Shown here: piece by piece, positions 1 through 64,000 of the stretch | Numbering within the stretch: the stretch's first letter is position 1 | Layout of the letters: each line of letters opens with the position of its first letter | Translations under genes and position numbers: made by a program | Notes under the pieces: model-generated | Database searches by the model: none | What the model was told of the DNA's origin: nothing | What the model saw: the letters and a program-made list of their open reading frames with translations, nothing else | Origin: an uncultured Planctomycetota bacterium | GTDB lineage: Bacteria > Planctomycetota > Planctomycetia > Gemmatales > Gemmataceae | Length of the DNA stretch: 64,000 nt | Reading direction: 5' to 3' | NCBI GenBank assembly: GCA_963849325.1 | Contig: CAWKHF010000010.1 | Coordinates: forward strand, 384,001 to 448,000

Positions 1-1071
1 GCGAGTTCGAGCGACACTTCGGCCGCCGGCCGCGCGGCATCTGGCTGCCGGAGTGCGGCTACGCTCCCGGCATCGAGAAACTGCTGCACGACAGCGGCAT
101 TCGCTATTTCTTCACCGACACGCACTCCGTCCTGTTCGCCGAGCCGCGGCCGCGCTTCGGCGTCTATGCTCCTCTGCTGGTGCCCGGCAGCAACGTCGCC
201 TGCCTGGCCCGCGACACCGAATCGTCCAAGCAGGTCTGGAGCGCCATCGAGGGCTATCCCGGCGACTACAACTACCGCGACTTCTACCGCGACGTCGGCT
301 TCGACCTCGATTACGAATACCTTCGGCCGCACCTGCACCACAGCGGCATCCGCAGCCTGCTCGGCATCAAGTATTACAAGATCACCGGCCGCACCGACCA
401 CAAACTGCCCTACGATCCGAAGGCGGCCTTGGACAAGGCCGCCGAGCACGCCGGCAATTTCATGTTCAACCGCGAGAAGCAGGTGGAATGGTTGTCCGGC
501 TCGATGGACGGCCGGCCGGCGCTGATCGTGGCTCCCTACGACGCCGAGCTGTTCGGCCACTGGTGGTTCGAGGGGCCGGACTGGATCAACTTCCTGCTCC
601 GCAAGACTGCACTTCGATCAGCAGACGGTGAAGGCCGTGACCGTGCCGGAGTACCTGGACCGCCACTCGCGCATCCAGGTATCGCAGCCGACCCTGTCGA
701 GCTGGGGTTACAAGGGCTATTGCGAAGTGTGGCTGGAAGGCTCCAACGATTGGATCTATCGCCACCTGCACGAAGGGGCCGAACGCATGGTCGAATTGGC
801 CCGCGAAAACAGTGACGCCCCGCCCTTGCGCCGCCGCGCTCTCAACCAGGCCGCCCGCGAGCTGCTTTTGGCGCAGTCCAGCGATTGGGCCTTCATCCTC
901 AAAACCGGTACGATGGTCGAGTACGCCAAGGAGCGCACGCGGCTGCACGTCAACAACTTCAATCACCTCTACGAGACGATCAAGCGCAACGACATCGACG
1001 AGAGCTGGCTCAGCGGCATCGAGCGCCGGCACAATCTCTTTCCCGACATCGATTACCGCGTCTATGCCTGA
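1..1071 (+). CDS. GH57 / DUF1957 1,4-alpha-glucan branching enzyme, 5'-partial, frameshift near 615
   Basis: Motifs GIWLPECGY, GYPGDYNYRDFYRD, PYDAELFGHWWFEGP and ARELLLAQSSDWAF are split over ORFs 180-815 and 628-1071. Confidence 0.9.
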
Positions 1072-1337
1072 CAATTGGGGACCGGAAGAGCTTTCGCTTG
1101 ACCGAGAAATGCCGAGAGCTTGAGATAGGGGGGGAGGATGCGCCGGCACGCCCTAAGAACGAGTTCGGCGGATGAGCGAGAGATCGACGCAGAGGCCCAC
1201 CTAACTTTTCCTGCATAAAGATGACTAACCGACCCCTTGCCATACCGCGGATGGGGTTCGGATTGGCGAGGCGGATTGGCGGGTGTAGGATAGCTTCAAG
1301 GCCTACTACCCGACATCTTCGGATCGGAGATTGAAAC

Positions 1338-1622
1338 ATGCCGGCGCTTTCAACTAAAGAAGCCACGGAGAGGCTCGCGAAAGTTGTGGAAATGGCCAAG
1401 CAGAGCACGCTTGGGGAGGTCTATGCCGAACTCTTCCCAGAAGCGCCTGCGTCACCTCTTCCAAGCGCTGGGGACATGGCTCGATACATCCGCGACGGGC
1501 TAGAGGCAGAAGAGATTGTCGATCTTTGGAACGTCGTGTTCCCCGGAGACCGCAACGTCCGTTACGATGAAGAAGCGAAGGAGGTTCGCTACAACGAAGA
1601 CATGGTAGGATCCTCCGACTGA
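1338..1622 (+). CDS. Small acidic hypothetical protein (94 aa)
   Basis: Clean ORF with a GGAG RBS, 25 bp upstream of the HEPN gene. Confidence 0.7.
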   Translation: MPALSTKEATERLAKVVEMAKQSTLGEVYAELFPEAPASPLPSAGDMARYIRDGLEAEEIVDLWNVVFPGDRNVRYDEEAKEVRYNEDMVGSSD

Positions 1623-1647
1623 CGGCGGGTGCTGCCCGATCTCTAGT

Positions 1648-2433
1648 TTGGTGACTGCCGTGCCTGCCACCGCCCTTCAGCACTTCCAAGAAGACATCGC
1701 AAGAGCTAAAGCGATCATCGATCACGCCGACCCGCTTCCGCGTGCCAATGCCGCCGAGCAACTGCTCCGCTCCGATTTCCTGCGCAGCGCCTGGATGTTC
1801 GCTGTCGGAGCGATGGACGCTTACTTCTGCGATGCCTACACGGACATTGTTGCCGCCACAGCGAACTCGAAGAGTCGGCAGCCGGCAATCATCCTCCCGG
1901 AGTGGGTCTACGACATCAAGTTCCCGATCCGGGCAATCCTGGAGGAATACGACAACGCGAACTGGCGATGGCGGATGGCGGCCCGCAAGATGATGGAGCG
2001 TGAGAACGTCATCAGTCTGTCGGCCGTCCAGACGCTGTTCAACAAGTTCTTCCGCAGGGGTCACAAGTTCTTTCGCGACCTCTTTGACGCCTGGATCTCC
2101 CGGCCCGATTCGAAGATCCGTCTCTTCGGCGTCTCGCGGGCGGACTACGTGGCGATGACCGATGCGGACAAGCACAACACGCGAGAGAACGCGAACGACC
2201 AGTTCGAGGACCGTTTCCGGGCAATCTTCCAACGACGACACGACTGCATCCACAATTGCGACCGACCGAGGATGTCGCCACAGCCACTCGACAAGGGCGG
2301 TACCGTGCGGAAGGTCATCCAAGACATCGAGTTCCTCGTGAACCGGTGCGACGAACACATTGCCACCGATTTCCGTCAATTCCTCGTCGGCGTCGGTTGC
2401 TCGGTGGCGACCATCGCGCAGGCAGGTTACTAA
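1648..2433 (+). CDS. HEPN-domain protein (RiboL-PSP-HEPN-like), putative RNase
   Basis: N-terminal helix LRSAWMFAVGAMDAYFCD and C-terminal R-x4-H motif (RRHDCIHN). Start codon uncertain. Confidence 0.7.
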   Translation: MVTAVPATALQHFQEDIARAKAIIDHADPLPRANAAEQLLRSDFLRSAWMFAVGAMDAYFCDAYTDIVAATANSKSRQPAIILPEWVYDIKFPIRAILEEYDNANWRWRMAARKMMERENVISLSAVQTLFNKFFRRGHKFFRDLFDAWISRPDSKIRLFGVSRADYVAMTDADKHNTRENANDQFEDRFRAIFQRRHDCIHNCDRPRMSPQPLDKGGTVRKVIQDIEFLVNRCDEHIATDFRQFLVGVGCSVATIAQAGY

Positions 2434-2517
2434 GAAGCGGACGGCGGGCGCCCCGTTCCCATCGAACCAACCGTTGCACCTGACTCGTGGGGCACGACGG
2501 CTTCGGTGGCAAACAGC

Positions 2518-3578
2518 TCACCGATCCAACGTGGAACGAAACAGCAGAAAATCGACACAGCCGGCGACGAGATGCTGCACGAGGTTGTAGAAGATGATGG
2601 GGAGCATTACGCGCGGGTGGTCGGCCAGCGCCATCGTCGCTAGTACCAGACCGGTGCCGTTGTTGTTCATACCCAGCCCGAACATCAGGCTCGTCCGCCG
2701 CGCCGCGTCGCGCGGAAGAGTAGGGCCAGCACGTAGCCGGCGCCGAAGGCGAACATGCACAGGCCGCAGACGACGATCAGGATCACCACTACGAAATCGG
2801 GGTCGGGGTTGGCAATCGACTCCGGCAGCGATACCGAGGCGTTGGAGTAATTGAGCACCAGCAGGTTCAAGGAGTTGAGCAGCTTCAGCGTCGGTTTGGC
2901 TCGGGCGACGCGCTCGCCGCCGACGGCGGCGCGAGTCAGCATACCGAGGGCCGACGGCAGGATCACGCATAAGGCCAGGAAACCGCCTGTGGTGCCGGAG
3001 GCCGCCAACTCGTGCAAGTCTTCCGAATAGTCGCCCGTCGTCATCAGGCCAACCGAGTGCAGGGCCAACGGCGTCGTCAGCGGACTGAGCAAGGTCGAGA
3101 ACAGCACCAGGCCGAGGCTCAGGCTCAGGTCGCCGTTGGCGTTCTGCGTCCACGCCGTCGAGGAGCCGGCAATCGGCATCGACGCCACCAGGGCCAGGCC
3201 GACCAGGATGTTTTGCACCTCGTCGGAGTTGTGCCAAAAGCGCAGGCTCTGCGATACGCCATAGATGTAGGCGATGGGCAGCAGCAGGTTGGCGGCCAGG
3301 CCGGCGACGAGCATCCACGGCCGGCGCAGCAGGTGACGCAACTGCGCCGTCTGCACGCCCAGCCCGGCGTTGAGCAATAGAAGCGCCAGCAGCAGCATCG
3401 GCAGCGACACCGTCAGCGTTTCGCCGAACAGGTTGATCCGGCCGAGCGAAACGTTCTTGATGCCGATGCCTGCGGCCGGGGAGACGGCGGCGACGACGTA
3501 GGAACCCAAGAGGAACCAGATGAAGTTCCGGTGCAGGAAGTGGGAAAAGCGGACGAGCGGTTGTCCCGGATTATCCAT
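2518..3578 (-). CDS. Bile acid:sodium symporter family transporter, frameshift near 2700
   Basis: Multi-TM protein with ASMPIAGSS...NANGD and FGLGMNNNGTG motifs in two frames. Confidence 0.85.
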
Positions 3579-3636
3579 GTGCGACCTCTTGCCAGCTCGT
3601 CGTCTCTTGTCATCCTATTCACGGGGATCGGCAGAG

Positions 3637-5577
3637 CTACAGGCGGGATTTGATGAACTGAGCATTGCGGTGCGCCAGGGCCATGATGCTAATCATCGGA
3701 TTGACGCCGGTGGAAGTGGGCAGAGCGCTGCCGTCGGCGACGAAGAGGTTACGGACCTCCCATGTCTCGCCGTCTGGCTTCACCACGGCGCGGCACGAGT
3801 TGGCGCCCATCCGACAACTGCTCATCTGATGGGCGCTGAACAGCGACATGTCGTTCTTGCGCACGCCGATCTCGGCGAAGCGGCGCAGGTGCAGTTCCAT
3901 TCTGCCCTCGCCCGGCGCAAATTCGGGGAGATTGTTGTACGGCCCGCCGACGGTGTGTGCCCCGGCGGCGGCGTGGAGACGAACGGACTCCTGCGCGGCG
4001 CGAAGGACAAGGCGGGCATCGCAGGGCGATACGGTGTAGTCCACGACGGGATTGCCACGCTTATCGACGCGCACTCGTCCGCCGTCCCGGTCGCGCGTGA
4101 TGGCGATGAAGACGGCCAGGTGCGGCAGCTGGCGCATGAGGCGGGCGTGATCGTGGGCGTTACGCCAGGGCAAGCCGAGCGCCGCCACGCCGGCGTGGAC
4201 GGGAGGCACCTCGACGACAAAACCATAACCCCCTTCCAGGTCGGCGAACTGATCGCACGCCGCGGTCTGCATGGCGCCGCGCCAACCCTCGATGGGTTCG
4301 CGGTAAGCACCGAATACGGCTACCGTCGGATGTAGGTGCAAGTGTCGGCCAATGTTCGGGTTGGTCAGACCCGAACGCACGAGCAGGGCCGGCGTCTGGA
4401 TGCTGCCGCCGGCGGCCACCACGGCCCGACTGCGAACCGTCAGGCGTCGGTCCTGTACCGTCGCCTCGACGCCCGTCGCGGCACCGTTGCGGATGGTGAC
4501 GCGATCGACGTGACCGTTCGCAACCAGTATCGCGCCGTGCTCATGGGCGTCTTGCAGGTACGTCTTCAAGGTGCCTTGCTTGGCACCGAAACGACAGCCG
4601 AAGCCGCAGTAGCCGCAGTCTTGGCAATTCTTGGCGTTGCGCGGCAGTACGCGCCACGAATAACCGAGCTTCCGGCAGCCGTCGATGAGCCGCTGGTTCT
4701 GGGGATTATGCACGCCCTCGTCGGTGTTGACGTGGAGGCGCCGGCACACCGCATCGAGACTGGCCTGCCACTCGGCCCCGGCGGCCCCGGTGATCCCGCA
4801 CTTCTCTTGCCATTGACGCAGGACGGGATCGGGCGTTCGCAGGCTGGTCATCCAGTTGACGGTCGTGCCGCCGCCGAGATTGCTGCCGGCCAGGAGGACG
4901 ACCCCGGCGTCGCGCGTGGTCAGAATGCCGCGGTTCTCGAACAATCGCTGCATGCTCGATAGCTCGGCGCCGTCGAAGTCGGGTTCGTGGTAATAGCCGC
5001 CCTTTTCCAGCACGACGACACGCTGCCCCGCCGCCGCCAGCTCCGCGGCCACGACACCTCCACCCGCGCCCGAACCGATGACGACCACGTCCGCATCGAG
5101 CGTCGTATCGTCAGTCACCTGGAGCACGGATAAGGGCCGCGCTACGGAGGCCGTCTCGGGCTTCTGGGAGCCCGGATAACCGAGTTCGTCCCAGTGGGGA
5201 TTGCGCCCCGTGTGCGGATCGAGGAGCGAATAGCAGAGGAGCAGGGCGAGTCGCTTGAACGCCTGAAATCCGCCGCGCAGCAGACCCAGGCGACTGCCGG
5301 CCCATGCACGCAGGACGCGCTCGCGCCCCGCCGAGTCCAGGCCGGTCAAGCGCCTGAAACGGCCGGTGAGTAGACCATTGGCGAGCCGGCTGTCGAACAA
5401 CGACAGGGCCAGCCGAATGCTCCGCTGTTGCTCGGGACTCGCCACCTCCGTCAGCAGGGCGGCGAACTCGGAAGCGAGGCCAGCGCCCGTCCGGTCCTTC
5501 TCGCTGGAGGGAGCCAGCGTTCGGCAAACGGCTTCGAGAGTACGGAACTGGGCGTCCGAGAACATGGGAGTCCTCAT
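3637..5577 (-). CDS. GMC family oxidoreductase (long-chain alcohol oxidase-like)
   Basis: VVIGSGAGGG FAD motif, GGGTTVNW, CGYCGFGC and SAHQMSSCRMG. The ATG at 5577 overlaps the upstream stop. Confidence 0.9.
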   Translation of the reverse strand: MRTPMFSDAQFRTLEAVCRTLAPSSEKDRTGAGLASEFAALLTEVASPEQQRSIRLALSLFDSRLANGLLTGRFRRLTGLDSAGRERVLRAWAGSRLGLLRGGFQAFKRLALLLCYSLLDPHTGRNPHWDELGYPGSQKPETASVARPLSVLQVTDDTTLDADVVVIGSGAGGGVVAAELAAAGQRVVVLEKGGYYHEPDFDGAELSSMQRLFENRGILTTRDAGVVLLAGSNLGGGTTVNWMTSLRTPDPVLRQWQEKCGITGAAGAEWQASLDAVCRRLHVNTDEGVHNPQNQRLIDGCRKLGYSWRVLPRNAKNCQDCGYCGFGCRFGAKQGTLKTYLQDAHEHGAILVANGHVDRVTIRNGAATGVEATVQDRRLTVRSRAVVAAGGSIQTPALLVRSGLTNPNIGRHLHLHPTVAVFGAYREPIEGWRGAMQTAACDQFADLEGGYGFVVEVPPVHAGVAALGLPWRNAHDHARLMRQLPHLAVFIAITRDRDGGRVRVDKRGNPVVDYTVSPCDARLVLRAAQESVRLHAAAGAHTVGGPYNNLPEFAPGEGRMELHLRRFAEIGVRKNDMSLFSAHQMSSCRMGANSCRAVVKPDGETWEVRNLFVADGSALPTSTGVNPMISIMALAHRNAQFIKSRL

Positions 5578-5977
5578 CGCGAGAAAACAGCGGTCGTCGT
5601 CGCAGCCGGATCTTCGGGCGGCCTGTCCGCGAGGGCGATCCGCGGTTGTCGAGCCATCGCCTGAACGAGTACAGCCAGCGTGAGGCCCACGTAAAGGATC
5701 GTGAAGGCGACGAGATAACTCATCTGGCGCGGCAACGGGCGGTATTTCATCCAACGGATGACGAGATAGCCGGCGAAGGGGATGACCTGCAGAGCGTGGA
5801 TGCCGAGCATGTGGGCGATGCGCAGGTCGCCGGCCTTCGTGCTCCAGTTGACGAACGGCAGGCCCGAGCCGACGTCCGCCCGGCCGAGCGTGTGGGAACT
5901 GTAACAGGACAGCATCCCTCCTTGCAAGCTGCCCAGGATAAACACGATCAGGCCGAGGCGGATGCTCCACAGGTACA
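5574..5977 (-). pseudogene. 3' half of a membrane protein, 5' end deleted
   Basis: YLWSIRLGL...GLPFVNWSTKAGDLRIAHMLGIHALQ. Coding character stops abruptly at about 5977. Confidence 0.6.
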
Positions 5978-6022
5978 CGCACGGTTTGGGTCTGCACCGC
6001 TCGAACCTGTATCGCAAGAAAC

Positions 6023-6400
6023 GTGTTGCTTCTGCCGATGGACCACGGCCTGTCCGTGCTGCTGGAAGATTTGAGCGTGCGCGGTCTGCTGGACCAGACG
6101 CTCGTCGTCTGGATGGGCGATAGGGGCCGTACCCCGCGCATCAACGCCGGCGCCGGTCGCGATCACTGGTCCTTCTGCTATTCCGTCGTCATGGCCGGAG
6201 GAGGAATTCGAGGCGGCCAGGTGTACGGCTCCTCGGATCGCAGCGCGGCGTATCCCTCCACCAACCCGATCCATCCGGCCGAGTTGGCCGCGACCATTTA
6301 CCACTGTCTCGGAATTGATCCTCGTTCGGAGATAACCGATCAGCAAGGTCGTCCTCTCGTCATCGGCACGGCCAAGCCCATCCGCGCGTTGATGGGATAG
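6023..6400 (+). pseudogene. C-terminal fragment of a DUF1501 protein
   Basis: LLEDL..RGLLDQTLVVWMGDRGRTPRIN..GRDHW matches the C-terminus of the full DUF1501 at 50628. The N-terminal ~70% is missing and EFGR reads DRGR. Confidence 0.8.
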
Positions 6401-6422
6401 GGCAAGAGGCTTCGTTCGCGCG

Positions 6423-7456
6423 TCACTTGCCGGCCGCCTTGTTCCGGCCCGGCTCCGCTTGTTCTCCCTCAGCCAGTCGTTCCAGAAGAGCAGCGAATAG
6501 GAAACGCGGCGTGGGTCCATCCGCCCAGTGTTTCATGATGCCGAAGCCACAGACGAGGAGTCGGCCTTTGCCCCCGTACTCCATTTCCAACCACGGCCAG
6601 CCTCCCTCTCCCCGAGCGACCTCCGCCGTCAGGGCACCATCCTCGATCCCCAGGCTCAACGAGCTGGCGACGACCTTGCCGTCCGCCGGCCAGGCGAGCG
6701 CATCAAGGCGCTTGTCGAGATGACGGATCACCGAGCGCCGCCGCAACGTCAGACTCTCCGGCCCCGCCTTGTCGGACTCTCCCATGCTCGGCAGGAAAAA
6801 CGTTCCCTCCGACGGAGCCAGACAGAGGATGGGCACGCCGCGGGCGGCGAGCAGAACCATGATTTTCGCCAGAGCAGCCTCCTCCTTGAACGAGACTCCC
6901 TCACCGATTAGCAGTACCCCTTTGCCCAGGCCCGCGAGGGCAGAGAGGTTGTTCTGCTCCTCGAAGGGAACGCCGACCTTCGCCAGCATCGGCGCCGTGG
7001 TGTGGGCCGGATCGAAGAGGGTGATTTCCCGCTCCTTGAGCCATTTGGCGCGGCCGGCGAACGGGTCTTCGGGAAAGATCCACAGCACGCGCTCCAGACG
7101 GGTGGTGACCTTCCCGTCGGCCCCGAGGACGTGGACAGCCAGCGCGGTGCGCAGCACAATGCCCTCGCGCACCGGCGGCGCGGTGAAACGGACAACCAAC
7201 TTCCCCGGCTTCTCCGGAGATGCGCGATGTCCGCCGTCCGCCGCACGAGCGTCGCCTGGTCGAGGGCGACGCCCCACACGGCCCGGCCCGCGAACGCCTG
7301 GTCCGCCTTGAGGGTGAAGTGCAGCTCCACCTCCCGGCCGGCGAAGAAGTTCGTCCAGCCTTGGACCGGCTCCAGCCGCACGGACGCTTCCGCGGCCACG
7401 GCGGGACACGCCGACATTGCGGCAAGTAGGACGATGACGACCTTGCGAGAGATCAT
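6423..7456 (-). CDS. Secreted hypothetical protein, frameshift near 7220
   Basis: Signal peptide MISRKVVIVLLAAM; the reading frame continues in ORF 6423-7409. Confidence 0.65.
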
Positions 7457-7478
7457 AACAGCACCAGCGGAGAGGGCC

Positions 7479-10400
7479 TCATTTCGGATCGTGCTCCGAT
7501 TTCTTTTCCGGCAGCGGGACCAGCCACAGGCCGAACGAATCGCCGACGAGGAGTCGGTGTTCGTCGAACGGTTGCAGACATTCACTGGGCTGGAAGAATT
7601 GCTGACCTGGCCGCAGCGAGGCGAGCAACTCCGGCGGCCCGCCCTTAAGCGCCCGGCGACTGAACGGTTTAGCGCCCCACAGCCAGCCGCCGGCCAGGGC
7701 GAATGGCGGCCTCGCGTTCCAGGTGTTGTCGGTCCACTGCCGGTAAGCGGGATTGTTCTTCACGGCAAAGACGGCGCTGCGGATCGGCCCAACGCGCAGA
7801 TGCAGCTTGCCCCCGTAGATCAGGTGCCCATCGTTTTCGTTCAGGTCGTAGTCGAAGACCCCCATGCGGGTCGGCATCCGCAGCAGGTCGCCCTCCAGGC
7901 GAGCGCTCGGTCCCAGCAGTTCGACGTCGGCGTTGTGCAGGATGAACAGTCGTTTGAAGGTCTGCTTCTCGACGTTGAAGGCCCACAGTCCGTTCAGTTC
8001 ATGCTGCCCCTGGGCGACAAACAAAATCTGCTTGCGCTCCGCGTCAGTGCGGAAAAAAGTGCAGAGCAGCGGTTTGTTGTCATCGAACGGCGAGCGTTTC
8101 TCCTTGCGGCGGCTGGAAGCCCGGACGTTGCACTGGCGCTGCGCAGGTCCCAGGCGATGAAGTAAGAATCCTTGCTGTCAAGGGTGTCTGGCTCGCCGAG
8201 ATAGGCGTAGAGCTTGCCCGCGAAGCAGTCCAATCCCTGGACGAAGTTGGAAGGCAGACCATCGGCCGTGGTGATCCGCTCCGCCGGGCCGCCGTCGAAG
8301 GGGAAGACGAAGATGCCGTAACCGCGTGTCCCCAGGTAGTAGCGATTCCGGTAGACACAGGCGGCGGTGCCGAAATACATACCCAGGCGGTATTGTTTCG
8401 CTCCTCCTTCCGTCCACGGCTTGTAGCGCAAGGACATCTGCACCCTCCGGCTCTCCCATCGGCCTCCCTGGCCGGGAGTCAGCCGTAGCAGCAGCACGGA
8501 ATACTGCGGGGGAGAACCGTGCATCTCAATCGCGGCCACGTTGACGGTCCCGTCGGCCACGACGGGCTGGTGGAGCACGACCAGCCCGTCCTTGTTCGGA
8601 TAGATGTCGATCAGCGGCTCCGCGCCCGGCAGGGACGTGAACAGATCGGCCGCGGCGGAGGGTTCGGCCTGAGCGATCTCGGCCTGCCCGCGGCGATACT
8701 CCTTGCGGTAGCTGTCGCGTTCGTGGCGCAGCATTGACGGCGAGGTCGCGTAGGTGAGGAAGCGCCCCTCCTTGCCGTCCACGATGGGCAAGGCCCGCCG
8801 CAGCACGTCATAGGCATAGCGGTAGCCCTCCGGCGTGCGCCGTGATAACGAATGGAACGCCATCCCCTGAACGATCGACGGGGCCAGTTCCTGGCGCCGG
8901 AGCATGAACTCCGTCAATCCCTTCAGTTCGTCGCCGTAACCTGGCCGGTTGACCAGTTGCTCAATGGCACGATAGGCGGCCAGGTAAAGGTTCAGGCGAA
9001 AGGTATCGGAAGTTTTGGGTGCCTTCGCCAGCTGCTCCTGGATGAACAAGCGATAGGCGTGGACCTTCGCCTGGCGCTGTTCATCGGTCAGCTTGTGAAA
9101 CGACAGCTCGGTGGAGACGACGCCCAGGCGGCCGTAGACGGCAACGATCGGGTCGGGGTGGGCGGCGATCTCCGACCAGAGCTTGTGCAAACGGGCCGCC
9201 TGTCCTTCGTCCAGTTGCGGCGGGTAGCGATAGTAGTACAGGACGCCCGAGAGCAATCCGCTCCCTCGGGTGTTCGCAGCGTCGGGATATTTCCGGGCCA
9301 GGGCTGCCCAGGGACGAAGAAGTTGCTGTGCCTCGATCCACCTGTCCCCCGGCTCCTTGTTCGTCAGGATCCAGAAGAAGGTGTGGTTCAGCTGCTCGGT
9401 ATAGTGCTCGAAGGACTTCCGGTCATGGACGCCGGCTTCCAGGCGCTGGAGAGGCATGACGTGTACGCGGCGGTTATTGTCCCGGATCGCCTCGATCACC
9501 GTGCGGGCGGCCGGAGAAACGCCTTCCCGCAGGGCACTGACTCGATTGAGGAACGTGAACAGCCGAGATTCCGCGACCGCCTTGTGAATGTTGCCGGACG
9601 GCGTCAACCGGGTATTCTCCAGCAGCGTTTCGACCTCGACCAGCCGATCCGAGCCTTGCCGCGCCAGGGACAGCGACCGCTCCAGGATGTCCGCCTCCAT
9701 CTTGAGAACGAAGCTTCCGACGCCGCGGCGTTCGCCGGGATCGAGCACTTCGTTGGCCGCGTCGATCAGGGCGCGGCCAACGGAGACGCGCAGCGAGGGA
9801 TCGTCGGGAGACAGGGCGAAGGCCGATTCGACCGCGGGCAGGGCGCGGATCGGATCCTTGTGCTCCCAGTAAAACTCGGCCTCACGCAGAAAGCGGGCCG
9901 CCTCGCGCTGGCGCTGCGGCTCGACCGAGGCGGTCTTGGCATGGAGTGCGCGGGCCGTCTCGCGGAGCAAGGCAGCACTTAGGGCGGCGGCGTCGTGCTC
10001 GCCGACCGAGGCCGTGGCCTTGCCCAGCGACTTGCCGCGGCCGTCCGACAAGAGCGCCGTGGCACGCAGGCCGTCCTTCTCCGAAGCTCGCCCCACCTCC
10101 AGTTCGAGAGTGACCACCGAGGCCAACATTTGTCGTAAGGGCGAGTTGGTCGGCAGATCGCGTTCGCGATTGACCTGGTTGAGCCGGCGTCGCTCCAGCA
10201 CGGCCAGGTCCGGCGAGGCGACAAGTTGTCGCTCCAGGAGCAGCCCCACGGAATCGCAGAACGCATCCATGTCACGCGGTAAATCGACGTTGCGGACGGT
10301 CAGCAAACAAACCGGACGGAGCTGCTTGACCGTTTGGCGTTTCTTTTGAGCGGCCGTGACGGCGGCCACCACTCCCTTTACCGTCGCGGCCAGTTCGCCC

Positions 10401-10813
10401 GCCGGCAGGGCGGCATCCCAGAGGCGAACGCCGGTGCGAGCGTCGAAGACCACCATCCCGCCGACCTTCTTCTGGCCGGCCTCGGCATCGAGGACCGCGA
10501 ACAGGTCCACGGTGAGCAGCTTGCCGACAGCCACCGCCTGATCGGCCGCGACCAGGCCCGACAGCGTGAGCTTGTGCTCGGCCAGTACCCGCTCGATGGC
10601 GGCGCGCTCCAGCACTTCCACGCCTGGCAGTTCGGTCAACTTCGCTTCCGCCAGCGTCTGGACCTTCACCAGTTCTTCGCCCTTGTCGGCGCTGACCAGG
10701 GCGATGCGGATGGAACCATTCTCCTTCGCATTGTCCCTCGCCTGTACCGGCATGACGGCAGCGAGAACTATCGGGAAGCTCCAGAGAAACCTATGCAAGA
10801 AGCGCATAACCAT
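7479..10813 (-). CDS. Large secreted protein with N-terminal CsgG/FlgO-like domain, frameshift near 8130
   Basis: Signal peptide and LERAAIERVLAEHKLTLSGLV...VGKLL CsgG-like motif; continues in ORF 7479-8024. Confidence 0.65.
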
Positions 10814-10837
10814 TCCTGTCTCGTGGAGATGGGGGAG

Positions 10838-10938
10838 AAAGAGCCTCACGCAAAGGCGCAAAGGACGCAAAGAAAAAGTCCTTGCTTTCTCGTTTTTGTC
10901 TTTCTTTGCGTCCTTTGCGCCTTTGCGTGAGGCTCTTT
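10838..10938. repeat. Perfect 38-bp inverted repeat built from (A/G)CGCAAAG units
   Basis: 10838-10875 and 10901-10938 are exact reverse complements with a 25-nt loop. Confidence 0.95.
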
Positions 10939-10951
10939 AACGCGGAGTCGC

Positions 10952-13210
10952 TCAGCGTTTGACCAGCTTGGGCAGAAGCCGGTGAGCAATGGCTTCGGAT
11001 GCCTGCTGCAAGGCCGCCTTGCCCGCCAGTTGCTCGGTCGTATCCACGACGAGGGCCGTCTGCCGCTCCACGGCGATGATTTTGCCGCTGACGCGATCCA
11101 CGGCCTTGACCTCCAGCCGGGCCTTGGCCGTCACCAAACCTTCGTGCCGCGACCCCGTCTCGCTCAGCCCCTCGCCGGTGATGAGGATTAGCGCCTGGCC
11201 CTTGGCCCCCTCCTCGGCGTCCACCACCACGAAGTCCATCGCCCGGGCCAGGTGGACCATCTCGGTCTGTGCCGCCGGGTCCGGTACTCGCCGCAAGGCC
11301 GCCGATTCCTTGATCTGCACCCACAGGGCCGGCCGTTTCTCCTTGCCCAGTTGCCGCCGTAGAGACGCCAGGCGATCTTCTTTCTTCTCCGGCCTGGGCA
11401 GCACCCCCTCGGGCGGATGAGCGAGCTTGTCAGCCACCTTTTCGGACAATTGCGTCACCAATGTCCCCAGTTCCCCGCTGGCGGGAGCATCCACGGACAG
11501 GCCAACGATGCGGCCGGTTTCGACGCTGACGAGCTTGGCGATGAGATAGCGGCGTTTGTCGGCTTGCAGGACCGAGCCAGACAGCAGCAGACGAGCGCCG
11601 GTAAGCTGGCCGACGCGCGGCGCCGACTCCTTGCGGACGGCGCCGGAGAGACCGAGTTCCAGTTCCTTGAGGGCTTTGCTCAGGTCGGCGCGGTCCACGA
11701 GAATGAGGTCGTCCTTGGCCGACAGCCGCGCGAAGAGCAAGTCGGTGACCTGCACGCCCAACTCCTTGACGCCGGCGCCGCGCTCTTCGAACGGCAGGAT
11801 CGCCAGAGGGACGGCCGCCGGCTGGGCCTGCTCGGGTTGGGCCAGGTCATCGTCTGCCGCGGCGAGCGCGGTCTTCTCGTTCCGACCCTCGGTCGGCTCG
11901 GCTGCGGCGTTGTCCTTGACTTGGCGGGCCACCGTTTGCGGAATGGGCTGTCCACGGCCGGCGAACTGCGCGGCCCAAGCAGTCAATCCTCCAATCACCA
12001 TCAGCAGCAGGGCCGCCGCCGCGAACCACCGTCGCCCGGAGGAGCGCCGGCGTGTGGAGGGAATTCGATTCGGTCCCCGCTCCAGCCAATCGATGACTTC
12101 TTGCGCCGTCTGACAGCGACGGTTTCGGTCCCTGGCGTGAAGCTTCTCGACAAGCGCGACGAGATATTCCGGCATGTCGGGGGCCAACTCTCGGAGAGAG
12201 GGGGGAGTGTCCTGGCAGACGGAGCGGAGGACGGACAGGCTGTTCTTGCCCTGGAAGGGAGGACGGCCGGCGGCCATGACGTACAGGACGCTGCCGAGGC
12301 TGAACAGATCACTGCGGGCATCGACGGGTTCGCCGCTCGCCTGCTCGGGAGCCATGTACTCGGGCGTGCCGACAACGGTGCCGTACTCGGTCAGCGGCCG
12401 CCGGTCGCCGATCACCTGCACCAGCCCGAAATCGAGCAGCTTCACCCGGCTGGCGCACCCCTCGGCCGGAGACTCCAGCCAGATGTTGCCCGGCTTGACA
12501 TCGCGGTGGACCAGGCCGCGCCGGTGTGCCGCCGATAGACCCTGGGCCACCTCGCGGCCGATGCGGCCGACTTCGTCCGCCGGCAATCGTCCCTCGCGGG
12601 CCAGGCGCGCAGCCAACGTCTCTCCCCGGAGCACGGGCATTGCCAAAAACGGTAGGCCGCGGTCCTCGTTCACTTCGTAGATCGGGACGATGTGATCGCT
12701 GGCGATGGCGGCGATGGCCCGAGCTTCTTGCAGGAAGCGCTGACGCGACGGAACGTCCTCGGCCAGGTTGGAGCGCAACACCTTCAGCGCCACCAGACGT
12801 TGCAAGCGCGTATCCTCGGCCAGGTAGACGACGCCCATGCCGCCCGAACCCAGCACCTGGAGCACGCGGTAAGAGCCGAGCCGGCCGATCTCATCCGCCT
12901 GTTGAGCGGGAGCGAGGAGGCGGACGCAACTTTCGACAGGAGCGGCGGGCGCCGGCGTAGTCGGACCTCCCAGTGCCTTGAGCCGCTCGATCAGCCCCTC
13001 GACGCGGATGGTTCGTAGAGGCGTGTCGCTTCGGGAGGCGTGCGCCGCCTCGACCAGTTCGTCGGAAGCGTCCAACCGATCGAGCGTGGCGACGCAGCCG
13101 GGACAGCCGAACAGGTGCTCCTCGATCGGACCAGCCTCGGCCTCGTCATCCTGCCCCAGAGAAAAGCGCTGTAAATCCCGCATGTCCGGACACGGTGTCG
13201 AGCGGTTCAT
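10952..13210 (-). CDS. Ser/Thr protein kinase with N-terminal ZAS-like zinc finger, TM helix and C-terminal CsgG-like domain
   Basis: HLFGCPGC, LGSGGMGVVY, VALK, HRDVKPGN, DFG, GTPEYMAPE, TM segment WFAAAALLLMVIGG, and DRADLSKALKELELGLSG. Confidence 0.92.
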   Translation of the reverse strand: MNRSTPCPDMRDLQRFSLGQDDEAEAGPIEEHLFGCPGCVATLDRLDASDELVEAAHASRSDTPLRTIRVEGLIERLKALGGPTTPAPAAPVESCVRLLAPAQQADEIGRLGSYRVLQVLGSGGMGVVYLAEDTRLQRLVALKVLRSNLAEDVPSRQRFLQEARAIAAIASDHIVPIYEVNEDRGLPFLAMPVLRGETLAARLAREGRLPADEVGRIGREVAQGLSAAHRRGLVHRDVKPGNIWLESPAEGCASRVKLLDFGLVQVIGDRRPLTEYGTVVGTPEYMAPEQASGEPVDARSDLFSLGSVLYVMAAGRPPFQGKNSLSVLRSVCQDTPPSLRELAPDMPEYLVALVEKLHARDRNRRCQTAQEVIDWLERGPNRIPSTRRRSSGRRWFAAAALLLMVIGGLTAWAAQFAGRGQPIPQTVARQVKDNAAAEPTEGRNEKTALAAADDDLAQPEQAQPAAVPLAILPFEERGAGVKELGVQVTDLLFARLSAKDDLILVDRADLSKALKELELGLSGAVRKESAPRVGQLTGARLLLSGSVLQADKRRYLIAKLVSVETGRIVGLSVDAPASGELGTLVTQLSEKVADKLAHPPEGVLPRPEKKEDRLASLRRQLGKEKRPALWVQIKESAALRRVPDPAAQTEMVHLARAMDFVVVDAEEGAKGQALILITGEGLSETGSRHEGLVTAKARLEVKAVDRVSGKIIAVERQTALVVDTTEQLAGKAALQQASEAIAHRLLPKLVKR

Positions 13211-13342
13211 GAGATCGTCCTTTGCATGGAATCGAGCAGGTCGGAGCGGCCCCTCCCCGGAGGGACGCCTGCCTCGCCGGAGAAAGGTTACGCAGCCGGA
13301 GGAGAAACCTGACACGAGCGCGCCGATTTTTTTCCAGCCGAA

Positions 13343-13909
13343 TTAGCCGAGCAGCCCCGACAGCTCCTGGCGCAGCCGACGCAGCACGCGCGATTTGGCG
13401 GCATAGACAGCCTCCACGCTCAGTCCCAGCTCATTGGCGACGTCCGCGGCCGGCCGGCCCTCGACAACGCACTCCCAGCACGCTTTCCAGGTCGTCGGCT
13501 GAAATTCGCTCTGCATCAATTCCAGCGCTCGGCCGACGAGGTGTTGTCGGTATTCCCGCTCCCAGAAAGGATCTTCCGCACCCGGGTCCGGGAGGTCGGG
13601 CATCTCCTCCGAGGCGGCGCGAGCGGGATCAGCCGCCCGCCTCCGCCGAAAGTCGCGCCACTTGTTGTAGGTGATCGTCCGCAGCCAGGCGCGGAAGCTC
13701 TTGCCGCTTTCATAGTGAAACTCGGGCAGTTTCCGGATCAGGATAGTGAACACTTCCTGCACGAGATCGGCGGCGTCCGTCTCCTGCATGCCCAGCCGGC
13801 AAGTCCAATAATAGAGCAAGGGAGTATACAACTCCACAAAGCGCTCCCAGGCGGCGCGCTCCTCCAGACGCCGCACTCGTTCGAGCAGACTGATCGATGT
13901 GGTGTGCAT
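13343..13909 (-). CDS. ECF sigma-70 factor, planctomycete kinase-associated type
   Basis: TTSISLLERVR...AWERFVELYTP, DAADLVQEVF, SFRAWL and VYAAKSRVLRRLRQE. Confidence 0.92.
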   Translation of the reverse strand: MHTTSISLLERVRRLEERAAWERFVELYTPLLYYWTCRLGMQETDAADLVQEVFTILIRKLPEFHYESGKSFRAWLRTITYNKWRDFRRRRAADPARAASEEMPDLPDPGAEDPFWEREYRQHLVGRALELMQSEFQPTTWKACWECVVEGRPAADVANELGLSVEAVYAAKSRVLRRLRQELSGLLG

Positions 13910-13960
13910 ACGGCAGCAGTTTACTCGGGGGTTTGATCGTCCGGCCTCTGATTGTCCCTG

Positions 13961-13969
13961 ATTGTAGCA
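13961..13969 (-). promoter_or_regulatory. Putative extended -10 promoter of the ECF-kinase operon
   Basis: TGcTACAAT on the minus strand, about 50 bp upstream of the ATG. Confidence 0.4.
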
Positions 13970-14043
13970 CATCTCCCCATCCACTGTTATCCGTTGGAGT
14001 TTCGCTGGGCCGAGCAAAGGGGATGCGATCGTTCCCGGCCCGC

Positions 14044-14072
14044 TTGACATCCTTCAAGGGCCTGCGAATAAT
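14044..14072 (+). promoter_or_regulatory. Putative sigma-70 promoter of the sigma-54 activator gene
   Basis: TTGACA-17 nt-AATAAT. Confidence 0.45.
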
Positions 14073-14269
14073 TCTCCATGCCTTATTTCCGTGAGAATGG
14101 TCCATCCCATCACGCCCCCATTCTCTTCCACGATTGCGATGCTGCAATCATCCCCTTCCCGAGCGGAGTTTCGATTCCGCGCCGCCGAGGGGAACTCAAA
14201 GTCAAGGACCTTTGATCCCATCCAAACGACTGACCGCATCCACTCGATACCGGCATAGAGGGAGCTTCG

Positions 14270-16253
<1,984 letters not shown>

Positions 16254-16381
16254 CTCCCACCGTCCCCGGTGGCGCCGCCTCGTCTTGTGGAGACGCCGGT
16301 TCGCGCACCTCCTGCTCGCCTCGTTTTGCAAGTCCAACTCTTCCCGACACTTCGGAGCCAATCCCTGCCCCGCTTCCTCAA

Positions 16382-16397
16382 CGGCACATCGATAGCA
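16382..16397 (+). promoter_or_regulatory. Putative sigma-54 (-24/-12) promoter
   Basis: cGGcacatcgataGCa gives GG-N10-GC, directly downstream of a sigma-54 activator gene. Confidence 0.6.
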
Positions 16398-16430
16398 GAA
16401 GCACCTCGGAGGTTTCGGGAGTCATTCGCC

Positions 16431-16718
16431 ATGCTCCGTCTCACGCGGATTGGGGAGGCCCACCTGGCCCAACGGATCAAGCTCGAAGGCAAGCTCCTCG
16501 GTCCCTGGGTCGAAGAAGTGCGCCAGGCCTGTCTGGGTTGCACGGTCTCCTTCCGCCGTACAAGTCTCGATCTCTCTACCGTCACGTTCGTGGACGCCGC
16601 GGGAGAAAGACTGCTCCGCGATCTGATCGGACAGGGCATCAAGGTCAGCGCTTGCTCGGCCTATGTCGCGGAGCTATTGCGAAATGGAGCTGGGGGACGG
16701 CCACCCGCTCGGGCATGA
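16431..16718 (+). CDS. STAS-like small protein
   Basis: MLRLT...IKLEGKLLGPWVEEV...LDLSTVTFVDAAG. Confidence 0.8.
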   Translation: MLRLTRIGEAHLAQRIKLEGKLLGPWVEEVRQACLGCTVSFRRTSLDLSTVTFVDAAGERLLRDLIGQGIKVSACSAYVAELLRNGAGGRPPARA

Positions 16719-16766
16719 CTCCTCGACGGGAGCGGCGGAGAACGACGGTCTTCGGGAGAACAGCTC

Positions 16767-17369
16767 ATGGTAAGGCGATCCGCAGGTCATTTCTGGTTCC
16801 CTCCATTCGTCCGCGCCTGGCGTCCTCACCGAGTCCCAGTTGCTGGACCGCTACTTGCGGCTCGGTGACGAGGCAGCGTTCGAGCTGCTGATGAACTGGC
16901 ATGGGCCGCGGGTGTTCAACGTGTGCCGGCGCGTGCTGCGACACACGCAAGACGCGGAAGACGCTTTTCAGGCCACCTTTCTTATGCTCGCGCGCAAGGC
17001 TGCCGACATCGGCCGGCGCGAGTCGATCAGCGGTTGGCTCTGCACCGTCGCCTTCCGCATCGCCCTCCGCGTCAAGTTGCGCTCCGATCGCCGCACGCAG
17101 CGGCAGCGGCCGTTGGGAGACGTGCCGGACCACGCACCGGGAGGCGATCCGGCCGAGCGAACCGCGTGGCGCGAACTGCGGCAAATCCTCGATGCGGAGT
17201 TGAGGCAGGTGTCGCCGAAGTATCGGGCGGCGTTCATCCTCTGCCATCTGGAAGGCAAGACCTGCGAGGAGGCTGCCGAGCATCTCGGTTGTCCGCGCGG
17301 GACCGTACAGTCGCGCGTGGGCCGGGCGCGGCAACAGTTCGCGCCCGGCTGGCTCCGCCCCACCCCTGA
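16767..17369 (+). CDS. ECF sigma-70 factor (Gemmata type), probable frameshifts near both ends
   Basis: ESQLLDRY...DEAAFELL..HGPRV..VCRRVL..QDAEDAFQATFL...LGCPRGTVQSR. Boundaries inferred. Confidence 0.8.
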
Positions 17370-17384
17370 CGAAAGCGCTGGCCC

Positions 17385-18294
17385 TCACTTCGTGGGGGGT
17401 GGATAGGCCTGGGCGATGTCTCTCAGCGTCTGATCAAAGTTGTCGGGCACTTCCTCGAAACTGGTGATGCGGCACAGCTGGAGCATTTGGCGACCCTGGC
17501 GATTGGACTTGGCGGCCAACATTCCCGAGCGGAAACGCTCGCTGCGTTCCGCGCCGAGCTTCCCCGGATAGCAGGCAATGACCGTGCAGGGGAACGCCTC
17601 GGACTTCCGCAGCACCTTCACCTTGGCGAAATACTCCGGATACCGTGCGCGATAGGCGGCCAGGTCGGTATCGTCGATGACCGCGGCCTGCGCCGCGCCA
17701 TCGATCACGTCGTCGATCGCGTAACAAGCATCGCGCGGCACGGAGACGCGACCGAAAAACGTCTCCGGCGTCTGGCCATCCGCGACACAACGGCGCTCCA
17801 GGAACAATCGGCAGTGCTCCCGGCTCATGTGCGGCAGGGCCAGCACACGCCCTTTGAGATCGTCGATCGCGGTGATCTTACCATCGTCGCGGACGACGAG
17901 ATGGGCGCGGAGGAGAGGTTGCTTGTTGACGGCGATCACCAGCGGCCGGAGCTGAGGGTATTTGGCGCGGGCCCAGGCGAATTCGACGCCGTGAAAAATG
18001 CCCAGTTGGACCTCGCCGTCCTTCATTCGCTGTCCGAGATGAAGGGCGTCGTCGCTGACAACGAGCTGGCTACTCAGGCCCGTTTGCGCCTCCAGCAGCG
18101 ACTGAAAGGGCCGCATCAGGGTCCGCAGCAGCGGTTCCGAGGTGTCGCGGAACAGGCCGGAACCCAGACCGATGCGGACAGGCGCGGGTCGTCATCCGCC
18201 GCTCGGACTTCGGACGCGGACAGGCCCAGCGCAGAACGAGCGCTCCGAGGACCCAGGTCGGTTTATGGCTCGCTCCGCTCACCGTCTGACCCAT
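17385..18294 (-). CDS. PhnD/SsuA-like substrate-binding protein, N-terminal frameshift
   Basis: MRPFQSLLEAQTG, VQLGIFHGVEFAW and DDLKGRVLALP. Confidence 0.75.
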
Positions 18295-18436
18295 GATTCG
18301 CTTCTCGAACGAGAACATGCGAAGTTCCTTCCACTGTCGGACGAGTTGTGTTTCGCTCTTTCGCTTCCTCCTCTTGTTCCGATATGCCGCGGATTGTGAC
18401 AGACTGACATTCTGGCCACCCTCTCCGAAGGAGCGT

Positions 18437-19173
18437 CTAGCGAGGATCGTCGGTCCAGCGTGCCGGCGGAAACCAACCCTCGTTGACGTCGAGGTGGTGA
18501 TCGATGAAGAGATTGAAGGAACGCCCGTAGAACAGGTCGCGCGGGTAGGTGGCCGAGGGCCGCGTCCGCGACGCATCCAGCAAGCCCGCCGCCACGCACG
18601 CCTCGCTGACCAATTCCGAGCAGAAGTAGCTCCGCCGATCGCCGCCGTGAGGCCCGCCTATGAAATACGTGCGGAGCGGACCCCGGCTGCGGAACGGCGT
18701 CAGTTGCACGCCCAGGCGCAGGAGGGCGAAATGTTTGCCGTCCTGAGCGAGAGCGAACTCCGTCAGCCGGCACGATTGCTCCGGCGTGAGCGGCACGCGA
18801 CGGCGACGAATCCACACGCGGCCAATGTCGGTGTATTCCCGCAAGTGCGGCAGCAGGTCCAGGGTGCGCACCCACATCGTGTCGCACGGACCCGCCTCCA
18901 ATATGGCCGGGCTGCCGTCGGGCGCGCGAAGACGATGGCGGAACCGTTGGGGTCGAAGGCCAACGCCATGTAATGCGTGGTCCGCCAGAACTTCGAGTGG
19001 TCCAGGCGCAGCATGATGTCGCCCGGTTGCGGCAGGTACGCTTCCACGGGATAGCGGAGCACTTCATCCAGACAGAAAGCCGGCTGGTAAAGGAAGGAGT
19101 TCCATCCGCCCTCCGTCGGAACAGGGCACGGTGAAGAGGCGATCGAGAGGAAGGAACAGAGCAAGGCGAGCAT
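18437..19173 (-). CDS. Permuted papain-like (YiiX/NlpC-P60-like) protein, frameshift near 18915
   Basis: PQPGDIML N-terminal motif and YFCSELV...YPRDLF C-terminal motif; signal-like N-terminus. Confidence 0.65.
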
Positions 19174-19335
19174 GAGGACGCTCCATGTCACATGTCGCGA
19201 GGGATGTCTCCTACCCATATCTGACAAGAGAAGGGCCGTGCTCCACTGCCTTTCTCCGTTCCCCCGAAACGGGGCGTCAAGCGATCCTCAGAAACACCCC
19301 AGGGTGAATAATCGGCAAAGTCAGGATGAAAAGGT

Positions 19336-19393
19336 ACAAGCCGCGAGCGCCTGGGAGCGGTATGGCATTCGCTCGCTGGCGCTCGCGGCTTGT
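19336..19393. repeat. REP-like hairpin
   Basis: ACAAGCCGCGAGCGCC ... GGCGCTCGCGGCTTGT. Confidence 0.75.
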
Positions 19394-19434
19394 GAAGGTC
19401 GGATTACCGCGTCCTACTTCCGATTTCGTGCTTT

Positions 19435-21711
19435 CTACTTCCGGTCGTAGACTTCCAACTCCAATTGCGGACGGGCATTTTTCGGGAGATCGATGCGGAC
19501 AATGTAACCATCGTCCACGGATCGATCCTGGACGACACGGAGCGCGAAGCCGTGGAAAGCCGATTCTCCGGCCGCAATCTTTTTGACGGCGCGGGTGACA
19601 TCGACGGCGAAGGTTTTCGGTGGGCTGTATTCCGTCCCTCCCGGTTGGCGCGGCACGACAGCCGTTCCCGCTACTTCGCCCAGATTCTTGAAATCGAACG
19701 GCTTGTCCGCCTGGAACGGTGCCGCGAGCAGTGTCACCCCTACTTTCGTCCCCGCCTTGGCATGTCCGCGAAGCACCGGGAAAACCAGGCGGGCCTCGGC
19801 GATGTCCCGCGAGGCCGGCAGGTCTTTCAGTTCGCCGCCGACCAGCATCACCCAGGTCTCGCCCTCCTTCCATTTCAAGAAGTGGTTGTCCTGCGTCTGA
19901 CCGTCCCTGGAAACGGCGTGGCTGGCTTGCAAGGTGAGGGTCCGTTTCGACGTGGGGCGAACGACTTTCGGCGGCGGCGGAGCAATGCCGACGGTGAACG
20001 GATTGGGCAGCGTCTTCAACTCTCCCGGTGTCGTCGCCGACGGCTCCTGTGTACCCTCTGGGAGCGGTAGTGGACGGGAACTGGGGGCGAGCACTTCGCG
20101 ACGCAACCAGAGCATGCGCGGGTAGACCGGATACTTGCTCGCGGGTGTCGGAACGTCGATGTCAAATGTCGTCGGCAGGTCTTTGGCGGTGAAGATTTTC
20201 CGCACCACGGTCGGTTTCGTGGACCAACTGGCGTAGTGAGCGCGGGCCAACTCCGCGCCGGCGTCGGCCAGCTCCTCGTAGGACTTGTTGCGGGAGCCGG
20301 TCTCGTAGGCGTAAGTTACCGCCAACCGATTGTCGCCCAATTCCCGAGCGTCGGCGACGGTCACCGAAATCTTGTTCTTGCCGGGCGAGAGATAGGGCAG
20401 AGAGCCGCGGTTGCACTGGACGACGGTTTCCAGCCGGAGCGAACGAAGGGCGGTCTTGAAGGATAGTCTCACCAAGCAAGAGTATTTCCCTCCAACCTCC
20501 TCCGAAAAGTCTTCCAAGCGAATCGGCTTGAACGTCTTGCCTCCGTCGAGGGAAATCTCGGCGACCTCGACCCCGTCGGCCTGGCCGGAGGCGCGCGTCA
20601 TGATGTAGGGAGATTGCATCGCCACGGTGATTGAGGCCGGATGTTCGCTGTTGACGGGGACCAGCTTGCCGCCGTCCCACTTCACGTTGTCCTTCGCCGT
20701 CAGGCCGTCGAGGAGAGCGGCGTTGGCCAGGTCGGGGGCGAAGAGCAGCGTACCGTTGGCGAAGCTGCGGCTGCGGCCGCCGGAGCGGATGTACGGTTCG
20801 AGGATGGGGCCGATCGCCGGACAATTGCGGTAGTCCTTGTCGCCGCAGCCGTGATTCGGTACGTACTTCCGTCCGCTCCACCAGTGCGCGCCCTTGACCG
20901 CGTCCCAGGTGAGCGTCAGGGAGTAACCGGGAGCCAGGTTGACGTCGGTGGAATAGCCAGGGGAGTCGAAGTTCGTCGCGTTCCAGCCAGTGGGACTGCC
21001 GGCCGGCCGACTGCTGCGGATACCCGTCAGGATGCCCTCGGGCGTGTCGCCGCAGCCGAGAAACGACGGCGCTCGCCAGTTCGCCTTGCCGTCAAGGTTC
21101 TCGAAACGATCGCCCTTGTGGTAGTAAACGCCGCGGCCGCGGTCGAACTCCAGGCCCGCGCTGACCAGGGCGGGGTTGGCCTTGATGTCCTCCTCGCCGG
21201 CCACCGTTCGTCCACCGGGGGCCTTGGCGTCGGGAACCCACGTGTAATACTTCAGGAAAGCGTCGAAGTAGTGCCAGCGGCCGTCGTACTGGACCTCGAC
21301 GGTGGTGTGGCCGGGGTTGCTCCAGCCGACGTAGCGCCACGGCCAGCCCATCTCGCGCCACAGCGCCGCCTCGACACTGTGCAGTCCGCCGCACAGGCTC
21401 CAACCGTAAACGTTGATCTCCTTGAGCGCCTCCACGCCGCCCGGCTCGTTGGCATAGCCCTGGTGGTAGTGCGCCAGCTGCATGAAGTTGTAAATGGCGA
21501 TGGCCTTCTCGTCGTTGCTCTTGCAGCCGCGCGTCACGCTCTCGACGATTGAACGGAGCGAAGAGCAATCGGGAGCTTTGTCGGCGAGGACCTTGATCTG
21601 ATGGACCCTCCGTCCGGAAGACGAAGGGGCCGCGCTATCCAATCGGGGGAGGAGAACCCAGAGGGCGAGGAGACAACAGCAAACCCCTACACCGCATCGA
21701 AAGAGCCGCAT
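19435..21711 (-). CDS. Secreted protein with transglutaminase-like domain
   Basis: Signal peptide and Cys-His-Asp pattern LCGG...GHTTVEVQYDGRWHYFD. Confidence 0.75.
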   Translation of the reverse strand: MRLFRCGVGVCCCLLALWVLLPRLDSAAPSSSGRRVHQIKVLADKAPDCSSLRSIVESVTRGCKSNDEKAIAIYNFMQLAHYHQGYANEPGGVEALKEINVYGWSLCGGLHSVEAALWREMGWPWRYVGWSNPGHTTVEVQYDGRWHYFDAFLKYYTWVPDAKAPGGRTVAGEEDIKANPALVSAGLEFDRGRGVYYHKGDRFENLDGKANWRAPSFLGCGDTPEGILTGIRSSRPAGSPTGWNATNFDSPGYSTDVNLAPGYSLTLTWDAVKGAHWWSGRKYVPNHGCGDKDYRNCPAIGPILEPYIRSGGRSRSFANGTLLFAPDLANAALLDGLTAKDNVKWDGGKLVPVNSEHPASITVAMQSPYIMTRASGQADGVEVAEISLDGGKTFKPIRLEDFSEEVGGKYSCLVRLSFKTALRSLRLETVVQCNRGSLPYLSPGKNKISVTVADARELGDNRLAVTYAYETGSRNKSYEELADAGAELARAHYASWSTKPTVVRKIFTAKDLPTTFDIDVPTPASKYPVYPRMLWLRREVLAPSSRPLPLPEGTQEPSATTPGELKTLPNPFTVGIAPPPPKVVRPTSKRTLTLQASHAVSRDGQTQDNHFLKWKEGETWVMLVGGELKDLPASRDIAEARLVFPVLRGHAKAGTKVGVTLLAAPFQADKPFDFKNLGEVAGTAVVPRQPGGTEYSPPKTFAVDVTRAVKKIAAGESAFHGFALRVVQDRSVDDGYIVRIDLPKNARPQLELEVYDRK

Positions 21712-21756
21712 GATGACCTCACCTTGCCGTTCCAGAAATACTTCGGATCGACGCGA

Positions 21757-22632
21757 TTACTTCCCCGACGAAGGAGCTTCGTCCAGAAGTACCTTTTTCG
21801 CCGGTTTCAAGTAGGAATCGTTGAGCTTATCGACCGACCAGAGCAGGCCGCGAGTGACGAGATCGAGGTAACGATCATCGGCGACGGTCGCGTTGTTGTG
21901 GCCCAGGGTCGTGGCGAAGACGCGGGCCTTGCCGTTGTAGCGATTCGTCCAGACCACGACGTTATCGCTCGTGCTCTCCTTGCCGTCCTTGCTCCGGGTC
22001 GTCTGCTTACCTCGGGCCAGAGGGTGAGCCGTGTCCTCTACCTTGCCCGTGATGTTGTTGTAAAGCTCCTCGTTGATCGTCGTCCAATCTGCCAACCCTT
22101 TGGTGATGGGACTGTCCTTCTCGATGAAAGTGACGGCGATGGGCGCCTGGGGACCGTGGCCGGTGGTCGCCAGGCCGGTGAACTCGAACCACGGCGTCGT
22201 CTTCGGCCAGCCCTTGCTGCGGTAGCAGTGCATACCGCAGTGCAGCACCACGGCCGGCAAACCCTGTCGATGTGGCTCCAGGATGCGGTCGATCAAACTC
22301 AAATCCGTGACCCCCGAGCAGCACTCGTCATGCACGACGACATCGAAGCCCTTGGCCCAGTCCGGCTTCTCATAGACGGGATTGAGGTGCTTGGTGCCCT
22401 TGTCGGGGTCGTAGGCGATCACCCAGCGGACGTTGGCGCGTGCGGAGATGCCCTTGGTGAGAATGTCCTTTTGCTTGGCGTAGTCGTGACAGCAACCGCC
22501 GACGACCAGCAAGGCGCGGATCGGCTTGGTGTCGTCCTCGGCGCGGGTGGGCGCATCGTTCAAGCCAAGCAGCGACGCGGACAGCAGAGCGAAAGCCAGC
22601 ATTGCCTGAGACCATACTTTCCGTCGGATCAT
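21757..22632 (-). CDS. ThuA-domain protein
   Basis: GGCCHDY, VVLHCGMHCYR, EELYN and RVFATTLGHNN. Confidence 0.88.
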   Translation of the reverse strand: MIRRKVWSQAMLAFALLSASLLGLNDAPTRAEDDTKPIRALLVVGGCCHDYAKQKDILTKGISARANVRWVIAYDPDKGTKHLNPVYEKPDWAKGFDVVVHDECCSGVTDLSLIDRILEPHRQGLPAVVLHCGMHCYRSKGWPKTTPWFEFTGLATTGHGPQAPIAVTFIEKDSPITKGLADWTTINEELYNNITGKVEDTAHPLARGKQTTRSKDGKESTSDNVVVWTNRYNGKARVFATTLGHNNATVADDRYLDLVTRGLLWSVDKLNDSYLKPAKKVLLDEAPSSGK

Positions 22633-22744
22633 CGGCGTGTCTCCCTCATGGGTGCGGGGCTGGAATGCCGAGCGAAGAGGTTTCGATTCCGGAAGGGAAA
22701 TTCTATTCCTCCCCGTGAGCGCAGCAAGCCAGGGAGCTTTTTGC

Positions 22745-22796
22745 GGAGCCGGAACCGTAAGCGAGGAGGAATCCTTCGCTCACGCTTCCAGCTTCC
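22745..22796. repeat. Degenerate copy of the CCTGAAGCGTAAGCGAAG REP family
   Basis: GGAGCCGGAACCGTAAGCGAGG...CTTCGCTCACGCTTCCAGCTTCC. Confidence 0.6.
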
Positions 22797-22810
22797 AGAG
22801 GACACGGAGA

Positions 22811-22893
22811 CAGAAGTTCGTGGTCCCGGAAGCCGTGGAAACCGTCTCCCCCGAGACCCTACGCCGCGTGCTCAAAAAAACGAACTCAAGCCC
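22811..22893 (+). mobile_element. IS630-family transposase relic spanning the frameshift window
   Basis: VETVSPETLRRVLKK, then an A7 run (22874-22880), then NELKP in the shifted frame. Confidence 0.75.
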
Positions 22894-24227
22894 TCACGTT
22901 TTGACGGGCTGTGCCACGGGGCGCATCTGCAGATACGTCCACAGCACGAGGCCGGCCACGACCAGGAAGACGCTGGTATAGCTCTCGAACCCCTTGGGAC
23001 GCGGATCGTCGCGCAGCAGCTCGTTCAGATAACGGTGGATGCCGTAGCCGACCATCAGCAGCGCCATCACCTGCCCTTTGCGGCGGCGAAACGGGTAGTA
23101 CGCCGTCAGCAGCAGAAACAGCAGGACCATGCTGACGACCTCGTACAGCTGCGTCGGATGCAGGCCGAGCGTTCGCGGCTCGATGACCCCCAAATCTTCT
23201 TCCGGCGCCTGCTCGCCGTGCTTGACGATCAGATGCAGCTTCTTCTCGCCGCGCGGCCAGTTGTAGACCAGGCATCGCGACAGGACGTCCTCGGGCGTCA
23301 GGCGCAGAAACTTGCCGTTCTCCTCGACGCTCTTCTCCTCGATGGTGCAATCGTTGACGCGCACGATCAGGTCGCGGGGCGCAGGCCGGCGGCGTAGACG
23401 AGGGAGGCGGGATCGACCCGATCGACGCGGACGCCGCCGTCGCGCGGTTGGTCGCGCTCGTCGGCCAGGGTGAAGCCGGCCGGCGTCTGGTAGCCCTGAT
23501 CGACCAGCCCCTCGCGCGCCGGGGCCGACAGCGGGAAGTGGACGGGATAAACGAGACAAGTGGGACAGGCGACCTGTCCGTAACAGCAGCCGTTGAGGAA
23601 GCAGCCGAAGCGGCCCAGGCACAGACCCACCGCGATCGACGGCGCCAGGATGTCCGCCAGCTTCCACGTGGAGAGCTGGTATTTGCGGAAGATGAACAGG
23701 TAAGCGGCGACGTAGCCGGCCAGGCCGCCGATCACCGAGCCGTACAGGACGATGCCGCCGTCCCAGATTTTGTAGATCTGTTCGAGCATCTCGCGGTACG
23801 ACAGGTTCGGCTTCTCCGACAAGAGGAAGGTGATGCGAGCGCCGAGCAGTCCGCCGATGAACAGCCAGATGACCAGGTCCTGGATGTGTTCGCGGGCGAT
23901 GCCCTCGCGCTCGGCGCGTCGTCCGGCCATCCAGGTGCAGATGATGAAGGCCAGAAACAACATCATGCCGAAGCCGTAGATTGGCAGTCCATTGGGCAGT
24001 TTGGCGGCGCCGAAGTAGACGACCAGGGCGGAGATGACGCCGAAGCCGGCCAGCCAGAAGGAGGCGCCGCGAAAGACCTCGCGCAGCGCCGGTTCGCGGG
24101 CGCGGCGGCTCAGCAGCCGGACGATCAGGCCCAGGCCGAGTCCAAGTCCGAGCAGGAACAGGTACAGCGGGACGTTCGCCGGCAGCCAGTCGGCCTGGAG
24201 CGGGATGCGAAAAAGGACCTGTCGCAT
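22894..24227 (-). CDS. lgt: Prolipoprotein diacylglyceryl transferase with PDZ-like insertion, frameshift near 23380
   Basis: IYGFGMM, GARI, IWDGGIVLYG, GRFGCFLNGCCYG and HPTQLYE. Confidence 0.9.
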
Positions 24228-24347
24228 GGGAGGGTTCAACCTTTCCTTGGGGAGCGAACCGAACGCCCCCTTGAATACAGCAAACCCTATCAAGCGACGG
24301 TCGTTTCAGCCACCCCGGATCGAACGCGAAGTAACGATCGCGCCGCT

Positions 24348-24400
24348 AGCCCGGAGCGTCCGCGAGGGGTCTGTGTAACCCGTCGCGGACGCTCCGGGCT
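24348..24400. repeat. REP-like hairpin
   Basis: AGCCCGGAGCGTCCGCGA / TCGCGGACGCTCCGGGCT, 18-bp arms. Confidence 0.8.
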
Positions 24401-24516
24401 TGTAGGTTAGCGTCAGGAACGTCGGCGGAAATGCTGGCATCGGCGGCGAGAACCCGTAATATCTGAGGAGACTCCGCGATGTCCCCTACCCGGCCCGCAG
24501 CTGCGAGTACACCGAC

Positions 24517-25932
24517 ATGCACCCTTTTACCGACAAACCTTCTCCTTCTTCCGACCCAATAACCTTGGCATCTCCTGCCGCGACCGGGCCGTGGTGGCGA
24601 GAGATGAATCGCTATCACTGGTTCGTCTTCGTCGTGGCCTCGCTGGGCTGGTTGTTCGACACGATGGATCAGCAGCTGTTCAACATCGCTCGTAACCCGG
24701 CCTTGCGCACGATCCTCACGAAAGAGTTAGGGCACCCGCCGCTCGATCGAGTCGTTGGGGAATATGCCGGCTACACCACGTCGGTCTTCCTCATCGGCTG
24801 GGGCACTGGCGGCCTTCTATTCGGCGTGCTCGGCGACCTCCTCGGCCGCGTCCGCTCGCTGATGCTGACCATCTTGCTCTACTCGCTGTTTACTGGCCTT
24901 AGTGCCCTTTCCACTTCGGTGCTGGACTTCTCGATTTACCGCTTCCTCACGGGGTTGGGGGTGGGCGGCGAGTTCGCCGTCGGCGTGTCGCTAGTCGCCG
25001 AAGCGATGCCCGACCGCGCCCGTCCCTTCGCCCTGGGAATGCTGCAAGCGTTGTCGGCCGTCGGCAACGTCGCGGCCGCCTTCGTCGGCATCGTGCAAGG
25101 CCAACTGGTCAAGCAAGGCGCCCTCAGCAATGAGTCCGGCTGGCGAGGTATGTTTGTGGTCGGTATCGTGCCCGCCCTGCTCACTCTGGTCATCATGCGC
25201 CGCCTCAAGGAACCCGAACGCTGGCAGGCCGTGGCGGCCACGGCCAGCGCCGGTCAGCGCATCCGCGCCTATTTCGGCGAACTGTTCGGCAACCCGCGCT
25301 GGACGCGCAACGCCGTCATCGGTCTGTTGTTGGCCTCGTCCGGCATCATCGGTCTGTGGGGCATCGGCTTTTTCAGCATCGACTTGCAGCAGACGGTTTT
25401 CCGGGCCCGCTTCGAGAAATTGGGACTTCCGGCGGAGGAAGTCAATGGCATGGTCGGCTTCTGGGCCGGCATGACGTCCTTGATGATGAACGTGGGCGCC
25501 TTCTTCGGCATCTACGCCTTCAGCTACGTCACGCACTATCTGGGTCGCAAATGGACCTTCGCCGTGTCGTTCGTGCTGGCCCTCTTGAGCACCGCTTTCA
25601 CCTTCTGGTACTTCCGCTCCATCGCCGACGTCTTCTGGATGATCCCTATCATGGGCTTCTGCCAGCTGGCCCTGTTCGGCGGCTACGCCATCTATTTCCC
25701 GGAACTGTTCCCCACTCGTCTGCGCAGCACGGGAACGTCGTTCTGCTACAACGGCGCTCGCTTCGTGGCGGCGGCCGGGCCGACGACGCTGGGTCTGCTG
25801 ACCAACCGCGTTTACAATGGCTATCCCGAGCCGATGCGCTACGCCGGCGTGACCATGTGCGCCATCTTCCTGCTCGGCCTGGTTGTGCTGCCCTTCGCCC
25901 CGGAAACGAAGGGGCAGCCGCTGCCGGAATAA
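24517..25932 (+). CDS. MFS transporter
   Basis: GVLGDLLGRVR, RFLTGLGVGGEF and PELFPTRLRSTG; about 12 TM segments. Confidence 0.93.
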   Translation: MHPFTDKPSPSSDPITLASPAATGPWWREMNRYHWFVFVVASLGWLFDTMDQQLFNIARNPALRTILTKELGHPPLDRVVGEYAGYTTSVFLIGWGTGGLLFGVLGDLLGRVRSLMLTILLYSLFTGLSALSTSVLDFSIYRFLTGLGVGGEFAVGVSLVAEAMPDRARPFALGMLQALSAVGNVAAAFVGIVQGQLVKQGALSNESGWRGMFVVGIVPALLTLVIMRRLKEPERWQAVAATASAGQRIRAYFGELFGNPRWTRNAVIGLLLASSGIIGLWGIGFFSIDLQQTVFRARFEKLGLPAEEVNGMVGFWAGMTSLMMNVGAFFGIYAFSYVTHYLGRKWTFAVSFVLALLSTAFTFWYFRSIADVFWMIPIMGFCQLALFGGYAIYFPELFPTRLRSTGTSFCYNGARFVAAAGPTTLGLLTNRVYNGYPEPMRYAGVTMCAIFLLGLVVLPFAPETKGQPLPE

Positions 25933-25951
25933 GGGAATTTCAGGAGAGACG

Positions 25952-26212
25952 ATGATGACGGTGACGACTCCCGACTGGCTGACGCGGCGCAACGTCCGGC
26001 TGCAGGGGAGCAAGGACGGCGGTTCGTGGCTGGTCTATCTCGGCGCGGAGCCGCAATATCTGCTCCAGGCGGTGCCAGTCAAAGGCCAGTTCGGCTGCCG
26101 CATCACGCAAACGATCAACGGCCGTCGCCTCGACAGTGGCGCCGTGTATCCGTCCCTCGACGCCGCCCTCCACGGTGGACTGGAGGAACTGCGGCAGGCG
26201 CTCGGCTGGTGA
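25952..26212 (+). CDS. Small hypothetical protein
   Basis: AGGAG RBS; sits between co-oriented genes. Confidence 0.7.
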   Translation: MMTVTTPDWLTRRNVRLQGSKDGGSWLVYLGAEPQYLLQAVPVKGQFGCRITQTINGRRLDSGAVYPSLDAALHGGLEELRQALGW

Positions 26213-26254
26213 GCCGCGGAGACGATCGTCACCCGTCCGGTGGGAGATACCTCA

Positions 26255-27451
26255 ATGTTCGACCTGACTTCGGTGCAGTCGGCCCTGCGGACGGCAGGGC
26301 TGGACGGCTGGCTGCTGTACGACTTCCGCGGGCTGAACGTCCTGGCTCGTCGGGTGCTCGACATCTCGTCCGACGCCATCCTTACGCGGCGCTGGTTCTA
26401 CTTCGTGCCGGCCCACGGCGAGCCGCGCAAGCTGGTTCACCAGATCGAGCCACACGCTCTCGACGGCGTGCCGGGCGCCGCCCGCCGCTACCTTCGCTGG
26501 CAGGAGCTGGAGGCAGAGGTCCAATCGCTGCTAAGCGGCTGTCAGCGTGTGGCGATGGAGTACGTGCCGCGCAACGCCAATCCCTACGTCTCGCGCGTGG
26601 ACGCCGGCACCGTCGAGTTGGTCCGCGCACTCGGCGTTGAGATCGTCTCGTCCGGCGACCTGATCCAGCAGTTCGAGGCGTGCTGGGACGACCAGCAGTG
26701 GGCCATGCATCTGGAAGCGGCGACGCACACGCGCTCGGCCTACGACGTCGCCTTCGCCTTCCTCGCCGAGCGCGTCCGCCGCGACGGCTCGGTGCGCGAG
26801 ACCCAAGTGCAGCAGTGCATCCTGGACCACTTCGCCCGGCACGGACTCGTCACCGATCATCCGCCCATCTGCGCCGTCGGCCCGCACAGTGGCGATCCGC
26901 ACTATGCGCCGGGTCCGAACAGCGACGCTCCCATCCGCGCCGGCGATTTCGTCCTCATCGACCTGTGGGCCAAGCTCGACAAGCCGCGCGCCGTCTACAG
27001 CGACCTGACCTGGACCGGCTTCGTCGGCACGGAAGTCCCCGAGAAGTACGAGACGATTTTTCAGATCGTCGCTCGCGCCCGAGACGCGGCCATCAACCGG
27101 GTGCGCGCGGCGTTTGCGGGCGGGACGACGCTGCGCGGCTGGGAGGTGGATCAAGCGGCCCGTGACACGATCGAGCAGGCCGGCTACGGTTCGGCCTTCT
27201 GCCATCGCACCGGCCACTCCATCGGTCAGGAGACGCACGGCAACGGCGCCAACATGGACAACCTGGAGACGCACGAAGAACGGCAGGTGCTGCCGCGCAC
27301 CTGTTTCTCGGTCGAACCAGGCATCTACCTGCCGGAGTTTGGCGTCCGCAGCGAAGTCAACGTCTTCGTCGATGCACAGCGACAGGTCCACGTCACCGGC
27401 GGCACGCCGCAAACGAGCGTCGTGCCGGTCCTCCGGGCGTACTCCGTTTAG
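26255..27451 (+). CDS. M24 family peptidase (Xaa-Pro aminopeptidase-like)
   Basis: LIDLWAK, YSDLT, HRTGHSIG, FSVEPGIY and GVRSE. Confidence 0.92.
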   Translation: MFDLTSVQSALRTAGLDGWLLYDFRGLNVLARRVLDISSDAILTRRWFYFVPAHGEPRKLVHQIEPHALDGVPGAARRYLRWQELEAEVQSLLSGCQRVAMEYVPRNANPYVSRVDAGTVELVRALGVEIVSSGDLIQQFEACWDDQQWAMHLEAATHTRSAYDVAFAFLAERVRRDGSVRETQVQQCILDHFARHGLVTDHPPICAVGPHSGDPHYAPGPNSDAPIRAGDFVLIDLWAKLDKPRAVYSDLTWTGFVGTEVPEKYETIFQIVARARDAAINRVRAAFAGGTTLRGWEVDQAARDTIEQAGYGSAFCHRTGHSIGQETHGNGANMDNLETHEERQVLPRTCFSVEPGIYLPEFGVRSEVNVFVDAQRQVHVTGGTPQTSVVPVLRAYSV

Positions 27452-27578
27452 CCGCGACGCGCAGCGGAGTGCGGGATCGTTTTCCCATTTTCGCGGCACT
27501 CATTTTGCCTAAACTATCCATGCTGCGCCTACTCACGGCAGGAAGTTAACTTTCCAGTCCTTTCAAAGGAGGTGGGTG

Positions 27579-28244
27579 ATGTACAGTATGGTCTTGATGG
27601 CGGCCTTGACGACGGGCACGGACATGCCGGATTGGGGCCGTCGTGGTTGGGGCTGCTGTGGCTGCTACGGCGGCTATGCCTGGGGCGGTTATGGACGAGG
27701 TTGGGGAGGTGGTTACGGCTGGGGTGGTTGGGGCGGCGGATATGGCGGCTGGGGCGGTTGGGGCGGCTGGGGCGGAGGCTGGGGCGGCTGGGGATACGTC
27801 GCGGCCCCCATGATCCCCAGCTATGCCGCTCCCGTGCTTATCGCCAGCGCACCGCTGACGGAGTCCGCCCTCACTCGTTCGATGTACTACGACCCCGGTT
27901 CGACCGCCCGCGCCAATCGTGCGACCATCATCGTCCATCTGCCGGCGAAGGCCAAGCTGATCGTCGATGGCAAACCCACCACTTCCACTTCCACCACGCG
28001 CCGCTTCGTGTCGCCGCCGTTGGAGAAGGGCCACAGCTACCACTACGTCTTCAAGGCGGAAATGGACCGCGAGGGCCAGACGGTGGCGACGACGAAAAGA
28101 GTGGACGTGACCGCTGGAAATACGGAGGAAATCTATCTGAAACTGCCCGCTCTCAACGAATCGTCGGAACGTTCGCACGCGCCGACCAAGCCCGCCGAGA
28201 GGAGAGGGGTGCCGGCTCGAACCGACGTGCTCGACCAGCCATGA
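27579..28244 (+). CDS. TIGR03000 planctomycete domain protein with Gly/Trp-rich N-terminus
   Basis: MYSMVLMAAL, GGWGG repeats and ATIIVHLPAKAKLIVDG...RRFVSPPLE. Confidence 0.9.
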   Translation: MYSMVLMAALTTGTDMPDWGRRGWGCCGCYGGYAWGGYGRGWGGGYGWGGWGGGYGGWGGWGGWGGGWGGWGYVAAPMIPSYAAPVLIASAPLTESALTRSMYYDPGSTARANRATIIVHLPAKAKLIVDGKPTTSTSTTRRFVSPPLEKGHSYHYVFKAEMDREGQTVATTKRVDVTAGNTEEIYLKLPALNESSERSHAPTKPAERRGVPARTDVLDQP

Positions 28245-28252
28245 CAAAAAGA

Positions 28253-28307
28253 AGTTCTGAGTTCTGAGTTCTGAGTACCATTCCCTCAGAACTCAGAACT
28301 CAGAACT
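28253..28307. repeat. Inverted heptamer repeat (AGTTCTG)x3 / (CAGAACT)x3
   Basis: Perfect 23-bp arms with a 9-nt loop. Confidence 0.95.
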
Positions 28308-28398
28308 AATTCGGGGCGGGGAAGACGCATTGTGGGTCCGCGACGGCCCGCCTATAATCGGGGGGTGTTGATTCGCGGGACAGGCTGGGCGACCAGTC

Positions 28399-28948
28399 AT
28401 GGGCGTTGATTTTCTCCGACCGGCAGTAGGCGATCTCGTCTTTCAGCTCTATGGGCGGCCCCTGCACCCCGAGCTGTTCGACATCCTCGCCGTGCGCCAA
28501 ATCCGCCGCGAGGATTACGAGTTGACCGTCCGCATCACGCGGCACGGGTCACGTAATCTCCTGGGAGAACGCCGACGTTCATCTAACCGAAGTGACGGCC
28601 GCCGCCGAGCAGGAGTTGCCGGAACGCCGTCGCCTTTTGCACTACAAATTGCGCAGCGAGCACACCGGCCGGCTGTCGTGCGCTCACGGCATTCATTACG
28701 AGATGAGCTTCCAGGTCGAGGTGCTGGATCCGGAGATTTTTCTGCACGTCCACGACGAGATCCTCGCCGACGGCAACAAGCGCGGTCTGCTGCACAATTT
28801 CCCATCGCACAATCGGCTGTCCGTGGCCCCGCTCGGCTTCCTCACGGCCGAGGCCGGGCCGGGCCGGCTGTTCCTCTCCTCCTTCCACACCTTCCCCGGC
28901 GAGCACACGGTCGTCAAAACGCAGTCGCTGATCGAGAAAAAGGTGTAA
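28399..28948 (+). CDS. DUF2617-like protein, frameshift near 28550
   Basis: RPLHPELF at the N-terminus and FHTFPGEHTVVKTQSLIE at the C-terminus. Confidence 0.75.
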
Positions 28949-28949
28949 C

Positions 28950-29012
28950 CCTGTCCGAGCCTGAAGCGTAAGCGAAGAGCATCTCTTCGCTTACGCTTCA
29001 GGCTCGGACAGG
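28950..29012. repeat. REP doublet (CCGAGCCTGAAGCGTAAGCGAAG family)
   Basis: Perfect 30-bp arms with a 3-nt loop, between convergent genes. Confidence 0.95.
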
Positions 29013-29030
29013 AACTCGTTTGTTCGGATA

Positions 29031-29609
29031 CTAGTCGGTGAAGAAGCGGTAGGCGACGAACCCGGCCCCGCCGCAGCCGAGCAGGCCCACGACCAAGATG
29101 CCGGCCAGGCCAACCCAGAAGAGGGTCTTGCCCGATTGCTTCTTTGCCGGCCGGGCCGGTCCTGCCGCTGGGGCGGCCATCAACTCCTCCTCCGCCGACA
29201 CGTCCGGCGGATTGCCCTCCAGCCAGACGAACGGCTCCAGCGGCCCGATGGACGCGGGAGGAGCCTCGGTCCTCGCTTCGCCCCCTTCGCTTTCGGCGGA
29301 GAGGGAGGCGGGCGGCGACTCCGCCGGCGGGATGGCCTCTTCCAGGTGAAGCGAAGCCACGTCCGAAAAGAGGAGGTCCACCACAGCCGCGTTCTCCCCG
29401 GACTCTTCGGCCGCCGATGCCGTCGGCGCGTCGATGTCCTCCGGCACGGCTGCGGGCCTGTCCCCCACCGGCGAGGCGGGCGAGGGACTCGACTCGATTC
29501 GTCCGACAAAGCGAGCGCCGCAGACGGGACACTGGACTTTTTTGCCCAGCGCCTCGTCCGCCACCTTCAACTTCTGCTGACACTCGGGACACTTGAGGCG
29601 AATCGTCAT
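29031..29609 (-). CDS. Zinc-ribbon membrane protein
   Basis: CPECQQKL...GKKVQCPVC, an acidic/Pro linker and a C-terminal TM helix. Confidence 0.8.
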   Translation of the reverse strand: MTIRLKCPECQQKLKVADEALGKKVQCPVCGARFVGRIESSPSPASPVGDRPAAVPEDIDAPTASAAEESGENAAVVDLLFSDVASLHLEEAIPPAESPPASLSAESEGGEARTEAPPASIGPLEPFVWLEGNPPDVSAEEELMAAPAAGPARPAKKQSGKTLFWVGLAGILVVGLLGCGGAGFVAYRFFTD

Positions 29610-29873
29610 GGCCACTCCGCCTGCCGCACGTCCGGGTACGAGCCGCCCCCGCCGTGAAGACGATGAACCATTCTAACAAAGAATTCGTTCGCCGTTTCAC
29701 CGCGCTCCCCTCTGGATCGCGGCGAAACCGAAAAGGATGTCTCTTCCATTCAGCCGTCGGTGGGAAATGTGTACTAGAGTTGTGAGAGAACAGTCCGAGA
29801 GGCGACTCTCGCGGGCGAGGACGCGGCGTCGGGTCGGTCTCTGCCCGGGGGCAGGAGGAAGGGCGCATCCTTC

Positions 29874-30803
29874 ATGAATTCGCGGCTCAAGGAAAGACTC
29901 TGTGCCCTGTACAAGTATTCGGGCGTCCTGTCCGCCCACGAGACCCTGCGGCGCTGGGCCGGCCATTCGTTTCTCACTGTGCTGGTCTTCCACCGCGTCA
30001 CCGACGACATCCCCGAGGACGGCCTGACGATCGGCCGCGAGCGCTTCCGCGACCTGTGCCGCGTGTTGGCCAACCGCTTTCGCGTGGTCCCGCTCGCCGA
30101 CATCTATCGCCTGGTCCGAGGCGACACGCCGCTGCCGCCGCGCACACTGGCCCTCACCTTCGATGACTGCTATCGCGACAACCTGGCGGCGGCGCGAGTG
30201 CTCGCCGAGCACGGCTTGCCCGCCACCTTTTTCGTGCCCACCGGCTACGTCGGCACCGATCACGTCTTCGCCTGGGACCGTGGGTTGCCGCGCCTGCCCA
30301 ACCTGACCTGGGACGATGTTGGGCAGATGCGCCGGCTCGGCTTCGAGATCGGCTCGCACACCGTTACGCATCCGGACCTGGGCACGGTTTCCGGCGAGCA
30401 GGCCATCCGCGAGTTCCTCGAATCGAAGGCCGTCCTGGAGGATCGACTGGGTGAGAGGGTGCGCTGGCTGGCCTACCCGTTCGGCGGGGTCAACAACTTC
30501 CGCGCCGACTGGCTGCCGCTGCTGAAGGGAGCCGGCTACGAAGGCTGCGTGTCGGCCTACGGCGGTCTCATCTATCGCGGCATGGAGAGCGACGTCCTGC
30601 CGCGCGAGCCGGTGCCGGGTTTCCGCAGCAACCTGCACCTGGAAGTCCACCTGGCCGGCGGCCTCGCCTGGTATCACGCTCTCAAGCGGCGCCTGGGTCT
30701 GAGCGAGGGCCGCCAGGTGTCGTGGGAGCAAGCAGCGCTCCCCGCGGACGGAAGCAAGAGGGAAGTCCGCGATCCCGCGCTGATCGAAAAAGGAGATTCG
30801 TGA
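29874..30803 (+). CDS. Polysaccharide deacetylase (CE4)
   Basis: LTFDDCY, PATFF, EIGSHTVTH and LAYPFG. Confidence 0.9.
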   Translation: MNSRLKERLCALYKYSGVLSAHETLRRWAGHSFLTVLVFHRVTDDIPEDGLTIGRERFRDLCRVLANRFRVVPLADIYRLVRGDTPLPPRTLALTFDDCYRDNLAAARVLAEHGLPATFFVPTGYVGTDHVFAWDRGLPRLPNLTWDDVGQMRRLGFEIGSHTVTHPDLGTVSGEQAIREFLESKAVLEDRLGERVRWLAYPFGGVNNFRADWLPLLKGAGYEGCVSAYGGLIYRGMESDVLPREPVPGFRSNLHLEVHLAGGLAWYHALKRRLGLSEGRQVSWEQAALPADGSKREVRDPALIEKGDS

Positions 30804-30804
30804 C

Positions 30805-30853
30805 GCCGCTTGCGGCTTGGCGGAGCAGCGTCTCACGTTAAGCCGCGAGCGGC
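30805..30853. repeat. REP-like hairpin (GCCGCTTGCGGCTT family)
   Basis: GCCGCTTGCGGCTT...AAGCCGCGAGCGGC; a related half-copy lies at about 37559-37578. Confidence 0.65.
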
Positions 30854-30878
30854 TCGAGCAATCGATTCCGAGACGAGC

Positions 30879-32105
30879 ATGTACCACGAGTCCGAGACTG
30901 CCCTGGTGGATCCGGTAGGGACCATCGCCCCTGCCTTGACCGTGCGCGTTCTGGACGACGCCGCGGAGTTGGCCCGTTATGCCGCCGCCTGGCAAGACCT
31001 GGCCGACAACTCCGCCGAGGCCAACGTGTTTTACGAGCCGTGGATGCTGCTGCCGGCGCTGGAGGCGTTCGCCTCCGGCGAGCAACTCCTTTTTGTCCTC
31101 GTGCTGGACGGTGATCCTCACGGCCCACCGGAGGAGGCTCGGTTGTGCGGCTTCTTCCCCTTGCAGCGCCGTCGCCTGCATCGCCGCTTGCCGCTTCACG
31201 TCCTGGGTCTGTGGCAATATCTCCACTGCTACCTGTGTACGCCGCTCGTCCGGGCCGACTGCGTCCGCGCCACCCTGGATGCGTTGTTCGACTGGCTGAG
31301 GTCCGACCCGCGCGGCGCTGCCCTGATGGAGTTCAACCAACTCACCGCGGCCGGACCTTGCAGTACGGCCCTGCTGGCCTGTTCTCGCGAACGCGAGAAC
31401 CCCACCGTCGTCACCGATTCGTGGGAACGCGCCCTGTTCGAGCCGCGCGGCGACGGCGACACCTATATTCGCTCGGTATTATCCGGAAAAAAACGCCGCT
31501 CCGTCGAACGACGTGCGCGACGCCTTGCGGAGACGGAGTCCATCGCATACGAAGCGTTGACCGCCAGCGGCGACGTGGTCGAATGGGCCGACGAGTTTCT
31601 GCGCCTGGAGGCGGCCGGCTGGAAGGGGAAGGACGGCACGGCCCTGGCCTGCGACCCAGCCAACCGCCGTTTCTTCCACGCCATCCTCGGCGGCGCCTTC
31701 GCGCGCGGCCGGCTGCTGCTGTGTACCCTGCGCGCCGCCGGTCGGCCCATCGCCTTCCGCTGCAGCTTCCTGGCCGGCGAAGGCGCCTTCGCCTTCAAGA
31801 TGACCTACGACGAACAGTACGGCGGCCACTCGCCCGGCACGTTGCTGGAGTTGGACCACGTTCGCCGTCTGCACGCCCTGCCGGAGCTGCGCTGGATGGA
31901 TTCCTGCACCGGCACCGACAATTCGATGATGAACGACCTGTGGCCGGGCCGGCGGGCCATTCACACGGTCCTCGCCGCCAGCGGCCGCGGAGTCGGCCGT
32001 CTCGTCGTCGCCCTGTATCCCTGGATGCGCGCCCTGAAACGTCGCCTGTCCCGATCGGCGGACACGCCTCCGCCGGCTTCCGATGAGTTGGAGATGACGA
32101 CATGA
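30879..32105 (+). CDS. GNAT acetyltransferase-like protein (CelD/BcsL, Acetyltransf_6 type)
   Basis: NVFYEPW, FLRLEAAGWKG and FKMTYDE..SPGTLL. Confidence 0.85.
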   Translation: MYHESETALVDPVGTIAPALTVRVLDDAAELARYAAAWQDLADNSAEANVFYEPWMLLPALEAFASGEQLLFVLVLDGDPHGPPEEARLCGFFPLQRRRLHRRLPLHVLGLWQYLHCYLCTPLVRADCVRATLDALFDWLRSDPRGAALMEFNQLTAAGPCSTALLACSRERENPTVVTDSWERALFEPRGDGDTYIRSVLSGKKRRSVERRARRLAETESIAYEALTASGDVVEWADEFLRLEAAGWKGKDGTALACDPANRRFFHAILGGAFARGRLLLCTLRAAGRPIAFRCSFLAGEGAFAFKMTYDEQYGGHSPGTLLELDHVRRLHALPELRWMDSCTGTDNSMMNDLWPGRRAIHTVLAASGRGVGRLVVALYPWMRALKRRLSRSADTPPPASDELEMTT

Positions 32106-33041
32106 ACCTGACTGCCGCTGTTGCCGAACCGTGTCCGCCGCCCGTCGCCGCGCCCATTCCGGGCCGGGCCGGCGAACGTGTGATGCGGATTGAACCCGAC
32201 GTTTTCCGCGACAAGTTCAATCGACTGCCCTTCCTGGTCCCTCACCGGGTCACGCCCGAGCACCCGCTGTTCACCCTGCCGCGCCTCATCGAACTGGCTC
32301 GTCGGCTGCCGGAGCAGTACGTCGAATACAACGCCGGCAACATCCCGGTCAGCATCGACTCGCGGCTGACGCCGCGCAACGGCCTGTCCATCGAGGAAAC
32401 CATTCGCCGCATTGAGGAGCACTGCTCCTGGATGGTGCTCAAGCGCGTCGAGCAGGACCCCGAATACAAGGAGTTTCTCAATCAATGCCTCGATGACGTC
32501 CAGGAGTATTCCGAGCCGCTCGATCCCGGCATGATGGACCGCGCCGGGGCGATCTTCATCTCCTCGCCCTCATCGGTGACGCCGTACCATCTCGACGCGG
32601 AGTACAATTTCCTCTTGCAGGTCCGCGGCGTGAAGACGCTTCACGTCTTCGACGCGGCCGACCGCTCCATCCTCTCCGAAGAGGAGTTGGAGGAGCGCAG
32701 CGCCGCCAAGGTCGTGCATCGCAACCTGGTCTTCAAGGACGAGTACCAGCAAAAGGCGATGGTCTTCGAGCTGAAACCGGGCTCGGCGCTGCACGTGCCG
32801 TCGATGGACCCGCACTGGGTCCAGAACGGTCCCAACGTGTCCATCTCCTTCAGCGCCGGTTTCCTGACGCGGTCGGTATGAGCGCAAGAACGCGGTCCAT
32901 TCGGTCAACCGCTGGCTGCGCAGTCTGGGTGTGTCGCCGGCCCCAGTCGGACGTTGCGGCCTGCGCGATTCGCTGAAGTATCAGGGCCACCGGGCCTGGC
33001 AGCGCGTCCATCGCCTTCTGGGCCGGGGTGACGAGGTATGA
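32102..33041 (+). CDS. JmjC/cupin-like Fe(II)/2OG oxygenase, frameshift near 32878
   Basis: TPYHLDAEYNF (HxD) and PHWVQNG. The C-terminus continues in another frame to a TGA overlapping the next ATG. Confidence 0.85.
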
Positions 33042-34258
33042 TCGCTTCCGTAGACACCCTCGCCTCGGGACTCACCGCCTTCGTGCTGCGCGATGCCGCG
33101 ACCCTGGCCGAGCTGCGCGACGAATGGGCGGCGCTCCAACAGCGCAGCTCGGCCAACGAGCCGATGCTGAGTCCGACCTGGCTGTTGACCTGGTGGCGCG
33201 TCTTCGGGGGCCTGGACGGCCGGCAGTTGCGAGTCATCCTCTTCCGGCGCGGGGAGCGGCTGGTCGGATTGGCGCCGCTGCTGTTGCGGCGAGTGTGGCA
33301 TCACGGCCTGGTCCCCTTGCGTCGTCTCGAACCGCTCGGGACGGGAGAAGCGGAGGAGGACTCTATCTGCCCCGACTATCTGAATGTCATCGCGGAGCGT
33401 GGCGCCGAGGAAGCGATTGCCTCGGCGCTGGCCTACCTCCTTGCCGGCGGCACGGCGGGAGCCTGGGACGAACTGGTGATCCCGAAGATGGATGGCGAGG
33501 GCGTCCTGACGTCCCTGCTGGCCAGCGCCTTCACGCGCGCCGGTTGCCCCGCCGCCGTCACCGTTACGGACGCCGCTCCGTTCATCGCATTGCCGACGAC
33601 CTGGGAAGCGTACTTGAAAGCGCTGTCGCCATCGCGTCGCTATTACGTCAACCGCTCGCTGCGCGATTTCGACAAGTGGTGCGGAGGGTCCGTTGAGGTC
33701 CGCTGTGCGGCTTCGCCCGCGGAACTGGAGGAAGGTCGCCGCGTCCTGGTGGCGTTGCATCAAGAGCGCTGGACCAGCGCCGAGCGATCGGGGGTGTTCG
33801 CCTCGCCGCGCTTCGCCGCCTTCCACGAGACGATCCAGTCCGAATGGCTGGAGAACGGCAACCTCGAATTGTTATGGCTGTGTGCGCGGGGCGAGCCGGT
33901 CGCCGCGGTTTACAACATCATCTGGGAGGGGAAGGTTTATTTCTACCAGAGCGGGCGAAAGATGGATGTGCCCGACGGCGTTCGGCCGGGCGTGGTCCTG
34001 CATGCGCACGCCATCCGCCGAGCCATCGAGCGCGACCGGCGCGAGTATGATTTTCTGGCAGGCGCGACGCGGTACAAGACGCAGCTGGCCCTCGCCAGCC
34101 GGCCGCTCGTCCAGCTGCGGGCGGTGCGTCCGTCGCTGCGCGAATGGGCGCAGCGAGCCGTCGAGGGCGGCGTCGCCGGCGCCAGGATGGTCCGCAATCG
34201 CATCCGAGGCGCAATCGGGCCGAGTGTCCCGCCATACCCTCGACCGGCGGACGAGTGA
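33038..34258 (+). CDS. GNAT acetyltransferase-like protein (CelD/BcsL type)
   Basis: PTWLLTWW, PTTWEAYL, YFYQSG and YDFLAG..RYK. Confidence 0.88.
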   Translation: MIASVDTLASGLTAFVLRDAATLAELRDEWAALQQRSSANEPMLSPTWLLTWWRVFGGLDGRQLRVILFRRGERLVGLAPLLLRRVWHHGLVPLRRLEPLGTGEAEEDSICPDYLNVIAERGAEEAIASALAYLLAGGTAGAWDELVIPKMDGEGVLTSLLASAFTRAGCPAAVTVTDAAPFIALPTTWEAYLKALSPSRRYYVNRSLRDFDKWCGGSVEVRCAASPAELEEGRRVLVALHQERWTSAERSGVFASPRFAAFHETIQSEWLENGNLELLWLCARGEPVAAVYNIIWEGKVYFYQSGRKMDVPDGVRPGVVLHAHAIRRAIERDRREYDFLAGATRYKTQLALASRPLVQLRAVRPSLREWAQRAVEGGVAGARMVRNRIRGAIGPSVPPYPRPADE

Positions 34259-34305
34259 GTCGAGGGAGGAAGTTGCTCACCTCCAGCTGATCAATCCTTG
34301 ATCGG

Positions 34306-34368
34306 CTATTCATTCGGAGACTCGGCCGGCGGCAGATCCCAAAGGCGGATGGTGAAGTCCTCGCCCGC
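34306..34368 (-). pseudogene. C-terminal relic of a WD40-repeat protein
   Basis: Translates as AGEDFTIRLWDLPPAESPNE*. Confidence 0.55.
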
Positions 34369-34377
34369 CTGGTTATT

Positions 34378-35329
34378 CTACTCGAACAACTTGCTGACCG
34401 ACTCGTTGAGGTGGATGCGCTTGATGGCGTCGGCCAGCAGCCGCGACACGCTCAGAATGGTCAGGTTGGCGAGCTGCTTGTTCGGCGGCACCGGAATGCT
34501 GTCGGTGACGACGATCTGGCGGATCGGCGCGTCGCGCAGTCGTTCGATCGCCGGGCCGCACAGCACGGCGTGCGTGGCGCAGGCGTAGACCTCGCGCGCC
34601 CCGTTGCGCTTGGCCACGTGGGCGGCGCCGACGACGCTGCCGGCCGTCGAGATCATGTCGTCGAAGATCACCGCCACCTTGCCTTCCAGCGAGCTGCCGA
34701 TCAGGTTGGCCTGCTTCGTCTCGGTGGCGCTGGCGCGGCGCTTATCGACGATGGCGATGGCGCCGCCGAGCTTCTTCTGGTGCAGCAGCGCCTTCTTGAT
34801 GCTGCCCTCGTCCGGGCTGAGGACGACGAGGTCGCTGGTCGGGATGTTCAGCGAGCGGATGTACTCGTTGATGACCGGGCCGGCGTGCAGGTGATCGACG
34901 GGGATGTCGAAGAAGCCCTGGATCTGGGCGGCGTGCAGGTCGAGGGCGAGCACGCGATCGGCGCCGGCGGAGGTGAGCAGGTCGGCGACCAGCTTGGCCG
35001 TGATCGGCACGCGGCCCACGTCCTTGCGGTCCTGGCGGGCGTAGCCGTAGTAGGGCAGCACGGCCGTGATGCGCGCGGCGCTGGCCCGCTTGAAGCTGTC
35101 GAGCATGACCAGCAGTTCCATCAGGTTCTCGTTGACCGGCGGGCAGGTCGGCTGCACGAGAAAGACGTCGCGGCCGCGCACGTCTTCGTCGATGCGCACC
35201 AGGTTCTCGCCGTCGGGGAAGTTGTCCAGGGTGATCCGGCCCGAGCGCGTCGCCGAGGTGGCGGGCGATCTTCTCGGCCAGGGCGATGTTGGCCCGGCCG
35301 CTGAAGACTTTCAATCGGTGGTTGTTCAT
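34378..35329 (-). CDS. prs: Ribose-phosphate pyrophosphokinase, frameshift near 35240
   Basis: LKVFSGRAN, PYYGYARQDRK, DLHAAQIQGFF and DDMISTAGS. Confidence 0.96.
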
Positions 35330-35459
35330 GGTCCGTTGCACTTGAGTTGACCTCACCGGCCGCCGCACTCGGCGCTCCTCTCTGACAGGATACGCATTCG
35401 GAAGACGGAGGGAAGCGACGGTCCCCGGCAGCGGAAAACGAGACGCTTGCGGCCGGGCG

Positions 35460-36641
35460 TCACTCTTCCTTCGATTCGGCCATCTCGGTCCCGGGAGGAG
35501 GCGTCGCCTCCGCGAAACGGGCCAGTCCGAACGGCGTCAGTTCCAGGTCGCCCGCCGTGTTGTCCACGATCCATTGAGTCAGGACCTGGCCGGCCAGGGG
35601 CGACGAGCAGGAAGTTGTCGCCGCCGAAGCCGGCGGCGCAGTAGGCGCCCTCCAGGCCGGGCAGGCTGTCGAGAATGGGTCGGCCATCCGGCGTGAGGTC
35701 GGTCAAGAGAGCATAGCCGCCGCGACCGAAGCCGCAGTGCATGGCCGGATAGCGGCGGATCAGACGCTGGCGGATGGCCGACAGCCAATCGCCGTCGGCG
35801 GCCTCGTTGTAGGAGTCGGGATCGAGCAACGGCTCGGTCGGCGGCGTTGCCAGGTCGCCGGCGTGGATGAGATCGCCCTGGGCCGGCCGCAGATACAGCC
35901 CCTGCACGAAGTCGGCGATGACGACGCCGCGCCGGCCGCTGTCGGCGGGACGGCGAAACAGCGCCACACTGGCGCGGGCCGGCCGCACCGGCAGATCGAT
36001 CCGTACCGTAGCCGGCAGCCGCGCCGCCCAGGCGCCCGTGGCCAGCACCAGCCGGCCGCAGTCATATGGCCCTTCGTTGGTCTCGACGCCCACGACCCGT
36101 CCCTTGTCGGCGCGGACGCCGCGGACCTCGACGCCCTGGCGGAGGTCGGCGCCCTCGCGCGCGCCGCCTCGGCGAAGGACGCCACCACCTGTACCGCCTC
36201 GACGTAGCCCGCCGCTCGCTCGAACAACGCCGCCTCATCGTCGGCCAGGCGAGCGTTGGGGTCCACCTCCATCAGTTCCTGCGGCGAGATCAGCCGGACG
36301 TCGATGCCTATCTCGCGCTGCCGCTCCAGGTGGTCGCCCAGTTCGGCGCGCTCGGCCTGGGAGACCAGCTGGACCATGCCGGTACGCCAGAATACGGGCG
36401 GTCCACCGATCAGGTCGGCGAAATGCTCGAAGACGGGCATGCCGCGGCGGGCCAGGTTGGCCGTCAAGGGGTCGCGGTGGGCCTGGTGGATCAGGGCGGC
36501 CGACTTGCCGCTGCCGCCGGCGCCGAGGAAGGCTTTTTCGACCAGCACGACGCGGCCGGGCCGGCGCTGGGCCAGATGGAAGGCGATGCTGACGCCGAGA
36601 ACGCCACCACCGACAATGAGGATGTCACAGGTATGAGACAT
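35460..36641 (-). CDS. FAD-dependent oxidoreductase (DAO/sarcosine oxidase beta-like), two frameshifts
   Basis: IVGGGVLGVSIAFHL, LVLATGAW and TPDGRPI. Confidence 0.85.
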
Positions 36642-36763
36642 CGCCGGCTCCTCACCCGTAGGCGGCCCTCGCCAGCGTCAAGGGGGAGCGAGGGCGTCCT
36701 GATAACGGTAGCAAATCCGCGGCCGGGACGGTAGCCGGATTGACGGGACACGAGACCGGAGCG

Positions 36764-37543
36764 TCAGGACGTGAAAAACTCCGCGAAGCGTTCCTTGAAG
36801 GCTTTCAAACCGAGGTGGAAGACCCAGGCGTCGATGCCGACGGACAACATGCGACAGCCCAGCTCGACGCAACGGCGCGCGTGGGCGGCATCGCGCGGCA
36901 GGATGGCCCAGGGGATGCGGTTGGCACGGCAGGCGCGGGCGACTCGCTCGACGGCCTGCCACATGCGCGGATGGTCCCACTCGCCGGGCAGGCCCATCGA
37001 TTGGCTGAGGTCCGCCGGGCCGATGAACAGGAAATCGAGGTCGGCGATGGCGGCGATCTTCTCGACCTCCTCGACGGCGTCCACGTGTTCGATCTGCACG
37101 CCGACGATGCTCTCGGCGTTGGCGCGGCGGAAATACTCGGCGGCGGGCATCAGGCCGTAATGGCCGTCGGCGCCGGTGCCGTTGACGCCGCGCAGGCCGC
37201 GCGGATGAAACTTGGCCCAGTTCATCAGTTCCTCGACCTGGCGCACGCTGCGCACCATGGCCGCCATGACGCCGCCGGCGCCCGCTTCGAGCGGGCGCAT
37301 GACGGTGGCGTAATCGGTTGCGGTCAGGCGGACGAAGTTGTCCAGGCCGCAGCCACGCGCGGCGCGAGCCGCCTCCTCGATCTGCGGCATCGTCAGGCCG
37401 ACGTGCTCCTGATCGAACCAAACCGCGTCGAAGCCCCCCTGCCAGGCGACCATCTCGACCAGCTTGGGATTGCAGAGCTGGCCCAGCGCGAAGACCTTGA
37501 TGACGCGCTCTCCAGCCAGCAACGATTTCAGATGGGCCCCCAT
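36764..37543 (-). CDS. HpcH/HpaI aldolase family protein
   Basis: WFDQEH, KFHPRGLRG, VQIE and FIGPADLS. Confidence 0.92.
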   Translation of the reverse strand: MGAHLKSLLAGERVIKVFALGQLCNPKLVEMVAWQGGFDAVWFDQEHVGLTMPQIEEAARAARGCGLDNFVRLTATDYATVMRPLEAGAGGVMAAMVRSVRQVEELMNWAKFHPRGLRGVNGTGADGHYGLMPAAEYFRRANAESIVGVQIEHVDAVEEVEKIAAIADLDFLFIGPADLSQSMGLPGEWDHPRMWQAVERVARACRANRIPWAILPRDAAHARRCVELGCRMLSVGIDAWVFHLGLKAFKERFAEFFTS

Positions 37544-37595
37544 GTTTATCCTTTCAACAAGCCGCTTGCGGCCTAGCGCGAAAGAGGAGTATTTG

Positions 37596-37650
37596 TCCGA
37601 GCCTGAAGCGTCAGCGAAGAGCATCCCTTCGCTTACGCTTCAGGCTCGGA
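37596..37650. repeat. REP doublet containing the stop codon of the upstream gene
   Basis: TCCGAGCCTGAAGCGTCAGCGAAG...CTTCGCTTACGCTTCAGGCTCGGA. Confidence 0.93.
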
Positions 37651-39849
37651 GTCCGGCTGGATGAGCAAGCGTCGGAACTCGCGCACGCGCTCCACGTCCA
37701 GCCCCTCCGGTTGATGCTCCAGCAGCCAGTCCACGTCTTGCAGTGCTCCCGGACGATCGCCGGCCTGATAACGCAGCCCCGCCCTCAGTCCGCGTTCCGC
37801 CGCTGCCTCGGGGTCCACCGTGACGATGGCGTTGACGTAGCGGAGCATACCGTCGCTGTCTTTTTCGTCGCGGGCCACGTTGAGCAAGTTGTGCAGCATG
37901 CGGACGATGATGGCGCGTTTGCGGATCGCCGCCAGGTGCTCGTCGCGCAAACGGCGGCCGGTGATGTCGAGTACCTTCCGCGCCGCCTCGTCACGGCTAA
38001 GTGTTTGTCCGCCCTCGTACACATCGATCAGCCGCGCCTCCCCTTTGGCCGGAACTTGCCGGACGACGAAATGACCGGGCAGGCCCACGCCCTCCAGCCG
38101 CACGCCCAGCCGGCGTCCCAGCTCGCTATACAGCACCGACAGGGTGATGGGCAGACCTTCGCGGTCGTCGATCACCTCGGAGAGATAGCTGTTGGAGCGA
38201 TTGTAGTAATCGCCGCGGCTGCCGTGGAAGCCGCGCTCCTGGAACAAATACTTGTTCAAGGCGGCGAGACGGGCGGCATCGTCGGCGCCCTTCGGCAGAC
38301 GCGCGGCGATCGTGTCGGCCATGCGCTCGACCTCGTGGCGGTAGGCGTCCACGTCCACGTCCTCGTTGTCCAGGCGAGCGATCAGCAGCGCGGCGTATAG
38401 CAGATCGATGTTTTCTTCCTTGCCGTGCAGCACGCGCACCAACTCCGCCAGAACATTGTGCTGATGCACGGCCGCGGACAGCTGCCGCAAGCGAGCGGCT
38501 TGTTGCTCCAGCTCGCGCGCCCGTTCACGAAGCATCTTCATGCCAGCCGGCCCAGCCGGGGCCAGACGCTGAACCATCTCCGAACCAGGCTTTGTTGTCG
38601 CCGGTAAGGCGTCGAGCGTTTGGCCGATTCGGGCCACGTCCGCAGCGGAAGCCTTCAGAGAGGGAACCTCTTTCGCCATGCGGAACTGTTTGAATTCGGC
38701 GACGGTATCGCGGAACTTCGCCAGGCCGACGCGCCCCTTCGTGTAGACGTCGTCGGTCGATTCGAGGACAGGCTGGTCGTTGACAAAGCAGCGGATACGG
38801 TCTTTCTCTAGTCGCACCTTGAGCGTGTTCCACTCCCCGCGACGATAGTGCGGGCTGGCCTTTTCTTCCAGCACCTTCCAGGTGAACACGTCCGGCCCAT
38901 CGAAACGGGTCAGGCGCAGCCGGCCGTTGGAGGGGTAGAAACCGTAATGCGCATCGCCTCCGTCGGAGTGAAAGATCAGGCCGGCGGCGCCGCTCTCGTC
39001 GCCGAGTTTCACGGCGACGGCGATCTCGTAGGGCAGAGGAGGCGGTTCGCGGCGCGACAGGCAGAGCGTCCGACCGCCGAAGCCCGTTCCCATCCCCTCG
39101 GCGATGATGCGGCCGGCACGCTGCCGCCATCGGCCGCCGAGCTTCGGCTGCCAGTCCGCGCCATCGAGGGCGCCGATGGTGAGCCAGGCCGACATCGGCA
39201 CCGGGTTGGGCTTTTTCAGCAGCGGCTTGAGCGTATTGATGGCGACAGCGAAACCGAGGTTGGGCGTCACCAGCGATTTGATGGTGAGGATGCCGTGGAC
39301 GCGGCCGTGCATGTCGAGCAAGGGTCCGCCGCTGTTGCCCGGCTCGATGGGGATGGCGACCTGGATCATCGGCCGGCCGTCAATGCGGCGCTGTCCCGAC
39401 ACCACCCCAGCGACGACACTGTGGGTCAGCCCCTGCGGGTTACCTATCGCCAGCACGGCTTGCCCGTCCTTCAAAGTCGCCGAGTCGCCCAGCTCCAGCG
39501 GCGTTAGCCCCTTGGCGTCGATGCGAAGGATGGCGAGATCGAGCTTGCGGTCGGCAGCGTGAATGGCCGTCACGTCATGGCGCTTGCCGTCGGCGGTTTC
39601 GACGCGGAGGGGCCGGCCCTCGCCGATGACGTGGCGATTGGTGGCGATCAGGCCGTCGGCCGACACCACGAAGCCGGTCCCCAATCCCTCGCGCTTGCCG
39701 TCCCGGCCCTGCACCGTGATGACGACGACGGAGGGACGGACCTTTTTCGCTAGTTCCTCGATGCCCGCGGTTTTCGCCGTCTCGGCAGCCCGCGGGAGCG
39801 GAGCACCAAACACGGCGAGGACGAAAAGAGAGCAGAGCCAGCGCGACAT
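37633..39849 (-). CDS. Secreted trypsin-like protease fused to DUF1080-like and SirB1/Transglut_core2 domains
   Basis: ATNRHV, DLAIL and GNSGGP triad; WNTLKVR; NSYLSEVIDDREGLPITLS...GLPGHFVV. Confidence 0.85.
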   Translation of the reverse strand: MSRWLCSLFVLAVFGAPLPRAAETAKTAGIEELAKKVRPSVVVITVQGRDGKREGLGTGFVVSADGLIATNRHVIGEGRPLRVETADGKRHDVTAIHAADRKLDLAILRIDAKGLTPLELGDSATLKDGQAVLAIGNPQGLTHSVVAGVVSGQRRIDGRPMIQVAIPIEPGNSGGPLLDMHGRVHGILTIKSLVTPNLGFAVAINTLKPLLKKPNPVPMSAWLTIGALDGADWQPKLGGRWRQRAGRIIAEGMGTGFGGRTLCLSRREPPPLPYEIAVAVKLGDESGAAGLIFHSDGGDAHYGFYPSNGRLRLTRFDGPDVFTWKVLEEKASPHYRRGEWNTLKVRLEKDRIRCFVNDQPVLESTDDVYTKGRVGLAKFRDTVAEFKQFRMAKEVPSLKASAADVARIGQTLDALPATTKPGSEMVQRLAPAGPAGMKMLRERARELEQQAARLRQLSAAVHQHNVLAELVRVLHGKEENIDLLYAALLIARLDNEDVDVDAYRHEVERMADTIAARLPKGADDAARLAALNKYLFQERGFHGSRGDYYNRSNSYLSEVIDDREGLPITLSVLYSELGRRLGVRLEGVGLPGHFVVRQVPAKGEARLIDVYEGGQTLSRDEAARKVLDITGRRLRDEHLAAIRKRAIIVRMLHNLLNVARDEKDSDGMLRYVNAIVTVDPEAAAERGLRAGLRYQAGDRPGALQDVDWLLEHQPEGLDVERVREFRRLLIQPDSEPEA

Positions 39850-39936
39850 GGGACGATTCCCCTGAGTTCCAGGTGAGCAATCCAGGTAGGCTACGTCTAT
39901 TGTGCGGGAACGGCGGGGAAAATGCCACTGTTGAAG

Positions 39937-40004
39937 GCTTCTTTCGGAGCCTGAAGCGTAAGCGAAGAGCACTCTTCGCTTACGCTTCAGGCTCCGAAAG
40001 AAGC
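39937..40004. repeat. REP doublet
   Basis: GCTTCTTTCGGAGCCTGAAGCGTAAGCGAAGAG followed by its reverse complement. Confidence 0.95.
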
Positions 40005-40019
40005 TCGCTTGTTCGGGCA

Positions 40020-41315
40020 CTAGCCCCGCGCCCAGGCCGGCGGCTCGCGGAGTCGGTAGAGCATCTCTCCCGCCTTGGGCACGAAGAGAATGCCTTCCTC
40101 CTCGCGGTCCTGGTAGTCCGCGACCCGGATAGACAAAGGATCGCGGTAGCCGAGGTTGACGGCCCGGCAGACGGTTTCGGGAATCTGTGTTGCCAGCGTC
40201 ACCTGAATGCGCGGCTGCTCGACGCCGTTGTCATAAGTGCCGATGCCGCGAACGTGCGTCGAATGCGCCAGGATGCCCCACGGCTCGCCCTGGAAGCGCT
40301 CCCACTGGCCCAGGAAGTAATCGCGCGTGTGGTAGCCGATGCGCTCGATGAGACGGCCATGCGTCCGGGAAATGTCGCGGATGTGCGGGGCGTAAATAAT
40401 CAATTCCCCGCCGTCGGCGACTACCGGCTCCAGCTTGTACATGCACTTGCCGCCCACCCAGACCTCGTCGTACATCGGCGGCGCACACGAGAGGACGGTG
40501 TGAAAAGGGCGGTCCTTGTAAACGACGTGTAGTTTGTCGCTGAGGTCGGCGGCCTTCGACCACGCCGACTCGGGCGTGCCGGCGTACAGGCCGGCCAGCT
40601 CTCCTTCGTGGACGACCATGCAGAAGGCGAGTTTCGGGACGGGCACTAGAGCGGCGGCGCGGTTCACGACGCGGCGCACCGGCGTATTCTTGTTGCCGAT
40701 GATCTTCGGATTGGTGATGACCGCCCCCAGCCAGTGAAAGAAGTTGAGGACTTCGGGTCCGCTGATGCCGGGGAAAAGGTACTTGTTCCCTCCGGAAAAT
40801 CCGACTACCTCATGGGGGAAGACGGGGCCGACAATGATGAGCTGATCGTAGTCCAGGATGGCGCGGTTGATGGAAACGTCCACGTTCATCTCGAACAGGC
40901 CGCCGGACAGCGCGGCGATCTCCGCCGCTGGGATGGTGCCGAGGTGGATCAGGGCGGCGCGGTCGTCCCAGTCGTGGTTGAGCATCCGCACTCGGCCGTA
41001 CCTGGCTGCCCGCTCCTCGGGAGTGATTTCCAGGCGCCGATTGATCGCTTCGTCGCTCATCGGCGGATGCGTGCCCAGGGCGATCAGCACGTCGAGGCTG
41101 CGGGTCTCCGCGCCGAGGAGGTCGTGCAAGACGCGGAAGAGCAGGCCGACCGGCGCCGTTCGCGTCGCATCGGGCACGATCAGCAGCACGCGCTTGCCGG
41201 CGAGGTTGCAGGAAGACAGCGCCTGCGCCGCGATGTCGCGCACTTGCCGCTCACTCAGGGGAGGAGCGGCGGCCCCGGTCGTCTCGCCGGGCCGCTTCGA
41301 GGTCATCACCGCCAT
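40020..41315 (-). CDS. LarA-family (DUF2088) nickel-pincer racemase/epimerase
   Basis: IVPDATRT, IALGTHPPM, NHDW and PHEVVGFSGGNKYLFPG. Confidence 0.9.
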   Translation of the reverse strand: MAVMTSKRPGETTGAAAPPLSERQVRDIAAQALSSCNLAGKRVLLIVPDATRTAPVGLLFRVLHDLLGAETRSLDVLIALGTHPPMSDEAINRRLEITPEERAARYGRVRMLNHDWDDRAALIHLGTIPAAEIAALSGGLFEMNVDVSINRAILDYDQLIIVGPVFPHEVVGFSGGNKYLFPGISGPEVLNFFHWLGAVITNPKIIGNKNTPVRRVVNRAAALVPVPKLAFCMVVHEGELAGLYAGTPESAWSKAADLSDKLHVVYKDRPFHTVLSCAPPMYDEVWVGGKCMYKLEPVVADGGELIIYAPHIRDISRTHGRLIERIGYHTRDYFLGQWERFQGEPWGILAHSTHVRGIGTYDNGVEQPRIQVTLATQIPETVCRAVNLGYRDPLSIRVADYQDREEEGILFVPKAGEMLYRLREPPAWARG

Positions 41316-41328
41316 CGCACTGCCCTCT

Positions 41329-42141
41329 CTAGATGGTCATGGACGAGAAGCCGCCGTCCACGACGATGTTCTGGCCGGTGACGAAGGAGGAGGCGCGGGG
41401 CGAGGCCAGCCAGATGACCGCGCCGGCCAATTCGTGCGCCTCGCCGAAGCGGGCCATCGGCGTATGGCCGACGATCTGCCGGCCGCGCTCGGTGTAGGTG
41501 CCGTCCGGCTGCATGAGCATGGCCCGGTTCTGCTCGGCGGGAAAGAAGCCGGGGCTGATAGCGTTGACGCGGACGCCTCGCGTCGCCCATTCGCGCGCCA
41601 GAAACTTTGTCAAGTTGAGCACTGCCGCTTTCGACGCCGAGTAAGCGACCACGCGCGACAGCGGCAGGATGGACGCCATGGAGGCGATGTTGATGATGCT
41701 GCCCCGTCCGGCCGCGACCATCCCTTCGCCGAAGACCTGCGACGGCAGTAGGGTGCCGCCCACGAGGTTCAGGTCGAAGACGCCCTGCCACGCCTCCAGC
41801 GGCAGCTTGCAGAAATCGCCTCCGGGCGGCAGCGTCGCTTCCGCCCGGTTGCCGCCGGCGCCGTTGATGAGCACTGTGACCTTGCCCCATTGGCCCAGGA
41901 TGGCGTCGCGGGCACGCATCAGGGAATCGCGGCTGCCGGCGTCGGCCGTCTGGAAGATGGCGCGGCCGCCGGCCGCCTCGATGCGGCGCACCCGTTCTCG
42001 CCCGCGCTCCTCATTGCGACCGACGACGGCCACGCGCGCGCCGGCGCCGGCCAGCGCCTCGGCCATCGCGCCGCCGAGGACGCCGGTGCCGCCAAGGACA
42101 ACCGCCGTCTCCTCCTCCAGATTAAAAAGATCGTTTTTCAT
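41329..42141 (-). CDS. SDR oxidoreductase, D-mannonate oxidoreductase (fructuronate reductase)-like
   Basis: GGTGVLG, LINGAGGN, YSASK and PGFFPAEQNR; adjacent to uxaE. Confidence 0.85.
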   Translation of the reverse strand: MKNDLFNLEEETAVVLGGTGVLGGAMAEALAGAGARVAVVGRNEERGRERVRRIEAAGGRAIFQTADAGSRDSLMRARDAILGQWGKVTVLINGAGGNRAEATLPPGGDFCKLPLEAWQGVFDLNLVGGTLLPSQVFGEGMVAAGRGSIINIASMASILPLSRVVAYSASKAAVLNLTKFLAREWATRGVRVNAISPGFFPAEQNRAMLMQPDGTYTERGRQIVGHTPMARFGEAHELAGAVIWLASPRASSFVTGQNIVVDGGFSSMTI

Positions 42142-42145
42142 GGAA

Positions 42146-43419
42146 TTAGTCTCTCCGGACGGCTCGGCGCCCCTGGACGAACAGCGGTTGCAGGTGACGG
42201 ACAAAGAGGTTCTCCGTGACGTTTTTCGTAATCGTGCCCTCGCAGGCCGCGAGCATCTTCCGATAGCGCTGGCCCATCTGGGCGGCGATCTTGTAGCCGA
42301 CGTGGATCAACTGGCGCAGATGGGGGTTGAAGGCTGGGCAGCGCGGATCGTGACGCAGCGCCGCTACGAACTGCTCGGCCGACCAGCCTCGGACCTCGCC
42401 CTCGGAAGGGAGCCGGGCTGGATCGATGTCGATCACCGCCGCGTAAGGCTCGCACAGGGCTTCGCGCTTTGTCAGCGCCTTGCCGTAAATCTCCTTGGCC
42501 AGCTCAAGCCCCTCGCCGCCCGCCTCGGCCAAGCCAATGACTTCTTCCAGCCAGGTCGTGCCGGCGGTCTTCAGATGGACACCCGCATCCAGATTGGCCA
42601 GCGTCCGCCGGATCGGCGCGTACAACGAGAACTTGTCGCTGCCGGAATGGACGCTCAACTTGAGGTTCTCCGGCAGCCCGTAACGGCGGACGGCGAAGGC
42701 GATGACCGCGACGTCCTGGCGAAACTCTTGCTCGAACTGGTCCAGGTCACCAACGTAGTCCACGCCCTTGTTGAACCGTCCGGTGAACTTCGGCGCGATC
42801 GTCTGAACGGGAATGCCCTCGTCGGCGAGAGCGGCGAGGATGACCAGCAGCTCCGGCGGCGTCTGCGGACTGTCGGTCTCATCCATCGAGACCTCGGTGA
42901 TGAAGCGACCCTCGCCCTTGGCCGCGGCGATCTTACGGTAAATGCGGCCGGCCTCCTGGACCGCCAGCAGATACTTCCCGGCGATCCGTTCGACATCCGC
43001 CCGCGTCGTCGCAAACGGCTTGTCGATCCTCGGCACCTCCAGGCGGCCGACGAGTTCCGGGTGCCGGTCGGCGAACGCCCTCACCGCGCCGGCGTCGGCG
43101 GACTGGCCGATCGCATCGGCAACGTCGAGGGTGTAGAAATCGCTGGAGGCAAGAAAACCGTCCACGGTGCCGAGGCGGATGTGGTCGGCGTCCACGTGGT
43201 AGGGCTTGTTCCATCCCAACTCGCGCACCGCCGTGTCCGCCGCCGCGCGGACGCTGCCCGGTTCCGAGCCGACGGTCGTGTGCTCCCGATGTGACTTGTT
43301 CCAGACCGGGATGACGTTCGCGCCCTGCTCGGCGGCGAGCATGCAGGCACGCAATTGCGCCGCGCCTGGTGGGCGAAGCGGTCCCCAACTCCAAAAGAGA
43401 ATTTCCCGAGTGTCAACAT
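42146..43419 (-). CDS. uxaE: Tagaturonate/fructuronate epimerase, frameshift near 43360
   Basis: [31 protein letters not shown] and [11 protein letters not shown]. Confidence 0.9.
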
Positions 43420-43600
43420 GGTTGCGCTCAACCTCGATGGAGAAGGGTCTGTCCCGGATTGCCGGTGTTCTACGCACGCCGCCGAGGGAGACAAGGCTTT
43501 TCGCCGCCGGGTTACTTTTCCTTTTCCGTCTCGACCCGGCGTTGCTAGGATAACTTCGCACCGGCGCTTCATTTCATCCTGGCGAGGAAAGGGGGAGAAC

Positions 43601-45037
43601 ATGAAAAAGGGGAACCTGTCACGGCGCGGTTTCATGCAGCGCGCCCTGGGGGCGTTGACCGTCGCGGGACTGCCGGCCTGGTACGCTCGGGACGTACTGG
43701 CCGCGGAGGAAAAAGAGGGGAGCAAGAAGGCGTCCGCCAACGACCGTCTGACGATGGGCGTCGTCGGCATCGGCAGTCCGGCGAGCCGCAGCTTGCAGGT
43801 CATCAACGCCTCCGGCCCGAGCGTCAAATCCAAGCAGTTGACCTACGTGGTTGGCTGCGACGTCGATGCCCGTCACCGCGACCGCGCCACCGAGGAGATG
43901 CGCAAGAGGGGCTTCAAGGATTTCGCGGCCTCGTTCAAGGATTACCGCGAATTGCTCAACCACCAGGGCATCGACTGTGTCCTGGTTGCCACGCCCGACC
44001 ATTGGCACGCCCAGGTCGCCATCGACGCCATGAAGGCCGGCAAGGACGTCTACTGCGAGAAGCCGTTGACGCTGACCGTCGCCGAGTCCGTGGCGATCCA
44101 GAAGGTATCGAAGGATACGGGCAAAATCCTCCAGACCGGCAGCCAGCAGCGCAGCGAGTACGGCGGCATGTTCCGTCTCGCCGTCGAACTGGTCCGCTCC
44201 GGCCGCATCGGCAAGATCAAGACCATCGAATGTCGCATCGGCGGCAACCCGACCAGCGGCGCCATTCCGGCGGTGGCTCCTCCCGAGGGGCTGGACTGGG
44301 ACTTCTGGCTCGGCCCGACCGCCAAGGTGCCCTACCGCCAAAAGGGCAAGCAGACGAATTGCCACTACGAGTTCCGCTGGTGGTACGAATATTCCGGCGG
44401 CAAGATGACCGACTGGGGCGCTCATCACCTCGACATCGCCCAGTGGGCGATGGGCAAGGACGGCAGCGGCCCGGTGGCCGTGGAGGTCGTCAAGGCGGCC
44501 GAGCCTTACAAGGGGGGCGATGGCTACAATTGCCATCCCAATTTCCAGGTGCAATACACCTACGACAACGGTACGAAGGTGTTTGCCATGAGCGGCGGCG
44601 GCACCGATTTCGGCGACAAGCTGGTCAACAAGGACGGCGCTCCCAAGCGCAACGACGGCAAGCCCATGCGGGTCGGCCCGGACGAGAACGGCGTGCTAAT
44701 CCAGGGCGAGAGTGGCACCATCTTCGTTGGCCGCGGCGCCCTGCTGGCCAGCGACGCCAAGCTCCTGTCCGAACCGCTCAAGGAAGATCCGAAAGTCTAC
44801 GACGGCCGGCCGACCAACCACGTGCAAAATTTCGTGGATTGCGTCAAGAGCCGGAAACGACCGATCTGCAACGTCGTGGTGGGCGGCGGCTCGGTGATCG
44901 TCTGCCACATCGGCGTGATCGCCTTGCAGACGGGCAAGAAGCTGAAGTGGGATCCGCAGTCGCATCGCTTCGATGACGCCGAGGCGAACAAGCTGTTGTC
45001 CCGGCCGCGCCGCGAGCCGTGGAAGCTCAATGTCTAA
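43601..45037 (+). CDS. Tat-exported Gfo/Idh/MocA oxidoreductase
   Basis: SRRGF Tat motif, ATPDHWH, YCEKP and DWGAHHLD. Confidence 0.93.
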
Positions 45038-45057
45038 GGACGAGCGGACAAAACCTC

Positions 45058-45107
45058 TCCGAGCCTGAAGCGTAAGCGAAGATCTTCGCTTACGCTTCAG
45101 GCTCGGA
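45058..45107. repeat. REP doublet forming a perfect 50-bp palindrome with no spacer
   Basis: TCCGAGCCTGAAGCGTAAGCGAAGA|TCTTCGCTTACGCTTCAGGCTCGGA. Confidence 0.95.
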
Positions 45108-45109
45108 CC

Positions 45110-45634
45110 TCACATCCGCACGCGCGCGAGGTCGGCGGCGCCGACCAGTACGCCCAGCGGTATCCAGATCCAGACGACCTCACTGACCAGGGCACGCAGT
45201 CCCCAGCGGCTGAAGACGCCCAGTCCAATGGGAGACACCCGCACCGGACGCCAGGGCAGGAAATAACGGCGGTTGTCGAAGGGAGCGAAGAAGGCGATGC
45301 CCATGCCGCCGTCGGTCAGCGCGTCGAGCAGACTGTGGACGACCACGACCATCCAAGAGAAACCAGCCAGCAGCCACCAGGGCACGGCGAAGCAGGCGTG
45401 GCCGAGGGCGGCCACGATCAGGCTCAAGAGCGCGGCACAAAAGAGCGAGTGCGACAAGCCACGGTGGCCGAAACGTGAGCCGTAAGGGATGCCGAAGCGG
45501 AAAGCTACCACGTCCAGGTCCGGGGCCAGCGACAGAGCGGCCGACAGGACGTAGAAGGCCGGCGGCATCGGTCGGGTTGCGAACACTTCGGCCAGGCCCA
45601 CGCCGACCAGGGCGTGCGTCAGGGTCGTGGGCAT
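45110..45634 (-). CDS. YdjM-like membrane metal-dependent hydrolase
   Basis: THA, PDLDV, GHRGLSHS and HSLLDALT. Confidence 0.88.
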   Translation of the reverse strand: MPTTLTHALVGVGLAEVFATRPMPPAFYVLSAALSLAPDLDVVAFRFGIPYGSRFGHRGLSHSLFCAALLSLIVAALGHACFAVPWWLLAGFSWMVVVVHSLLDALTDGGMGIAFFAPFDNRRYFLPWRPVRVSPIGLGVFSRWGLRALVSEVVWIWIPLGVLVGAADLARVRM

Positions 45635-45641
45635 TCGTTCC

Positions 45642-46506
45642 TCATCCTTGTAGGGAGCCTTCCATCCGCGACAGGTCGTCGCGGACCTTCTGGCCTTGCT
45701 GCAACATCGCTTCCAGGGCGGCGGCATCCTCTTGCGTCAGGATCTGGCGGAAGCGGTGCAATTGCGCTTCGAGCCGGTCCAGCGCTTCGAGCAGGTGCGT
45801 TCGGTTGGCGCGGAAGATCGCCGACCACAGGCCCGGCTGACCGGCGGCCAGCCGCGTCGTGTCGCGGAAGCCGGTCGCGGTAAGGTCGTACAGTTCCGGC
45901 GGCAGGATGCTCGCCAGGGCCGACGAGAGCAGGTGCGGCAGGTGGCTCGTGAGGGCGAGAGCGCGATCGTGCTCCTCGGCGTCCATCACGCTGCACGCAC
46001 GCGCCCAGGGCCGACCAGAAGTCGCGGATTCGTGACAGGGCGTTGTCACTGGTGTTCGCGTCCGGCGTGACGATCACCAGCCGGCCCTCCAGCAAACCGG
46101 CGTTGGCGTGAGCAAGTCCATGTTTCTCCGAACCGGCTAAGGGATGACTGCCGACGAACTCGACGCCAGCGGGCAGCTGGCCGCGCACGTCGCGGACGAT
46201 GGTCGCCTTGGTGCTGCCCACGTCGGTCAACAGCGCGCCGGGGCGGCAATGACCCGCCGCCTCGACGACGGCGGAGGCGATGACGTCCACCGGCGGACAG
46301 AAGACCACGAGGTCGGCATCCGCCACGGCGGCGGATGGTTGCGGATGCGCCTCGTCGAGCATTCCGTCGCGGAGCGCCTGCTCCAGCACGAGAGGTTGTG
46401 CATCGGCGCCGACGATGCGGGCGGCGACACCGCGACGCCGCGCGGCCAGGGCGATGGAGCCGCCCAGCAGACCGACGCCGACGATGGCCAGAGTGGGAAT
46501 GCGCAT
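45642..46506 (-). CDS. tyrA: Prephenate dehydrogenase, frameshift near 45995
   Basis: IVGVGLLGGS, TDVGSTK, HPLAGSE, HDRALALTSHLPH and GFRDTTRLA. Confidence 0.92.
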
Positions 46507-46521
46507 GTCCTACCTGAGAAG

Positions 46522-46607
46522 AGGGAATAGGGAATAGGGAATAAGGGAGTAGGGAAGAGAAGAAGACTCTTCCCTACTCCCTATTCCCTATTCCCTATTC
46601 CCTATTT
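46522..46607. repeat. Inverted heptamer repeat (AGGGAAT)n / (ATTCCCT)n
   Basis: About 5 units per arm; supplies the GNRE* terminus of the esterase gene. Confidence 0.92.
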
Positions 46608-48106
46608 CCTGCTGCGTGCGCCGGAACCGTTCGGCCATCTCCCGTGCGATGCGGGCACGGATCGCCTGGTCGCGCAGTCCGTGGTCGCGGCCAGGGTGGA
46701 CCTCGACAACCGCGTCGCTGCCCAGCCGGGTCAGCGACTCCTTCCAGCGCATCACGGCGCCGTCGAGGTAGAACGTGTCGGCGCCGCCGGTCCATACGTG
46801 CAGTTTGCCGGCCAGCTTGGGGGCCGAGCGCTTTCCAGTTGCGTTCGAGCACCCGGCGGATGTCGTAACCCTCCCACGTCTTCGCCACCTCCGGGTCGAT
46901 GGTCCCGGTAGCGCGGTCCCAGAGCCGGCGCGGCCGGCCATCGGGACCGCGCGGGCTGAAGACCGCCTCGAACGAGCCGAGCTGTCCGCCGTGGCCCATC
47001 ACCTCTTCCATGTCCGAGAAGGGCTTGAAGAAGAGGACCGGCTTGCCGCCCTGGCGCGCGAGCGGCCGCTTCTCGCCGCGCCCGTCCACGAACAGGTTGG
47101 CGTCCGGCCTCGTCAGGTCGATGCGCTGGAAATCGCGGAAATCGACCGGGTCGGGCGACGTGGACCAAACACCGTTGAAGTGCTCGGGGTAGGTGATTTG
47201 CAACCATAGGCTGCTCCAGCCGCCGGACGAGTGGCCGGTGACGAAGCGCGCCTGGCCGCTGCCGATGGCCCGATACGTCGTCTCGATGTGGGGGATCAGC
47301 TCCTCGATAAGGGCGCGGCCGCACGGGCCGTTGTTGGCCGAGTCCGCGAAGACGTGATGGCCGAGGCGGCAACTCGGGTCGAGGACGACGTAGATCATTT
47401 CCACGCCCGCCACGTCGGTCGCGTCGCGCTGGGCGGCGGCAGGCGCGCCGAAGTGCGTGCCGCTGAATCCGGGAACTTCGTAAACGACGGGGTAGCGCCG
47501 GCGCGGGTCGGCGGCGTAGGAGCGCGGCAGAACGACGCCGGCGCGCAGGTGCGTCGAACGGCCGTGGAAGGCCGTCAGCAACTTGCTCTCGATGTCCACC
47601 AGCTTGACGCGCTCCGTCTGGGGGAACGGCCGCGTTTTGTGTACCTGGTCGATCTTCAATGCCACCGGCCCGCTCCCGGCGCCGTCCAGTTCACGGCGGA
47701 CGGTTGCGCTATGGCCGTTGCCGTCGGCGGTGCTGAAACTGCGGCCGCCTCGATCGAAGTCCATGACCGCCTGGATGGAGTAGGTCGCCTTGGGTACTTT
47801 CGCCATCGCCGCCGGGAAGGCGAGCGCGTCGCCGCCGAGGACGATTGTCTGCCCCGGCCGCCAGTCCTTGACGTCCTTGGCGAAGAACGGCTCGGGTCGG
47901 AACCAATCGGGTCCGGGGCGCAATTCCTTGACGTCCTGCCGGAAAAGCATGACGTAGACGCGGCCGGTGAACGGCTGCGCCGAAACGCCGCGCTCAAAGG
48001 TCAAGTGAAACTCCAGCGGACGTTGCTGGGCGTCGGCCCCGTTCGGGGCCAGCAGCAGCAACAGACCGGCGACGCGAACCGGGAGACGATTCGTTGTCAG
48101 CGACAT
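46588..48106 (-). CDS. Secreted alpha/beta hydrolase (putative esterase), frameshift near 46820
   Basis: Signal peptide, GHSSGG nucleophile elbow and GGADTFYL...DH. Confidence 0.85.
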
Positions 48107-48225
48107 AAGCGGGATCCTCGCCTCACCGAAACGAGTCCTGGACTGCGGATAAAACAGCAGTGTAAAGGGACTCTCCCGTGCGGAGCAAGGCCGATCCATA
48201 TTCCCCCGGTAGGGAAGTTCCGCCT

Positions 48226-48276
48226 GGAGGACGGCCTTCCTAGGCCGTCCGGGACGGGCTGGGAAGACCGTCTTAC
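48226..48276. repeat. REP-like pair (GGACGGCCTTCCTAGGCCGTC family)
   Basis: GGACGGCCTTCCTAGGCCGTC followed by the imperfect inverse GACGGGCTGGGAAGACCGTCTTAC. Confidence 0.6.
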
Positions 48277-48341
48277 AGGATGCTCTTGCGGGCCGAGGGA
48301 ATAAGAATGGGAGAAAACCTGGGAAAACGATGAATCGGATA

Positions 48342-48369
48342 TTGACATCCAGAAATCCCTTATTAGAGT
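48342..48369 (+). promoter_or_regulatory. Putative sigma-70 promoter of the cytochrome c gene
   Basis: TTGACA-16 nt-TAGAGT in an AT-rich patch. Confidence 0.5.
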
Positions 48370-48605
48370 GAAGGGTTATCGGCCCTCAGAAGATTTACTC
48401 CTTTACGGGTGCTTTCTCCGCGCACCCGCCGGCGCGTGCCGGGCCATCTGGGGGGATGGTCCCTCGACGTGATGTCCCGGAGAATGTCCGGCGATTGGCC
48501 AACCGCGTCTTCTCGCCCTTCCAGAGATCGCCGCATCGAATCCGTGTCCGGCAGGCAAAAGGCGGAGGGGACAGCTCTTCAATCGAGAAAGGCGGTGGGA
48601 CGATC

Positions 48606-50282
48606 ATGACTCGAAACATGCGCCTGGGCACAGCGATCGTTGGAGGGATGGCCGTCATCGCGGCTGTCGCCTGGCTCTCCTATTCCCTGGGCTCGCGGGC
48701 GGGGGAGAAGAAGTATCACGTCATCAGTGGCTTCGCCTGGGGCCGCGACGAATGGGCCGAACGCACCAAGGGAATTCGGACCAGCTACAACCCCGACGAC
48801 GATCTCAATGCCGACACGCTCACCCTCGTGCCCGGCGACGAGCGCTGGCTGGACTTCATGTACTGGTGCTACAACAACAAGATGATCGAGCATCAGGTCG
48901 AGGCCTACGGAGGGACGGAATGGGAGGGGCCCAAGGGCGGCGTGCTGTTTCACTGGGCCCCCGGCTCGCGCTGGGAGACGCATACGCTGGCCAGCTTCGG
49001 ATTCACCGTCGGCCACGTCATCGGCGAGCATCGCTGGACCGACACGATGTTCCCCGACTTCTTCGAGAAGTACGGCGGCGTCTATGGCATCAACGTCAAG
49101 GACCGCTTGACCGAGATCGACCCGTCCTCGCCGGCGGCCTGGGTGGAATTCCTCGACTTCGGCGGCGGCGCCAACAGCCCCCACTATCGCTATCTGTTTC
49201 ATCGCCCGGCGGTGATCGACCCCGTACACGAGCGCGTCTATCTGCTCGGCGGCCAGGGGGTGGGCTTCGAGTATACTTTCGAGCGCTTCTATCATGAGGT
49301 GCGCGAGGTGCTCACCGACGCCAAGGCGTTCCAGTTTTTCCAGCTCTACGATACCTACGGTCCCGGTTTCGCCAGCCGCGGCGGCTGGGCGCGGAACAAC
49401 TTGAGCCCGCATCTGCGTGACCTGTACGCGCTCAACGACGAGAGCCATTGGGCCACCCGGCCTGGCGTCGCCAAGTCGGTCAAGTATCAACCCAATCCGC
49501 CGGCGCCGGTCCTGCCCACCGAGTTGCCCGAGCCGGATGCGGTTCGACGTGGGCAGGCCATCTATCACAACCAATGCGCCGTCTGTCACGGCATCGGCGG
49601 CGACGGCAACGGCTTTCTCGCCTACGGCTTTGACGTGAAACCGCGCGATTTCCGCCAGGGTTGGTACAAGTTCCGCTCGACCCGGAACGGCGAACTGCCC
49701 ACCTTCGACGACGTCGAGCGTACCATCCGCCAGGGTGTGCCCAATAGCACGATGCCAGCGTGGGGACAGTTCCTTTCGCCGTCGGAGATTCACGACGTGG
49801 CCCGCTATCTGGCTACCTTCTCCGAGCGTTTCACGGACGCCTGGAGGGAGTCGCGGCAACCGCAAAAGTTGACGGTCCCCGAGGCGCCCGCGGACCTCGC
49901 CGTCCTCAGCGGTCGGGGCGCCGAACTGTACAAGTCGCTCAGTTGCAACAGTTGTCACGGCGACAAAGGCCAGGGCAATGGCTCCTCGGCCGCCACCTTG
50001 AAAGACAACTGGGAGATCCCCACGACGCCCACCGACCTCACCTACAAATGGCTGTTCAAAAATGGCCACGCGCCGGCCGACGTTTACCGCACTATCGTCG
50101 GCGGACTGGCGGGTACGCCGATGCCAGCGACGGAGGGGGCGGTCTCCGACGAGCGCGATCGGTGGGCGCTGGTGTCCTACGTCCTTTCCCTTTCCCCCGC
50201 CGAGCGTCCCGCCCTGCACTTGTCGGACTTCAAACGTCGCTTGCCGGCGGCGATTGACAAACGCGGGATCGTGAGGAGATAG
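48606..50282 (+). CDS. Exported dihaem c-type cytochrome with an unassigned N-terminal domain
   Basis: N-terminal TM/signal; CAVCH and CNSCH; PRDF..G.YKFRST and MP axial-ligand motifs. Confidence 0.88.
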   Translation: MTRNMRLGTAIVGGMAVIAAVAWLSYSLGSRAGEKKYHVISGFAWGRDEWAERTKGIRTSYNPDDDLNADTLTLVPGDERWLDFMYWCYNNKMIEHQVEAYGGTEWEGPKGGVLFHWAPGSRWETHTLASFGFTVGHVIGEHRWTDTMFPDFFEKYGGVYGINVKDRLTEIDPSSPAAWVEFLDFGGGANSPHYRYLFHRPAVIDPVHERVYLLGGQGVGFEYTFERFYHEVREVLTDAKAFQFFQLYDTYGPGFASRGGWARNNLSPHLRDLYALNDESHWATRPGVAKSVKYQPNPPAPVLPTELPEPDAVRRGQAIYHNQCAVCHGIGGDGNGFLAYGFDVKPRDFRQGWYKFRSTRNGELPTFDDVERTIRQGVPNSTMPAWGQFLSPSEIHDVARYLATFSERFTDAWRESRQPQKLTVPEAPADLAVLSGRGAELYKSLSCNSCHGDKGQGNGSSAATLKDNWEIPTTPTDLTYKWLFKNGHAPADVYRTIVGGLAGTPMPATEGAVSDERDRWALVSYVLSLSPAERPALHLSDFKRRLPAAIDKRGIVRR

Positions 50283-50285
50283 CGT

Positions 50286-50453
50286 ATGCGTTGGACCTAT
50301 TCCCGAGTGATTTTGTGCGTTGTGCTGCTCGCGGCGGTCGTGACGACCACCGTCCTCGCCGTTGGGACCGGCCGCCGCGACCGTCCCCAACGGCTCATGA
50401 ACGTCGGCGGCTCGACCAATCCGTGTACCTGCACGCAGCGCCTCGAACGGTGA
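50286..50453 (+). CDS. Small secreted peptide (55 aa) with a CxC motif
   Basis: GAGGAG RBS; MRWTYSRVILCVVLLAAVVTTTVLA...NPCTCTQRLER*. Not listed in the ORF track. Confidence 0.55.
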   Translation: MRWTYSRVILCVVLLAAVVTTTVLAVGTGRRDRPQRLMNVGGSTNPCTCTQRLER

Positions 50454-50627
50454 CGGTCTCCGCCATCGAGGTCCGAAGCGTGAGCGCGGGAAAGGTCTTC
50501 TCGTGCGCACCTTTCGGACTCCGACGTTTGGCCTCGTTTTTCCTCCGGACCTGGTATACACTTTGCAATGAGTAACCTGCCTCACCCGCCCTCCCGCCGC
50601 CGACCTCACCACCCGGGGGACTTGACG

Positions 50628-51989
50628 ATGTTGAACCTGTCCATGAACGAACGTCATCGTTATTGTGATGGCCTCAGCCGCCGCGGCTTTCTCCAGGCCG
50701 GCGTCCTCGGCGCGGCTGGACTGGCCCTGCCCGACTGGCTCCGCCTGAAGGCCCGCGCTTCCGAGAGCGGACAGGCCGCCCGCGACACCGCCGTCATTCT
50801 CATCTGGCTGGATGGCGGGCCGACGCACCTCGATACGTATGACCTCAAGCCGGAGGCTCCGGCCGAGTATCGCGGCGAGTTGAAGCCGATCCGCACCAAC
50901 GTGCCCGGTATCGACATCTGCGAATACTTCCCCGAGCAGGCGAAGGTCATGGACAAACTGGCCATCGTCCGCTCGCTGCACCACACGACGGGCGACCACT
51001 TCGCGGCCGCCCACTGGATGCTGACCGGCTACTTCGGCTCGACGGCGGTCAAGCTCGATGCCATGTATCCGTCTGCCGGCTCCATCACGGCCAAGCTGCG
51101 CGGCGCCAATCGGCCGGGACTGCCGGCCTACGTCGCCGTACCCAACGCCGCCAGCGTCGGCCTGGTCCCCGGCTACAACGGCGGTGCGTACCTCGGCACC
51201 TCATACAACCCCTTCCAGACCGGCAGCGATCCCAACGCGGCGAACTTCTCGGTGCGCAACCTGACACTGCCCGGCGGCCTGACGCTGGGTCAACTGGAAG
51301 ACCGCAAACGACTGCTCGGCAGCTTCGACACCCTTCGCCGCGACGTCGACCGCAGCGGCACGCTGGACAGCCTCGACAAGTTTCAGCGCGACGCCTACGA
51401 GATGATCTCCGGGCCGGCCGCCCGGCGCGCCTTCGACATCGGCGCCGAGGATCCGCGCCTGCGCGATCGCTACGGCCGGCACACCTGGGGGCAGAGCTGT
51501 CTGCTGGCCCGACGCCTCGTCGAGTCCGGTGTGACATTCGTGACCGTCCCCATGGCCGGGTGGGACCATCACGCCAACATTTTCCCGGGCATGAAGAACT
51601 TGCTGCCCCGCGTCGATCGCGCCGTCGCCGCCCTGGTGCGCGATCTCAGCGAGCGCGGCCTGTACGAGCGGGTGGCCGTGTGCCTGTGCGGCGAGTTCGG
51701 CCGAGCGCCGCGGTTGACCAATTTTCCGGGCCAGCCCGGCGTCGGCCGCGATCACTGGGGCGAGGCCGGCTTCGTGCTCCTGGGTGGCGGCGGACTCAAG
51801 ACCGGCGTCACGGTCGGCGCCACGACCGCCAAGGGCGAGCGGCCGAAGGAGCACCCCGTCAGCCCCGCCGACATGCTGGCGACGCTCTATCACGTCCTGG
51901 GCATCGATACCAAGCAAACCTTCCTCGACCGCTCCGGCCGACCGCACCCGATCCTCAACGGCGGCGAGGCGATCGCCGAATTGGTGTAA
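50628..51989 (+). CDS. DUF1501 domain protein
   Basis: SRRGFL, WLDGGPTHLDTYDLKP, LLARRLVESGV, WDHH and GEFGR...GRDHW. Confidence 0.93.
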   Translation: MLNLSMNERHRYCDGLSRRGFLQAGVLGAAGLALPDWLRLKARASESGQAARDTAVILIWLDGGPTHLDTYDLKPEAPAEYRGELKPIRTNVPGIDICEYFPEQAKVMDKLAIVRSLHHTTGDHFAAAHWMLTGYFGSTAVKLDAMYPSAGSITAKLRGANRPGLPAYVAVPNAASVGLVPGYNGGAYLGTSYNPFQTGSDPNAANFSVRNLTLPGGLTLGQLEDRKRLLGSFDTLRRDVDRSGTLDSLDKFQRDAYEMISGPAARRAFDIGAEDPRLRDRYGRHTWGQSCLLARRLVESGVTFVTVPMAGWDHHANIFPGMKNLLPRVDRAVAALVRDLSERGLYERVAVCLCGEFGRAPRLTNFPGQPGVGRDHWGEAGFVLLGGGGLKTGVTVGATTAKGERPKEHPVSPADMLATLYHVLGIDTKQTFLDRSGRPHPILNGGEAIAELV

Positions 51990-51992
51990 GCC

Positions 51993-52047
51993 TCCGAGCC
52001 TGAAGCGTAAGCGAAGAGTCTTCCTTCGCTTACGCTTCAGGCTCGGA
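51993..52047. repeat. REP doublet containing the stop codon of the convergent gene
   Basis: TCCGAGCCTGAAGCGTAAGCGAAG...CTTCGCTTACGCTTCAGGCTCGGA. Confidence 0.95.
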
Positions 52048-52251
52048 AGGGTTTGTCTCCTTGCCGTTCAATTTCGCCTGTTCGCGCATCATGGCGTCGG
52101 CGAACAGGTACGCCTCCTCGGCGACGCGCAGGGCGTATTGGTCCGGCGATTCGGCCCCCGATTTCTTCGGCGCGTTGGGTCCGCCCAGAAGTCCCTGCAA
52201 GGCGTGCCCAGCGAACCAGTCGCGCAAATCCATTTGTTGCTCTTCCGTCAT
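52030..52251 (-). CDS. Small protein resembling phage 'LRDxFA..A.QG...AY..ADAM' proteins
   Basis: DLRDWFAGHALQGLL...EEAYLFADAMMRE, with a GGAG RBS. Confidence 0.7.
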   Translation of the reverse strand: MTEEQQMDLRDWFAGHALQGLLGGPNAPKKSGAESPDQYALRVAEEAYLFADAMMREQAKLNGKETNPSEPEA

Positions 52252-52445
52252 GGCGCTTTCTCCGCGTGGCAAGAATGGGCGGCGAGACTCGCCACCATGC
52301 AGCGTAAGGCTCGGCGTTCCGCTTGTCTATGGGGACGGTGCGCCGCCTCCGCCTTGACGGCGCGCGATAAAAAAACCTACGATTACAAGGCAAGGATGCT
52401 CGCCGTCGAGACTTTCTCACGGCGTCCCTCACAAGGACCCGAGTT

Positions 52446-53603
52446 ATGATGTATCAGCACAAGCTCGTTCGCCACAAGACCCGCGAAGTCGCGGTCGGCG
52501 ACAAGGTCGTCGGCGGCGACAACCCCATCTGGGTGCAGTCGATGACGGTCCCGGACACCCACCTCGTCGAGGAGGTGATCGCCCAGATTCACCGGCTGGA
52601 GGAGGCCGGCTGCGAGATGGTGCGCGTCACCGTGCCCAAGGCCGAGGACGCCGCCGTCCTGGGCGAGATCAAGCGACGCATCCACATCCCGCTGATCTGC
52701 GACATCCACTTCGACTACAAGATGGCGCTGGCCGCCCTCGACCACCCCATCGACAAGATCCGCATCAACCCCGGCAACATCGGCGGCTACGACCGCTATC
52801 GCCAGGTCATCCGCAAGGCCAAGGACAAGGGCCTGCCCATGCGCATCGGCGTCAACGCCGGCAGCCTGGAGCGCGAGATGGCCATGAAGTACGGCTTCCC
52901 CTGTCCGCCGGCCATGGTCGACAGCGCCCTGCGCTACATCGAGATCGCCGAGTCCGAGGGCTATCACGACCTGATCGTATCGCTCAAGTCCAGTGACGTG
53001 ATCATGGCCGTGGAAGCGTATCGCCTGTACGCCAAGCAGGCCAATTACCCGACGCACATCGGCATCACCGAGGCGGGCAAGGCGCCTTACGCCGTGACCA
53101 AATCGGCGTGCGGCCTGGCCCCGATCCTGCTGGACGGCATCGGCGACACCATCCGCATCAGCCTGCTGGGCGATCCGGTGCCGGAGATCGCCGCCGCCTT
53201 CGACATCCTGCAGGCGACGCAGCGGCGCGTGCGCAAGCCGGAGCTGATCGCCTGTCCGACCTGCGGCCGGCTGGAGATCGACCTGGAGGGGATCATCGCC
53301 AAGGTCGAGCAGCGGCTGGCGGGCCGCAAGACGCCGGTGAAGATCAGCATTCTCGGCTGCGTGGTCAACGGGCCCGGCGAGGCGCGCGAGGCGGACCTGG
53401 GCATCGCGGCCGGCAAGGGCAAGGGCGTCATCTTCAAGCGCGGCGAGATCATCCGCCACGTCCTGGAAAACGAGATGGTCGATGCCCTGCTCGAAGAGAT
53501 CGACAAGTGGGAAGAGGAAGAAACCGCCCAGGGCACGCTGCCCCGCGAGAAGCGGGCGGAGACGGACCACGGCCGCGTGCGCCTGCCGCTGCGCTCCTCG
53601 TGA
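52446..53603 (+). CDS. ispG: (E)-4-hydroxy-3-methylbut-2-enyl diphosphate synthase
   Basis: VQSMT, DIHFD, RINPGNIG, GVNAGSL, CPTCGR and GCVVNGPGE. Confidence 0.97.
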   Translation: MMYQHKLVRHKTREVAVGDKVVGGDNPIWVQSMTVPDTHLVEEVIAQIHRLEEAGCEMVRVTVPKAEDAAVLGEIKRRIHIPLICDIHFDYKMALAALDHPIDKIRINPGNIGGYDRYRQVIRKAKDKGLPMRIGVNAGSLEREMAMKYGFPCPPAMVDSALRYIEIAESEGYHDLIVSLKSSDVIMAVEAYRLYAKQANYPTHIGITEAGKAPYAVTKSACGLAPILLDGIGDTIRISLLGDPVPEIAAAFDILQATQRRVRKPELIACPTCGRLEIDLEGIIAKVEQRLAGRKTPVKISILGCVVNGPGEAREADLGIAAGKGKGVIFKRGEIIRHVLENEMVDALLEEIDKWEEEETAQGTLPREKRAETDHGRVRLPLRSS

Positions 53604-53604
53604 C

Positions 53605-53660
53605 TCGTGGATCGTGATTCGTGGATCGTCTCTTCTCGATCCACGAATCACGATCCACGA
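53605..53660. repeat. Inverted heptamer repeat (TCGTGGA/TCGTGAT units)
   Basis: Perfect 24-bp arms with an 8-nt loop, immediately after the ispG stop. Confidence 0.95.
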
Positions 53661-53744
53661 CCGCGACCGTAGCCTTCTCCTCCGCATTCGTGGTAGAATC
53701 CCATCTCCAGACGATCCCGAACTGGGCCACGGACTTCGCGGACT

Positions 53745-55724
53745 ATGCCGATCAAATTCTCGTGCCCTCACTGCAAGCAGGTCATCGCCGTCCGCGACCA
53801 ACTGGCGGGGCGGAAAGGCGCCTGTCCCGGCTGCAAACAGATGTTGACCGTCCCGCAGCCCGACGGCGCTGCCTCGGCGGCGAAACCCGGCCCTGCCGAA
53901 CAACCCAAGCCGAGCCGTCCGCCCGCGCCCGCCTCGGCGCCGCCGAACACTGCCCCAACTCCGCCCTCGAAGGCCGTCCGACCACCTACGCCCGCCGCCA
54001 AGGTCGAACCGTCCCCCTCTCCCCCCCCTGCCCCGGCCGACGTCGAGGCCGAAGCCGCCGCCCTGTTCGCCGACGAGCCGAAGCCGGCCGAGCAGATCGA
54101 GGTCAAGAAAATCGAACTGAACTGCCCTTTTTGCGATGAGGCCATTCAGTTCCCCGCGAACCTGGCCGGCAAGCGCGAGCCTTGTCCGGAATGCAAGCGC
54201 ATCATCAAGGTGCCCGAGCTGGTCAAGAACGAACCCAAGGATTGGCGCAAGGTCGATCCGCGCGGACCGTCCGGCGCGCGCCTGCCCGACCAGCCAGTCC
54301 CGGAGGGAGCCTGGAGTTCGACGGCGAGCAGCAGCGTCGGCAAGAAATCGCTCGAAGAGGCCGGCGTCCTGCCCACGGCAGTCGAACCACGCACCCTGCG
54401 GCAAAAGATCCAGTGGCCGCTGCTGGGCGTGACGGCCGCCGTCCTGCTCGGCGTCGGCGGTTGGATGGGCTATCAATGGTGGGGCCGACGCGCGTGCTGA
54501 TCGCGCCGAGCAGGCAGCCGTCGCGTTCGCCGCCTCGGAGCAGGGCGCCAAGGAAGCCCAGGCGACCGGCCAGGCCGCCCTCTTCCTCGGCGCCGGCGAA
54601 TTCGATTTGCGCAAGCAGACGGAGGACAGCGCGGAGAAGGCGGGCAAGTTGTTCGGCCAGGCTTTGAACACGCTGCGGACGGCCCCGACCGGCAGCGAGC
54701 GCGACGCCCTGCTGGCCGACTTGGCTCTGGCCCTGGTCGAGTTGGGCGGCTCCGAACCGGACACGGGAAAGGGGCTGCGGCTGCCCTGGGAGGGCAAGAC
54801 ACAACCGCTTCTGCTCGCCGCCCTCCGCGACATCCAGAATCCGGATGGACGCCGTCAGGCCGTCCGCGCCGTCAGCCAACGACTCCTTGGCCGCGAACAG
54901 ACGGCCCTCGTGCTGACCCTGGTCCATCAGGTGTACGCGACGCCGGACGCCGAAAAGGCCGCCGCCCTGTCGGTTGTCGGCCTGGAATTGCTCAAGGCCA
55001 ACGATCGCCCATCGGCCGAGAAGGCCGCGGACGAGGCGCTGCGACTCTATGACAGCAAGGGCAAGCCGCCGCCCGTCCGCGCCGAGGTGGTGGCCCTGGC
55101 CCTGGTCCTGGAAAAGAAGAAGCCGCCGATTGGCGAGGGGGCGGACGAGAAGGACAACAAGGACAACGAACACGTCGGCCAGGTCGAGGGGCTGGCGCGG
55201 CTGGGAAAATGGGACGAGGCCCGCCGCAAGGCCGCCTCCATGGACTTCGGCGAGGACGTTCGCTTCCGGGCCTTGCTGGCCCTCGGCGCCGTCGCCGTGG
55301 ACAGCAACAAAGGCGACCCCACCGACGTGGAAGCCGCCGTCAAGATGGTCGAGACCCGCTTCCGCGACCGACCGGAACTCTCCTGGTCTCTTCTTCGTCT
55401 AACCGAAATAGCCCTGCCGCCGGCTTGCCGGACGAGCGGGTCCAGGCGTTGGCCGATCGCGTCGCCGATCGCTCTCTGCGTGGGCGGGCGAAACTGGCCG
55501 TCTTCCGCGCTCGTCTGGAAGCCGCGAAGCAGGGCGTCGAGGACAGCGCCGCCGACAAGATTGAGTCCCGGAGCCTGGCTCGTCTGCTGGCCGGTCAGGC
55601 GCTGGCCCGGCACAACACCCGTCTGAACAAGAGTTGGGCCGCGACCGTACAGGGCTGGCCGCAGCCGCTCCAGGCGTTCGGCTCACTGGGCGTCGCCCTG
55701 GGTTTGCAGGATCGTGGCCAATGA
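53745..55724 (+). CDS. Double zinc-ribbon, TM and helical-repeat protein; frameshifts near 54495 and 55410
   Basis: CPHC/CPGC and CPFC/CPEC pairs, a Pro-rich linker, a TM helix and a helical C-terminus. Confidence 0.7.
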
Positions 55725-55744
55725 CAAGGAGCTTTTTGGTCGGA

Positions 55745-55786
55745 CCCGCAGCGCCAGCGAGGGCTTTCCCTCGCTGACGCTGCGGG
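55745..55786. repeat. REP-like hairpin
   Basis: CCCGCAGCGCCAGCGAGGG-CTTT-CCCTCGCTGACGCTGCGGG. Confidence 0.85.
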
Positions 55787-55829
55787 CTCCGACGAGCCAT
55801 TCGATCATCTCCTTGCGGGAGTATTGGAC

Positions 55830-58800
55830 ATGATAAGGAAACTCATTCCCTTTCTGGCAGTCCTCGTCACCTTGTCAGCTTGTCACCTTGTCACCTTGTC
55901 ATCTGCCGCCGCCGAAGCGCCCTACGCCGAGGACATGCGTTTCGTCCAGGAACTGCGGACGCACGGCTACAGCGATTTGGCCCGCGAATATCTGCAAAAG
56001 TTGGCCCAGAAGGCTCCCCCAGCCCTCAAGAAAGAGCTGCCGCTGGAGGTCGCCCTGACCAACATGGAGGCGGCCAACGACGAGCCGGACAGTAGCAAGC
56101 GGCTGACGCTGTACGCCCAGGCCCGCGCCGATTTCGAGAAGTTCCTCAAGGACAACCCCGGCCATCCCCGCGCCGCCGACGCCCGCTTCGACATCGCTCG
56201 CGCCACCACCTTGCAGGGCAAAACGCAACTGAGCCGCGCCTTGCTCGAAGACGATTTGACGATGCGCATCGCCGACGGCGTCAAGGCCCGCGCCACGCTG
56301 GTCGAAGCGTTCAACCAGCTCAAACGGCTACCGGCCAATGCGCAGACCGAATTGGCGATGGGCCTCAACCTGCTCGATCAGGCCCAGACGTACCTGAATA
56401 CCGGCAGCGACAAGGAGATGGCCGCTCGCGCCAAGCCGGTCCAGGAGGCGCAGAAGATCCTCGACAAGCTCGCCGGCGGCGATCCCGGCGACAAGATCAC
56501 CTGGCTAGCGCGGGCGTGGGTGGGCCGCTGCATCCACGAGCTGGGAGTGCCGGAAAAGGCGCGGGACAAGTACCTGGAAATCGAGTCGGCGACCGGCTCG
56601 GCCGTCCAGGACGGCAAGCGCCTGGCCCGTTACTTCATTCTGCTGGTCGCCAAGGAAAAGAACGAGGCGCCCAATAAAGAACCCGTCAATACCTACCTCA
56701 TCCGCCGCTGCTCGGACTGGATTCGCGACTATCCCACCTACGCGCGCACTCCCGAGGGTCATGGGGTCCGCTATCTGCTGGCGGAAACCTTGCTGGCCGA
56801 GTCCGACAACCCCAAGCACAGCAAGCCGGAACGCGACGCCATGGTCGTTGCGCCCGCAGATACCTGCGCGACATCGAGCAGACCGAGAACGACTACACCG
56901 ACCGGGCCAAGCGGCTGAAGATCGCCGCCATGAACAAGCAGGGGTTGTTCAAGGAGCCGATCGACAAACTGAAGACCTTCGAGGAGTGTTACGTCCGCGC
57001 CCAGTTCGAGGTCATGGAGATCGGCGCGGACGCCAAGAAGTACAAGGACAACAAGGACCAACTGGAGGGGTCGCGCAAGGCCCGCATCGCCGAGGCCATC
57101 AAGGCGCTCCAGGCCGGATTGGCGAAACCGGACGCCAAGGGCGCCTCCCCGGAGTTGAGCAACGCCCGCGCCATGCTGGCTTATTACCTCATGAACGAGG
57201 GCAAGTATCGAGAAGCCATCCAGGTCGGCGAAACCTTCGCTCGCAACAACCCGCGCCCCAGCCAGGCCGCCATGTCCGCCGTCTACGCCCTCCTCTCCTA
57301 TGGGCAGCTCCTGTTTCAGCGCGAGCGCAACGCCGCCGACCTCAAGGCGCTGCAGGACGACAAGGCGTACCAGGACGACAAGGCGCACATGCTCGACCTG
57401 GCGAAATACATGATCGGCCGCTGGCCCAAGGAACGGGCCGGCGACGTGGCGCGGCACCAGATCGCCCTGCGCCTGCTGCGCGAGGAGAAGTATCTCGAAG
57501 CCGTCCAGACGCTCAGCGCCATCACGCCGGCGTACCCGTCGTACATCCGCGCGCAGTTCGCCCTGGCCCGCGCCGCCCTGCAGCAAGCCGCCCAGGACAA
57601 GGACAAGGGCGATCCGCAACACTATCACCAGCGTGCCCTCGCCGCCCTCGCCAAGCTTCCCCAACCCGACCCCGGCGCCGACAGCGACACCAACCGCGAC
57701 TACGTCCAGGCCAAGGTCATGCTCGCGTCGGAGCTGGCCAGGGACAAGAAATTCAAGGAGTTGGACGCTCTCATCCAGGCGGTATCGCCCAGGGCGGCAT
57801 CGCTACGGCTGGTCGATGATCCAACCAAGGACAAGGAGCTGCGCGGCAAGTTCGAGGATACGTTGGTCCAGTTGTCGCTCTACTCGACGGCGGCCCAGGC
57901 CGAGGTCGAATTCAAGGCGGCCCAGTATGCCGCGGTGGCCAAGCGGCTCGACCCGATCGTGGACGACTTCAACGCCAACAAGCTGCCGCAGCTCAAGGAC
58001 GGCGGCATGGCGCCGGCCGTGTTCGGCCTGGCCCTCAAGGCGAACGTGCAACTCAATAAACTCGACCGGGCCAAGGGGGTCATCAAGGCGCTGCAGCGCT
58101 TGCAGTCCGACAAGGGCGGCGACAACGCCACCACGGCCATCCTCGCCCAACTCGTCAACCTCATCACTCAGCAGGACGAAGAACTGCGCAAGAAGGGCGA
58201 CAAGGAGAGTCTGCAAAAAGCGCGGGACGGCTTCACGAGCATCCTCAACGAAGTCGCCGCCGGTCAGAAGACGCCGACGCCCCGGTTGGCCTACCTGCTG
58301 GCCAAGTGCTACTCCGGCATGGACGAGCACAAGAAGGCGGCCGACCTCCTCCAGCCGTTCGCCAACCAGAACGTCGCCGAGGGCAGTCCCGATGCTCCCC
58401 TCCACCATGCGATTCAGCTGTTGCTCATCCAGGAGATGCGTCCACTCAAGGAAACGGACAAGGCCAAGGAACTGCTCGACGCGATCATCGGCGGCAAGGA
58501 CGGCAAACCGGGTTGGGGCGCTCGCAGCCTCGACGCCCAGAAGCTGCGCGTCATGCTGCTGGAGGACAAGGAGAATTACGCGGCGGCGGCCCAGCTGTCC
58601 GCTCGCTTCATCAAGCAGTTGCTGCCGCGCATCGAGGACAACAAGTATAAGGAACAGTATCTCGAGTTCTATTACCACCTGACCTACTGCATCCTCAAAA
58701 ATGGTCAGGGACTGAGCAGCCCAGAGTTGAAAGCGAAGGCCATCAAGGACGCCGCCCATCGCATCGTCAACCTGGAGAGGACGCAGAGCGGCTTCGGCAG

Positions 58801-58888
58801 CGACGAGTCGAAGAAACGCTTCACCGAGCTACTGGAAAAAGAAGCGGACCTGCGCGAGCAGTACAACGCGCTGAAGGGCGGTAAGTGA
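55830..58888 (+). CDS. Large secreted TPR-like protein, frameshift near 56850
   Basis: Signal peptide, FVQELRTHGYSDLAREYL and all-helical repeats. Confidence 0.8.
55866..55904 (+). repeat. Tandem octamer GTCACCTT (about 5 units) inside a signal-peptide coding region
   Basis: gtcacctt gtcagctt gtcacctt gtcacctt gtcatct. Confidence 0.85.
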
Positions 58889-58891
58889 TCC

Positions 58892-59011
58892 TTAGGGTTT
58901 AGGGTTTAGGGTTTAGGGTAAAGACTATGCGGATTCGAGTGCCGCCCCCTTACGCCCGTGCCTGTGCCGGTTCCAAGCCGCAAACCCTAAACCCTAAACC
59001 CTAAACCCTAA
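58892..59011. repeat. Inverted heptamer repeat (TTTAGGG)x4 / (CCCTAAA)x4
   Basis: Perfect 28-bp arms at 58892-58919 and 58984-59011. Confidence 0.97.
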
Positions 59012-59022
59012 AAGCAGGAGCC

Positions 59023-60135
59023 ATGATCATGAAGCGTCTGGCATGGGCCGTCGCCGTCGTCTGTCTGTTCGTCGGCATCTCGGCGCTTGTCGCGGAGGAT
59101 ACCGTTTACTTCGTGGACCACGAGATGAAGAAGGAACAGAGTGTCCGCGGCGCCATCGAGCAAGAGACGCCGTCCGGCATCAAGCTCAAGACCAAGAGCG
59201 GCGTCAAGGACATTCCGGCCCGCAACGTCACGCAGATCGTCTACGACAACAAAATCGTGGCCGTCATCGACTTTCGCCGGCCGGACGCCAACCTGACCAA
59301 GGCCCGCAACGAGACGAATGCCGCCAAGCGCGCCGACCTGTTGAAAGAAGCCCTTGTCGGCTTTCAGGCGCTCGACACGCAGCTGCGCGGCGTGACCAAC
59401 ATTCACCGCTATCTGCTGTACCGGATCGCCCAGACGACGGCCCTACAAGCCAAGGATGATTCGAGCCGATTGGACGCGGCCATCGCGGCCCTGGTGGAGG
59501 CGAAAACCACCCTGTCGGACGGCTGGGAAATCGTGCCAGCCCTACAACTGCTGGCACGCTTGCAGGAAGAAAAGGGCGACGGCCACGGCGCCAGTCAGAC
59601 CTACTCCGACCTGGCCGAAGTGCCCGGCATTTCTCCGGAGATGAAGCTGCGGAGCCAATTGCTGGGCGCCCGTCTGTTGTTGCGCGTCAGCAAATTCCCC
59701 GAGGCGGAAGCGAAGCTCAAACAGTTGGCGTCCGCGCTGCCCAAGGACGACCCGCAACGCACGTTCGTCGATGTCTACCTGGCCCAGTCGCAGATGGCCC
59801 AGGGCAACGTCAACGGCGTCGAGGCCAAGCTGAAAGCCGCCATCCTTTCCAACCCCGACAGAAACCTGCGCGCCCTGGCCCACAACTTCCTCGGCGATTA
59901 CTACCGGCTCCAACGAGAGCCGGAGCAGGCGTTCTGGGAATACCTCAAGGTCGATACTCTGTACAGCGACGATAGGGAGGAACACGCCAAGGCGCTGTAC
60001 TATCTGTCGCAGCTGTTCGACAAGCCGAAGAACAACCCGGCCCGTGCCGAGGCGTGCCTGGCGAAGCTCAAATCCAAGGACTACGATGGCACGACCTATC
60101 AGCGCATGGCCCAGAGCGACAAGAAGACGCCGTAA
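59023..60135 (+). CDS. Secreted TPR protein
   Basis: Signal peptide; AHNFLGDYY...AFWEYLKVD..Y...HAKALYYL. Confidence 0.82.
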   Translation: MIMKRLAWAVAVVCLFVGISALVAEDTVYFVDHEMKKEQSVRGAIEQETPSGIKLKTKSGVKDIPARNVTQIVYDNKIVAVIDFRRPDANLTKARNETNAAKRADLLKEALVGFQALDTQLRGVTNIHRYLLYRIAQTTALQAKDDSSRLDAAIAALVEAKTTLSDGWEIVPALQLLARLQEEKGDGHGASQTYSDLAEVPGISPEMKLRSQLLGARLLLRVSKFPEAEAKLKQLASALPKDDPQRTFVDVYLAQSQMAQGNVNGVEAKLKAAILSNPDRNLRALAHNFLGDYYRLQREPEQAFWEYLKVDTLYSDDREEHAKALYYLSQLFDKPKNNPARAEACLAKLKSKDYDGTTYQRMAQSDKKTP

Positions 60136-60174
60136 CGGCGAGACGTTTGGCCGTTCTCGCGGGACATTCCGGTC

Positions 60175-60204
60175 TTGCTGGGAGTGTGCGCGGGTCTCTA
60201 TAAT
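60175..60204 (+). promoter_or_regulatory. Sigma-70 promoter of the tRNA locus
   Basis: TTGCTG-18 nt-TATAAT, 21 nt before the first tRNA-like sequence. Confidence 0.75.
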
Positions 60205-60225
60205 CCCTTCATTACTCCCGCGCAT

Positions 60226-60268
60226 GGGGCCGTAGCTCAACTGGGAGAGCGCAGCGAAGGAGGCGCAG
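60226..60268 (+). pseudogene. 5' fragment of tRNA-Ala (acceptor 5' strand, D arm and pseudo-anticodon arm)
   Basis: GGGGCCGTAGCTCAACTGGGAGAGCG is identical to 60744-60769 and is followed by CAGCG-AAGGAGG-CGCAG. Confidence 0.88.
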
Positions 60269-60769
60269 AATGCAGCCGCCACTGGACTGGATGGTGAGGG
60301 CGAATCCATCTTACGATTCCAACCGGATCGGAGCTCTCTCGCAGGCGAAAGTTCTGACTGCCCTAACCGCGGCTGGGAAAGCCGTCCTCGCGCCCTGCGT
60401 TTGCGTCAGGCCGTACGATTTCGTGATTGAAGAAGATGGATCTTTTTTTCGAATTCAGTGTAAGACAGGACGGTTGATGCGCGGCGCGATTGTTTTTCCC
60501 ACGCACCGGCAGCGTGCGGTGAAACGCGAAACGGGTTGGGAGCGCCGAATCGTGAGCTATGAGGGCGAGATCGAGTTCTTCGGAGTTTATTGTCCAGAGA
60601 ATGACAAAGTCTACCTTGTCCCGCTAAGTGAGGTTCACTCTGCATGGATGGGCATGCTGCGCGTCGAGCCGCCGAAAAACAACCAGAGAAAGCGGATACA
60701 ATGGGCGGATGACTACCTGTTGAAATGATTCCTTCCAGCAGCTGGGGCCGTAGCTCAACTGGGAGAGCG
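60252..60769 (+). mobile_element. Putative 518-bp tRNA-inserted endonuclease cassette bounded by 27-bp direct repeats
   Basis: Direct repeats at 60225-60251 and 60743-60769 enclose a single endonuclease ORF. Confidence 0.7.
60270..60728 (+). CDS. PD-(D/E)XK endonuclease, group I intron-associated / I-Ssp6803I-like family
   Basis: G..S(Q)AKV..AL...G..V..P....PYD(50)...FFRIQ(63)CK(65)TG...Y..EIEFFGVYCP..KVYLVP...PPKNNQ; perfect AAGGAGG RBS. Confidence 0.85.
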   Translation: MQPPLDWMVRANPSYDSNRIGALSQAKVLTALTAAGKAVLAPCVCVRPYDFVIEEDGSFFRIQCKTGRLMRGAIVFPTHRQRAVKRETGWERRIVSYEGEIEFFGVYCPENDKVYLVPLSEVHSAWMGMLRVEPPKNNQRKRIQWADDYLLK

Positions 60770-60816
60770 TCGCGTTCGCAATGCGAAGGCTAGGGGTTCG
60801 AGCCCCCTCGGCTCCA
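60744..60816 (+). tRNA. tRNA-Ala(CGC)
   Basis: Full cloverleaf with G3:U70, anticodon CGC at 60777-60779 and a TTCGAGC T-loop; CCA is not encoded. Confidence 0.97.
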
Positions 60817-60822
60817 CTTTCC

Positions 60823-60858
60823 AAGACCTTCCGAGCATTCGGAAGGTCTTTTTCTTTT
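60823..60858 (+). terminator. Rho-independent terminator
   Basis: AAGACCTTCCGA-GCAT-TCGGAAGGTCTT followed by a T-tract. Confidence 0.88.
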
Positions 60859-60872
60859 GTGTCCCAGCAACG

Positions 60873-61655
60873 TCAAAAATCGCGGTGATACCCGGCCGTC
60901 CAGCCGCCATCGACGGTGAGGATGTGGCCGTTGACGTAGCTGCTCTCGGGAGCGGCCAGGAACAGGGCGGCATGAGCGATCTCTTCCGGCGTGCCGGGGC
61001 GACCCAGCGGCACATGCGCCAGCATCTGCCGCACGGAATCCTTGAACAGGCCATCCTCGCCGTAAAAGAGCTTGCGTGTGCCCTCCGTCAGCGTCGAGCC
61101 GGGCGCGATACCGTTGACGAGGATGCCGTGCGGACCCAACTCCAGCGCCATGGCCCGGGTTAGATTGATGACGGCTGCCTTGGCCGCGACGAACGCACAC
61201 TGCAAGCGTAGCGGCACCAGCCCGGCGATGGAGGCGATGTTGAGGATGCGCCCGGATTTCTGTCGCCGCATCACCTGCGCGACGGCCCGGCAGACGAGGA
61301 ACACGCCTTGCAGGTCCACGGCGAGGATACGGTCCCACTCCTCTTGCGGAAACTGATCGATGGGGACGCGATGGGCCAATGTGTTGACGCCGGCGTTGTT
61401 GACCGCGATGTCGAGTCGGCCATGCCGCCGCACGATGTCGGCGACGACCGCCTCGACTTGCCCCGCGTCGGTCACGTTCAGGGCCATCGCCTCGCCGTTG
61501 GCCGAGGCGGCCGCCGATGCCGTCGCCCCCGGTAGGTCGACGTCGGTATAGACGACGCGGGCGCCGTTGACGGCGAAGAGGTCGGCGATCGCCTTGCCGA
61601 TGCCGCGCGCGGCACCTGTTACCAGGGCGACCTGGTTCGTGAGGTTCACCTTCAT
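60873..61655 (-). CDS. SDR family oxidoreductase
   Basis: TGAARGIG, NNAG and NGIAPG; the catalytic YxxxK motif reads FVAAK. Confidence 0.9.
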   Translation of the reverse strand: MKVNLTNQVALVTGAARGIGKAIADLFAVNGARVVYTDVDLPGATASAAASANGEAMALNVTDAGQVEAVVADIVRRHGRLDIAVNNAGVNTLAHRVPIDQFPQEEWDRILAVDLQGVFLVCRAVAQVMRRQKSGRILNIASIAGLVPLRLQCAFVAAKAAVINLTRAMALELGPHGILVNGIAPGSTLTEGTRKLFYGEDGLFKDSVRQMLAHVPLGRPGTPEEIAHAALFLAAPESSYVNGHILTVDGGWTAGYHRDF

Positions 61656-61808
61656 GGCCGGCACCACTCCGGGCAACAACGTGTCGGAAACAGGATTTCA
61701 GCGAACAATGTCGCAAGGTATGCGGGCGGGTGCGGCGTGTCAAAATGAAAATGTCGCCAAGCCGGGGGCATCTCCTTCCGGCGCGTGTTGCTGTGCGGCC
61801 GCAGGTGA

Positions 61809-61837
61809 TTTACAGCCCTTGCGACCCCTGGTAGACT
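61809..61837 (+). promoter_or_regulatory. Putative sigma-70 promoter of the WXG100 operon
   Basis: TTTACA-17 nt-TAGACT with a TG extension. Confidence 0.6.
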
Positions 61838-61874
61838 GGAAGGGAGAATCAACCCATTCGACGCGGGGGTGAGC

Positions 61875-62147
61875 ATGTCCAAGGCCATTGTTGATCCGGC
61901 GGAGCTGCGTCGCTTTGCTCAGAACCTGAAACACTTCAACAACGAATTGCAGCACCAGCTCGCCGTCCTCCAGGGACAGTTCTCGGGACTCGGCGATACC
62001 TGGCGCGATCAGGAGCAGGAGCGCTTCGCGCAGCAGTTCGCCGAGGCCGTTCAGGTCCTCAGTCGTTTCATGGAAACGTCGCAGCAGCAGATCCCGTATT
62101 TGCTTCGCAAGGCGGAGCGGATCGAAGAATACCTGCAACAGCGCTGA
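61875..62147 (+). CDS. WXG100-family (ESAT-6-like) protein
   Basis: About 90 aa helix-turn-helix hairpin with IVDPAELRRFAQNL and a central LGDTWRD. Confidence 0.85.
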   Translation: MSKAIVDPAELRRFAQNLKHFNNELQHQLAVLQGQFSGLGDTWRDQEQERFAQQFAEAVQVLSRFMETSQQQIPYLLRKAERIEEYLQQR

Positions 62148-62156
62148 CATTCTCAT

Positions 62157-62704
62157 ATGAGCCAATCGGCACGAGTCGGTTCCATCGAGGCGCTCGAGGC
62201 GCTGCAAGCCGCGCTGGCTCGCTTCGGGCCGCAGGCGCGGGAAGCGCTCGGCGCCGCCGAGATCGAGGTTCGCCGCGTTTTCGACTACTTGCACGACCAA
62301 CTCGCTCATTGGCAGCGGCAGGTCGAGAAGCGGCACGAAGACGTCAACCGCGCGCGCGCCGACCTCGCTCACGCTCGCGCCATCCGCCAGGGCGAACGCA
62401 GCGGCTACGTCGAGCAGGAGATGGCCTTGCGCAAGGCGCAGCGCGGCTGCGCGAGGCCGAGGAGAAAGTGGTGGTCGTCAAGCGCTGGCTGCTGCACTTG
62501 CCGCAGACCGTCAACGAATACGAGGGACCGGCTCGCCGCCTGGCCGGTCTGCTCGACGCCGACCTCCAACAGGGCGTCGTCGTCCTGGAGAACAAAATCA
62601 AAATCCTCGAAGCCTACTCCGCCCTGGAAGTGCCTCCCTCCGCGTCGCCGGTCCCGGCCGCCCCGACGACGACTCCCCCACCCTCTCCGGGAGGACCATC
62701 ATGA
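62157..62704 (+). CDS. Coiled-coil protein of the WXG100 operon, frameshift near 62440
   Basis: ARVGSIEALEALQAALARF...HWQRQ; continues in ORF 62309-62704. Confidence 0.7.
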
Positions 62705-62913
62705 GTCTGTCCACCGCGTCGATCAGTCTGGCCGACGGGTTGAAGACAGTCGGAGTCCACTGGGATGAGGCCCGCGCGGGCTGGGACGATCCCGTCAGCC
62801 GCGACTTCGAGAATGACTACTGGATTCCCCTGCAAATCCAGGTCGAGACCACCTTGCAAGCCCTCGAACGCCTCGCCCCCATCCTGGAACGCGCCCGGCG
62901 AGAATGTTCTTAA
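62701..62913 (+). CDS. Small WXG100-like protein
   Basis: 70 aa helical protein with W....GWDD...F...Y; ATGA-coupled to the previous gene. Confidence 0.7.
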   Translation: MSLSTASISLADGLKTVGVHWDEARAGWDDPVSRDFENDYWIPLQIQVETTLQALERLAPILERARRECS

Positions 62914-62954
62914 CAATGCCGAAGCATTGTTGCTTGAAGAAGGTAGAACCCGTC

Positions 62955-64000
62955 ATGACGGAACCCTCCTTGATCGCCCGGCAACGAGTGTTGTTGCGAG
63001 AGCTGATTCAGCGAGCCGCCGAGCGCGCCCACGCCGAGCCGGCCATCGCGGCGGCGTTTCAGGAACAGGTGGATGCGGTCGAGAACGAGTTCGCCGATGG
63101 CCGCGATGCCGTCAACGGCCGTCTCCAGCGCGAGCAGGAAGAGAACGAACGTCAGTTCGAGCAGGCCCGCGCCAGCATCGAGGCACGTTACAATGTCGAA
63201 CAGGACACCGCCAACCGCGACTATAACGAGGCCCACGAGGAGATTGTCACACGCGAGAAGTTCGAGAAGAAAGCCGCCGAGGCCGCCTACAAGGAAGCGT
63301 GCTGGACCATCGGCGCCGTCCTGGAAGGGGCCATCAACGAGGCCGAGCAGGAGGTGCGCGAGAACAAGACGCGCCTGATGAACCGTCTCGACAACCTGCA
63401 CACCATCCACAAAGAGGCCCGAGCGCTGCTGGAGGAGTGGAAGCAGTCCGCCAAGGAATTGGAGGCGTCGGCCCGCGACTCCTCTCCGGCCGACCCGAGC
63501 ACCGCGCCGCCCAAGCTGTCCGAATGCGTGGTCGAGGCGCAACGTCTTCTCGAACAGCTGCAGGAACTGGTCGTGCCGCGCTATCTCAAGGCCCGTCGCT
63601 TCTTCGCCATGGTCGTGTTCGTGTGGCTGGCGTCGATCCTGCCGCTGGGGTTCCTGGCCGGACGCATCTGGGGAAAATCGGAGTTGTCGTGGACCCTCAT
63701 CCTGGGCCTTATCGCCAGCAGCTTGACCGTGCTCGCGATTGGCCCCTTTCTGCAAATGCTGCTCGCCGCCGTGGCGCGCAGCCAGATCCGCCACCATTAC
63801 GAACCGCTGTATCAAACCATCCTGGAGGCGGAGAGCACCCGGCAACTGCTGCTGGACCGCTACGAAAACGAAAGCCGGCAGCGCGTCCTGGAGTCCAAGA
63901 AACAACACAATGAGGAGGTCCGCCGCGCTCACACGGCCTACCGCCAACAGCGCGCCGCCAGCAAACGCCGCCTCGAGCAGGATCTGCCTCCCGTCGAGGA
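62955..64000 (+). CDS. Large coiled-coil protein with two TM helices, 3'-partial; possibly the N-terminus of an FtsK/SpoIIIE (EccC/EssC-like) ATPase
   Basis: Open from ATG 62955 to the window end (MTEPSLIARQRVLLRELI...), with TM segments near 63600-63770. The ATPase domain is not visible in the window. Confidence 0.6.
   Translation, partial: MTEPSLIARQRVLLRELIQRAAERAHAEPAIAAAFQEQVDAVENEFADGRDAVNGRLQREQEENERQFEQARASIEARYNVEQDTANRDYNEAHEEIVTREKFEKKAAEAAYKEACWTIGAVLEGAINEAEQEVRENKTRLMNRLDNLHTIHKEARALLEEWKQSAKELEASARDSSPADPSTAPPKLSECVVEAQRLLEQLQELVVPRYLKARRFFAMVVFVWLASILPLGFLAGRIWGKSELSWTLILGLIASSLTVLAIGPFLQMLLAAVARSQIRHHYEPLYQTILEAESTRQLLLDRYENESRQRVLESKKQHNEEVRRAHTAYRQQRAASKRRLEQDLPPVE

Follow-up and report, generated by a model that had tools for sequence, protein, structure and literature searches.

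In the textbook account, a homing nuclease inhabits an essential RNA gene by residing in a group I intron. The sole characterised PD-(D/E)XK homing enzyme, I-Ssp6803I, is borne by an intron of this kind in a cyanobacterial tRNA-fMet gene, and it is said, in work attributed to Bonocora and Shub from 2001, to be specific for the anticodon region. I-Ssp6803I works as a tetramer on a 23-bp pseudo-palindromic site (PMC3384342). Endonuclease genes that stand free of introns have also been described: the fungal mitochondrial mORFs of Allomyces and Glomus carry a foreign C-terminus of atp6, atp9, cox2 or nad3 (PMC3630166), and phage T4 SegB, a free-standing GIY-YIG enzyme encoded in a tRNA cluster, recognises the T-psi-C stem-loop and co-spreads neighbouring tRNA genes (PMC2330249). 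An HNH endonuclease adjoining long tRNA arrays provides a comparable case (PMC8421152). Here we describe a locus at positions 60175-60858 of the window, a 64,000-nucleotide stretch of a Gemmataceae genome, which we consider likely to be an intron-less homing-endonuclease cassette in a tRNA gene, encoding a nuclease that would cut the anticodon loop and carrying a probably resistant replacement tRNA. No description of an association between these nucleases and tRNA genes was found in the main texts of the freely accessible papers searched.

All features of the locus lie on the forward strand. The tRNA promoter (60175-60204), read from the sequence, comprises the -35 hexamer TTGCTG (60175-60180), an 18-nt spacer and the -10 hexamer TATAAT (60199-60204); a consensus promoter scan listed no promoter at the locus because the weak -35 hexamer matches the consensus at only 3/6 positions, and the same -35/-10 arrangement precedes the intact tRNA-Ala(CGC) gene in 10/10 congeners. 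Repeat detection, a shuffle test (28/30 matches, a score equalled by 0/2000 shuffles) and congener comparison place a remnant of the resident tRNA-Ala(CGC), positions 1-31, at 60226-60256, with the CAGCG 5' strand of the anticodon stem as its last element. Resemblance to the tRNA genes of the congeners is lost at 60256/60257, the left boundary of the insert, and the ribosome-binding site AAGGAGG (60257-60263, read from the sequence) forms that edge, 6 nt before the ATG of a free-standing nuclease gene (60270-60728). The nuclease ORF is intact, with 459 bp including the stop and 152 encoded residues, and is followed by a 15-nt spacer (60729-60743, read from the sequence), the 5' leader of the carried tRNA, which is identical to the native leader (60216-60225) at 7/10 positions. 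The complete tRNA-Ala(CGC) that comes next (60744-60817; ARAGORN, with 64 bits against the Rfam tRNA model) is 74 nt long, has a G3:U70 pair that can be read directly from the sequence, and represents a non-resident allele. The native intrinsic terminator of the tRNA locus (60823-60858) closes the arrangement with a 12-bp hairpin (60823-60850) and a T run, and a stem of similar kind lies 3' of the empty-site tRNA in congener G002.

Thus, the promoter, 5' tRNA copy, PD-(D/E)XK ORF, complete tRNA-Ala(CGC) and terminator named in the original prediction were all recovered where it had placed them, as were its ORF length and its 518-bp spacing of the repeats. The exact direct repeat is indeed 27 nt long (60225-60251 and 60743-60769, spaced start to start) and reaches 41 nt at 85% identity, but the upstream tRNA copy, given as 27 bp, measures 31 nt. 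The insert amounts to about 0.5 kb, and the GC content of its nuclease gene (0.53-0.56) is lower than that of the flanks (0.60-0.68). Among the genome's 92 predicted tRNAs, this is the only one with a partial copy within 2.5 kb that is not itself another tRNA gene.

The locus is occupied in the genome under study (G000) and empty in 10/10 congeners, in which the promoter leads straight into an intact tRNA-Ala(CGC); the empty allele that had been proposed as a check in relatives is therefore at hand. With the cassette present in 1/11 genomes of the genus, a presence/absence polymorphism is seen among close relatives at one precise site. The remnant is identical to the intact gene over 31/31 nt in 6/10 congeners and has 1-2 differences in the remaining 4. 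It departs from the downstream tRNA at positions 27-28 only, and there it matches the congeners' intact genes. By this comparison the upstream piece is the resident allele, truncated after position 31, where the anticodon loop begins. Set against each of the 10 congeners, the carried tRNA has 6-9 differences over 73 positions and is therefore a second allele. The differences affect the anticodon stem, the variable loop and the T arm, and positions 65-73 are free of them; in 8 congeners they are confined to positions 27, 28, 42, 43, 47, 50, 59 and 64 or a subset of these (G009 adds 29 and 41), while G005 and G001 add a difference at position 1 or 16, owing to variation in their own genes. The carried tRNA has a TCGCG/TGCGA anticodon stem in place of the resident CAGCG stem and is, by a tRNA census, the sole canonical tRNA-Ala(CGC) of the genome, the resident allele being gone. 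A nuclease-linked tRNA in another Gemmataceae genome (L036) has an identical 3' half, and the downstream allele most simply arrived together with the nuclease gene. The original prediction had the element avoid splicing by duplicating the tRNA 5' end; the full downstream tRNA free of splicing stands, but a plain duplication does not, given two different alleles.

The CAGCG anticodon stem occurs in 17/28 nuclease-free tRNA-Ala(CGC) genes, 3/4 remnants and 0/10 nuclease-linked tRNAs, and the comparison of nuclease-linked with nuclease-free genes yields a Fisher p of 0.0008, for genomes that are related and anticodon stems that vary between species anyway. For this count, 2 of 20 fetched tRNAs were dropped as Ala(TGC), and L125 was excluded because its Ala(CGC) tRNA is atypical and belongs to an array (its stem is likewise not CAGCG); the 10 nuclease-linked alleles are those obtained after merging the near-identical L093/L095, L098/L099 with L036, and L100-L102 with L037. 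The stem variant TCGCG/TGCGA probably makes the carried copy resistant to cutting, a reading drawn from these sequence comparisons. At the tRNA-Ala(GGC) locus of the genus, the tRNA of the nuclease-free G003 is identical to that of the nuclease-bearing G006, and resistance through tRNA sequence therefore cannot be general.

By profile and predicted fold, the nuclease belongs to the I-Ssp6803I family. It matches PF11645 (PDDEXK_5) with an E-value of 3.8e-28 and 98.7 bits (cut-off 26.1) over profile positions 2-136 of 138; an NCBIfam search returned nothing. An AlphaFold2 model of the 152-aa protein (pLDDT 93.4) has I-Ssp6803I (PDB 2ost) as its best Foldseek match (E 2.4e-9, TM 0.63-0.65), and the top four matches are the four 2ost chains (E 2.4e-9 to 8.8e-7, TM 0.59-0.67), followed by SPARDA nuclease domains, Hjc resolvases and restriction enzymes. 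Sequence identity to I-Ssp6803I is 18-20% (phmmer E 0.21), and the nearest sampled relative is 64% identical. All seven columns that are invariant in a 31-sequence alignment are retained, including D50 and Q63, and K65, nearly invariant among the 31 relatives, is present as well. The D50/Q63/K65 region aligns with YDL...VQVK of 2ost, the catalytic residues of which we take to be of the D...(Q/E)xK type; the helix-1 Glu or acidic residue of many family members is Ala in the clade of this nuclease.

Cleavage, its target and homing are what we infer from this arrangement. The cassette unit consists of the ribosome-binding site, the PF11645 nuclease gene and a full-length tRNA-Ala(CGC) with an allele of its own. 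The nuclease would cut both DNA strands within the anticodon stem-loop of a naive tRNA-Ala(CGC) gene, here the common allele with the CAGCG stem, and the break would be repaired from cassette DNA, with the 3' half of the tRNA serving as right arm and the 5' part as left arm, the latter through either a 5' fragment already in the donor or end joining at the break. In the arrangement observed, the resident promoter and tRNA positions 1-31 are retained as an untranslated leader and the nuclease gene is placed for transcription from the tRNA promoter; no splicing is needed, since a complete tRNA follows the nuclease gene. The 27-nt repeat also offers a route of loss by deletion, after which the site would be empty apart from the carried allele.

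The homologue survey suggested in the original prediction bore it out, finding tRNA adjacency far above chance and at least six further loci with the succession of fragment, nuclease and tRNA. Of the family's genome loci, 30/39 have a tRNA within 150 bp, as do 71/80 of its metagenome loci, compared with a chance expectation of 0.63% in this genome; in 4/4 virus loci inspected, a tRNA adjoins the nuclease gene at 2 to 137 bp. The same genome encodes a second family member, L003 (PF11645, 77.9 bits), which precedes a tRNA-Arg(TCT) gene and is itself preceded, 19 nt ahead of the start codon, by a 20/30 copy of the 5' end of that tRNA; 0/2000 shuffles reach that score, and the fragment is significant in a restricted ungapped test only, not in gapped local alignment. 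The tRNA-Arg locus is not syntenic in the congeners, and no empty allele is definable there. Five metagenome loci also have the layout, namely L091, L092 and L096 (Ala-CGC), L145 (Asn-GTT) and L130 (Gly-CCC). In the six loci with a clear end, the fragment stops around tRNA position 30-36, and in L130 near 31-34, read less surely; in total, seven loci with four tRNA identities have fragments that end at the anticodon loop or inside it.

The metagenome fragment test covered 70 loci and flagged 17 at p <= 0.02. Eleven of these (L110, L135, L142, L149, L152, L154, L155, L157, L159, L164 and L165) were rejected on inspection as neighbouring complete tRNA genes or generic T-arm matches, and L106 was set aside as weak. 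Possible degenerate fragments in L035 and L036/L098/L099 were non-significant or borderline (p values from 0.03 to 0.6). Across the 39 genome loci, a search for far-side fragments by gapped local alignment returned the locus in the window only, plus an unrelated tRNA-Gly piece in L065, and nucleases situated downstream of their tRNA, or convergent or divergent with it, yielded no 3' fragment. Same-orientation loci with no detectable fragment number 13/15 in the genome set and about 29/35 in the metagenome set. Nuclease genes near tRNAs occur in all four orientations, and most have no detectable fragment; therefore, across the loci sampled, the fragment layout is just one mode of a wider habit of living beside tRNA genes. 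Nuclease clades follow tRNA identity and arrangement with support of 99-100%. PF11645 is present in 2/400 other Planctomycetota sampled, a search of plasmids found nothing, and stops or frameshifts affect at least 6/39 genome-set copies and 2/80 metagenome copies; patchy distribution combined with decaying copies is the pattern of an invasion-decay cycle.

Several other explanations of the locus were weighed. The type member of the family is intron-encoded, tRNA genes are classical integration sites and short repeats can in principle mislead assemblers, so that one might suspect a group I intron that has decayed or is very short, an islet that integrates at tRNA genes, or an artefact of assembly; we regard this group as the least credible of the alternatives. 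An Rfam search of 59900-61100 at E <= 10 returned just the tRNA and chance-level matches, with no Intron_gpI match on either strand, in agreement with the predicted lack of a group I ribozyme, and the insert leaves only 13 nt of non-coding DNA ahead of the nuclease ORF and 15 nt behind it. With a complete tRNA downstream there is nothing to splice, and the upstream piece is a redundant 31-nt remnant; having neither ribozyme nor split exons, the locus falls outside the group I intron class. Assignment to the integrase-borne islets was likewise rejected: the five flanking ORFs (56930-62765) have no Pfam match to an integrase, transposase or recombinase, as had been predicted for integrases and transposases, and the duplicated part is the 5' end of the tRNA, not the 3' end. 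Misassembly fits poorly with two copies that differ at positions 27-28 and have different flanks, and with a layout that recurs in independent assemblies.

A more serious competitor, though still an unlikely one, holds that a module of nuclease and tRNA was acquired by ordinary horizontal transfer and recombination, tRNA genes being hot spots for foreign DNA, and that the nuclease does not spread itself but has a host or defence role of a restriction-like or abortive-infection kind. PD-(D/E)XK folds are common in defence, and the next-best folds listed above belong with this reading; so do the intact state of 78/80 metagenome copies and the tRNA-Ala(GGC) pair, which indicates that tRNA sequence is not always the discriminator. 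Against it, the family's genes occur singly at 0-150 bp from a tRNA, in four orientations and without an integrase, and the anticodon-loop ends of the fragments at seven loci with four tRNA identities are not something that hot-spot integration predicts. The tracking of tRNA identity by nuclease clades, the decayed copies in at least 6/39 genomes and the fact that the characterised family member is a homing enzyme also count against it. It is, finally, very improbable that the nuclease acts on RNA, as an anticodon-loop nuclease that forms a toxin-plus-immune-substrate module with a resistant tRNA. Some PD-(D/E)XK enzymes do cleave RNA, and the main differences between the carried tRNA and the resident allele lie in the anticodon stem; yet the closest fold and family are those of a DNA homing endonuclease, the scar is at the DNA level, where truncation of the resident gene in the anticodon loop points to a DNA break, and loss of the resident allele leaves no sensitive substrate in this genome.

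If the locus is, as we favour, an intron-less homing cassette, it represents a second solution to the problem of inhabiting an essential RNA gene, in which a spare copy of the gene is carried and the broken resident copy is left as a leader. It also ties the intron-borne, tRNA-fMet-specific I-Ssp6803I to a far larger family of free-standing nucleases whose association with tRNA genes extends across phyla and into viruses. More tentatively, PF11645 nucleases might constitute a widespread, undescribed class of intron-less tRNA-gene drives in many bacterial phyla, phages and haloarchaeal viruses, which would cut the anticodon stem-loop and install themselves together with a cleavage-resistant replacement tRNA, using tRNA halves as portable homology arms. 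PF11645 nucleases may explain part of the turnover of tRNA anticodon-stem alleles, and, were the broader proposal true, recurrent invasion and loss would act as a hidden driver of compensatory anticodon-stem turnover and of the transfer of tRNA alleles between species. Should specificity be as the correspondence between clades and tRNAs suggests, the family would offer a ready panel of small enzymes (about 150 aa) with long natural targets.

Compared with known systems, the cassette nuclease shares a Pfam family and an aligned D...QxK motif with I-Ssp6803I, its best structural match, and the insertion point in the anticodon loop recalls the specificity reported for that enzyme. In contrast to the I-Ssp6803I intron, the Gemmataceae cassette lacks a ribozyme and carries a whole replacement tRNA, so that no gene awaits splicing, and it differs both in host phylum and in the tRNA concerned. 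An anticodon stem-loop is inherently pseudo-palindromic; the site of I-Ssp6803I is a pseudo-palindrome too (PMC3384342). SegB resembles the cassette nuclease in being intron-less and adjoining tRNA genes, but it belongs to another nuclease family and moves from phage to phage in co-infection, and a truncated resident tRNA does not figure in the accessible portion of its description (PMC2330249). The mORFs share more with the locus: in both, an essential gene houses a free-standing endonuclease gene and, with it, a foreign copy of part of that essential gene, the foreign copy replaces the native part, which stays as a duplicated remnant, and it is the native remnant that agrees with close relatives, the inserted copy being the divergent one (PMC3630166). 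The locus thus has the nuclease ORF, the replacing foreign copy of the target and the native remnant of an mORF, without the LAGLIDADG or GIY-YIG enzyme and the organelle. Whereas the mORFs described there encode LAGLIDADG or GIY-YIG enzymes in organelle protein-coding genes with a duplicated 3' end (PMC3630166), the cassette encodes a PD-(D/E)XK enzyme in a tRNA gene of a bacterial chromosome, leaves a 5' remnant and carries the whole gene.

Between a TPR-like gene (59023-60135), whose stop sets the left limit of the series, and a convergent short-chain dehydrogenase gene (60873-61679), the forward strand carries a promoter (60175-60204; -35 TTGCTG at 60175-60180, an 18-nt spacer, and -10 TATAAT at 60199-60204), a 21-nt leader, and a 31-nt tRNA-Ala(CGC) remnant (60226-60256) reading as tRNA positions 1–31. 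These are followed by AAGGAGG, the ribosome-binding site (60257-60263), a nuclease ORF with an ATG start and 152 codons (60270-60728), a 15-nt spacer, a complete tRNA-Ala(CGC) (60744-60817; Rfam 64 bits, G3:U70 present), and a terminator (60823-60858; 12-bp hairpin with a T run). A repeat finder gave a direct repeat of 41 nt at 85% identity, and the predicted repeat spacing (518 bp) and ORF length (459 bp) are exact. The promoter is absent from the consensus promoter scan list because its -35 element agrees at only 3/6 positions, and the call therefore depends on conservation in congeners. The window belongs to contig C10 of an assembly that comprises 8.16 Mb and 14 contigs. Further along, 61869-62147 (+) encodes a 92-aa WXG100-family protein (PF06013, E 7.5e-9), and the next ORF (203 aa) has no Pfam match; the two may be a planctomycete pair of type VII-like secretion substrates.

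The nuclease matches PF11645 (PDDEXK_5) with E 3.8e-28, and the four top Foldseek matches of its AlphaFold2 model (from 31 relatives; pLDDT 93.4) are the four chains of 2ost, I-Ssp6803I (E 2.4e-9, TM 0.63-0.65), followed by SPARDA nuclease domains, Hjc resolvases, and restriction enzymes. Across relatives, D50 and Q63 are invariant and K65 is nearly so, aligning with YDL...VQVK of 2ost, while a helix-1 Glu common in relatives is Ala throughout the window's nuclease clade. As anticipated from the spacing, Rfam group I intron models gave no match at E <= 10 across 59900-61100. The enzyme belongs to the I-Ssp6803I family, but the element itself is not a group I intron.

In relatives recovered by a DNA search, the upstream gene and promoter directly abut the tRNA; in 10 of 10 congeners an intact tRNA-Ala(CGC) comes immediately after the promoter (TTG..., then TATAAT) and leader, an arrangement that supplies the empty alleles that had been sought. 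The presence/absence polymorphism is precise, and the resident gene is truncated at the anticodon loop. The nuclease protein occurs in 5/60 relatives, only that of G022 (53% identity) being of the window's type. The remnant is identical to the congeners' intact gene in six of the ten, with one difference in two and two in the other two, whereas the carried tRNA differs from each congener at 6–9 of 73 positions, namely 27/28 and 42/43 (both anticodon-stem strands), 47, the T-stem pair 50/64, and 59, with 29 and 41 added against G009 and no differences in positions 65–73. Its anticodon stem reads TCGCG/TGCGA, versus CAGCG/TGCTG in congeners. The carried tRNA shares an identical 3' half with the nuclease-linked tRNA of L036, which comes from another Gemmataceae assembly, and the terminator resembles that of congener G002. 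The supposed duplication of the tRNA 5' end stands as an exact 27-nt repeat, but the upstream copy is 31 nt long, mismatches the downstream tRNA at positions 27 and 28 only, and, judged by sequence, is a different allele. Since the remnant is congener-type, the carried tRNA divergent, and the terminator G002-like, a non-resident tract extends from 60257 to at least ~60807; its GC content is 0.53-0.56, versus 0.60-0.68 around it.

Among the 92 predicted tRNAs of the source genome, the carried copy is the sole canonical tRNA-Ala(CGC), other such predictions lying within an atypical tRNA array or being apparently spurious, so it must be the working copy. Outside the window, this genome has two dense arrays of atypical tRNA genes (C4:433996-435092 and C12:838476-839555) with extra Ala(CGC), Ala(GGC), and Ala(TGC) copies bearing unusual D arms, which, with duplicates, bring the predictions to 92; these may be mobile tRNA arrays.

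The architecture, in which a 5' tRNA fragment precedes a homing-family nuclease and a divergent, complete tRNA, recurs. The source genome has two further PF11645 members, one convergent with tRNA-Ala(GGC) and the other (L003) on the same strand in front of tRNA-Arg(TCT). At L003, a 20/30 copy of the tRNA-Arg 5' end lies 19 nt before the start codon, ahead of GAGGAGG, with a score reached by 0/2000 shuffles; among 15 same-orientation loci of the genome set, a fragment is significant only there and in the window. From a metagenome scan, the best 80 of 241 confirmed loci were kept; within these, each of the 12 proteins most similar to that of the window (49-64% identity) is encoded 33–68 nt upstream of a tRNA-Ala(CGC), and five loci have clear 5' remnants between promoter and nuclease. 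Three are at Ala-CGC: L091 (positions 1–34; remnant stem CGTCG, carried stem GTTGG), L092 (about 2–34; CAGCG, TGCGG), and L096 (up to 35; CAGCG, and TCGCG as in the window). The others are L145 at Asn-GTT (1–36; TCTGA, TGGGA) and L130 at Gly-CCC (about 1-31/34; CCAGC, CAACC). Wherever readable, the remnant stem differs from the carried stem, and remnants end at about position 30–36, at or within the anticodon loop, in six loci with a clear end, that of L130 (near 31–34) being less surely read. No remnant was found in ~29/35 testable same-orientation metagenome loci among the best 80 of 241, nor were 3' remnants found for nucleases of other orientations; 11 of 17 flagged metagenome fragment matches were rejected as complete tRNA genes nearby or as generic T-arm similarity. 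At L092, L093, and L095, the nuclease-to-tRNA spacer (only 15 nt in the window) contains a promoter-like TTG...(17 nt)...TACAAT, and the carried tRNA there may have its own promoter. L065 has an unexplained 40-nt copy of the 3' part of tRNA-Gly(GCC) (1318-1357; positions 36–75), ~240 nt distant from that complete gene and on its opposite side from the nuclease gene.

The locus opens onto a family-wide pattern of PF11645 genes beside tRNA genes. In the genome set (39 loci on contigs from one genome per species), a tRNA occurs in the fetched 2 kb at 35 loci and within 150 bp at 30; in the metagenome set (best 80 of 241), the counts are 75/80 and 71/80, whereas chance would place a 450-bp gene that near a tRNA at 0.63% of positions in the source genome. 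The adjoining tRNAs are Ala(CGC, GGC), Thr(TGT, GGT), Asn, Gly, Lys, Arg, and Ser, in all four relative orientations, and hosts span Planctomycetota, Actinomycetota, Chloroflexota, Acidobacteriota, Eremiobacterota, Firmicutes, and Pseudomonadota. The family is rare in Planctomycetota (2/400 other genomes sampled, one of the two copies adjoining tRNA-Arg(TCT)). Of 23 matching virus records, four were inspected, and a tRNA adjoins the nuclease gene in all four; in Halorubrum sodomense tailed virus 4 (L191) a PF11645-like gene starts 2 nt after tRNA-Asn(GTT), and the association therefore extends to archaeal viruses. Three related haloarchaeal viruses share this 2-nt arrangement, and in a Salmonella Kuttervirus record ARAGORN reads the tRNA preceding the nuclease as Asn(GTT), although its annotation is Met. 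In a maximum-likelihood tree, clades match tRNA identity and arrangement (Ala-CGC upstream, Ala-GGC convergent, and Thr-GGT convergent, each 100/99; Thr-TGT upstream, 99/98) but also host taxonomy, the two effects being inseparable. Internal stops or frameshifts affect at least 6/39 genome-set copies, with four more matching in the C-terminal part only, and 2/80 metagenome copies are broken (best 80 of 241). Several nuclease genes sit within a Tyr-Gly(TCC)-Thr(GGT) cluster, between tRNA-Gly and tRNA-Thr (L142, L149, L152, L154, L155, L157, L165), or within long tRNA arrays (L110, L130, L145, L159, L164). At the tRNA-Ala(GGC) loci L002, L007, and L009 (in the source genome G000, and in G007 and G009), the convergent ORF has no stop before the tRNA and continues through it antisense for a tail of 20–45 residues, and at L006 and L008 the stop falls 1–3 nt before the tRNA.

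We infer that the enzyme cuts naive tRNA genes within the DNA of the anticodon stem-loop, a natural pseudo-palindrome that would suit an oligomeric PD-(D/E)XK enzyme; I-Ssp6803I itself is a tetramer on a 23-bp pseudo-palindrome (PMC3384342). Break repair would then copy the cassette in, using the 5' remnant and the carried tRNA's 3' half as homology arms, allowing entry to any genome with a similar tRNA regardless of flanking genes. Alternatively, the left junction might be made by end joining at the break. The similar junctions of the window and L091 fit inheritance of one architecture, whereas the differing remnant ends (31, 34, 34, 35) fit separate events or small indels. Stem counts suggest that the carried tRNA resists cutting: CAGCG occurs in 17/28 nuclease-free tRNA-Ala(CGC) genes (8/10 congeners; 9/18 other relatives) and 3/4 remnants, and in 0/10 nuclease-linked tRNAs (Fisher p = 0.0008, overstated because the genomes are related). 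At the tRNA-Ala(GGC) locus, with the nuclease in five genus genomes and absent from six, the nuclease-free G003 tRNA is identical to the nuclease-linked G006 tRNA, so either the target in that clade must extend into flanking sequence or protection has another basis. Were the DNA between the 27-nt repeats deleted, the site would be empty but retain the carried allele, and one may speculate that the odd stems of empty congeners G009 (CTACG) and G010 (TGGCG) are footprints of such deletions. The originally noted intron-less cassette at tRNA-Ala is a real finding, and its interpretation as a homing element is supported, with cleavage, resistance of the carried tRNA, and homing as inferred steps.

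One source (PMC3424549) mentions the PF11645 family solely as a patchily distributed homing endonuclease, and a literature search covering neither the original I-Ssp6803I papers nor supplements returned no description of free-standing PF11645 genes beside tRNA genes or of a truncated-tRNA layout. The closest systems in design are fungal mitochondrial mORF elements, each of which brings along a C-terminus of atp6, atp9, cox2, or nad3 from a foreign source while the native C-terminus persists as a remnant (PMC3630166). The closest in niche is T4 SegB, an enzyme that recognises a stem-loop of a tRNA gene and whose spread takes adjacent tRNA genes with it (PMC2330249), and HNH genes beside tRNA arrays offer a similar case (PMC8421152).
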